Origin: Eledone cirrhosa
Taxonomy: Eukaryota
Length of the DNA stretch: 64,000 bases
Assembly (NCBI GenBank): GCA_964016885.1
Contig: OZ024742.1
Span: 203,298,001 to 203,362,000 of the forward strand
Direction of reading: 5' to 3'
In this document: piece after piece, positions 1 through 64,000 of the stretch
How the letters are laid out: every line of letters begins with the position of its first letter
Numbering within the stretch: the stretch's first letter is position 1
The notes under the pieces: model-generated
The model's database searches: none
What the model was told of the DNA's origin: nothing
Seen by the model: the letters and a program-made list of their open reading frames with translations, nothing else
Program-made: the position numbers and the translations under genes

Positions 1-148
1 ACACAGAAGCGAAAAGCGAAAACCAACCAAACAGTGAGTGTGTTCTGTTATTAATTCTGGCAATATTACACAAATATGACCCTCCCCAAGTATAACAATA
101 TTTGTTTCGACACACGATTTCATATAAAAAACCTCGCAAAACTAATAA

Positions 149-150
<2 letters not shown>
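1..150 (+). repeat. 3' tail of a dispersed (TA)n-inserted repeat; same family as the HHR fold-back element at 26.9-27.4 kb
   Basis: Motif atgaccctccc(c/a)aagtataacaatat...tttc(g/a)acacacgatttca recurs at 23791-23876 (+), 26825-26890 (-), 26945-27050 (-), 27390-27437 (+) and 29203-29262 (-), each adjoining (TA)n. Confidence 0.7.
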
Positions 151-230
<80 letters not shown>

Positions 231-347
231 AGTTGAAAAAAATGAAAACGAAATTTCATTTCTCACTCTTAGTATGGCACTTACTTAAATGTAAGTATGT
301 ATGTATGTATACGTACATACATATATGTATACAGACGTACAGTAGCA

Positions 348-428
<81 letters not shown>

Positions 429-761
429 GCATACAGGTACACATACATATATGCACGCATCAGTTTAGCCAACGTTTATTATAACGCCGGCCGCTTTGTT
501 CGTTTGTTTGTCAACAAAGCGAACAGCCTGAATTTATGCCATACGGTGTTAAGGCAACCACGTCACCTTTTTGTTCAACACTGACACAGGAACGATGTAC
601 TAGTTTCAAGCTTGTTAGCTATCATTCATTTTTTTCAACTTATCGTTTTCGGTATGCCTGACCGATTTAACTCACTCAATATGCAAATTAGGCTGCTCAG
701 CCGTTAATTTTCATAAGGAAAGTATATACTTTCGAACGTTTAACTATCTGGCAGATGGGTA

Positions 762-806
762 AACGGTGCTGATGATAGCTAACAAGCTTGAAACTAGTAC
801 ATCGTT
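762..806 (+). ncRNA. Minimal type I hammerhead ribozyme motif
   Basis: aacggtg-CTGATGA-t agct aaca agct t-GAAA-ctag-TA-catcgtt. Helix I aacggtg/catcgtt has one G-U pair; helix III is the palindrome actagt; predicted cleavage after GUA at 799. Confidence 0.85.
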
Positions 807-968
807 CCTGTGTCAGTGTTGAACAAAAAGGTGACGTGGTTGCCTTAACACCGTATGGCATAAATTCAGGCTGTTCGCTTTGTTGACAAACAAACGAACA
901 AAGCGGCCGGCGTTATAATAAACGTCGGCTAAACTGATGCGTGCATATATGTATGTGTACCTGTATGC

Positions 969-1021
<53 letters not shown>

Positions 1022-1259
1022 TGCTACTGTACGTCTGTATACATATATGTATGTACGTATACATACATACATACTTACATTTAAGTAAGTGCCATACTAA
1101 GAGTGAGAAATGAAATTTCGTTTTCATTTTTTTCAACTTATCGTTTTCGGTATGCCTGACCGATTTAACTCACTCAATATGCAAATTAGGCTGCTAAGCC
1201 GTTAATTTTCATAAGGAAAGTATATACTTTCGAACGTTCAACTATCTGGCAGATGGGTA

Positions 1260-1304
1260 AACGGTGCTGATGATAGCTAACAAGCTTGAAACTAGTACAT
1301 CGTT
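1260..1304 (+). ncRNA. Minimal type I hammerhead ribozyme motif (second tandem copy)
   Basis: Identical to 762-806, one unit (498 bp) downstream. Confidence 0.85.
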
Positions 1305-1466
1305 CCTGTGTCAGTGTTGAACAAAAAGGTGACGTGGTTGCCTTAACACCGTATGGCATAAATTCAGGCTGTTCGCTTTGTTGACAAACAAACGAACAAA
1401 GCGGCCGGCGTTATAATAAACGTCGGCTAAACTGATGCGTGCATATATGTATGTGTACCTGTATGC

Positions 1467-1525
<59 letters not shown>

Positions 1526-1579
1526 TGCTACTGTACGTCTGTATACATATATGTATGTACGTATACATACATACATACT

Positions 1580-1775
<196 letters not shown>

Positions 1776-2029
1776 ATATATATATATGTATATATATGTA
1801 TATATATATATATATATATAGAAGTGGTTACACAACAGTTAGTTCACCATACTGAGAACAATTGTTTCACCTTAGCGGATCCTCTGCTCGGAATGGGCAT
1901 GGTTATAGGAACAAGAAGGATAACCGTACGAACGTGCATGCGCAGAAACCCGGTCACTTCACGCAGGCAATACTAGACTGCGTGCGAGAGGTGTAAGGGA
2001 GATAACTGCGAGAGTCCGAAAAGTCCGAA

Positions 2030-3995
2030 AAGATGGCGTGCCCTAGCTTTTGACGGCAAAATTACAGGCACCAACAACACCTTCAACCTGAAATCGAGAG
2101 CCTACCCTCCTAAGGTAACTGAACTTGTTCCTTTCGAGACGGACCTTCTTGACTTACTCGCTAACATTTCCTTTCGCAAACACACTAACACCTTTCAAAC
2201 GGAACTCATAAATGATATTAAGAAATTTAGGTCTTCTAATAACACCTTCGTTCTTTCCGACAAAACTAATAATACTTACGAAGTCGACAACACTACTTTC
2301 CGCCACCTGGCCATAACGCTATTACTTCTAAATATAAGAAAGCTAACCCTATGGTTAATACAGAAGCCAAGGAACTTGCCGCCGACCTTAAGGTAGATAA
2401 GAAGCTACAATCTCTAGCTAAGCGGGAGGCGTTCCTCGCACTGAAAGATCACAAGGTAGACTTCACTTCTAACCCCACCTGTAGACTAATAAACCCGGCA
2501 CGCACAGATATGGGACTAGTAAGTAAGGCCATACTTAGAAACATAGTTAAGACCATTAGGACCAAGTCCAACCTGCCCCAGTGGGAGAACAGCGACTCCG
2601 TAATTAAGTGGTTTAACTCCTTAAAATCCAAAAAAGCGAAGTTCACACAGTTTGACATTGTCGATTTTTACCCGTCGATCTCAGAGACCCTGTTAAACAA
2701 AGCGTTAGACTTCGCTACCACTTATACCACCGTCGATGGTTTAGACAGGGAAATCATCGCTCACTGCCGGAAAACCCTCCTCTTCAACGACGGAGTAGCC
2801 TGGGCAAAGCAGTCTACAAATTCAGACCTATTCGACATCTCTATGGCATCGTTTGACAGTAATGACGTATGTGACTTGGTTGGCCTATTTATCTTAGACA
2901 TATTACGTGTTAGATTCCCGGACTTCCACACGGGAATATACCGCGACGATGGGCTAACTTTATCGAGCCATAAAAGTGGTCACGACCTCGACCGGTTTAA
3001 AAAGACTTAGCTTCTACCTTCAATGAGTTAAGACTTAGGATAACAGTAGCCACCAACCTCTCTAGCGTAGATTTCTTAGACATTAATTTAGACCTTTCCA
3101 TAAGCTAGACCAGAAACTCAGTTACATTCACAAGGAGTCATGCCATCCTCCCACTGTTTTTAGAAACTTCGTTAAGAATATCAGTACTAGAATCTCAAAC
3201 CTCTCCTCTAATAAGGCTATCTTTTACAGGGCGACACCCTACTATAAAACGGCGTTGGCTAACAGCGGCTTCTCACGACCTATCACTTACCCTCCCACTA
3301 GCAACAGCACCATTAAGAAAAGTAAGCGCAACAATAGACAAACTATTTGGTTCTCTCCTCCCTTCTCACTCAACGTTAAGACCAATGTAGGAAAAAAATG
3401 TCTAGCTCTCTTAGATAGACACTTTCCCATAGGTCATAAATACCGCTCCATCTTTAACCGACACAAAGTTAAACTAGGATACTCCTGCGCTAAGAGCATG
3501 AAGGCCCGCATCACCAGCAGACCTAGGAGCAACACCCCACCAGGGTGCTCTTGCCGTAAGCCTGAAGCTTGCCCCCTTCAACAGCAATGCAACACACCAG
3601 CTGTAATTTATGAAGCTGTGGTCACTTCCAACCGACCAAACGAACCACAGGAGGTCAAATCCTATGTGGACATGGTGGAGGGCCGATTTAAGGAACGTTT
3701 CCTGAACCATCAATCTACCTTCAGGTACCCGGACAGACGTTCATCCACGAAACTCACGAGCCACGTATGGTCCCTCAAGGACTCAAGTATAGACTACTCC
3801 ATTCAATAGAAAGCCATCACTAAGTCCAAGCCATACGCAAGGGGAAATCCGACGTGTGGCTTATGTATTGACGAACGAATAACTATTCTAAAGAGATTAC
3901 GCAATAATGATTGCCTAAACACGAGAATTGAATTTTTCACACGTTGTCCACACGTCGCCAAACACCTATTGCATAAGTACAAGGCTCCAGACTGA
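2030..3995 (+). pseudogene. Disrupted PLE reverse transcriptase / GIY-YIG endonuclease ORF
   Basis: RT motifs FDIVDFYPSI, MASFDSNDVCDL and YRDDGL (ORF 2351-3010). CSCRKPEACPL, VIYEAVV..SYVD, FKERFLNH and VWSLK (ORF 3255-3809). Reading through the TAG at 3807 gives CGLC..LNTRIEFFTRCPH up to the TGA at 3993-3995. Confidence 0.9.
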
Positions 3996-4157
3996 TTCTT
4001 TGTAATTTTATTTTCAACCTAAAAACTTTTCGGACTTTCGCAGTTATCGCCCGTACACCTTTCGCACGCAGTCTAGTATTGCCTGTGTGAAGTGACCGGG
4101 TTTCTGCGCATGCGCGTTCGTACGGTTGTCCTTCCTGTTCCTATAACCATGCCGATT

Positions 4158-4197
4158 CCGAGCTGAGGATCCGCTAAGGTGAAACAATTGTTCTCGG
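4158..4197 (+). ncRNA. Minimal type I hammerhead ribozyme motif in the PLE 3' pLTR
   Basis: ccgag-CTGAGGA-t cc gctaa gg t-GAAA-caattg-TT-ctcgg. Helix I is perfect, helix III is the palindrome acaattgt, and the site is GUU. The inverted copy at 1852-1891 has a mutated core, CAGAGGA. Confidence 0.85.
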
Positions 4198-4331
4198 TAT
4201 GGTGAATTAACTGTTGTGTAAATACTTCTACCTAACTTGTCCCATGGACTGAGTGCTCTACCACTATATATATATATATATATATATATAGGAGGTGAGT
4301 TTTATTGTAGTACAATAAAGCCAGATAAAAT

Positions 4332-5309
4332 CCAGATAAAATCAAATATAGTAAAGAAACAAATTCTAGAAAAACTTACAGTAGAATAATTAATCATGAT
4401 CATTCCAATAATTTTAATAAAAGACCTAGATACAAAAACATAATCTGGTATAATGCTCCTTTCTCCATCTCTATTAATAACAATATTCCTAAATTATTTT
4501 TTAGTGCCTTAAATAAATGCTTCCCTCCCTCACATATCTATAGTAAAATATTTAACAAACACACCATCAAATTTTCTTATTCTACATCCTCCAATATTTC
4601 CAACATCATCTCTAAACACAACAATAAAATACTAAATACTAAATCTCTTCCTTCCAACATTGAATTTCATAATAACAGTAATAGTACTCCCGACGTCATT
4701 GTAAACCCTAGGCTAACTTCTGTAAACCCAAATATAACGTCAAACACAACTTCGCTAAATGTTCATAATCCAACTCTAAATCAAGAAACTATTATTCCTA
4801 TTATTCCTATCGCAAACAACTTCTCCAATCCAATTCCTTCTATAGATAACACTAGGTCACTCATTGATAATCTCTCTAATTGCAACTGCCGCATTAAAAA
4901 TAAATGTCCTCTCAACAACCATTGTCTTGATAAAAACTTAATTTATGAATGTAAAGTTATAACTAGCACCAATTCCTTCACCTATTTTGGCTCCACTTCC
5001 ACCTCTTTTAAAGCTCGTCTCTATAATCACCATTCATCTTTCAAATACAAACTTAAAAGAACCAACACGGCTCTCTCAGAACTCATATGGTCCTTGAAAG
5101 ACAAAAACATTAAATATACCATCTTTTGGAAGAAGGTTTCTTCTGCATCCTCATACTTGAACAGCTCTCTATCTAAAATCTGTAATCTCTGCCTAAATGA
5201 AAAATTTACCATTATCTCTAATCTAGATTCTATAATAAATAGACGTACAGATTTGTTTTCTATCTGCCTGCATAAATTCCATAGGACTTTTCACAAAGTA
5301 TACAGTTAA
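4332..5309 (+). pseudogene. PLE C-terminal region with GIY-YIG endonuclease; stop-free frame without an ATG
   Basis: Manual translation: IIWYNAPFS..HTIKFSYST..CNCRIKNKCPLNNHCLDKNLIYECKV..TYFGSTSTSFKARLYNH..ALSELIWSLK..CNLCLNEK..INRRTDLFSICLH. No stop seen from 4332 to 5306. Confidence 0.85.
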
Positions 5310-6142
5310 TATTCAATTCTTTATCAATTTAGAATCTTTTCTCAAAGGCACATATACATACACCTCTTTAAAATATACCCATCTTCCTACCTTACTTTAA
5401 ATGGCATTATACACTCTATAATACTTGTTTACTCATTACCCTCTTTCTATCTTCACCTTGTAAAATCCTTCATAACATATACATTTGTTTTTTTGACGTT
5501 AGAATATTCATCCGCAATTATTATTATTTTTTCTCTCTATCATAAAACTTTTTAATCTCAATTTCATCCTTAATTTATTATTTTTTTCTCCCCATCAACG
5601 AACTCATTCTTAATACATATTAACTTGTTCTTCGCACATATTATCAATTCCTTCAATATACAAACTTTAACTTCACATTATTTTTCTCAAATCCTTCTAC
5701 ACACAAACCTTAATAATTTATTTTCTCTTCGTTAATTTTGAAATTGCCACAATACTTATCAACATACACCTTTTTCACGTTAGAATATTCATCCACAATT
5801 ATTATTTTTTTCTCTCTATCTTCATACATAAACTCCCTCTCTTTCCTCGCAAATATTTTTCCCTTCGCTAATTTTCAAATTCTTTTAATTTATACATTAT
5901 CTTCCAACGGTTCTCAACCTCTCTATGTAAAACAATATATCTTTTCTCAGTTATAAAAACTATATCTTTCTCTCTATCACCCATCTCTCCCTCTCATCTC
6001 CTCCCCTTTTTCATCCCCCCCCCCCCTCTCTAAATAAAATATTTTTCCCAATATCACACATCAATCTAAAACCACTTTTCATATGTTGATTTAAAACTGC
6101 ACTATCCACAAGTGTTTTTTAGCCTTCATATCATGTTCTCCT

Positions 6143-6211
6143 GTTTTATCTGATGAAAACACAAATATTATTGCATGATGATGTTTGTTTTTGAAATGCG
6201 CATAATAAAAT
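6143..6211 (+). ncRNA. Type I hammerhead ribozyme motif with an extended helix II
   Basis: gttttat-CTGATGA-[aaacacaaatattat...atgatgtttgttttt]-GAAA-tgcgca-TA-ataaaat. Helix III is the palindrome atgcgcat; AUA site. Confidence 0.75.
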
Positions 6212-6424
6212 ACATGGAACTCCTTTAACCATCTTTTGATCTTATATTATATATATATATATATATAAGCTTTCCTGATGATTTCTTTTGGATAAAACCG
6301 TTCTAGTCGTATGGAAGCCATTTCTATATTAAACTTGTTTACACCCTACTAATTTATTGGGTACCTTACTAACTTTGTTTACCACGATTGAACTTGAAAC
6401 TTATATGTTTGTGTATATATATAT

Positions 6425-6510
<86 letters not shown>

Positions 6511-6894
6511 ACATATATATATATATAGGTATGTATTTAGTTAGTGTAGTGAGCAGAAAGTATCATTATGACATTCAGACACTGTAAACCATCTAATTGA
6601 ATATTTCATCTAAATCAAAGATTTCGAACCTAGGCGATTTCAAACGCTGATATGGTGATGTATAACTGAACAGAAAATGGTGAGTGATCGGAAATGTTCG
6701 TGGACGATATAGGATTTTGATTATTAAGAAGGTATTTCAACATATGCTACCGTCCAAAACATATCCAAAGGATTTATGCAAAGAACCTGTATAAAAAAAA
6801 GCAGGAGGTTAAATAGGAATAATGAACCAGTAACAAACTTTTACCAAATATTTTTGGTATGCTTTTGAACATTTACTATACAGGTGGGCGGTGG

Positions 6895-7023
6895 AATAAT
6901 TATCCATGTGGAAGTGGTGGTCGATGATTCAAAAAATGTTGAGAACCCTTGATCTAAAATTTAGATCAAGGGTCCTCAACCTTTTTTTAATCATCGACCA
7001 CCACTTCCACATGGATAATTATT
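6895..7023. repeat. Near-perfect 64-bp-arm palindrome containing hAT-MITE-like termini
   Basis: 6895-6958 is the reverse complement of 6960-7023 (about 3 mismatches, 1-nt spacer). Each arm begins tttagat-caagggt(t/c)ctcaac. Confidence 0.8.
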
Positions 7024-7103
7024 TAGATTCTAAATCATCATTTCTTCTATCTAAATCTAAACCTCACACTGGATCACACGCTCTCTCTCTCTCTCCCCTC
7101 TCT

Positions 7104-7169
<66 letters not shown>

Positions 7170-7443
7170 GACGCACACGCACACACACATGCACAGACAA
7201 ACGCATACATTGTTGTGTTGTGGGACCGTCCTCGGTTCCACCGAAGTGTGTTCCACTAATTTGGATTAAGGTAGAAGCCTTCTTGTTTAATTGACGTACA
7301 ACTGATGGAGCACTGAACAGACACGTGTATCCTTATCATAATTCCTATGGAGATTCAGTTCGATACAATGACTAACATGACTGGCCCTTTTGAATTACAG
7401 ATACAAATGTTTAGTTTTCAGCTTATTGGACTGGAGCAAGCCG

Positions 7444-7490
7444 AACCCTAACCTTAACTCTAACCCTAACCCTAACCCTAAACTGAACCC
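7444..7490 (-). repeat. Short interstitial telomere-like (TTAGGG)n tract
   Basis: aaccctaaccttaactctaaccctaaccctaaccctaa. Confidence 0.6.
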
Positions 7491-7527
7491 ATGAAACTCT
7501 AAGCGAAGTGCCTTAAAAATAGAAGAA

Positions 7528-7560
<33 letters not shown>

Positions 7561-7585
7561 AAAGAAGAAGAAGAAGAAGAAGAAG

Positions 7586-7616
<31 letters not shown>

Positions 7617-8220
7617 TGAGGTGAGGGAATGGAGAAGGAAATAAGGAGCGAGGAAAAAGAGGACGAAAAAACAAGAAGAAACAACAGCAGCAAAAGAGTT
7701 TGTGGCACATGTGACTTTTGTTTGATACACTGTCATACATGTACAATTACATACATAGTCACACACATACACAATCAGAGATCCACCGTTATATACATAC
7801 ACAGTTATACACACACACATGTACAACGTCATTCGCACATGCATCGCCACACACATAATTATTGGGTCGTCAAGTATGAAATTTGTAGACATTTCTTTTT
7901 GTTTCTAGAAATTCCGACAAATTTCATACTTGACGATCCAATAAACATTCACAGGCACACATATATAGTGTCGTACACATATGTACAGTCATGCATACAG
8001 GCATACACATATACATAGCCATACACACAAATATACACTTATGCACACACACACGGTCATACACAACATTCACACATACACAGCCATTTACACATTAGAG
8101 TCCCAAATATGTAATCATATACCCAAACACATGCCGAACTGCATGCGATCCTTTTTCTGTGAGCATATGCACTGTTAGAAATGGCAGTCACATCTTCCTC
8201 AAATCAGTCTTAATTTATAG

Positions 8221-8700
8221 AAGGACAAATTAATTATTGTAGACCTAGATTTGGAAAATGTTGGATAGGATTACTAGGGCTAGAACGTCATCGGTCATAG
8301 GGTCACAGGATCAGGGCTGGCTATTGACTAAACAACAAATGACACATGTGATAATGTAGTTTTTAGATATATTATGTCTACTGGTCACAGCTGTAACTCT
8401 TTGGTCTTAGGTTTCTTGGATTAGAACTGACATCGTGCTAAAGAAAGACACGAACATAAAGGAATGTCACATTAGACAATGTAGTCCTAGATACACCATG
8501 ACTAAAAATAGGAACGAGCGGCCGTAGCTCGAATATCTTGGAATTTAGGTCTCGGGATCAGAGATAATTTGGGTCTAAATAACATGAAGGAATGACACAT
8601 TAGATATTGTAGTCCTAGATATAATAAGACAGGATAGTTATTGCAAATCCTTTGCGATCATAGTTTTGCTGGATTAAAATAGGGCTTGACCTAAAGAACT
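8221..8700 (+). repeat. Degenerate tandem copies of a dispersed repeat of about 120 bp
   Basis: Recurring cacattagataatgtagtcctagatac...ggtca...gatcag...ctaaacaaca, about 4 copies. Relatives at about 29745-29860, 30305-30710 and 62570-62675. Confidence 0.55.
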
Positions 8701-8933
8701 ACCTCAAAACTGTTGCTCACATTAAATATCGTTTTCTTATATTCATTACGTATATACATACACACGTATATATGGACACATATACATAAATACCGACATA
8801 CACATACATAATACTCATACACACATACACACATACACACATGCATACATAGACACACGCACACACATATGTATACATATACATATATATATACAAATAC
8901 ATACATATATATATGCACACATACACACACACG

Positions 8934-9048
<115 letters not shown>

Positions 9049-9089
9049 TATATTGAAAAAAAAATCGAAGACTTAATTATATTGTATAT

Positions 9090-9184
9090 TAATTAACGCA
9101 CGTTTCTTCCACATCATAAGCAGACATATAATCAATTAATAGTTAATTAATTATATCAACAAAATACTGGATTCATCAGAATTA
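9090..9184 (-). ncRNA. Type I hammerhead ribozyme motif in an insert of about 165 bp between (TA)n tracts
   Basis: Minus strand: taatt-CTGATGA-a tcca...gatataattaattaa cta ttaattgattatatgtc...tgga a-GAAA-cgtgcg-TT-aatta. Helix III is near-palindromic; GUU site. Confidence 0.75.
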
Positions 9185-9285
9185 TTCGAAAACGATTTCT
9201 TGTAAACTGCATATATATATATATATATATATATTTTAAAAATCATATATATATATATATATATTTTAAAAATCTAAAGTATGTC

Positions 9286-9525
9286 TTAAGCCAAAAGGCT
9301 CATTTGGCCGGTGCTTATCCCGATTTCATGGGGTGAAGCGACTGAGAGTACAAGACTCCCCCCGCCCCTGAACAGGACGCCAATCCATCGCAGGGTTAAA
9401 TCCCAGCTATTACTGATATTCATTTTCACCTGAGTATACTGGAGCAACGTGAAATGAAGTGTTTTGCTCAAGAACACAACACACAACCCAGGAATCGATC
9501 CCTTAACACTAGGCCACGTACCTTC
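9286..9525 (-). mobile_element. SINE family 2 (tRNA-like head)
   Basis: Homologous to 35891-36148 (+) and 63065-63298 (-): gtgttcttgagcaaaacacttcatttcacgttgctccag...aaccctgcgatgga(c/t)tggcgtcc. Confidence 0.75.
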
Positions 9526-9590
9526 ACACACGCACACACACACACATATATATATAAACATATACTCTCACACACACAAACACATACACA

Positions 9591-9624
<34 letters not shown>

Positions 9625-9834
9625 ATATATATATATAGAGAGAGAGAGAATGAATTGTTTTATCTACAAACACATAGAAACATTAACTGAATTTGCATTC
9701 ATGACATATGAGCAGAGTTCTCAAGCAAATAAGACACACATACACACACACATATATATACATACATACATACATGCATACATACATACATACATGCACA
9801 CATACACACATGCACACGCTCACACACGCACACA

Positions 9835-9882
<48 letters not shown>

Positions 9883-10359
9883 TACATACACACATACACA
9901 TATATATACATATAAATGAATAAAACGATATATATGTCAATGTGTGTATTTGCCTCTGTGCTTTTGTCTGTTACGCAAGTATATAATGAGTATAGTGAAT
10001 ACAAATCGTTGTGAGAAGAATACCAATAGACAACATATAATGCAGATAGACAGACAAGAAAAATTTAAAAAAAGAAAAGAGATAAAACGCAAACAATATG
10101 GCGGACAATGTCGTCTGCAACTCCAGTGTAACTGTACAGAGTTACATACAGCTGACCGATTCAGTACTATCTCCAACAACATCTGACTACAGTGGCTGCT
10201 CACATTAATAAATTACCATACTAAATCAAAGAGTTCGGTCGACAGTCTCTGAAGATTAACTTCTGTCTTAGTTTATTAATCTCCACACCGTCTGTCTGTC
10301 TCTCTTTCTCTAACGGTTTATATGTTTGCCTGTCTATTTTTGTGCATGTCACTTATTTA

Positions 10360-10418
<59 letters not shown>

Positions 10419-10419
10419 C

Positions 10420-10464
<45 letters not shown>

Positions 10465-10684
10465 CTCTCATTGAGTCAGTAATTTTCTCCTTGCTCAGCC
10501 TTTGACTTCTTTGACTTAATCTCTTTATCGTGCGCACACACATAAATGTACACATACGTGTGTATTACACCACACCATACGAACCCGTATTCCAACAGGG
10601 TCTATTTAATCGCTTTGACCTGCTCGAAATAGCAACAAAATCTCCTTCAAACCACGCTTAAAGATATGGAAAGACAAACTAGAG

Positions 10685-10830
<146 letters not shown>

Positions 10831-10974
10831 CGTGTGAGTGTGTGTTCAGGATATCCGAAATAAAATGCCCAAAACAAAGCCCAGTCTTGTACAAGAGACC
10901 TTATTTAGTACATATTAAAATGTCATACAATTACGTTCTCATCAGATAAAATTTGCGTTCTCATGAGATAATAC

Positions 10975-12423
10975 AATAATGCGCTTTCCAGAGCCGGTTA
11001 TCCTGACAAAATTAAATACAGTAAAGAAACCAATCATCGAGGGACTTATAGTAAAATACTTAGTTATGAGTATTCCAATAACTTAAAGAAAAGATCTAGA
11101 TATAAAAATATGATTTAGTACAACGCTCCTTTTTCTCTATCTATTACTAGTAACATTCCTAAACTATTTTTTAGGGCCTTAGATAAATGCTTCCCCCCCC
11201 CCCTCGCATATTTATAGCAAGATCTTTAACATACATACTATTAAAATCTCTTAATCCACCACTTCCAACATCTCTAACATTATCTCTAAACATAATAATA
11301 AAATATTAAATAATAAATTATATCCATCCAACACTGAGCGTCATAATAATTGCAATAGTAAACCCGACGTCAATGTTAACTCTAGGTTAGATTCCGTAAA
11401 TTTAAATACGACGTCAAACCTAACTTTGTCGAATGTTCATAACACCAATCTAAATCAGGAAACTTTAGCACCTATCGAAAATAACTTCTCCAATCCAATT
11501 CCTTCTATAAATAATACTAGGTCACTTGTTAATAACTCTGGTAATTTCTCTAATCGTAATTGCAATTGTCCTGTTAGAACTAAATGTACTCTTAGTAACC
11601 AATGTCTTGATAAAAATTTAGTGTATGAATGTAAGGTTATAACTGGTACTATTTCTTGGAGGAAGGTTTGCAACCTGAATTCTTCCCTATCCAGAACATG
11701 TAATCTCTACCTAGCCGTGAAATTTACCATTATCTCTAATTTTAATCCTATAATAAATAGACATACGGATTTATTTTCGCTCTGCTTGCATAAATCCCAT
11801 AGAACTTTCCATAAAGTATACAGCTAATATCTTACTACCTAATTAGTTTAAAATCTTCTTTTCTCAAACGCTTTTATATCTTTTACAAATATACCCATCT
11901 TTCTACCTTTTTTCAGTATATTATACAATTTACTCATTCTATGTCGTTAGCGGTCCCCTATTTTTCTTCTTTTTTATCCTTTTTTCTTTTTTAATTTCTA
12001 ATCTTTAATCTGCAACTTTTACTTCTCAATTACTTCTTAATTCATATTATAACTCACTATAGCATTTTCCTTGTATTCTCGGCAATACACATTTTCATTT
12101 TTAATATATACTAATATTACCATTAGTAAATTTTGTAAACATATATTTTTTTTTACGTTATATATTTTTTCTTCCTTGAATTTTCTTCTTTCTTCTCTCC
12201 TTCCGTGCTCGTATTACTTTTTCCTATTACAATACATTGAAACAAACTTGGACCCTAACTAATTCATCTAAGTTCATAATTCATTTAACCTTATCTTCAT
12301 TCACCTTATCTCCTTAATATTTTTTATTTTAATAATACATTTTAATAAATTCTTTTTCGCACATATTATTAAAGCCATATTATTAAAGCCTAATATATAA
12401 ACCTTAAATAAATAGTATTCTAT

Positions 12424-12425
<2 letters not shown>
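10975..12425 (+). mobile_element. Degenerate copy of PLE family 2 with an internal deletion in the GIY-YIG domain
   Basis: Aligns with 4332-5450: CNCPVRTKCTL..DKNLVYECKVITG joins directly to TISWRKV; same C-terminus TFHKVYS; stops and frameshifts present. Confidence 0.8.
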
Positions 12426-12470
<45 letters not shown>

Positions 12471-12682
12471 CAATCTCTTCTCAACATATATTAATAACCT
12501 TAAATTACCACACTATTAATGGAAAGATATGCTGATGAGAATAGGTGCAAATATGCGATAATGAATGTGTCTAAAAACGTCCATAAGTATGTATATATAT
12601 GTGAAAATGTATATAAATAAGTAAATATATATATATGTTTGATGTGTATAGTTAGATGTAAGTGTATTCATGTATTAATTTG

Positions 12683-12782
<100 letters not shown>

Positions 12783-13393
12783 TAGATGTGTATGTATATG
12801 TATATGTGTACACATAGACTAGAGTATGTATGTATATGTGTGTATGTATATGTATATATATATGTATATGTGTACACATAGACTAGAGTATGTATGTATG
12901 TGTGTGTCTATACGTGTGTATATAAAGATAAGTTGAGTATGAAAATGTATACACATGAACGCGTATGTATGTACATGAATACATGTGTGTATATACATAT
13001 GTACGCATGTGCATATGTATGTAAGTATGAACATGTTACTATGTGAATGTGAGTATATGTATTTTGTAGAGGTGTGCAAATATATTTGTGTGTGAATACG
13101 TGGGTGAAAGGATACGTACACTTGAAAGAAAAATTTAAGTCTGAATGTTAATTAAGTGCAAACACAAAACCAACCACGCATATCTTTACTATCTCTAATC
13201 CTTCTATAGATTTAGAAAAATAACCAATAATATATTCTATAAAAATGTCAAAACAACAGATGGGAATCTAATTACTCACTGCCACCAAAAATTCTCACTG
13301 CTATCAAAAAACCACTCCCTCAACTATTCTTCTAACAACTTCACCACTCCCTCCTAATATTCTCTATAAAAACCAAATAGGTCCTCAGTAATA

Positions 13394-13514
13394 TTATTCT
13401 GATGAAATGACAGTAAATAATAACATTGAAATATTGATTGTCTGCATAACTAAAACTTTGTAGATAGCAGCTGTTTTCAGGTTATGTAACTGTTATAGAA
13501 ACACGTGTCAATAA
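13394..13514 (+). ncRNA. Type I hammerhead ribozyme motif with a helix II of about 90 nt, in a pLTR-like insert (about 13130-13665)
   Basis: ttatt-CTGATGA-a atgacagt...actgttat a-GAAA-cacgtg-TC-aataa. Helix III is the palindrome acacgtgt; canonical GUC site. Confidence 0.8.
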
Positions 13515-13687
13515 ATTCCTTTCAACTAAACTGTATCCATTCAAACCTTTCTATTTTTCTCCGGATTACTTTTGGAACTACAACTGGAACCGTCGAGCAA
13601 ACTCTACGTGAGCTGTCAATCTACTGTGTGTAATATTTATATTACAACACAACGTAAAATACTGTATATATATATATATATATATAT

Positions 13688-13862
13688 ATAACGAAGGAAA
13701 TGTGGTAAGGAACCAGATGGACCATAACGCACCAGAGTACTCAATACTTAGGGTAGTAGAGTGGGAATTAGGAAAAAGTTTCGACGGCTATTTCTGGACT
13801 ATTTCAGTCCAGAAATAGCCGTCGAAACGGCTTGAGCTCTGCCGTCGGTGTCATACTTTTTT

Positions 13863-13867
<5 letters not shown>
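13688..13867. mobile_element. Fold-back copy of (TA)n-inserted family F
   Basis: 13778-13800 and 13806-13828 form a perfect inverted repeat. Homologues at 25758-25861, 36172-36415 and 63323-63466. Confidence 0.8.
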
Positions 13868-13942
<75 letters not shown>

Positions 13943-14091
13943 AACAACTAACAGCGGAGGACACGTTTCGCACCTTTCCGACAGACCCCCCCCCCCGCGA
14001 AAAAATCCCCAGTTGATGGATGTGAATCCGAAATATATAGGGACAATTAAATCTCTCCCAAGGTAAATATTTTATATTTACCTTGGGAGAG

Positions 14092-14164
<73 letters not shown>

Positions 14165-15113
14165 ATATATATATATATATTCACTGCTGGAATGCATTTG
14201 ATCATAGTCCCACTGTTGATGTCTTACATGGGGTTAATGAAAACAATGTCAACCAGAATTGTATCTCACAAAATCTACCTTTCTTCTTGTCTCTAATATC
14301 AAGTGATGGGCTATTAGCTCATGATCTAAACAAAACGAAAGATTCCTTTCAGAGAAAGGTAGAAAGAAAAATAAAAGGAAAAATAAAAAATGTGAGAAAG
14401 TGAAAGAAGCGATCCCAGTACTAAACTGGTCCTTTTTTAATGACCTCGGAATGATGAAAAGTAGAGTTGTTTATCTCTTTCTTCAGACATTTAATCTGCA
14501 CAAGGTTAACATCAATCACATCTATCACATCTACCCCGGTCAAGGACTACTCCTGTTTCATGATATGAGCCCTAACCAGCTTTCTAAGATTAAATACTAA
14601 CAATGATGTTTCGTGTAATGAAATAGTAACCAGATTTCTCATTCTAATTGAAAAGGCTTCAATTTAGTATATGGATTTGGTTCGATCATACTGCGTATAG
14701 ACTCGGCTCGACCAGATTCTTATATGTAAAATTAGCTTGACTCTTATGGAGTATCCGTTTTTGTTCTCGTCCGGTTTAACATCACAACCCGTTTGCTGTG
14801 TATCAATTAACAGAATCACCTCTGATGCAAGTAGTTTGTCAGATCCTCAGTGTAATGTTAACTTCTTCCATTCTTCACACCAATGTCGGATGGATTAATA
14901 GTTCCCTGTTTATGGGACACTTTTAAATAGAAAATAAATACAACCAAGTTCCTTGGTCTAAGACTAACTTACTGAAAACTTACCAATATAGGAGGACCTA
15001 ACCATATCTGTATTCTAATTAATTAATGATGAATTTGGACGTGGTGGGTGGGGGGTATTAAAATTATTGTTTCTTTATTGCATGGGTGGGACCATAACAC
15101 CTGATGAAGTCAT

Positions 15114-15815
15114 AATAATTGTTTCTACTTTTGGCACAAGGCCAGCAACTATGTCAGTGCATTACTGGTACTTTATTTTATCGAGCCCGTAAAGATGACA
15201 GGCAAAGTTAACCGCGGCGGGATTTGAACTCAGACCGTAAAGGGCCGTAGCTATGCTGTAAAGCATGTTGTTCGACGCTTTACCGATACTGCCAATCCAT
15301 CGCCCTGATGAAGACATAATAATGCCGTCTTGGGCATTATTTAAACAAAATGGATTCCACCCCTCGTCAGCTGTGACCATAGCTTAATTCTTCAAAACAT
15401 GAAAGGAGAGTGCGAGAGAGCAAGTGAGATATAGATAGAGAAAGAATCAACACCAGTAATGGTCTCGTGATTTGTTTTATCGACCTCGAAAAGATGAAAG
15501 ACAAAATTGACATCAGTAGGGTTTGAAATCAGTGTGCAGAGAACCAGATCGAATGCTGCAATGCATTCGATCCGACGTAATGACGACTTTGCCAATTGAC
15601 CGCCGTATATTTCATTATTAAGATAGGGGCTGTGGATTGGCAGTATCGGTAGAGGGTCGGACACCATGCTTTGATACAAAGAGTTACGGCCCTTGCCATT
15701 CTGAGTTCAAATCCCGCCGAGGTTAACTTTCATCCTTACGGGGTCGATAAAATAAGTACCAGTAATGTACTGGATAATTGCTGGCCTTGTGCCAAAAAGT
15801 AGAAACAATTATTAA
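15114..15815. mobile_element. Cluster of SINE family 1 copies (15114-15305 -, about 15440-15605 -, 15625-15815 +)
   Basis: A-box-like tggcagtatcgg, B box gagttcaaatc, central gcctttcatccttacggggtcgataaaat (Deu/Nin-like domain) and an attatt tail. Confidence 0.8.
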
Positions 15816-16125
15816 GATGGTATATGTAACAACTTAAAACGTTCTTTTGCAGGAAGGATTTAATTTAAACAGAAACCCAGTACATGTGTGGATTTGTTTC
15901 ACAGAACAAGGGGCGGTTTGAGCTAGTTGGTATCAAAGGGCTTTTAAAAAGATTGTGAATACTTCCCTTCCACCTTTTGACTAATTGATAAAAAAAATTG
16001 TCTTAATTCTTAAAAGAACAGTGAATAGCACAGATTCCCATCCCAAGGTTCTGTGGCTTAACGAGAGTTATGGGTACCTATATGATAAATCAATATAAAT
16101 ACATGAGTACTGTCGATGATACATT

Positions 16126-16147
16126 ACTACTACTACTACTGCTGCTG

Positions 16148-16180
<33 letters not shown>

Positions 16181-16203
16181 ATACTACCACTACTACTACT
16201 ACC

Positions 16204-16252
<49 letters not shown>

Positions 16253-16295
16253 ATTTTGCTACTACTACTACGACTACTACTACTACTGCTACTGT

Positions 16296-16326
<31 letters not shown>

Positions 16327-16336
16327 GCTACTACTA

Positions 16337-16390
<54 letters not shown>

Positions 16391-16524
16391 TTACTACTAC
16401 TACCACCACCACAACCCCACCACCACCACCCCTACTACTACTACTCCTACTCCTACTACTACTACCGCTACAACCCCCCACAACAACATTATTACTACTC
16501 CAACATCATTACTATTATCACCAA

Positions 16525-16561
<37 letters not shown>

Positions 16562-17220
16562 GTGTACGTAATTTATACTAAGCTGACATATTTAACATTA
16601 ATCATGTATGTGCATGTACGTGTCTTTGTGCATCTGTGTGCATAAGTGTATGTAAGTGTATATGAGTGTGCAAATGTTTGTGTGTGTGTGTGAGAAAATG
16701 TCAGTAGATTTAACCTGGGAAGTGAGAGAGGTCAGGTCAACTGGAAAATTAATACAGGATCAAGGTTGTTTGCTGTTGTTGTGTTGTTTTTGTTGTTGTT
16801 ATGGTGGTGATGGCGTGGTGGTGGTGTTGGTGGTGGTGGTGGTGGTGGTGATGATGGGGGTGGTGGTGGTTGTGGTGATGTTGGTGGTGTTAGTGGTGGT
16901 GGTGGTGATGTTGGTGGTGGTTGTGGTGATGTTGGTGGTGATGGTGGTGGTGGTGGTGATGTTGGTGGTGGTGGTGATGGTGGTGATAGTGGTGATGGTG
17001 GTGGTTGTGATGATAGTGGTGGTGGTGGTGGTGGTGGTTTGATGGTGGTGATGGTGGTGATAGTGGTGGTGCTGGTGGTGGTGGTGATGGGGTAGTGGTG
17101 GTGATGTTGTTGGTGGCGGTGGTGGTGGTGGTGGTGATGATGGTGTTGGTGGTGGTGGTCGTCGTGGTGAGGGTGGTAATGGTGGTGTTGGTGTTGGTGG
17201 TGATGTTGGTGGTATGGTGG
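16126..17220. repeat. (CTA)n/(CTG)n and (GGT)n trinucleotide microsatellite blocks
   Basis: Seen directly; explains the poly-L, poly-V, poly-T and poly-H ORFs. Confidence 0.95.
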
Positions 17221-17418
17221 AGCATGGTAATTGTTCCTTGGTGGTGAGATGGGGTGTTGTCGTTGTTGCAGCTGCTAGTGTTTTTTCTTTGTTTTGTTAT
17301 TGGAGCTTTTTCTAGAAAGATAAGAAAGCTGCATGTCGAAGAAGAGTTCTGAGGTTTCAAAACCACTTCCAGTACTCTACCAAGTACTGTATTGTTTATG
17401 ACTATTAGAGAATATTGA

Positions 17419-18555
17419 GGGCGGTGGATTGGCCGATTCCTTAAAGCATCGGGCAACATGCTTTTCAACACTTAGTTACAGCCCTTTATATCCTGATCCT
17501 GAGTTCAAATCCCGCTGAGGTTAGCACTGTCTTTCATCCTTATGGGGTCGATAAAATAAAGTACCAGTATCGGACTGAGGTCAATTTAATCAACTTCCCC
17601 TCTTCCAAAATTGTTGACCTTGTACCTAAATCAGAAACCATTATTAGAGGGCGGTAGGTTGGCAGTATCGGTAGAGGGTCGGACGCCATGCTTTGCGGCT
17701 AGGAGTTACGGCCCTTGTCATTCTGAGTTCAAATCCTGCCGAGGTTAACTTCATCGTTCATCCTTTCGAGGTCGATAAAATAAAGTACCAGTCACGCACT
17801 ATGGTCGATTTAATCGACTTTCCCCTCCCCCGGAATTGCTGGCCTAGTGCCTATATAAGAAACCATTATTGCGGTGGATTGGCAGTATCGGTAGAGGGTC
17901 GGACGCCATGCTTTGCAGCAAAGAGTTACGACCCTTTATGGTCTGAGTTCAAATCCCGCCGAGGTTAACTTTGCCTTTCATCCTTACGGGGTCGATAAAA
18001 TAAAGTACCAGTGATGCACTGGATAATTGCTGGCCTTGTGCCAAAAGTAGACACAATTATTAAATATACTGAGGGAATTGGATTAACAGAATCGTTAAAA
18101 CAACGGACAAAATGCTTTGTAGCATTTAGTTACGACCCTTTCTGGCCTCAGTTCAAATCATCGCGACGTCAGCTTTGCTTTTCATCCTTCCAGGGTCGAT
18201 AAAATAAAGTACCACTAAATTGCTGGCCTTGGACCAAAATTAGACACGGTTATTAAAGAGTACTTCCAGAATGGTGTATTGGCTGAATCGGTAGAACGTC
18301 GGACATGCTTTCCGGTATTTGTTTCTGCTATTTACATTCTGAGTTCAATATCCTACAGAGATTAACTTTGCACTTCATCCATCCGTGGTCGATGAAATAA
18401 AGTTCCAGTTAAGTATCAGTTGCAGCTAATATAATTGATCACCCCTCCCCATCCGGAAGGATGAAAAGAAAGTTGACCTCGGTGGGATTTGAACTCAGAA
18501 CGTCAAGAGGCCAGCATAAATAGCAACTACAGGGAATTTTTCTCCGACGCCAATT
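17419..18555 (+). mobile_element. Head-to-tail array of five SINE family 1 copies plus one inverted copy
   Basis: Copies start at about 17419, 17648, 17871, 18071 and 18272, each with A/B boxes and the central domain. Minus-strand copy at about 18451-18555. Confidence 0.85.
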
Positions 18556-19317
18556 ATAATACAGTGTGTGTGCACTCGTGCGTCTCAGAATGAGGAATTA
18601 GTACTACTTATTCAGATCTCACTTGAGATCTAAGCTAAGCGACATCCACCACCACTGTCATCATCATCACATCCACCACCATCAACACCAACACAACCAC
18701 CATTACCACCACTACTACACTAGTATCACCGCTATCACATCCACCACTACAACTATCACCATCAGCATCACCGCTAACAACGCCACCACCGCCGCCGCTG
18801 CCATCACCACCGCCGCCACCACCACCATCACCGCTGCCGACGCCATCACTACCAACTCCGCCGCCGCCACCACCGCCTAGATCGATACAGAAGATCTTCT
18901 ATTCAGGTTTTCTTTTTCAGTGTGTGACCCAAGTGTAAACATGGTAAGATTAATGTAAGTCTGTAGTAGTGTTCACTTAATTACAGTTATGTGATCGATA
19001 CAATTACGTAATCAATAACACAAACACAAGACCTATTGTCAGTCCACTCCTACCCCTATACCACTCATCACAACCCCACCTCCACTCAATGAAACAATAC
19101 TACAGAGAGATCTTAGCAAGTAGCTTGCTGAAAGTACGCCTGGCTAAGCATTTGTCTACGCTAAGCCACATTCACCACTACCATCATCCTCAACATCTTC
19201 ACCACCATCATAACCTTCACTACCGCCATCATCTCATAAAGCTCCATCACTAACACCACCAACAACAGCACCAGCACAACCCCCCATCATGTTGTTTATT
19301 TATTAGTTAGTAGTGGA

Positions 19318-19358
<41 letters not shown>

Positions 19359-19674
19359 TATTTATAATCTTTTGCAATATGCCTCCTCCTCTTCCTCCAC
19401 ACTTTGTCCATCTCCGCCCACACACACCACACACCATGCTGGTTTATTAAGGTCAGACTGACCGATTTAATATAAAGAGGTAAGTTCCCAGCATGCATAA
19501 AAATACGTATGGCCACCTATCTACAATATGTAGCTAGACACAATAATAGCTTACTATAATAGCTACTCCAGATTTGCATAGATATACAGATACGCACACG
19601 CGCACACACACGCACACACACACAAACACACGCGCGCGCGCACACACACACACACACATAGACACACACACACA

Positions 19675-19728
<54 letters not shown>

Positions 19729-19864
19729 GTAGGATTCTGATGTAAATCGGTAAGCAGCCACTGCCAAAAAGGTACTCAATACGTTAGTAGATTATGCGTA
19801 TATACTGCTGATTTCTTACGAATGAAATAGTTCTAGTCTTGTACAAATCGTTTCAATAATAAAA

Positions 19865-19928
<64 letters not shown>

Positions 19929-20332
19929 AATTTCACAAGGTATGGAAATTATATACCGTATGGAAATTATATAACTTTATAGAAAATATTTGTAGTTTTT
20001 CTCAAATGTAAGAAACTCCATGTTAATTATCCTGTGGTTATTACAATGGTAATATCGCTATTTCAACTTATGTAGGTCTCATCAGCTTAAAATTAAACTT
20101 TTTGCTGTGGATACAGCATAGCTCAATGGTTAAGAGGTTTGAGCTCGCATTCATTAGATTCCATGTTCGATACCTCTGTCTGACATATTGGCCATAATCT
20201 GCTTGACAATTATGTTAATGATACATTGTAGGTGGACTGTTCAGTCATTTGCACGTTAATTTACGAGGAAGCTATTCCATTTATCGAACAACTGAAATAA
20301 CTAGTAATATATTTATCGATCTCGAAACGATC

Positions 20333-20900
20333 TTTTTCTTCTTCGCCCATTTATTCCTGGGTGGGTCGTCGGGGCAGAGTGCTCAAACATTCGTTCCAGT
20401 AGCAATCGTCTCCAACTGATCCGACTGGATCAGCAAGCGAGGTCTAGGTAATCTTCCTCGGGGTTTACACTCGGGTCTCATATCGGCTGGTTTTGCCCGT
20501 AAAATCTGTCCAGTGATTCTTTCCTGAGACATTCTAATCCCATGCCTATAGTACCAGGGCTGTGATCTCTCAATTCGAAGATGTAGCGGCTCTACCTGGG
20601 GTGACGCCCTGCTCCTCCAGCTACACATTCTATCGAGTAACTTTAGTCCAAAGACCCTTTGGAAGAACTCCATTTAAGCCGCTTGTATTCGTGATCGTAT
20701 ATTTTCGGTCATTACCGAAGATTTATGACGAAAGGTAAGAGTTGGCACGAATATCGAATTGAAGATAGCGAGTTTGGCTTTTACACCTACCTCCCTTCTT
20801 CTGATTATCGAATGCTGTAGCTGGCACATTACTGCATTGGCTCTTGCAATTCTTGCACTTAATCCAGCTACTTGCTTTCCATCATTCTTCAATACGGTCC
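20333..20900 (-). mobile_element. RTE-clade LINE 3' fragment
   Basis: ARIARANAVM..KAKLAIFNSIFVPTLT..RSRIQAA*MEFFQRV..LRIERSQ; short (GAA)n tail at about 20335-20345. Confidence 0.8.
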
Positions 20901-21063
20901 CGATGAAAGGCAGATTTCACCTCAGTGGGATTTAACCTTTGAACGCAGTAAGTCCGAACAAGTACCGAGACACTTTTTATCCGACACTCTAACGACTTTC
21001 CAGTTGCTTCGACATTTGTATCATGGGAAATAAAAATTGTTCAACATTATATTAATTAACCAA

Positions 21064-21255
21064 AGGGCGTTGGATTGGCAGTATCAGTAGAGAGTCCGAT
21101 GCCATGCTTTGCAGCATAGAGTTACGGCCCTTTATAGTCTGAGTTCAAATCCCGCCGAGTTTAACTTTGCCTTTCATCCTTACAGGGTCGATAAAATAAA
21201 GCACCAGTAATGGACTGGGATAATTGCACGCCTTGTGCCAAAATTAGAAACAAAT
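21064..21255 (+). mobile_element. SINE family 1 copy
   Basis: Same A/B boxes and central domain. Further copies at about 20900-21005 (-), 23160-23330 (+), 24443-24605 (-), 27780-27945 (+), 29995-30170 (-), 48645-48752 (-) and 60325-60510 (-). Confidence 0.85.
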
Positions 21256-22058
21256 ACATTAATTAACCAAAGAAAAGTAAAGGTGACGACACAAAATCAA
21301 ACATATTATATTTTAGCCCTTTTAATACCATGAAACTGCCCCCTAGTTCTCTGATAAAAAAAACTATCCATTTCAAGATGTTTTCCCTTATACTAAAACA
21401 TTATATCATAATTTTATGTAAGAACCTTTTCTTAAATTATATTCCAAACAACAAACAGTTATTTTACGAAATACCTCTATTGTTTAAATTATTAATTTAG
21501 AAATTAATTGAAATACAAAGACAGTGTAATTTATTGCAAATATGGTAAGGGGGGGGGGGGGGGGTAAATAAGTTGATGCATCTGAATCCCAATAAATTTA
21601 AATTAGAAATAAATTGAGGTGAGAGAAAACACAGTGAGAAGCGGATGGCAAGGTAACAAAGACAGTGAACTGACGACAGCCAATACGAGTGAAATTGGAA
21701 TCCTTAGCTTATTAAAGTGGGAACCTTAGACTATTAAATTGTGATCCTTAGACTATTAAAAACCCTTAAATGTAATAAAACTCCTCAAAAGGCGTGTTCC
21801 AGCCGTTGTTGCCGCTGATATTGTAATTGCTGTTGATGTAGTTAAGTTTTTTTATTGCTCATATTAACCCTATCTCAACTATGATCCAGGAGACCTATGA
21901 TCAAAGCTGATCCAGTTATAAAAACTCCTACTCACACGAGACACACACATCGAGGATAACATTATCAACTAAGATGGTAGTCTCTGTGATGTTTAAGTTG
22001 GGGTGCAGAGATTCTTGCTGCTATTTTTACAAAGGTCGAACAACCACATAAAAAAATG

Positions 22059-22161
<103 letters not shown>

Positions 22162-23752
22162 AAGAGAGAGAAAGAGAGAAAGGTAGAGGTAGAGAGAGAA
22201 TATATATAGCCAAGAAATATATAATATAAATATTTAACATATATAAACACGTTACATATACATAAAGTAAAGCGAATGGGTCAGAATGAAAGAAAGACAG
22301 GAAGGAAGGAAAAAAGAAAAAAGGAAAGAAAGAACGAAAGCAAGAAAGAAAAGAATGAGGGAAGGAATGAAAGAAAGTATGTATGATGAATGGGTTAAAA
22401 GAAAGTTCTAGACAGTTAGCGGCCATTCATCACAGGGAAACAAGTGATTTATCTTGCTCGAGATATATTACATTATGTCTAAATGGACAGAGAGAGAGAG
22501 AGATGGGGGGGGGGACTGAGAAAGAGAGATAGAAACAGAGAGAGAGCGGGAGGTAAAGTGAGAGATAGAAACAGAGAGAGAGGGAGGTAGAGTGAGAGAT
22601 AGAGGTAGAGTGAGAAAGAGAGACAGGGGGACAGTAAGAGACAGAGGGAAGAGGTAGAGAGAGAGAGACGAAAGTGTGAGAATAAGACTGCCGAATATTT
22701 TCGCTGTTCGCCATTCCTACCAGATTTAATATCCACAGCCAGACTGTAAACTATTCAACATTATTGACCTTGAAATCTATACTAATTCACCAATCCAGTG
22801 TTCGATTTCATTGCTTGATTGCTATTTCCCCACTTTCAGAAAGAAATTCGATCGAACATTTACAAACATAACGAAGAAATTTATTAACTCTTAACATCCT
22901 GTAATAATTTATCAGAAAATATCTAAAGAAGGAATAGTTAATTCATATGTATAATATATCTTTACTAGTAGACAGATTGCTGTGAACATTTGCAGTAAAG
23001 TAAAGGCTTTAATTTTTAATGTGCTGCAGGTATAGCACTGTTTTGTACTCTTCAAGAATGTCTTACCAATGTAGTATCAAAGAGTTTCTTGATTCAAATA
23101 TTAATAGTCTCTTTACTAGTAGTTAGATTGCTGTGAAAATTTGTAGCATATGACTGAACGTGGTTTGGCAGTATCGGTAGAGCGTCAGACACCATGCTTT
23201 GCAGCATTGAGTTATAGCCCTTAACGTTCTCAGTTCAAATTCCGCCGAGGTTAATTTTGCCTTTCATCTTTACGGGGTCGATGAAAGAAAGGGATAATTG
23301 CTGGCCTTGTTCCAAAAGTAGAAACATTATTTTTTAATGCCATTCAATCAAAATGCTGGATCTTTTTATTTAAGTATGTCTTGCTATTCTAGTCTCATAC
23401 GGTAAAGGACATTAAGAGATAAAACATGAGAATTATGGGGTAGAAAGATATCGACACATACATGCAGTCTCTCTTTGAAGTCTTCCTTGTCTACTATGTG
23501 TGTGTCTGGGTATGTAAGTGTGCTTCATATATTCTCACACACATTCGTACAAACATCTATCTATGCCTATTTGCATGTACATATATATAATGCGTTTTTA
23601 GCACGCATTAATTTTAACGGTATCGTATAAACTCGTGTAAGCGCCAGGAGATTAGGTCACAATTTTGATCCCTTTTACATTTTGGAGATATAGTCAATAT
23701 TGGGTCTTGAAACCTTTTGTTCCGTATATATGAATATAAATAGATAATATAA

Positions 23753-23783
<31 letters not shown>

Positions 23784-23889
23784 AATATATAATGAACCTC
23801 CCAAAGTATAACAATATCTGTTTCAACACACGTTTTCAGATAAGAAATCTTGCAAAACAAATTCAAAAACGAAATATATATATGTATAT

Positions 23890-23924
<35 letters not shown>

Positions 23925-23935
23925 CATATATATAT

Positions 23936-24414
23936 ATATATGAATGTATATATAGTGTATTTTGCAATACACTGTATGCTTAATTAAAAGCATTTCGAAG
24001 ACCTTATGCTATTGTTTTAGAGTAGTGACAGACTCACTTACTTTAATTTTCAGCAAACATTCATATATATATCGCTATTTCAGAGCACCAATTCTAATTT
24101 TCAATTTCTGCTTGACCGGCAACCGCTCTGTATAATCAGTTCCTGATTATTTACTAGAATTCTATGAGAACCAAACATCCATGATTTCAGCAAACAGGAG
24201 GAGTAGTTGGCTTTGATAAGCATTAATAAATGCGAAACAAAGCCTTGTCAGCTTTATCTCCCCCTGTTTGCTGAAAATTAAAGTAAGTGAGTCTGTCACT
24301 GCTCTAAAACAATAGCATAAGGTCTTCGAAATGCTTTTAATTAAGCATACAGTGTATTGCAAAATACACTATATATACATTCATATATAGCTATTTCAGA
24401 GCACCAATTCTAAT
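23936..24414 (+). mobile_element. Non-coding unit of about 320 bp with terminal redundancy, an inverted 5' copy and a degenerate HHR
   Basis: 23936-24059 is the reverse complement of 24265-24388. 24058-24098 is repeated at 24378-24414. HHR remnant at 24209-24253: ggct-TTGATAA-gcatt aata aatgc-GAAA-caa agcc ttg-TC-agct. Confidence 0.8.
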
Positions 24415-25857
24415 ATATATATATATATGTATGTATATATATAATTGTTTCTACTTTTGGTACAAGGCCAGCAATTATTAAAGTACCTGTGTATTACTGG
24501 TACTTTATTTTATCGACCCCGTAAGGATGAAAGGCAAAGTTAACTTCGGCGGGATTTGAACTCAAATCATAAAGGTGGCGTTCGACCTTCTATCGATACT
24601 GCCAAGTGCAAAGATTTTAAAAACCATTTTATACCTCTCACGTTTTTCTGCAAAGTAAACAGGAGAAAAGAAGGTTAAAATATTAAAAAATAGCCCCTGC
24701 ACACATCCCATAGTTAATATAAGTAATATCTTTATGTATCTTTGTCTCAAGGATTAATGTTTATTTATGTTTATACTTGTATCGTCAGCAAAGACTGCAG
24801 TTGATCAAGGAAGCAATGATTTCATACTGATACATCCTTTTAACGAGAACAATCACATGATATTTGATAAACAATAAAAGGTTATTAATATACCAGCTAA
24901 ATTTTAAATGACTACAGTATTTAATATCACCATGAGAGAAAGTGAAAAAGTAAAAAAGAAAAAAGAAAAAAGAAAAAAGAGAAGACTCTCTGCACATTAT
25001 TTTCCAAATAATATATATATATATATATAAACACACACACACACATATATAGATATATATATAGTAAAACAACCAGTAAATATAGCTAGTACTTTAGAAT
25101 AACGTAAACATATTACTAAAATATATATGGAATAATGTAAGCGTTATTAAAATCTAGAGGAATATCTGGGAAGATTATAAAAATACAATTTATAGGTAAC
25201 AAAATTATCATTATGCATTAATATTGAAACCATAAATAAATAATTAAACCTCAATTACGTCAATCGAATGTATAAATATCAAATTTAATATTTATGTTAA
25301 ACCATAACTCGTGCAAGAGCCAATGTATACATGCGATGTAAGAATATGTAAAACTGCAAATATAAACAAAAAGTATCACTAATCCTTGAGACAGAGGTCA
25401 GATTAAAATACATTAAAATATTACTTATACGAGTATATATTATTAATGGAGCTTGAGCAGAGTTTTATATTATTGAGTTTTACATTTATTTTGTTTATTT
25501 TTGCAGAAAGAATTATCAGATAAATAAAATTGTTTAATTTCATCTTTGCTATTTGTAGCATTATTATTTATTAGTTCTGTACCCAGTACACAGATTGTGT
25601 GTAAGATTGTTATGTAAGTTGACGGATTATATAAACGATGAGAAAATACATCTTAATTTACTGATTGCGCGTTTTCGGTTTACATTAAGCTCGAAATAGC
25701 ATCGGCAAAATTATTTATCTTGTGTATTTAACTTCGTGACATACATACACATATTTACACAGCCGTCGAGGTCCTGAATCCTTTCCTATTACCCACTCCT
25801 AAGTATTGAGTACTCTGGTGCCTCATGGTCCACCTGGTATCTTACCACACCCTCTTT

Positions 25858-25908
<51 letters not shown>

Positions 25909-26324
25909 ATATATCATTTTGAAATATAGGTGTCTTAACGTAAATGACTACGTCAATATAGTTATCAAATCATATATATAGACGCTTTTATATACGTATA
26001 TAAATATATTATTTTGAAATGTAGGCATCTCAACGTAAATGACTACAACAACAGTCGATTACTATAAGTAATAAATAAAAAAAATTGAGTAATTAATCGC
26101 AGGAGACAGAAAAGTGGACAAGGTACCTGCTAGAAGTCGAGACCAACATTTGTCAATTTTTGCAACTACTATTTCTAATGTTCAGTTATTGTTATAGTCA
26201 TTTACGTGGAAGCGACTAAAATTTCAAATTTTCCTATTCTTTCTTAAGTCAACTCGAATGCATATATCAATATTTATACACAGTAGACTCGTCAACATAT
26301 AATCACACACACAAATACACACAC

Positions 26325-26375
<51 letters not shown>

Positions 26376-26414
26376 TACACGGGTGTGTATGATTGTCTAT
26401 AGAAGATTATATTA

Positions 26415-26787
26415 ATAAGAGGAATTCCAACTTTGTCTGATTTACTCGTATTTTTTTACAATCCTTTAAAATTTATAATGGTATTATAATGAAATAGTAT
26501 GATAGAATATGAAATGTTAAGTGTAAATTGAACAAGTACTTTCATGCTTTCGCAATCTTCATGTTCATAATATGTGGTGACATTCAAGTTTGCAACCTTC
26601 AACAGTTAAACATTGTAAACTTGACTGTCACCACACATTATGAACCTGAAGATTGCGAAAGCATGAAAGTACTTGTTCAATTAACACTTAACATTTAATA
26701 TTCTATCATACTATTTCATTCTAATACCATTATAAGTTTTAAAGGATTGTAAAAAAAACGAGTAAATCAGACAAAGTTGGAATTCCT

Positions 26788-26792
<5 letters not shown>
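26415..26792. mobile_element. Fold-back element (arms about 180 bp, spacer about 17 nt) carrying an HHR
   Basis: 26415-26595 is the reverse complement of 26613-26792 with scattered mismatches; the right end runs into (TA)n. Confidence 0.85.
26641..26679 (+). ncRNA. Minimal type I hammerhead ribozyme motif (39 nt)
   Basis: tgaac-CTGAAGA-t tgc gaaa gca t-GAAA-gtac-TT-gttca. Helix I is perfect, helix II is capped by a GAAA tetraloop, helix III is the palindrome agtact, CUU site. The inverted copy at 26529-26567 has core ATGAAGA. Confidence 0.85.
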
Positions 26793-26827
<35 letters not shown>

Positions 26828-26885
26828 ATTTGCAACGTGTTTGATATGGAATCGTGAGTCGAAACACATATTGTTACACATATTG

Positions 26886-26919
<34 letters not shown>

Positions 26920-26944
26920 GATAACAATATATATATATATATAT

Positions 26945-27576
<632 letters not shown>

Positions 27577-28149
27577 CAGAGAGAGATGGGGGAGGGGCGA
27601 GAGATATGTATGTGTGTCTGGAGAGAGGTGTACATGATGGCCAATAATTAGCTTACTCTTTAGAAATGAACATAAATTGCAAGGCGAGCAACATTTCTGA
27701 TATTTAATATAACTTCCATGAATTGTCTATGCATAACTTTTTGAATGAACATTGTTTTGTATTTAACATTTCTTAACATTAAGCTATGGCTCTTAGGGTT
27801 CTGAGTTCAAATCCCGCCAATGTCATATTTGCCTAGCTTCCTTCTGGAGTCTATAAAATAAATGAGTAGTCAACTACTGAGTCGATTTCCATTGACTTCC
27901 CCACCCCTCGAATTGTGCGCCATTTTGCCTAAATTAGTAATCATTATATCGAGGCTCTGTCTGTGACATTATTTTTCGCCACTTGAAGCTTATTCAAACA
28001 GTGGGTAATATACATAGCTTGTAGTTATTCATACATAGAAAAGTTTATAAGGTGTAGTAAAGAAAATTTAAGTTCTTGGAATCGAATACCTTTATAAGGG
28101 AAAACATTCTATAAATGACAGTCAACGTATTGTAGATATATTGGAATTG

Positions 28150-28648
28150 TATAGTTATTTTTGGAAAGATAGACCTTTTACAAAGTTCACCAAAAAGAAA
28201 GCAATCAAAACATTAGTGTGACCGGTAGCTCTGTATGGTTGTGGGTCATGGACTTTAAAGGCATCTGGCTTAAAATGACTGAGTGCATTTGAAATGTCAT
28301 AGTATAGGCGTGCACTTAGAATTAGCTGGACAGCTCACAGAAAAAATGAATGTCCTGGAACAGACTGGTGCCAACAGTTGGGAAGAGGAAACTTCAGTAT
28401 TTCTGTATTTTGGTCATGTCATCAGGGCCCAACATTTGACTACCCACATCCTTGAGGGACAAATACAAGGGAAAAGGGCCAGGGGTGGCAGAAAAGGAGA
28501 TGGACAGATGATATCAAGGAATGGACAGGAAGGAGTTTGGCGGTATGTATGGCAATGTCAAGAGACAGGAAAAAAAAGAGAGAGTTCTGGTCCACAAGTT
28601 CATGACCCCAGCCCTCCTATGTGAGGACGGGATGAGGCTAAGCTAGGC
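28150..28648 (+). mobile_element. Degenerate RTE-clade LINE 3' fragment
   Basis: Across frames: ALYGCGSWTL..AFEM..RRALRISWTAHR..YFGHVIR..ILEGQIQGKRARG. Confidence 0.75.
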
Positions 28649-29108
28649 TTTGATATATGAAACATCCAGCGTTTTAATTCCATTAGTAATTTAAAGATCA
28701 AAGTTAATAATCAATAAAATTTGAAAAGTAATGTCAAGGTGAGAGTGACAAAATGGTGTATATGTGTGTATATGTATATACTCACAAGCGCACATACATA
28801 CACACACATATGCACAACCACACACATATGCATACACACACACAGGCACACACAAAGATATATAAATATATACTTACATACATATATATATATATATACT
28901 TATATACATATACATATATATATATATATATATAGATTTTGAGTTTATGTTGGTTGTATACCAACACCTCAGTATGCAGGCTGGAGCACTCGACGAAGTG
29001 CGCAGGTTGGTTTGGTTACTCCGGAGTAGTGTAAAATAAAGTTAAATAAAAGTCAAATGATTAAAATAAACGAAGCTAAATTTTAATCATTTGACTTTTA
29101 TTTAACTT

Positions 29109-29208
<100 letters not shown>

Positions 29209-29314
29209 ATACTTGGGGAGGGTTATATTTGTGTAATATTGCCAGAATTAATTCATCGCCGTTATATATATATATATATATATATATATTTCCATATATA
29301 TATTTATATATATT

Positions 29315-29346
<32 letters not shown>

Positions 29347-31498
29347 CACACATATGCATACATGCATGCATGAATGCATACGTACATACAAGTATACATA
29401 CATATATACATGCATACATACATACAAGCATACATACATACATATATACATACACACATACATACATATATTATATATCTCAATAATGACCATAGCATAA
29501 ACCTACTTTACCCTACGATTGCGTATATTTTGTGGTCAATCTCCAGTTTTTATTGGCCATTTCGTCGTCATATCAATAGAAGGAATGGTAATCGATAAGC
29601 CAATCTGTATTGGCTGAAAATATTACAACGAAATGAAAAGAAACAAGTAGAGCTACAGCGATATATATACTTCCATTACAAAGAGCTAACAATAACAACC
29701 AAGTTTTTCTTAAAAGACGCTTGCCTGTCTTGTAAAAAGAGAAGGATACAGGAGATAATGTAATCAATCTAAGGTGTACAACGATTGAGAAAATGACAGG
29801 ATGGTCATAGTTGGAGCACCTTTGGAGATATTGTGCCCAGAGCTAACCTGGGGCTAATTAAAGCTCCCTACTATGTTTCCATGAATAACTGAGAGAAAAT
29901 TAACCACGTCACTCAACCTGCTAGAAATAACAACGAAGTGATCCATAACCCCACCGTTTTAGAATAAGAAGAAAAATAGAAATTTAAAATAATTTTTTCT
30001 ATTTTAGGCACAAGGCCAGCACTTACCCAGTACATTACTGGTACTTTATTTTATCGACCCCGTAAGGATGAAAGGCAAAGTTAACCTCGGCCAGATTTGA
30101 ACTCAGATCGTAAAGGGGCGTAACTATGCTGGAAAGCATGTCCGACCCTCTACCGATACTGCCAATTCACCGGGCTTGTCGAGATTGGCTCACCTTTGAT
30201 CATATGACTGCATGATCACAGTCGATCTGAGGTTAAATAACGAATATAACAATAGCAGCAGCATTGGAAAAACACCACGACTTAACACCGTTTCTGCCCT
30301 CGCACAATTAGATAATGTAATCCTAGATACACTATGTCTGAATAAAATATAAGATGGTCACAGAGTGAATGCCATATATATATATATCCTCTCAATCACG
30401 TCTGATCTGTGTCTCTAAAATAACAACAATTTAACTAAAGCAGTACAGATTCTACACTATTACATATAATGTAATGCTAGATATTGACTGTAAAACGACG
30501 GGGTGGTCACGATTGAAGAGATATTGGTAATTGATCTAAGCAATCACGGCCGATCTGGGTCTAAAAGACATCAACAATAACAACGCAACCTACGTATATA
30601 TTGTATGCTATCACACAAAGCTGTAAACCCAGATATACTATGTCTGAATAAAACAAGGGATCGTCACTGTGAGATTGCCATTGGATTTGATCTATCATGG
30701 CCGGTCTTATAATAAAATGAACCAGCAGCTGCAATAGCAACAGCAACAATAGATGTGTTAACAAAAATATGTACATCAACAACAAAATTAACATCAACAA
30801 CATTAACAAAAACATCAACAACATGAACAAAACCAACAACAGCAATATTTATAAAGATCAACATCAATAGCAACATCAACAACACTTGCTTGTCAGTGCC
30901 ATATTAGATATAGGACTGACTAGACTGAAGTAGGGAGACACACAACGACGAGGAGCATGTCATTTTATTTTTGTTCATTTTGGTCTTATGGGATGAAAGA
31001 GTGGAGTGCTCGAGGCGGTGGGAGTACAAAACCTAGGAACACACTCATGGGCTAAGGAAATGAAAAAAAATTAAAGGGAATTTACTGCTCACACGTATAC
31101 AGGTTTAGCTGGCTTCATACGAGATTATATCTCATAAAAGTTTTCTTGGGTATTGTATTATCGGGACACCATTCCTATCATAAAAAACAACCTAAAATAA
31201 AGTGTTTTGCTCAAGAACACAAATTGTCATACTGTCCCGGAAGGGGCCAGCACATGAACAATTAGGCTACATGCATCCATACTTGGGTTAATAGGACACA
31301 GTTGGTTATGGTATTTACATTCACATTTCCTGGTAGTATTTTTACGCCATAGACAAGCCACGAGGTCACAGTATGGTGGCGGCGGTGGTTTTACAGGTAG
31401 AGTAGCAAAACAGGGGAAGAAGTAGCTGCTATTTTATCAGAAACGATAATGGGATAAGATATGACGATATGACGTATAAGGAAATGATAATATATATA

Positions 31499-31536
<38 letters not shown>

Positions 31537-31748
31537 GAGTAATTAGATTGAATAGCTTAGCAAATAAATGGATGCCTTAAAGAGAAATTGTTGATTAGGA
31601 TTCGCGGGAAGTAGTGTGTTACTGTGTGTGTAGAAGTTACAAATGTATGTGTATATATAGGTGTTGAGTTAATGTGGCTTGATATTCTGCATGTAGGCAC
31701 GTGTGGTTCTGTGAATATATATATATGTGTATATATATATATATACGG

Positions 31749-32164
31749 AAAAAATGAAACGAAATTTAATTTCCCACTCTTAGTACGGCTGTTACTTAAA
31801 TATAAGTATGTACACGTACATACATATATGTATACAGACGTACAGTAGTATGTATATATATATACATACATGCACACATATATATATGTACGTATGGATT
31901 CACCGAACATTTATTATAATGCTCGGTGTGTTTGTAAACAAACATCCCGTATTAAGCCGTAGTGTCTAGCAACCATATGCACTAGTACAGCGTTCCTTTG
32001 TCAGTGTTGAACAAACGAGCAACGATGGTTGCTAGACACTACGGCTTAATACGGAATGTTTGTTTCCAAACACACCGAGCATTATAATAAATGTTCGATG
32101 AATCCATACGTACATATATATATGTATGCATGTATGTATATATATAGGTATGTACGTGTACATA

Positions 32165-32170
<6 letters not shown>
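31749..32170. mobile_element. Diverged fold-back relative of the 229-1582 HHR family
   Basis: Shares gaaaaaatgaaacgaaattt..cactcttagta.., tatacagacgtacagtag and actagtaca(g/t)cgttcct(t/g)tgtcagtgttgaacaaa. About 31855-31976 is inverted relative to 32025-32140. Confidence 0.75.
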
Positions 32171-32192
<22 letters not shown>

Positions 32193-32199
<7 letters not shown>

Positions 32200-32856
32200 A
32201 ATTAGCATATCTACTAACATATGTATACAGATACATACCTATGCTAGCAAATATATATGTTTTGTCTTAGTAACTTTGTGGTTCTATGCAAGGGGATGCA
32301 GAACAATTATATGAAAGACGTAAATAAGAAAATTATGAAATTGTTCTGCATCCCCTTGCATAGAACCACAAAGTTACTAAGACAAAACATATATATTTGC
32401 TAGCATAGGTATGTATCTGTATACATATGTTAGTAGATATACTAATTCTTTATAATTATCTCCAAATTATTTGTTGAGCAAAACTTGCCGAAATTACTAC
32501 TATGGTTCATGGTAGTGGCTAGGCCCTTGTCTTATTAGCACTCCACTCCTCACTGATTAACCTCAGTGTCACGTGATTGATTCTTTTGAATTTGCCACTG
32601 ACCAAGTAGGCAGTGAATTTGTTCAATGTCTTGGAATTTAGTCCCCGCTCGCTTTTTTCCATCCACTGAATTATTTTTATATAAGTTCCCAGTGTCCTCG
32701 CATTGCCTGGAAGCTTAGCTGAGAATAGACTCCCTGATGACGTAAGGTTTCTCTGTGGGTACGTTCCGTAACCATATTTATTCCCTTACAGAAACTAATT
32801 AGTTGGAGTGAAATCTTAGTAAGTAAGTCGATTTTCATAATTTTCTTATTTACGTC

Positions 32857-32865
<9 letters not shown>
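32193..32865 (+). mobile_element. Non-coding HHR unit of about 525 bp preceded by an inverted segment that spans its head-to-tail junction
   Basis: 32193-32308 is the reverse complement of 32339-32454 (1 mismatch). The spacer 32308-32340 is the reverse complement of the unit end 32833-32865. (TA)n flanks. Confidence 0.85.
32729..32809 (+). ncRNA. Type I hammerhead ribozyme motif
   Basis: actcc-CTGATGA-c gtaagg...ccttac a-GAAA-ctaattag-TT-ggagt. Helix III is the palindrome actaattagt; GUU site. Confidence 0.85.
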
Positions 32866-32920
<55 letters not shown>

Positions 32921-32988
32921 TAAAATTTAAGCAAAGAATCGCTGCTTTCACCCTTAACGGATTTTAGTCTTCATGTTTATTATTATTA

Positions 32989-33029
<41 letters not shown>

Positions 33030-33045
<16 letters not shown>

Positions 33046-33501
33046 TGTAGTTCCTGTCTGTTTGTCTGTTTGTTTGTTCACGAACTCCTCCTATGGTTTT
33101 GGAGATAGACCCCCATAACCATATATATTCTGAAATTACATTGCCCAGGGTACGTGGATAAGTATATTTCATTTTAATCAAAGGGTTCTCCGGGAGCACA
33201 AACCCCCGCTGAAAATGTTTTCCCTTCGATTTATATGAAATTTAAACCATAGGTAAATGACAATATATGATGCCTATTCACAAAAGTTTTGAGTTTATAT
33301 TTTGGAAAAAATTATTTACTAGAAACAAAATAAAAATAAGCTTTAATAATGTAATTTTGATTTGATATATTACAAAAAATAATGTTTTCCAATTTTTCAT
33401 CCATTCTATTTTACATTGAGTAATATTGATAATATTGAAATGCAGACTTTTTCTCCATAGATTATATCACTGATTTAAAATCAATCATCAATTCGGCTAG
33501 T
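33030..33501 (+). mobile_element. Possible non-autonomous Helitron-type element
   Basis: Starts tatatataaag followed by a (ctgt/ttgt) microsatellite and cgaactcctcc, and ends gCTAG|t at 33497-33501. No clear subterminal hairpin. Confidence 0.4.
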
Positions 33502-34350
33502 ATATATATAAAGACAATGTCATTTACATACACTGTGGCTTTGATACTAACTAGTGTTATTTCCTTCAATTCACCACGTCACCATTTCACAATATAATAT
33601 ATAATGTATAATGAACTGCCCACACGGGGATTCAACTGCAGTTAATCTCTCGTAATCTTACACATATTCAATGTACACACACAAACCTGTTTCTACGGAA
33701 ATGATTCGTTAATGAGCGAGTAGAGTCAACATAGTCGAATGTTTAAAATTTCTTTTCAATCACTATGTCTCGGGTTCGATCACCATGCGTGGAAACCTAG
33801 ACAATTTTCATAACCACGGATCGACCCAAGCCTTGTGGATAACATTGGTATGTGTATCCATCTGATGGACTGATTATACTAATATTTTAAAGGATCAGCT
33901 TCGTCTCACAAACTGTGACTCAAATAATCTCCCTGCAAATGACATTAAGGCTACCGCTGTCTGTGGCATGCCCAGCCATTTAAAGTTAATTTCATGAGCA
34001 GGCTGTTAAGCTGATCAAACAATGGTACAACTCCTCGTCGAAATTGACAGACGTCCATTCTGTAAATGAGCAACTGTTACAAACCTTTAAGCGCCAATTC
34101 AACGGGATATAATGGCCATAGTTGAATACACTTATTCCAATCTCCACGACACTTTCTTTTCCTTTTCTTTACTCAACTATGGCTTTTTACAGATTTCTAA
34201 ATATCTTTTTTTCTTCTTTCTTTCTCCATTTCAAGACTATTATCCTGCCATCATTCAAGTAATTTTCAATCCAATACCTTCATCTACTGGTGTGTTAATG
34301 TTCTTATATATACATATATATATACAGACACACTTACATATATATATGTG

Positions 34351-34437
<87 letters not shown>

Positions 34438-34532
34438 CCATACAAAAGGGGTCAAAATCAGTAAACGAAAACCACGAGAAGATAAGCAGAGCGATAGTAA
34501 AAGGAACAAAGAACCAGAGACGTGATATTCCT

Positions 34533-34569
<37 letters not shown>

Positions 34570-35248
34570 TGCGTGTGTGTGTCTGTATGTGTGTCTGTAT
34601 GTGTGTGTGTGGTTTTTTTTCGTGCGTGTGTGTGTGTATGTGTGTGTGCGTGTGCACACAGAGACACACTCTCACACAGACATGTATATATATATATATA
34701 ATCACATGCACAGCTTTAGAGTATGCAATCTGCGAATCCTCCTTATAATAATTGCGGTTGTAATGGCGCTGGTGACGTCCATCTCACTGTCCTCTCGTTA
34801 TCATGTCAGCCATTTTGTTTTGCGTCTGTTTTCTTTGTTATTTATGTAATTTTATTTTTCTGTTTTGTTTTTCTTCTTATTCTTCCAGTTACAAGTGGCT
34901 ATATGGATGATGGTCATTTATATACTTGACTGTTGCTTTTTATATTATTCCGTGTTTTCTTCCTCTATTCTGCCCTAGATTGGCCTGGTCTTCACAGTCA
35001 CCTTAACCGATTATCTATTCCTATACACACAATCATGGACACACACACGCACGCACACGCACACACACAGACACACACACACATACACACACACAACACA
35101 CACACACACACACATATACTGAATATATATATATTATGTGTAAGCATGTATGTGTGTATGTATGTGTGGATGTGTGAGTCAAAACGAAAGACGTACACGT
35201 GGGGACAATACAGTACTATGATGATATATAATTTATCAATTGATATAT

Positions 35249-35291
<43 letters not shown>

Positions 35292-35699
35292 GGTGTGAGT
35301 GTGTGCGTGTGTGTTTATGTGTGTCTGTGGGTTTATATGTATATAGATTTATGTATGCATGTATGTATGTATATTTAAAACCCATACAATTGAACATCCA
35401 ACACCACGTTTAACTTTCAGACTGAACGATGAGTTAAAATGTTACTCCTTATACGTTAGTTTCCTGTACAAGATGAAGTCGAAAGACTAAATCTTAGTTT
35501 CGCTTCGTCGTTAAAAGCCATTATAGTTTTTAGATTAACTAAATGTTTTCAAATGTCATACCTAGCAACTGGTGCAGGACTGACGTGAATTGGCTGTCGT
35601 TAACGTTCCTTCCTTCCTTTTAGAAGCGAAATTGACGGATAGATATATTGATGGTTGGTAGATAGAATAGAATGTTTGGCAGATAGGCATGATATATAT

Positions 35700-35887
<188 letters not shown>

Positions 35888-35890
35888 GTG

Positions 35891-36148
35891 GAGGCATGTG
35901 GCCTAGAGGTGTTGGACTTACGATCATAATGTCGTGGATTCGATTCCAGGGTTGCGTGTTGTGTTCTAGAGCAAAACACTTCATTTCACGTTGCTCCATT
36001 ATACTCAGCTGAAAATGAGTACCAGCAATAGCTGGAGGTTTAACCCTGCGATGGACTGGCGTCGTGTCCAGTAGGGAGTCTTGTACTCGCATTCGCTTCA
36101 TGCCATGAAACCCGGATAAGAACCGGCCAAATGAGCCTTCTGACAGAC
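35891..36148 (+). mobile_element. SINE family 2 copy
   Basis: A-box-like tggcctagagg and B-box-like gattcgattcc; body shared with 9286-9525 and 63065-63298. Confidence 0.8.
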
Positions 36149-36171
36149 ATATAAATATATATATATATATA

Positions 36172-36414
36172 TAACGAAGCAGTTGTGGTAAGGAACCAGA
36201 TGGACCATAACGCACCAGAGTATTCAATACTTAGGGTAGTAGAGTGGGTAACAGGAGAAAGTATGACCCCGACGGTAGAGCTCAAGCCGTTTCGACGACT
36301 ATTTCTGGACTAAAGTAATAGTTTTTTTAGTCTGAGACTAAAAAAACTCTTACTTTAGTCCAGAAATAGCCGTCGAAACGGCTTGAGCTCTGACGTCGGG
36401 GTCATACTTTCTTC

Positions 36415-36415
<1 letters not shown>
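36172..36415. mobile_element. Fold-back copy of family F
   Basis: 36257-36333 and 36335-36411 form an inverted repeat with a 1-nt spacer; (TA)n flanks. Confidence 0.85.
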
Positions 36416-36477
<62 letters not shown>

Positions 36478-36703
36478 TGAGAGAGAGAGAGGGGGAGAGA
36501 GAGAGGTGGGGGGTTGGATGGGTTGATAGAGAGATAAAGTAAGAATGGTTGTGTATTATAAAACTATTATAAAACGTTTATAATATATTCTGATCTTTTG
36601 TTGGATTAGTTCTGATTTTGTTGGATTAGTTCTGATTCACTCCCTGATAACACAGAACTAGTCCTTTAAAAGTCACAGATCAATAATACGTGTGTGTATG
36701 TCA

Positions 36704-36780
<77 letters not shown>

Positions 36781-37425
36781 AGGGTGTATGTGCCTGCGTG
36801 TGTGTATGTGTGTGTGTGTTTGTGCGTGTGTGTGTGTGTGAATGTGTGGAAATGTGTAAAGACGCGTAGCTTAGTGGCTCGCGTGTTTGGCACACGATCG
36901 CAAGATCCTAATTCCGTTTCCCAGCGGGACATTATTTCCTTCAAAATGACTCTCTAATATACTTTGACTCAGCTGCCAAAGAATTGTACCTATAAATCAA
37001 AATAATCTTCCTTGTTACACGGTGTTTCAGGCTAAAGCTGCCTGGGAAATACTTTAAGAATTTACACGGATATGGAATGCTTAACGAATTATAAAATTTC
37101 ACGAGCAGGATGTTCTGTTGATTACATCTACTAGAAATACTCGTCGTCAGAAAAGATGTTATGTCGAATATATGTGTAAAAGATGTTAAAAATAAAGTGA
37201 CTGGTCTTCAATCTTTTTGCTACTGTCTTGTTCTTATATGGGGCAATTAAAAAGGCCTATATCTATCTTGTACCGATTTGGGATGGTTGAAAACTGATGC
37301 TCCCACTTTTGAGCCAACAGCAGCCTCACCATTGATTAGGTTTTGGACTAATAAAATACTATTGAACCTTATTTGGTTCATAAGAGAAATGCCTTCAGCA
37401 GATTTTCTTTATTTCTTTGTATATT

Positions 37426-40400
37426 TATTATTATTATTATTATTGTTATTATTCTTTGAGTCTCAGTCATTGATGTTAGTTAACTGGAGAGTTTGTTGAA
37501 ATGAATATCAAACCACTACCTGCAGCCTCAGATATTCAGGACGTATCGGAGGGTTCTTGCTGTTCCCAGCAAGCATACCTTTTGAAGCGTTCCAAAAAGC
37601 GTGAAGGGGCCAATTTTCTTTAACCATCCCTGGAAACTTTTTGAGATAGTCCCTAGTGCGCCTATGACAATCGGGATCACTTTGACTTCATGGCAGTTCC
37701 GAATCCTTTTTACCTCCCACTTTAAGTCCTGGTATCGGTTAATTTTCTCCCTCTCCTTCTCTTGCGCTCTCGTGTCGAATGGGCAGGCCACATCCACAAT
37801 CAGGCACGATCTTTTTTCTTTGTCCACAACCACCAGGTCAGGTCTATTGTGTTCCAGTTTCTTGTCCGTCTGTATCCTAAAATCCCACAGCACCTTCACC
37901 TGATCGTTTTCTATCACCGCCTCTGGCTTATGCCCATACCACTTCTCAGAATGTGGTAAATTGTTTACTTTGCATAGGTGCCAGTGGATCACCCTGCCTA
38001 TCACATCATGCCTCCAGCCCTTATAGTGAGTCTGGGCTAGGTGTTTACACTCGGATACAATGTGAGCCACAGTCTCCTCTCTCTCTCCACAGATCCTGCA
38101 CAGTGGGCTAACCTCCTCCTTGTAAATATGGTGTTTCAACCACTTCGTTCTTAGGGCCTGCTCCTGCGCAGCCATTAACATTCCTTCTGTAGCCTTTTTA
38201 AGGTCTCCTCTTTTCAACCAGTTCCATGTCTGTGGATCTCTAAATTCAGTTTTCTCAAAGAAGGTACTATGAAGGGATTTTTCCTGAAGGCTTCTCTTTC
38301 TCCTTGATGTTATTTCCTCCTTGGACATCCCCTGGCCTATTGTTCCCTCCTTCAGTACAGTTCTGAGCATTGGCTCCTTACTATCAGTCACGTATTTGTG
38401 TAGGTTGTTTTTCTCCATCTGAACACAGTCCTCTATGCTGATAAGACCTCTTCCACCCTCAGATCTCCTTAAGTAGAGTCTATCGACATCACTTCTCTTG
38501 TGGAACATGTTGTAGATAGTCAATAGCTTCCTAGTCTTCCTATCCATTTCTTTCTGTTCAGCAACATTCCATCTCAGAATTCCCGAACTGTACCTAATAA
38601 TAGACACAGCTCGGGAATTTACTGCACTTATGGCATTCCTACTGTTCAGATGTGACTTTAATACGCTCCTTACTCTCCGAATGTATTCAGTTCTTATCAA
38701 TTCCTTCATTTTTTTGTTCTTGATGTCATCAGCCCCCAGAACGCCCAAATACTTGTATCCTTCTTCAGAGTCAATTTCCTTTATCATCTCACCTGTTGGT
38801 ACCTGGATTCCGTTACTTCTGCTCAACTTACCCATCTTCATCACAATGACTCCACACTTACTAATACCACATTGCATACATATATCATTGGTGAAAATAC
38901 GGAGTGTCAACAAGCACATCCAACTCTTTCTCACTCTTCCTGAAGAGCTTAAGATCGTCCATGAAGAGGAGGTGATTGATGGTAAGCTCTCCCTTTCCCA
39001 ACCTGTATCCTGCTCTCACTTTTCGCAGTACACTGGTCAGGGGCATCAGGGCAAGGACAAACAACAGAGGGGACAGACTATCTCACTGGAGGATACCTCT
39101 CTTGATCTTCACGCTTCCCAAGGATTCTCCAGTTGATGTTAACTCTGTTTCCCAGGACTTCATACTTTTGCCCAACAACTGTCTGATGTTATCTGCCACC
39201 TTGAAGATCTCCAGGCTTTTGGTGATCCAAGAATGAGGCACCATGTCAAATGCCTTTTTGTAGTCTATCCATCCCATGGCAAGACCAGTGTGTCACCTCT
39301 TGCAATTCCTCATTACCATCTTATCAATAAGTAACTGGTCCTTTGTACCACGTGACTTCTTTCGGCATCCTTTCTGTTCGTCCGGTAACAAGTTGTTTGT
39401 GTGGAGGTGATGGTAGATTTCCTCAGACATAATGATTGTCAACAGTTTCCACATTACGGACAGACATGTGATAGGTCTATAGTTGGTAACATCATTACCC
39501 TTGATTCGGTCTTTCATTATCAGAACGGTGGTACCTTTTGTCAACCACCCTGGTACCTCACCTGAAATCAAGCAGTCATTGAACATGGTTGTCAGTTTCG
39601 GGTGGAGGGATGTTATATTTTTAATCCAATACCCTTGTACACCATTTGGGCCTGGTCATTTCCAGTTGGTTAGTTTTTTAACCTGCCCCTTAAGAGTTTC
39701 AACTGTGATACTCAAATCAGTTTGTTGGTGTGCTTGTTCACTAATCTCCTTCTGTACTTTCTCAATCCACACTGCCTGGTCATTATGTTTAACATCCTGC
39801 TCCCATATTCCTCTCCAGAATGTTTTAGTTTGTTCCGCCTCAGGGATCAATCGTTGCCTCTTTCTATCCCTTCAAGCTGTCCAAACAGCATCTTCTGGTT
39901 GTTGTCGAACATGCGGTTCTGTCTATACTGGCTGACTCTGTACTCGTATCGCCTGATTTTTGCACTCTTTGCTACAATGCGTTGCTTCAGTTCCTCTATG
40001 ATAATATTTAGCTTTTTCCTCCTAGTCTATTTTTAGTGTCTATGTTTTTTAGTGTCCCATTCAGTAGGGACTCAAGCTTTCCAATGTCATTTCTCATTTC
40101 CCCGATTTGACCACTCAGTCGTTTCTTCCACCAAGGCTCTGCTCTTTCTTGTCTGTTGTTTCCTCTCGCTTTTATACCAAGTAGTTTCCTCACCTTATTT
40201 GCTGTTGCTTTGAGGATATTGTTGCACTTGTGAAGGCTCCTCGCCTCAAGGTATGGGATGACTTTGTTTACCTTAGCTGTTGTTTCTTTTAACTTTTTCC
40301 TGTCTACAAATCTTAGGTTCATAGGTCTCCCACTATCATTGTTCAATTCATCTACCACTAAGTTTAGGATATCAACCAAATCTTGCCCTAGCCTATCAGC

Positions 40401-41000
40401 ATTCATCTCCTCAGTGGCCGTATCTCTGTTCCAGGTATTATTTATCTCAGTATTCAGATCATTGTTTGCTTCGGGTGGTTCCTCCGTTCTCTCGACCTCT
40501 TCACCTTCATTTCCCACTGGCTCGTTTGCTAATCTCTAATCTTTAAGCTAATCTCTCTGCTCAGTTCCTCCAGTTCCAGCTCGCTTATCCACCCATTAGT
40601 TCTTATAACCCGAGCCTGCCCGGCCAATTTTTGTTCATCTAATTTAAATAGACCAATCTCGTTCCAGATGTTATGCATCCGTTTCCTATAGCCTTTCTCC
40701 TTGGGGTTACTCTTCAGGTAACATTGCATAACAGTTCTATTCAATTCTTTCGTCCAGTTGGTTCTGGTCCCTTTCCTTCTACTTCTTCCTCCGACACCAG
40801 CAGTATTTGGTTGACAGCCAGGTCCCTGCTGCTGAGCCAGGGAGCACCTGTTGGGTGAGAGTCTGTCACATGATATTCTAGTCTCCATTTCACCGTTATT
40901 CGAACTGTTTAGGTTCGACATTTAAACACTCTTATCGAGGATTGGCGAATGTATGGTTACATAACCACCGGTGAATTCATCGTCTCCGGTGGTTCCGTCA
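37426..41000 (-). mobile_element. Near-full-length R4/Dong-type non-LTR retrotransposon (RT plus CCHC plus restriction-like endonuclease), frameshifted
   Basis: NYRPITCL, WIDYKKAFDMVPH, HLLFMDDLKLF (38942-38974), YKYLG, CRICGEREETVAHIVSEC, RHD, NRPDLVVVD, DVACP; 3' end in (TAA)n at 37426-37453. Confidence 0.92.
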
Positions 41001-42320
41001 CTCCACGTGATTTTTGTGTGGAATTATCACGCTGTAGACGAACATAAATAAACAAACAAACAAACGGGCAACCCCCCCCCCCCCCCCCAAAAAAAAATGA
41101 ATAAGCATAAGTTTCATTGTAATGTAGTGTTTGAATGTCTGACTTAGTTTTTCCCTTCCCTTCTCTGTCCGTCTGTTTGTTTTTCTCTTCATTCTTATTT
41201 TCTTTACGTTTTTCGTTGTTGCTGTGCTGCTTTGAATTTTTTTTTTTTTTTTGATTTTGACCGGGTCATCAATTCAGTCTATTTATATATTTTGATACCT
41301 TCCTCTTTTAGTGGGGGTTCTACGATGTAGCAGGGAGTAGCGGGAGAGAATAGCAGCAGTAGTGATAATGGGGCAGTGGTGGTGGTGGTGGTGGCGGTGC
41401 TGTGCTAGCAGCAACTAGCAGGAGGTAGTGGGAGAGAATAGCGGCGATAGCGATAAATCATTATTAGGCAGTGGTGGTGGTGATGTGATCGTATTACTGT
41501 AGTGATGGTGTTGAAGTTGGAGTAGAAATAGCGGTTGAGTCGACTTAACCAGAGTTTTCATTGTGGTAGTGGTGGTGGTGTTGGTGGTGAACTTATCTTT
41601 AGTTATTTAGTCATTTTGTCATTTTCCTCCTTTTCGACTCTAACATTCCTGATCCAAAATTAAATATTAATCTTGTTTATTAATATTGTCTAGTGATACC
41701 GCCATCATCCCCTTTCGTAAGTTAACAGAAGGTAATGGGGGGGGGGGGGGGATAGCGGTGGTAGCAATGAAGGAGTGGTGGTGGCGGTGATGGGATAGTG
41801 GTAGTAATGATGGATGGGCGGCGGTGGCGGTGACTGTAGTGATGGCGTTGTCGTTACTGAGTTTTGTTGAATGAACTGTATTTTTGTTTGATCGGTGAAT
41901 CTATGGGGTTAGTCGCGTATATGTGTTGACATATTTTCTTTAATATTGGAAGTAAACATTTTCTTAAAACTTGAGACAATAATAATAGTAATTACTATTA
42001 TTATGCTGAGATTGGTGGTGGTGGTGGTGAAATTGCCGTTATCTGGCTGATGTGTTTAGTGTACACAGAGGGGTGATGTGGTAGGTGGTGCATCTAGTTT
42101 CTGGTGTTGGTGAAATTGCTGTTATTTGGCTGTTCTATATAGTGTAGACAGAGGGGGGTTTTCTTCCATTCATAACCATTTTCTTTTTTGAATATAAAAT
42201 GTATAATACAAAATTGAATATTTGAGCGATATAACAATATATTATGGATCCGAATTTTTTTGGAACTCAAGCCGGATGTTTTATGTATCATTTGTACTAA
42301 GAATTGTTATTTCACAATTG

Positions 42321-42379
<59 letters not shown>

Positions 42380-43492
42380 AGTTGCATTTATCTTGCTTTA
42401 TGTTCATACGAGTTATCACCAAGTCACAACCAGTGACCTCAAGAGACAACAAGGTCCGCCATGTTCAAGAAAGAACATACATACTCACACATGCATCTTT
42501 AGGTGTTTAGACTTGCGATGTACTTATAATGACAGAATCTTCCTTAGTATATGGGCAGTTCCTATTAGTACTATCTTTTGTATTTCTCCTATACGCGGGT
42601 TTCCTGGGATTTGCGTTAAGTAATCATTAGACCCCTTAGGTATCATTCCTAGAGCGCCTACAACCACTGGTATTGTTTTAGTTCTCAATTTCCACATTTT
42701 TCCAATTTCTATCTCCAGGTCCTTATACTTGCTCAATTTTTCAAATGTTTTTATAGATACATTCTTGTCTATTGGAACGGACATATCAATTAGCAGGCAT
42801 ACCCTCTTTTTAAAGTCCTTCAGTATTATATCAGCTCTATTTGCATCTATTTTTCGGTCTATTTGGATGCTAAAGTTCCACAAGATTGAGATGTGATCTT
42901 TTTCAAGTATGGGAGGTGGTTGATGCTCCCACCAATTCTTTTGATGGGGCAGGTCAAAATGCTTACACATTATCCAATGTATGTATTGTGCAGCTCTGTC
43001 ATGCATGTTTAGGTATTCGTTTGGAGCTATAGGACTGCACATTGAAATTATATGGTCAATGGTCTCTGGTTGTTTTATTCATACACGGCATAATGGGCTG
43101 CATCCATTTTTTATTATGTTGGCTTGGTAATTTTTTGTTGGCAGACACTGATCTTGTGCTGATATAATCAGTCCTTCAGTATCCGATTTCAGTCCAGAGG
43201 ATGCCAACCACTGATGGGTTAAAGTTTTGTCAACATCAGGATTGTTAGCTCGTTCTGGGTATTTTCCATACAGAGGCTTTTCTTGCCATTTCTTATCCAG
43301 TTTCTGTAGCAGTTCTTTCTTTGCAGTTATTTTTACCTGCTTTGCTTTTTCTGTGTTTTCCATTTCAGCAGTAAATGGGACTTCGGAAATGTGTAGTCCA
43401 TTACTGTATCTTTGTGCATCTTTTGTAATGGAGTATGATCTTTTGATGCTTTCGTGTTTCAAAACGAGTTTTTTATTATTATTATTATTATT

Positions 43493-43497
<5 letters not shown>
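42321..43497 (-). mobile_element. 5'-truncated R4/Dong-type element inside a (TAA)n microsatellite
   Basis: ETEG-like SDTEGLIISAQDQCL, CRV, MHD, NRADIIL, IDMSVP, KYKDL; (ATT)n on both sides (42321-42378 and 43473-43497). Confidence 0.9.
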
Positions 43498-43558
<61 letters not shown>

Positions 43559-43870
43559 GGTGGTGGTGGTGGTGTTGTTTTGATTTCTTACATATTGCAA
43601 ATCTTCTCTCTTTGGAATTCAAATCACCAATAGTTGATGCCGACATGTCAGTCGCGATCTTATTACTTTCAAAGACTTCCTTGGACGATTTCTGGGGGTG
43701 GTTCTTGATTCGTGGTTCTGTTATGAATTCTTCATCACGCATGGTTGCTCCGTTGACCGACCAGCATTTATATGTTTTGCATTGGTAGGGTGGTGTGTGT
43801 GTGTTATTGGAGAAGAATCACTATCGTTCTTATTAAATTTAATTACGTTAGATATATTATGAATGCATAC

Positions 43871-43911
<41 letters not shown>

Positions 43912-44340
43912 TATGGGTATATATTTATACACATCGGTGCAGTTTCGGGTACGTACACACACAAACACACACACGCACGCAGACACATATACACACATAC
44001 ACACACACACCTATATATATATATTATTACTTGCCGACGACCCGACGATGCAACAGGTGGTACTGGCTTACCATGAATCAGTAGCGCTCAAGCGTGACCT
44101 AACACACATACACACAAACACACATACATCACACACGTAAACGCACACACATACATACATACATACATACATACATACATGATACATACATACAGGATAC
44201 ATACATATATGCATACATACATGATGATGGCTGCCCCCTCGTTATCGAATATGGCCATTGCACGAGAAGAAAATAAAAAAAAAAAAATAAAAAAAAAAAT
44301 AATAATAATAAATAAATAAAAAAAAAGAAAAGAAAAAAAG

Positions 44341-44417
<77 letters not shown>

Positions 44418-44524
44418 CATACATATATACATACACACATACATACACATACACTCACACATATACACACATACATTAATAACAATAATAATAATAATAA
44501 TAATAATAATAGCAATAATAATGA

Positions 44525-45232
44525 TTTCTTTATTAACCACAAGGGTTTACATAAAGTAGACATTAAGGACAGTGCAGGACAATGCAGGACGGTACAAATG
44601 GGCATTTCTGCGTGTAAAAAAAACAAAAACAGAGGATGTAACAAAAATAACAATGAAAATAACAATGAAAAATTCCCCAATAGGGGGGAGACTTCGGAGG
44701 GACATTTGTGGAGAAAGCCCAGTAAAAAGCCACAATGACCCTGACCACCAAGGCAAGTGCCCTCTCCCAGTTTTCCACCTTTAGTTTACAGATATATACT
44801 CAGAGTCGGCCCATTCACTCGGGCCATTCTTGCTTCTCTCACCCATCTTTCAACAAAATGCTGGGAAGAGAGCACTTCCTTCTCTACTCTGATTTTCCTT
44901 TTCAAATGAAATTTGAAAAAGTCAATCAGAGCATCACCGAAGAGGTAAGTGCTCGTCTTCAGCCCTTTCAAACGTGTCCACCATACTATCTCTTTCGCCA
45001 TGGCCACCAGACAGATAAAAACTGCCTGCCCTTCCCGGCTAAAGGAGGAGGGCGGGGCAATCCTCACGATAGACTCAGATGATAGCTGGATCCGTCCTAA
45101 ACGCGACAGCAGGTGTTCGACATAAACCCAAAAGTCAGCAATTTTCGGACACTGGACGAGTGCGTGCAGGACGGTTTCGTCGCCCTGCGCGCATCTCGGA
45201 CATGCCCGGCTGACGGCACCTCCATGCCTGTA
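44525..45232 (-). mobile_element. L1/Tx1-like LINE 3' fragment
   Basis: CPRCAQGDETVLHALVQCP..FW zinc knuckle, AKEIVWWTR..FVERW; flanked by (AAT)n. Confidence 0.75.
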
Positions 45233-45311
45233 GCAATAATAATAATAACGACAACAACAATAATAATATACATATTCATATATATATACACACACACGCA
45301 CGCACATAAGC

Positions 45312-45435
<124 letters not shown>

Positions 45436-45441
45436 TAGCAA

Positions 45442-46475
45442 CTAACAGTGCTGCGATCGAATGTGGCTTTTTAGCCCAGCCAATGATCTAAAATGTCTTG
45501 CACAGAGTCGGCAACCAAAACATTCACTGGGAATAGTCGGCTGTGGTTGGAGTTCGTGTACCCTTGCATGTCGCTTGAGCCCTCCTGCTGATTTACATTC
45601 TCTACCACATGTTTGGCAAGCATGATGAGTAGCATCTCCAACAGCAGCCTGGTAGTCAACCACTGGTCTTACTTTATGACTGCGAAGATGACTTTCGAGT
45701 CCAGCTTTGCTTAGGCAGAGTCTCGCACAGACGCTGCATGTCAGAACCATAGGAGGACCCTCGCCGTCTGGAAGTGCAACAGCAATGCCCTTCCTCACAT
45801 CCTGCTTTACTTTCTCGTGTGCGATTCGAGATGCCTCAAAGGCAACTTTTCCCTCATATACAGTCTTTTTCCATTTATTACGATCAGCAGCAATATTTTC
45901 CCATGTATCAGCAGAGATGTTAGCGTCTTTCAGAGAGGCTTTCAAGGAATCCTTATACCTCTTTTTTGGTTTATGTGGCGGTCGTTTCCCTTTAACCAAC
46001 TCTCCATAGAAGAGTTGTTTTGGTATTCTAGAATCCTTCATCCTGGCAAGGTGACCACTCCAACGGAGTCGTTGCTTAAGCACAAGAGCTTCTATACTGT
46101 CACACATAGAGCTTTCCAAAATCTCGACATCACTGATGTGGTCCCTCCAGTGAACGCCATGGATCCGTCTGAGACACATCTGGTGGAAACGCTCCAATTG
46201 CTTAAGGTGGCGTCGATATGTGACCCAGGTCTCGCAGGCATAAAGAAGACAAGAGAGTACACATGCCCTGTACACCCTTACCTTTGTCCTCCTGCATATG
46301 TCTCGCCGACCCCAGAGTCGCCTTTCTAGCTTTCCGAAAGCATCACTTGCTTTCCTAATCCTAAGTGAGATTTCACTGTCAAGGTTGCCGTATCGATTGA
46401 CAGTGCTTCCCAAGTAGACAAACTGATCAACCACTCCAAGTCGTTTGCCATACACATAGATGTTTGGTTCAGTGT
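45442..46475 (-). mobile_element. RTE (BovB-like) LINE 3' part; open frame ending in three C2H2 zinc fingers, abutting (CA)n
   Basis: FVYLGS..RIRKASDAFGKL..TKVRVYRACVLSCLLYACETW..LRWSGHLARM..PKQLFYGEL, then CSVC..HLRSH, CQTC..HARVH and CRLC..HIRSQH. Confidence 0.88.
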
Positions 46476-46479
46476 ACTG

Positions 46480-47640
46480 TACATATATACATACATATAT
46501 ACATAGATACATGCATAATGGAACAGTAAAAATATGTAAAACATTCCAAAAATGTTGCGTCTAATAACTGCATATACACATATACAGATGCAAAGCACAT
46601 ATACAACTCAAAACATGCACACATACAATAACATCCATATCTACACATGCATGTATACATACATAATCTATCTAGTTGATGTTGTGTAAATTCCAATGAG
46701 AGAGTCTTGTATGTATGTTAGAAACCGACTCTCTCTCTCTATTGGTAAAACTTTGTGAAATTATAAAACCAGAACATACATACATACATACATACATACA
46801 TACATACATACATACATACATACATAGATACATGCATAATGGAACAATAAAAATATGTAAAACATTCCAAAAATTTTGCATCTAATAACTGCATATACAC
46901 ATATACAGATGCAAAGCAGCTCCCTAATTCATAGTCTACAAATGGCTGCGATAGCTGGTACCTTCAAAATTTGCAAAACATTCTTGCGATTCAAGGGATG
47001 ACAATTTCTTTTCTTTTACAACCTTGCCACCGGGAAGGTGGCCGGTCAAAAAAATATACTCGAAATTAAGAGAAAGAGATAACATACAAACATACATACA
47101 TACATACATACATACATACATACATACATACATACATACATACATACATACATACATACATACATACATGCATACATACATGCCATGCATACATACAAAC
47201 ATACATACATACATACATACATAACATACATACATACACAACTAGTTAGGAAATTACAAGTACAATCCATTAATGGAACAGTAAAAATATGTAAAACATT
47301 CCAAACATTTTGCATCTAATATCTGCATATACACATGTACAGATACAAAGTATATACACATGCACACATACAACTCAAAACATCCACATCCACACATACA
47401 ATAACATCCATATCTACACATGCAGACATGCATACATAACCTACCTAGTTGATGTTGTGTAAATTCCAATGAGAGAGTCTTGTATCTATGTTAGAAACCG
47501 ACTCTCTCTCTATTGGTAAAAATTTGTGAAATTATAAAACCAGAAGAACATACATACATACATACATACATACATACATACATACATACATACATACATA
47601 CATACATACATACATACATACATACATACATACATACATG
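46480..47640 (+). repeat. Array of R4/Dong 3'-end fragments (families A and B) separated by (TACA)n
   Basis: A ends at 46517-46773 and 47239-47548; A/B chimera at 46817-47082. Confidence 0.85.
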
Positions 47641-48240
47641 GGGGCTGCCAACTCGTTATCGAGTACGGCCACTACTTTATATGTAGGAGAACCCCTACCG
47701 ATGCACTGAACGAGTATGAATTTTTAGTCCAGCCAGCGACTTGAAAACTCTGGTACAAACTTGTGACAATTATTGACACATAGTGCTGGGCCCATGGTAC
47801 CATGTGACGACAAGTGCAGAGAGATCTCCAGATATAAAGCAATGCCTGTGCCTTGAAGCTTTTATAGTGAGCAAAGGCACTGCACAAAGCCAGTCCCATT
47901 CTCTTAACCAAGATGATATTTACCAAAAAGAAGAACAAGTCAACATCATTGGATACCATCAGGGTTGCAGGTGTTATATCAGAGTTTTCCTTCTCCTAGA
48001 ATTCTGCCTTGACAAAGGCTAAGGGGTCATCTCTCCCGGTGATTTTGGATGACCATTGACTCTTAAGAGCTCCTTTGCCCTTTGACAGGTTTTGTTTTTA
48101 GTCCTGCAGGATGTCCAAAGTCACCCTCCTCACCAAGAAACCTTGATGGGGTTGCCAGTTTAGTCGCCAACGACCCGACCATGAGACAGGTTGTACTGGG
48201 ATACATGTTACCAGTAGCACCAACTGGTGACCTGATATAA
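47640..48240 (-). mobile_element. Unclassified insert within (TACA)n, possibly the 5' UTR of an RTE element
   Basis: Non-microsatellite block between (TACA)n tracts; ggcaacccca...aaaacaaaacctg resembles RTE 5' regions; no protein motif. Confidence 0.3.
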
Positions 48241-48309
48241 CATACATACATACATACATACATACATACATACATAGATACATACATACATACATACATA
48301 CATACATAC

Positions 48310-51300
48310 TGTCAACGCGATCAGTTGCATATTTTGGCGTGGGGGACTATGTATTAAATTTAAGATGAATACTATCTCCGACAGTAATGCCACAACTACA
48401 GCCAGGTTGAGTAACTGGTTATTCTTCTAAGTATCCTTCTGAAGACACCTTTTATTCGAATTCGTAGAGATATCCGACTAAATACATAATTCATTTTACA
48501 AGGATTTGCTACAAACACCATGGCTAAACACAACATCAACAAAAAAATTAAGGAAGTATCGAAGACAAATAACAAGGAAGGTAATCAAACTTTATTCAGA
48601 AGAAATCGAAATTATAAATCGCGTTTCTCTTGGAGTTGCCAACTTAATAATTGTTTCTACTTTTGGCACAAGGCCAGCAATTATCCAGTGCATTACTGGT
48701 ACTTTATTTTATTGACCCCGTAAGGATGAAAGGCAAAGTTAACCGCGGCGGAATAACTTAATAAGGATTTATTTAATTGTTATAAAATGGCAAAAAACAA
48801 TCCCTCCATTGGCTATATGAATAGAATGAAGTTACACTGGGACTAAATGCACCCAGAGCTAAATTATTTCACAGCGAAACAATTACGCCAACAAGCGACG
48901 TTTGTTGAACGTAAAAATAAGATAAATATTATTAATTGTAAGTCCCCCACAACAAACATGTTATCAACAACACGTGCTACAGGTCGCCACACTACTAGAC
49001 TTCCTAGCAGCCAGGTCTAACAGCGCCTTGAAACAACTATGCCTGTAAGAAACTTGACACCACCTGTACCATCTAAGTCTACCCCGAATGCTGGGGAAAA
49101 CACTATCGATAATAATAATAATCGAAGAAATAATAATAATAATCGAATAAATGTGACACCACGTATACCATCCGAGTCTACCTCGACTGTTGTGGAAAAT
49201 ACTATCGATAATGATAATCAAAAGTATAAACAATTGAAAATTTCCCTCAACGAAATCTTCCAGAGAGAAATTAACTCATGTATAAATATCTCTCTCGCTG
49301 AACGTGTTAAAATGACAATGGTGAATAAAAACCCAAATAATGAAATACTACGTGTTATTGACGAAATAGGGGATGAATATTTACGACGGATAAAAACCCT
49401 AACATTTTGACAAATCAACGCCTGTTTATATGCCTTAGCAATGACTGAAGCATTATCTTGGTGATAGCAGAGATATTAACAAGAACAAAACACCACCAAA
49501 AATACCATCATATATAACTAAAATAGAAAAAAAGAGTGCTGACCTACGAAAAAACATAGGATAAGTGACAATGTTCCTTACATGCAAACAAACACAAACA
49601 AATCTCACTCCTCACCAACAAAGAGTGAAAAATAAAATAGAGACGATGTTTGGTAACAGTAGAACCAGAACTCTCCAATATAAGCTGATCACCCTCAAAC
49701 AAGAATTGAGAGCTGTTAGCGAAAAACGCCGATACCTGAACAAAGTAGATGAGAGAAAAGTGCTTAATAAAAGATTCAGACGAAACCAAACATCAGTCTA
49801 TAGAGATATGAAGGGCAAAATAATAAGTGTCACTGGGGCCCCATCCCAGAAAGACATAGATTCCTTTTGGAGAAAAATATGGGGTGAAAAGAAGAATTTC
49901 AACCAAGATGCAGTGTGGCTAAGAAAAATCCGAAAGAACTATTGCTCCTACACTACAACAAAAACATACGAAATAAGTGAGGGTACCCTTGAGACTGTGA
50001 TAGGAAAACTCCAAGATAAGAAAACACCAGGAAGAGACATGATTGTCGGCTACTGGTACAAAAAACTAATATTCTATCGGAGGTATCTTACTGACCTCTA
50101 CCAACAAGTTCTTAAGGGAGATACACTTATACCAGAATGGTTGACATTAACACAAACGTTACTGGTCCCCAAGAACAATCACACCCACTTGGCAAAAAAC
50201 TACCGACCCATTGCATGCCAGAACGTGATGTATAAGATGTATACAGCCTGCCTGAACCTATTCCTCCAAGATCACTGCGAAAATAATAAAATTATCACAG
50301 ATGAACAAGCAGCTGGAAAGAAAGGGGTTTGGGGATGTGCTGAACAACTCCTAATCAACAAAACTGCGATGTCGGAGGTGCGACAACTTAGGAGGAATAT
50401 GACTACAGTCTTGCTGGACTACAGGAAAGCTTTCAATTCTGTTCCCCACTCTTGGATGATAGTGGCCCTCCAACTTGCTAAAGTCCCAGACAGGCTGTAT
50501 TCTTCTTGGGCTACTATCCTAATGTTAAAGACAGAGAGGGGGGGACTCTATTTTTACTGATAAAATAAAATATTGCAGGGGTATATTTCAGGAGGACAGT
50601 CTCTCTGTGATATTGTTCATCTTGTCATTAAACCCCTTGTCTTTTCTGCTCAAGAAATGTGAGGGATACATCATTGGATCACAGAAGGACAGAAATACGA
50701 ACCTAACCCATCATTTCTTTGTGGACGATCTGAAACTCTATGCCAAGAACATGGATTTGATGAAGAAAAATCTTGACCTGCTTACAACGTTCTCAAAGGA
50801 TATAGGAATGGAGTTTGGCCAAGATAAATGCTCATACATGACTGTAAAGCGGGGGAAAACAACAACCCAATCTAGCAACATTGTCATCAATGGCCTAACT
50901 GTTTCACCGATATCTGATGAGGACTGCTTCAGATACCTGGGAATAGATGAGAACGTATCCTATAATGGTATCTGTAATAAAGAACGCGTAACCAGGGAAT
51001 ACTACACCCGATTAAGAAAGATATGGTAATCGGAACTCTCTGCGCAAAACAAAACAGTGGCTCACAATGTGTTTGCTGTGCCTGTCCTAACACCAACGTT
51101 TGGAATACTCAGTTGGACGATAGACGAAATCTGAGCAGTTGATGTTGGAACTCGAAAAATACTGAACAACACCGGAAACTTCCACATCAACAGTGACATA
51201 GACCACCTTTATTTGAAACGTAAGCAGGGAGGCAGAGGCCTAACATCAGTCCAGACAACATTTGAATGTCGCATCATATCTCTCCGACAACATCTACGAA

Positions 51301-52499
51301 CCTCGAAGCGTAGGAGCCCGTTTCTCTGCATGAAACAGATAAGATCATGAGAGTTTGGAAGGAACTCCTTGAGAGATGTTCCCTGTGTGATAATCAAAAA
51401 CTCACACCCAGGTATGTCGCTCAGCAGTATCGCAGTGAATCCATGGATGAAAAACTGCATGCCTATCAGCAAAAAATCATGCATGGATATGCTGCCAGGA
51501 AGCTCCAGAGTGAGAGTAATATAGATAAGGAATGTAGTCTATCTTAGACCAACAACCGCTATATTGGCTCCCACTTTGAAGGATATGCTTTTGCAATCCA
51601 GGAACAGGAGATTAGCACGAAATACCTGATTTACAAAAGAGATAGGGATGCAGGCAAAACACCTAGACGTGATAACAAGTGCAGACTCTGCAGAACTAAC
51701 ATCGAGGATATCACCCATGTCATCAGCAGCTGTCCAACGATGTCATCGCGGTACTATCTACCTATGAGGCATGATGTAGTGGCCAAAACACTGTACAATG
51801 CAGTTCGTAAAAAAGATAGCCCCGATAATAAACACATTAAAAGCTACAACAATGTGGAAGACATCCGTGTACATAATATGAAAGAGTACTGGTGGAATGT
51901 TCCAGTAAAAACCCCATTAAAATGCAGGCATAACAGACCAGATATTATGATATGGGACAGGGAGAAGAAAACATGCACAGTAGTGGAAATTAGCTGCCCA
52001 GCAGATGCCAATATAATATCAAAGATTAGTGAAAAGGAGAATATTTATGCAGAACTGATGAGAAATCTGCAGATACTCCACCCTGATTACACCTTCAGAT
52101 TTATGCCTTTGATTATTGGGGCACTGGGATATGTTTGTAACTGCCTCAATACAAATCTTGAGAAGTTAGGCTTCACAGGAACAGAAAGAACACAACTAGT
52201 TAGGAAATTACAAGTACAATCCATTAATGGAACAGTAAAAATATGTAAAACATTCCAAAAATGTTGCATCTAATAACTGCATATACACATGTACAGATAC
52301 AAAGCATATACACATGCACACATACAACTCAAAACATCCACATCCACACATACAATAACATCCATATCTACACATGCATGTATACATACATAATCTACCT
52401 AGTTGATGTGTAAATTCCAATGAGAGAGTTTTGTATCTATGTTAGAAACCGACTCTCTCTCTATTGGTAAAACTTTGTGAAATTATAAAACCAGAAGAA
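48310..52499 (+). mobile_element. Near-full-length R4/Dong-type element (family A) in (TACA)n, disrupted, with a SINE inserted at 48645-48752
   Basis: NYRPIAC, DYRKAFNSVPH, HFFVDDLKLY, FRYLG, CRLCRTNIEDITHVISSC, RHD, NRPDIMIWD, VEISCP. Confidence 0.92.
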
Positions 52500-53812
52500 C
52501 ATACATACATACATACAAACATACATGCATACATAGATACATGCATAAGGGAACAGTAAAAATATGTAAAACATTCCAAAAATGTTGCATCTAATAACTG
52601 CATATACACATATACAGATGCAAAGCAGTTCCCTAATTCATAGTCTACAAATGGCTGCGATAGCTGGCACCTTCAAAATTTGCAAAACATTCTTGCGATT
52701 AAAGGGATGACAATTTCTTTTCTTTTACAACCTTGACACCAGGAAGGTGGCCGGTCAAAATAATATACTCGAAATTAAGAGAAAGAGATAACATACAAAC
52801 ATACATGCATACATACATGAATACATACATACATGAATACATACATACATGAATACATACATACATGCATACATACATACACATGTCAGAAAAATACAGG
52901 AGAAGGAGGACATCTACGGACCATTGATGAGGAGCTTACAAATCCAGTATCCAAGATACACCTTTAGCTTCATACCCATCATTATTGGTGTTACGGGTTA
53001 TATACCAACCCGCTTGGACCAAAGTATGACCGAACTTGGATTTACGGACAAAAAGCGCAGCTCCCTAATTCATAGTCTACAAATGGCTGCGATAGCTGGC
53101 ACCTTCAAAATATGCAAAACATTCTTGCGATTCAAGGGATGACAATTTCTTTTCTTTTACAACCTTGCCACCAGGAAGGTGGCCGGTCAAAAAAAATATA
53201 CTCGAAATTAAGAGAAAGAGAAAACATACATACATACATACATACACACATACATACATACATACATACATACATACATACATACATACATACATGCATA
53301 CATACATACATACAAACATACATACATACATACATACATACGTACATACAAACATACATACATGCATACATGCATACATACATGCATACATACATACATA
53401 CATGCATACATACATACATACATACATGCCATGCATACATACAAACATACATACATACATACATACATACATACATACATACATACATACATACATGCAT
53501 ACATACATACATACATAACATACATACACAACTAGTTAGGAAATTACAAGTACAATCCATTAATGGAACAGTAAAAATATGTAAAACATTCCAAAAATTT
53601 TGCATCTAATAACTGCATATACACATGTACAGATACAAAGTATATACACATGCACACATACAACTCAAAACATATACATCCACACATACAATAACATCCA
53701 TATCTACACATGCATGCATACATACATATCTATCCAGAGTCTTGTGTCTACATTAGACACCGACTCTCTTTCTATTGGGAAAACTTTGTGAAATTATAAA
53801 ACCAGAAGAACA
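52500..53812 (+). repeat. Second array of R4/Dong 3'-end fragments in (TACA)n
   Basis: A/B chimera at 52546-52790; B at 52884-53223 (KIQEKEDIYGPL..FIPIIIG..ICKTF); A at 53530-53810. Confidence 0.85.
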
Positions 53813-54166
53813 TACATACGTGCATGGATACATACATACAATAAACTCTGGATTCATCTTCCTTAGCTGATGCAGTACCGAAAAGATTAAACTCCGGAAC
53901 AGTAAAACTTAAGGAATTTTTCAAACAGTCTTGTGGTAGACATGTGCACTGATCTTTTGCTAACAGCAGATACTAAATGTACGGTTGATCTTACACAAGT
54001 GTTTACTTGAAACGAATCATCAGTGTGGTTATCAGCTTAGCAATCAGTTCCACAGAGTATCAACCAGGTCTATTAACTAGAATGTAAAAGCAAAGGCGAC
54101 AGCTTCAGGAAGCCTCTCGTTGCCTCTCTACACAGTGACGACCATAAAGTAATGGTTGTTGTAGAG

Positions 54167-54461
54167 CAGGCATGGGCAACCCTTTTCGAGAAGCGGGCCG
54201 CATTAGATACTGCACATCATCAGGCGGGCTGCAAACGCTAATTTACATTCGATAATTTACATTTTAAAAAAAGGCGGTAACTCAGCTTGTTTTGATTTGT
54301 TTCTTCAGAATTCGTACACGTTGTTTTTTTTTCTATCGTAAAAATGATAGAAAGATGAATAACGACTGAAAGTTTGAGGTAAAAAAATCAGAAAGATTTC
54401 ACTTAGGTGACTTAGGTGAGCCATTCAGAAATCTTTGCGGGCCGCAGGTTGCCCATGACAG
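54167..54461. mobile_element. hAT (Charlie/Buster-type) MITE
   Basis: TIRs caggcatgggcaacc / ggttgcccatgacag (2 mismatches); 8-bp TSD ttgtagag / ttctagag, matching NTCTAGAN. Confidence 0.8.
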
Positions 54462-54866
54462 TTCTAGAGCATTAATGACATAGGGTCCTTCTTGGACATT
54501 CTATATCTGGTTGAGTCTATCACTCTCCGGGTCTGAATACAGTCTCTTTCTTCCAGAGACGAAGAGAAAGAGAGAAAGTGCATGTAATAGAGAGGAAGAA
54601 TAAGGTAGAATGAAAGGTAAAGTTTACCTCAGAATGATTTGATCACAAATCACAGATAACAAAAACGAATAGGGCAAAGTATTCTATCCGACGTTCTAAC
54701 CCCACCGCTAATTTACTAGCTATATAATAACTTTACATTTCTTTGATATCTGGCACATTTTCGTGTATAATTCTCCAACTGGCCTCATCAAGTCATCCAA
54801 CGTTTAGTTGTAACTAGATAAGTTTAACTTTGTGAGAAGCAACAGTTCTTAGCGGATGTTGTATAG

Positions 54867-55466
54867 CAGAGGTTCGCAAACATTTTGGGCCACCGCCCCC
54901 CTCATGGCCACGTAATACCCTCAGCACCCCACCCCTATTTCCAGAGAGACCTGCCTTCACGTAAATTGTAAATAATATATAATAAATAAAATCGTTAATT
55001 TATATATAATAAATAACAATTGTAAGTATGCACATATTATTAATGTTCGATATAACACATACGTATATACGTATATGTATATATGTGTGTTTTTGTGTAT
55101 ATAAATATGTGTGTGTGTGTATGTGTTCATACTTACATTTATGTATCAGCTGTGCTTGGGCAAGAAATAAAATTCTAATTTTATTTTTAATATAATATGC
55201 ACTATTCTCTTGTACTCATTTACCTGTTCAAACCATCCGGCTGAGGCCATGCTGGGGCACTGCCCTTGTATTAATAAATATTATATATTTTTTTATTTTA
55301 CTATATTTATATATATACATATATCATTTGATATTTGATATACTATTATATCATCTCTGCCCCCACCACCAGCACCACCACCACAACCACCCCTTAGGCC
55401 CCAGCACCCCCTGAATCTTGCCCCCCCCCCCCCCGGTGGTGGTAGTGGCCACTTTCTGAACCTCTA
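54867..55466. mobile_element. Older hAT-type MITE
   Basis: Ends cagaggttcgcaaa / tttctgaacctcta; 8-bp flanks ttgtatag / gtgtttag. Confidence 0.55.
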
Positions 55467-56195
55467 GTGTTTAGTTTGGTTCTGTCTACTAGTATTCCAA
55501 TTATTTGATCAACACAAGAGACATCTCTAGAAAATTAACTTACATGTGACTGAACATAACAAAGAGACTACTACACTTCACGTAATTCTCAGGGAGATTC
55601 ATCCTGAGAGTGTGTGGGACAAATTTGACCCCTTTGATTTACAAGTATAACTAATATATTTTTCCTCGGATGAGTGAACTGGATTAGCGTGAAATAAAAT
55701 GTTTTCAAGGACAGTACGCACCGACGGTCACCGAACTAACGACCTTATGATCTTGACCCAAACAACTTAACTATTATACCCTGCACTTCTGCACAGTTGT
55801 CCATCATCAGCAGCCCTCTGCTGTTACGTGGTCACCTACGACGACATTGTTCCCGGGATAACAGTAAGAATGTCTGTTCACCCGATATTAAAGAATGACT
55901 GTAATGCTTCTACTTCAAATGTACACAGCAACACTGTACACAGAACAGCGTCTAAGAAGTATATCAATGTAATAATCACGTCAAAACTATGAATAGTGGT
56001 TAGCATTTAATATTTATGACTAAATCTGAAGAGATTAATAATATTTACTTAAATGCAAACGACGTATACATGTCGAAGCGCACACACTCGCGTATACACA
56101 CACACAAACACACACACATATATATATCTATATCTATATATATACACACACACATATATATACATATACATACACACATATATATATATATATAT

Positions 56196-56255
<60 letters not shown>

Positions 56256-56963
56256 TACGGTGCTGGGTCATTGGAGACCACGAATCATGTAAGTACTCGA
56301 TACTTGTGGAGATGTAGAGTGGGTATATATATTTACATATATGTGTGTGTGTATGTATGTGTGTGTCTTTCCATAATACTCAAACACTCTGTCCTATGTG
56401 TGCGTTCATGGGTGAAATGTTAAGTAAAGATTACTATTGAACTTGGTAAACTATACATTAAAGAATGTAAAATGTATTTGTTATTTAATGCATATAAATC
56501 CTACGAAGAAGCTTAAACCGTTTTTAGAAAAGGTTTAAACTTGACCGTACTGTTTCCATGTACGAAATAATATATATATATATATGTGTATATGCCTGTA
56601 AGTAAATTGTGATATACTGACTGTTGTATTCAGTAAATGCTCAATGTATTTCTCTTTTATATTTGAGAAATTAAATAAGAACATAGCGTGGATTTCTGAC
56701 AGGTGAGTATAACGAAAACTGTGAACGTTAAATACCTATTTTATTGAAATTACGATCCCAGAATAAAAAGAAAGAAAATACCTAGCGGTATCTGTTGTTT
56801 GAACTCTAAAGGAGAAGTGAAGATAATTTCAATGAATTAAGGATGGATATACGGTTGAAATAACATGCTTAAGGAAAACAGTAATTTGATCTTTGTATCG
56901 GAGATCAAAACTATAACACAATATACACAAAGCATGCTGATACAACAACCTGCTAATACTTTT

Positions 56964-57186
56964 AAACAACTTATATCACGTGGTCTATAAAATATAAACA
57001 ACCTATATCACATGCTCTATAAAATATAATAAGCTTAAATTATATGCTCTATAAAATATAAACAACTCATATCACATGTTCTATAAAATATAAAAAACTT
57101 ATATTACATGCCCTATAAAATATAATAAGCTTATATTACATGCTCTATAAAATATAAACAACTAATATCACATGCTGTATAAAAAC
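56964..57186. repeat. 32-bp minisatellite, 7 copies
   Basis: Consensus aaacaacttatatcacatgctctataaaatat. Confidence 0.9.
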
Positions 57187-58092
57187 TATCAGATACTATA
57201 ACACAAGTTACATTTTACATACTCTATACAACTATCTCACATCTTATACACCCCATATTATAAACAATCCCATCCCAGCACTATAATACTACACCTACTG
57301 AAACCCCTCTCAATACTATAACACAACTACACAACACCTATTCTATAGAATAACCGCCAAATACCATAAATAATAGCCAGACACTTCAGTCATTCTATTC
57401 TTGACCCCCCCCCCCCCAACTGAAACCGCTACATGTGCTATAAGAAGCGTTATGAGAAATCAGTAAAACGTCCTTTATCTCCCTAAATGGAAAAGGTTGA
57501 GCAAGGAGCAAGAAACCTCTTCTCATTGAAACACTCATATAGTTCAAAGGACTCGTTCAGCCCTCAAAAGAACACAATATAGTGGAAGGAAAACGATGAA
57601 AAAAACATAGACATAGACAGCTCACATTTTAAACGATTGCCAATACTATATTATAAGACAATTATGTGATGTTGATGAATCCCTGCCTCCATGGAACAGT
57701 CTGTAAGTTAGATAAACATGTAAGTGGTTGAGTATTCTACAGAGACATATACCCTTACCATAATTCACATCGAAGTTCATGGAGATACAGGAAGACCCCA
57801 TGAATGACAGGTAAAAACCAATCTGAAGGGCGTACAGTTTCCGCTTCCCCCAATTTTACTCACAAGGCTAGGGTCAACCCAAGGTTATGGAAAATGACAC
57901 TCACCCAAAGTACCAAACAGTAAGATCGAACCCGGGAACAAATGATTTCGAAATGAACCTCTTAACCATGCGGCCACAACACTATTATTGCACTGTTTAC
58001 ATATTGCATAATCTGTATCAATAATTTCCAACACATACCCTACAGAATCTATATCCTTCACACACACTCATATATCTCTATATATATATATC

Positions 58093-58129
<37 letters not shown>

Positions 58130-58698
58130 GGAGGGGGTGACGATGTTTTAGAAAATATATTTACTATAATCCCGATTGCTCACAAATAACTCACACAATG
58201 AGATATGGTTTGAACGTGTAATCGAGTGAACGTGTCTCAGAGTGCTAACAAAATGTATATTCGTCATGTAGCAACAGCTGGCATGACATTTTCTACGTGA
58301 TCTATAATACAGGATCGACTATAACAGTATGACAACAGTATAAGATATGGGATATAACACAACTTACACAGCACATACGCTGTACAACCTCTCTCCCGTG
58401 CAGTAAACATAACTGACTTCACACATGCTTTATTTACACTATCACGTTACCTCTCAAATTTGTAACAAATGAAATAATAAATGTTTTAACAACAAAATAA
58501 AGTAATAAAAACAACAACAACAGCAGCAGCAGCAACAACAATAACATCACCAACAAATGCAACAATAACAATATGATCACAGACAAACAACAGATGAAAT
58601 TAGACGTAAGCCAAGCAAACTCTTCACCCACCCAAAACCAATATCGCACACACCCGAGGAAACAGAAGATGCACCTGTTTATGTGAAGTGAATAGCTC

Positions 58699-58764
<66 letters not shown>

Positions 58765-58871
58765 TGGGTTCATACATACTCAGATACAGAAAGATACACC
58801 GTGGATAATATCTGCCTTATGTAGGAGGCAATTGAGATTGATGAAACGATACGAGCGAAAAATTGACGATG

Positions 58872-58935
<64 letters not shown>

Positions 58936-59092
58936 TAATAATAATAATAATAATAATAATCTACGCTCGAGAAGAAGAAAAATAATAGGAAGAAGGAGGA
59001 GGAGGAGGAGGAGGAGGAGGAGGAGGAGAAGAAGAAGAAGAAGAAGAAGAAGAAGAAGAAGAAGAAGAAGAAGAAGAAGAAGAAGAAGAAGA
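58699..59092. repeat. (TAG)n, (AAT)n, (GGA)n and (GAA)n microsatellites
   Basis: Seen directly. Confidence 0.95.
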
Positions 59093-59353
59093 AACAATGC
59101 TACAATATTATTAATAATTATAGCCATAAAAATAAAAGAAAATAGATAGAAAGAGAAAATGAAAGAGAGAGAAATGAAAGAAAGAAGGAAAGGAAAGAAG
59201 AAATATGTGTTGGAAGGGAAAAACAATGAATTAGGAGAATGAAAAAGAACAAAAAGCCTAAAGAGAAATAAATATGCATGATGGGATAGCATAAGTAAGT
59301 TGTATAAACAGAATGTATGATATAACAACTGCACTGTTTGGGATTTTCACCAT

Positions 59354-59419
<66 letters not shown>

Positions 59420-59447
59420 CATACACACATATATGTGTGTGTGTGTG

Positions 59448-59494
<47 letters not shown>

Positions 59495-59685
59495 TGTATA
59501 TATATATATATATATATAATTACACACACACACACACTCATATATATATATATAATGTATATACATATATATATGTATATTTATAACACACTCAAACACA
59601 CATATACACACATATATATATATATATATTCACATACATATTCGTATACATGTATATCTATAACACACAGATACACCCCCCCCCC

Positions 59686-59748
<63 letters not shown>

Positions 59749-60813
59749 ACATGATATAGAACATATAAAGCCAAATGGGCAGCAGGCAGAAGAGCAACAT
59801 CGTATGTGGCGGTGTTCAAGAAAGCGGTAAATTGGTGCAGTACAGCGTGAGTGCAGTGTTCAGTGAACAGCGAATATGAGAGATAGTGAAAGTAGCTGTT
59901 GAAGTTGATTGGATGGATCAGCAGGCAAGAAATGGGGGAGAGGGGAAGGTAGATGAAGTAGCGTGGTTATATGTTGGTGTGGTCGTAGAGTGAAATGGGA
60001 GTGGGGTGGAGAGGAGAAGGAGAAGTGAATTAAAAGAGTGGTGAAGAAGAAGAAGAAGAAGAAGAAGAAGAAGAAGAAGAAGAAGAAGAAGAAGAAGAAG
60101 AAGAAGAAGAAGAATGTGAAGTACGACCTATACTTCCATTGCTTCCATATACTTCCATAGATCTTTTTATAATAAACGAATAAGTGATGGAACCTTTAAA
60201 TGAACAACAGGATTTAAGGACATATCTTTTGTAAATTTCCGATAAGTTTGGCTCAGATTATGTGAAGCATACAAAATCCAGGTTGCATGTGAGAATAACC
60301 TTTGGGGGTTACAAATATGTAAATTGATTCTAATTTGGAAGTCAAGGCCAGCAATTTTCAGGGAAGGGGAAAGTCGATTACATTAACTCCTGTACTTGAC
60401 TGGTACTTCATTTTATCGGTATCGAGAAGTTCAATAGCAAAAGCGAACTTGGTTAGATTTGAACTCAGAACGTAAAAATCCGGAATAAATAGCCCAAAGC
60501 TTTTGACCGATTATATGGAAGGAATGCGTTCCACTGGTCATGTGATCCATTTGCTTCTCTGAGCAGGCACCTGTAGATTTGAGGTCCATCTCTGGGAGAA
60601 GTCCTTTACATCAGGGTGACCGTGACATTTCGTGTGTTGTTACCACGAGAAGAGGTTTCTTAGATTTAATTCTAGTGTTACATCATTTGGTTTTGTTATT
60701 CCTCATATTTTTTAAGTTTCCCTAAAAATACACTCGGTTTGCTTTATTAAAACCAATAAAACCTTCGTCGTTAGTAAAGAAACGATTATTATTATCATCA
60801 TTATTAATATTAA

Positions 60814-61598
60814 GGTGATGGAATGGTAGTATCGGTAGAGCAATACAGAATTATGACCCTTTACTGTCTGAGTTCAAATCTCGGTGGGGTTGCTTTGCAT
60901 TTCATCCTTTCGGGGTCGATGAAATAAGGTAACTGTTATGCATTGGGGTCAATTTAATCGACTTCCCCTCCCCAAAAAATGTTTGACCTTGTGCCTATAC
61001 TAGAAATCATTATTGGATTGGCAGTATCGGTAGAGGGTAGGACGCCATGCTTTCCAGCATAGTTACGTCCCTTTATGATCTGAGTTCAAATCCCGCCGAG
61101 GTTGACTTTGCCTTTCATCCTTACGGGGTCGATAAAATAAAGTACCAGTAATGCACTGGATAATTGCTGGCCTTGTGCCAAAAGTAGATACAATTATTAT
61201 TAAATAGGGTGATGATGGCGGTGGATTGGCAGTATTGGTAGAGGGCCGGACGCCATGCTTTGACGCATAGAGTTACGGCCCTTGCCATTCTGAGTTCAAA
61301 TCCCGCCGAGGTTAACTTTGCCTTTCATCCTTACGGGGTCGATAAAATAAAGTACCAGTAATGCACTTGATAATTGCTGGCCTTGTGCCAAAAGTAGAAA
61401 CAATTATATAGGGTGATGGATTGGCAGAATCGTTTGTGCGATAAACCTTTGCCATATTTGTTTCAGCACCTTCAAACCTCGATTAGGTGAACTTTTTTTT
61501 TCATACTCTTGGGGTTAATGAACTAAACTACCAGGAAAGTACTGGGGTCGATTCCATTGCCTAAATTGTTGGCCTTGTGCCAAAATTAGTAACTATTA
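60814..61598 (+). mobile_element. Head-to-tail array of four SINE family 1 copies
   Basis: Copies start at about 60814, 61014, 61217 and 61411. Confidence 0.85.
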
Positions 61599-61729
61599 TT
61601 ATTGTTGTTGTAGATAGTTGTTGATATATATTTAAGACTAAAAGATTGAAAACAAAAGCTTATTTCAGTTAGTTGTACTTCCTCTGCCAAGTTTACCATC
61701 CAACAGTTTGTGAAATACTTAACATCCCT

Positions 61730-63000
61730 ACCACCACCGCCCCAACCACTATCACCACCACCACCGCCACCATTATTACTGCTACAACAATCATCCCCAC
61801 TACTGACACCATCAACAAACCTACCACCATAACTGCCGTCAGCATTAACACGAACACTATAACCCTCCCAAACACCACCAGTATCACCATAAGCACCACC
61901 CTAATATTCACCATCACTACCACCAATAACAACAGCAACTTCATAACTAACAACAATACCACCATCTCAACCATTATCACAATTAAACCACTAACAACGA
62001 CATCACAACTACGATCATAACATCTACTTCAACAACCATCACCTCAATTACCAACACAACTAAGGCTACCAATATTGACACTACAACTACGACCATGACA
62101 TCTACCTCAACCACCATTACCAGCACGTCAACTACCATCACCAGCACTACCACCACCAGCACCTCAACTAGCCTCACCCCCGACATCACAAGTACCACCA
62201 TAATTTCCGCCTCAACCACCACCACCACCACCACCAACACCACCACAACCACCACCTCAACTACTATTATCACTAACACCACTAACACCGACATCACAGG
62301 TACCACCATCATTTCTGTCTCAACCACCACCACGGCTAACACTACCCCAACTACCATTACCACTAAGACCACTAACAAGAACACTAATACCATCAACACG
62401 GCCGCTGTCACAGACATCCCCAACACTACCACCATTACTACCACCTCAATGAACAACAAAACTTTATACAGCGAGCCAACCAAAAGAGCTTCGAGGTGGA
62501 TTCACCTCATCCTAGAATAAGTCTCCTTCAGAATCCCGCCATGTCATCTCAAATAAGGAAACACTATATTGGGTAACATAGTCCTACACCCCATTAAAAT
62601 CACAGGATGGCCAGGGCTGGAACACCTTACACAAACAATCTGTTCCATCAGAGTTGATCTGGGTTTCAAAAACTACAATGGTACCATCAACAATGACAAC
62701 ACAAACATTATCACCAGCAACAACAACAGTAAAAACAATATCACAGCACCAGCACCATCAACACCAATACCAACAGTTAAAACTACGATATTTACACAAG
62801 CAACAACAGTAACACTGACAACAATAACAACACCAGCAAAACAATACCCACAGCAACAATAACAACACCATGACCAGCATCACCAACGACAATAACATCA
62901 AGAAAATCACTTCCAATGAAAACAACAATAATAACAACGTCAACACCATCAACAGAAACAAAGCAACAACAGCAACTCAAACAACAAGTAAAATAACACC
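61730..63000. repeat. Degenerate (ACC/ACT/AAC)n low-complexity region
   Basis: Seen directly; source of the Thr-rich and Val-rich ORFs. Confidence 0.85.
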
Positions 63001-63064
63001 ATATATGCATTCCACACACATATCCCAGATATACTGTATTATACTATCTATAGTCTAAAGTCTG

Positions 63065-63569
<505 letters not shown>

Positions 63570-64000
63570 ACGAGTGCGTGTGCGTGTGTATATATATACA
63601 CACACACATATATAGGAGAAGAGAAAAGGAGAAGGTGAATTGAGGAAGAAAGTGAATGGGTGTAGAATAAAATGATCTGTATGTGTGTGTAGAATTAGTT
63701 ATGAGTATGTATGGTGTTAGTGAGTTTGTGTACTAATCTACGTATGATATGTATGATATATATAGTCTATGTAAATGTATAGATGAAAGAAATTAGTGTA
63801 TGTAGTCTGTAAGGTGTCAATATATACATAGTAGTTGGTGTATTATGTGTTGTGTTAAGAAGTGATGTACTAGAGTGTAGAGATGGAGTTAGATAAACCT
63901 GATGAATCTGTTCAAACCAAACGCCTTGCAATCCCATGTGACAGCGGTAAGCAGGACAGCCATGTATTAATTAAAGAGATGTCTCGTAGATGTTTAGTGA

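Follow-up and report, generated by a model that had tools for sequence, protein, structure and literature searches.

A 526-nt hammerhead repeat inserted in (TA)n of Eledone cirrhosa, probably a non-LTR retrozyme reverse-transcribed from circular monomer RNA

Positions 32193-32865 of the window, the whole 64,000-nucleotide stretch of contig OZ024742.1 analysed here, hold one of thousands of copies of a 526-nt non-coding hammerhead repeat lying in (TA)n. The element is inserted at the right end of a copy of another hammerhead repeat, family B, and the structure in the window is not due to chance. Unit positions u1-526 correspond to window positions 32339-32864, and the locus comprises the following features:

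32167-32196, no strand: left (TA)n target run, which doubles as the right end of the neighbouring family B insertion
32193-32340, minus strand: outer arm, 148 nt (u495-526 followed by u1-116), with the outer of the two fixed 3' ends (u116) lying in (TA)n
32339-32865, plus strand: inner arm, a complete unit of 526 nt (u1-526), with the inner of the two fixed 3' ends lying in (TA)n
32339-32454, plus strand: tail (u1-116), a stretch of 116 nt that separates the two start sites and that the inner arm reads through
about 32392-32441: predicted AU-rich hairpin in the tail
32451-32454: outer start site, TATA
32729-32809, plus strand: type I minimal hammerhead, its stem II extended and its stem III palindromic, predicted to cut after 32804 (u466|467)
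32808-32865, plus strand: predicted hairpin (z -2.7) just before the inner start site, then ATATA common to the target
32861-32920, no strand: right (TA)n target run, into which the forward unit merges

The two arms are joined head-to-head with an overlap of 2 nt. In the reverse complement of 32193-32340 the first 33 nt match 32833-32865 exactly and the remainder has a single mismatch to the forward unit's first 115-116 nt (99%), just as the sequence-only reading had described the inverted block, as unit end joined to unit start. That reading had also seen correctly that the unit end merges with (TA)n: ATATA is shared with the target there and TATA at the outer end, so that both ends of the copy have 4-5 nt in common with the target. 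No target-site duplication is discernible in the right (TA)n run (32861-32920), and no ORF of at least 120 aa was found across 32193-32865. The 526-nt element has no ORF for a reverse transcriptase (RT) with GIY-YIG, the mark of an autonomous Penelope-like element (PLE), and a tRNA or B-box origin of the unit was dropped, none being detected. LTR retrozymes of the plant type are recognised by a type III hammerhead in the LTRs, PBS/PPT and a 4-bp duplication; the element in the window shows a type I hammerhead, no internal region and (TA)n flanks.

Each 526-nt unit bears a type I hammerhead, as judged from its motif, and its cleavage is predicted only. In the window copy predicted stem I is formed by ACUCC/GGAGU, the core CUGAUGA lies at 32734-32740, predicted stem II pairs 32742-32747 with 32784-32789, GAAA occupies 32791-32794, and a palindrome at 32794-32803 precedes the predicted cleavage after U32804. 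Rfam gave nothing at gathering threshold and no hammerhead among 51 weak matches, which were set aside as microRNA-type matches to the inverted repeat, and the minimum-energy fold yields stem II, not the full hammerhead. In 27 diverse copies, picked from 253 by a pattern that fixes the hammerhead core, whose columns therefore carry no weight, 95.8% of cells are paired and 5 of 17 pairs changed on both sides; at least five such pairs were reached in 9 of 500 shuffles, and none of 500 shuffles had as high a covariation score. With Rfam silent and the minimum-energy fold incomplete, the term 'intact', which the sequence-only reading had used for 32729-32809, thus rests on the readable motif and on covariation. 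The window hammerhead fits the consensus for PLE minimal hammerheads in the available text of PMC4209133 save for one extra A before GAAA; CUGANGAH, G10.1-C11.1, a 6-bp helix II, a palindromic helix III and a short helix I are common to both, and the present one is further set apart by a long loop II in two parts, whose inner helix covaries. Across the 253 motifs CUGANGA is followed by C (220), A (29) or T (4).

The genome searched comprises 3.0 Gb in 1,796 contigs. An exact pattern count gave 9,169 ribozyme cores of 22 nt, 1,212 copies of the outer end followed by (TA) and 286 of the inner end followed by (TA), with a control count of 0 in each case. The loci examined were similarity matches to the window copy together with 120 pattern-anchored loci from contig 1, of which 90 were taken from the 1,212 outer ends and 30 from the 286 inner ones; the dispersed sets exclude array loci and retain a few segmental duplicates. 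A period of 526 nt holds from dimers to a 153-unit array, with 2-13 units in dispersed multi-unit copies, and the u526|u1 junction recurs with 96-98% identity at 39 of 39 other places scored. Four sequence runs, made up of contigs of unrecorded kind, attest the family's presence and nothing beyond it. Older subfamilies with 70-88% identity (L363-L369) retain both fixed ends and the ribozyme core, and some older subfamilies have longer units (core spacings of about 540-570 nt). Our literature searches returned no description of the 526-nt family or of an insertion-level test of unit identity; Repbase, Dfam and several paper supplements were outside their scope and could list the family.

Throughout the family, insertions consist of two head-to-head arms, in each of which, on the ribozyme-sense strand, the 3' end is fixed and the 5' end varies, and the two fixed 3' ends, outer u116 and inner u526, lie 116 nt apart. 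In a set of 251 arms, the end lies at u116 or u526 and borders on (TA) in 212; 16 arms of the set were recorded as ending at one of these sites without adjacent (TA), and 39 as ending at neither. Among 128 arm pairs 93 are outer/inner, 2 outer/outer and 0 inner/inner, and 33 include an unclassified arm. The loci anchored on an outer end (58) gave 39 outer/inner and 1 outer/outer pair, those anchored on an inner end (20) gave 15 and 0. A further 44 arms have no partner, and no clear direct join to a PLE or family B end was seen in them. Circularly permuted ends, foreseen by the sequence-only reading, were looked for across copies and are absent: the 3' ends are fixed at two sites and only the 5' ends vary. 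The same reading had counted fixed linear ends, with the junction never found, as evidence against it; fixed 3' ends were indeed found, and the junction is present at the 39 other places.

Copies that read through the start sites carry TATA at u113-116 and ATATA at the inner site. By eye, 10 of 10 start sites of five families (the 526-nt family, family B and three autonomous types) match (TA)n by 3-7 nt and lie after a pyrimidine-rich run. For the 526-nt family we infer priming by pairing with (TA)n. A longer ATATATAT at u51 and TATATA at u340 are not used as fixed 3' ends, suggesting that the start sites are chosen by a protein or by structure; hairpins are predicted upstream of both. Two possible signatures of a circle, arms that stop at the site of the other primer and arms that stop after one turn exactly, are not enriched (2/58 and 3/96, in 12-nt windows), and the exact one-unit arm in the window is thus probably due to chance.

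The u526|u1 join is to be read as the inner start site read through and not as any RNA's end, and the unit's 'start' in the window copy as a mere 5'-truncation point of its arm. The sequence-only reading had put the unit at about 525 nt, close to the period of 526 nt, and had taken the end-to-start junction for joined RNA ends; here its 'end' is the inner RT start site and its 'start' a 5' truncation. Since a linear self-cleaved monomer, running from u467 round to u466, contains u526|u1 as well, this join is uninformative on a circle, and RNA reads across it would not distinguish a circle from RNA transcribed off the numerous tandem copies in the genome. The informative join is the hammerhead cut site, 32804|32805 (u466|467). 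What holds of the claim of a circular or head-to-tail template is that it exceeded one unit, as seen from the 642 nt of 526-nt repeat that the two arms in the window cover together, the 2-13-unit copies and the 153-unit array; re-copying of one monomer is favoured by the family-wide tests described below.

Among 129 arms from pattern-anchored loci 104 reach the cut site, and 96 of these 104 cross it, 22 twice and 3 three times. Indel openings at the cut site numbered 12 versus 29 expected, in a sample partly chosen by the cut-site region. 5' stops at the cut site were found in 11/132 arms versus 3/132 of the other arm class at the same distance (p=0.025), and in 14/225 versus 3/227 when all loci were used (p=0.005). 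This distance-matched comparison supersedes a first estimate (11/135 versus 4.4), which was dropped as confounded by short arms and by a second 5'-stop peak at u46-57 (10/111), the place at which ATATATAT of the unit itself is joined to (TA)n. The frequent crossing and the modest excess of stops imply that most templates were continuous over the cut and that a minority ended or stalled there.

To compare units within insertions we used arm positions from the same RNA coordinate as internal control for positions one unit apart; 43 of 93 insertions had enough overlap for the divergence test. Differences amounted to 308/9,775 in the same-coordinate control and to 302/8,824 and 447/11,027 in the shifted comparisons, whose total of 749/19,851 is slightly more divergent than the control (paired p=0.25, with 27 of 43 insertions showing the opposite). 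Between insertions divergence is 9.7% on average and 2.8% to the nearest neighbour, and passes within an insertion differ by 3.4-4.1%. Nearest neighbours are thus about as close as passes, so that divergence leaves room for young, homogeneous linear sources. At 69 polymorphic columns random insertions disagree in 42%, successive passes in 48/1070 (4.5%) and 84/1607 (5.2%), combined 4.9%, and the same-coordinate control in 56/1644 (3.4%). Subfamily alleles are common to passes in 83-86%, as compared with 90% in the control and 16% in random pairs, and the arms of one insertion agree on them in 517/573 cases. A three-way test over 4,954 columns with neighbours as outgroup gave an even distribution of singletons (59/65/76), 14 derived variants present in all passes, and 3 columns with the pattern of unlike units typical for a linear template, versus 5 and 3 in the controls; 3 further columns held two different derived letters. 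The 14 variants seen in all passes may stem from unsampled close relatives. Taken together, this suggests that the units following one another in an insertion behave like copies of a single monomer. The lengths of the two arms show no correlation (rho -0.10), and as both arms can exceed 700 nt an origin from one RNA would need strand displacement.

The longest array found has these coordinates:

C5:84,645,775-84,726,568 (L124-L132): head-to-tail array of 153 near-full units, 81 kb

It has a 7-unit higher-order period at its left end, holds 49 exact cores and terminates at the outer site and (TA)n. On the left it begins with a directly joined, inverted arm of family B, and the array is possibly a two-family insertion. 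As a master source it was rejected: adjacent units differ by 5.5%, it is the nearest neighbour of 0 of 83 dispersed copies, and 7 of its 8 alleles are carried by only 2 of the 83. A star-like origin of long arrays was rejected for this array and for L358, which has 68 shared variants versus about 23 expected; L361, with 4 near-full units, is star-like (53 singletons, 0 shared). Middle units have variants in common in L359 and L375, L376 displays a gradient, and L360 and L361 lack such sharing. The shared variants in most arrays of at least 4 units look as if from later DNA duplication or from a heterogeneous source. Core counts on the two strands are 4,898 and 4,271, an imbalance of 627 that exceeds the 49 cores of the C5 array, so that more arrays may exist; a multimer search with an older multimer, with 40 of 3,754 candidates scored, found only a 13-unit array and 3-4-unit copies.

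The window holds at least three more ribozyme repeat families. Family B, at 31746-32166, is a second hammerhead repeat with a unit of about 420 nt and U.U at the base of stem II; it has the same two-arm layout, with two fixed ends about 60 nt apart. A relative of it at about 400-1600 has a 498-nt period, hammerhead motifs at 763 and 1261 and an inverted arm that ends at 624. Family C (26378-26795), flanked by (TA)n runs, is a two-arm inverted insertion that carries a minimal hammerhead at 26640 and has one arm with a longer end. Its motif also occurs in five GIY-YIG loci (L187, L191, L192, L195 and L203), in three of them (L191, L192 and L195) about 380-400 nt after the ORF, and family C may be the end of an autonomous PLE. 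Elsewhere in the window, 45445-46560 on the minus strand holds an open frame of 372 aa that matches C2H2 zinc fingers and is probably a zinc-finger gene exon; 49565-51026 (plus) and 37531-39015 (minus) hold fragments of reverse transcriptase in two frames and a frame that matches zf-RVT weakly, and are probably decayed LINEs; and 17499-18020 holds 2.4 tandem copies of a 220-nt SINE-like unit, which we take to resemble cephalopod SINEs.

PLEs co-occur with the 526-nt family in this genome, as seen from 150 scored of 10,596 GIY-YIG candidates. The ORF-bearing ones contain an RT, a CxxC linker and, at the C-terminal end, GIY-YIG, and appear Neptune- or Nematis-like by the descriptions in the available part of PMC8557442; all five loci with both ends visible have one inner and one outer end. 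Seven young copies (L188, L189, L190, L193, L197, L199 and L200) with ORFs of up to 938 and 1,096 aa, stop to stop, have near-identical inverted ends and (TA)n targets and are candidates for the mobilising enzyme. Among 50 GIY-YIG loci (of the 10,596 candidates) no autonomous partner with shared sequence or terminal repeat was detected; two of the 50 hold older unit copies near an ORF, that of L196 being set off by (TA)n. The tail measures 116 nt in the 526-nt family and, as judged by eye, about 36, 37-40 and 65 nt in autonomous PLEs of this genome and about 60 nt in family B.

We consider it somewhat probable, on the sequence data at hand, that the locus is a young insertion of a non-LTR retrozyme, reverse-transcribed from a circular monomer RNA by a borrowed Penelope-like RT-endonuclease. 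A multi-unit copy would be transcribed, dimer-type hammerheads would cleave the transcript and the monomer would be ligated. A GIY-YIG PLE protein, probably of the Neptune type, would nick both (TA)n strands, each DNA 3' end pairing by 4-5 nt with UAUA at one of two protein-selected sites. Both RTs would then make between 0.1 and about 3 turns, displacing strands if they share one RNA, and head-to-head joining of the two truncated cDNAs would follow. A minority of templates would be linear RNAs ending at the cut site, and long arrays would grow later through DNA-level duplication. The fuller version, which we advance tentatively and would not bet on, is rolling-circle reverse transcription of a ribozyme-made 526-nt RNA circle, on which an asymmetric Penelope-type complex primes both nicked (TA)n strands by 3-7-nt microhomology at two fixed sites of the same circle, one per strand. 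If true, two-site priming on one circle would account in a single step for both the tail and the inverted terminal repeat of PLEs, and at least three more ribozyme repeat families in the window appear to take that route.

The same enzyme and start sites could instead act on an uncleaved linear multimer transcribed from young multi-unit copies or from unfound subfamily arrays, the hammerhead merely trimming some RNAs. We regard this as rather unlikely, even though multi-unit copies and arrays exist, the strand imbalance of cores hints at further arrays, dimer-type hammerheads cleave poorly and unprocessed RNA is the substrate of the in vitro PLE system (available text of PMC11167929). The 2.8% difference between nearest neighbours, the slightly higher divergence of shifted comparisons and the excess of 5' stops at the cut site, which includes second and third passes, point in the same direction. 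However, the pattern of a linear template is not in excess (3 versus 5 and 3), 14 rare variants are present in all passes, subfamily alleles are shared across passes nearly as often as in the control (83-86% versus 90%, random pairs 16%), and the C5 array is not the source; moreover, a purely linear cycle should be unable to spread one new mutation to every unit and should lose length at each 5'-truncated round. Multi-unit arms might also arise from a linear self-cleaved monomer if the RT, on reaching the RNA 5' end, jumped to the 3' end of that monomer or of a different one. Jumping within one molecule would account for homogeneous passes and for stops at the cut site, and arms in L287 and L357 start exactly at u467; base-precise jumps would be required, however, given 9,169 exact cores that span the cut, and with cut-site indels below average (in the sample partly chosen by region) and 96 of 104 arms crossing we judge this explanation improbable. 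An event at the DNA level, be it a local inverted duplication or the RNA-free spread of satellite or extrachromosomal DNA circles, seems barely credible to us. Long arrays do show DNA-level duplication, but such an event would not be expected to leave 3' ends fixed and 5' ends variable on the hammerhead-sense strand, to pair outer strictly with inner ends, to target (TA)n or to produce the layout that ORF-bearing PLEs also have, and the ribozyme structure covaries.

In LINE-1 twin priming the second target strand primes internally, giving rise to a 5' inversion. Unlike there, the 526-nt family has its second site at a fixed position 116 nt inside, and its two arms can each be long, with overlapping sequence. 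Endonuclease-positive PLEs of the Neptune/Naiad style, according to the available text of PMC8557442 and PMC3846280, share with the 526-nt family partial tandems, an inverted 5'-truncated copy, a tail at one end, a (TA)n bias and no discernible target-site duplication; the 526-nt family differs in having no ORF, a tail of 116 nt versus 30-40 nt and a repeat unit that makes up the whole element. For the anole Poseidon element PAc the tail is the stretch between two RT start sites (PMC11167929, as far as available). PAc and the 526-nt family are alike in their two internal RT start sites, cleavage and extension of both target strands, an AT-rich target and a hammerhead near the start sites. According to the same part of that paper PAc primes without homology in vitro, with no strand difference in the start site and with RNA ends not seen at the cut site, and its substrate there was unprocessed RNA; here both sites match (TA)n by 4-5 nt, each site serves one arm, and 5' stops are modestly enriched at the cut site. 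The 526-nt family thereby departs from the sole in vitro PLE system on microhomology.

The class of the element is already known, and by its testable sequence features the 526-nt family is a further member, an animal non-LTR retrozyme. As in the retrozymes described in the available text of PMC7229834 and bioRxiv 10.64898/2026.07.22.740005, it is a non-coding head-to-tail repeat with one type I hammerhead per unit, low GC, thousands of copies that range from monomers to large arrays, and co-occurring PLEs. Its unit of 526 nt is larger than the roughly 300-bp monomers of the former and lies within the 51-972 bp of the latter; in both, expression and circles were shown, which for the 526-nt family are predicted. 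A cycle of RNA circle and subsequent tandem cDNA has been proposed, with animal retrozymes spreading via RNA circles copied by Penelope-like enzymes (PMC7229834, available part); neither source, in its available part, maps insertion ends, inverted arms or unit identity within insertions. Mechanism and origin of the tandem and inverted ends of PLEs are stated as open in the available text of PMC8557442, PMC11167929, PMC7229834 and bioRxiv 10.64898/2026.07.22.740005. To these systems the 526-nt family adds over a thousand young, mappable insertions whose two arms are an internal clock, and it supplies a minimal substrate, defined start sites and candidate enzymes in the same genome, by which the question of circle versus linear template becomes directly testable.
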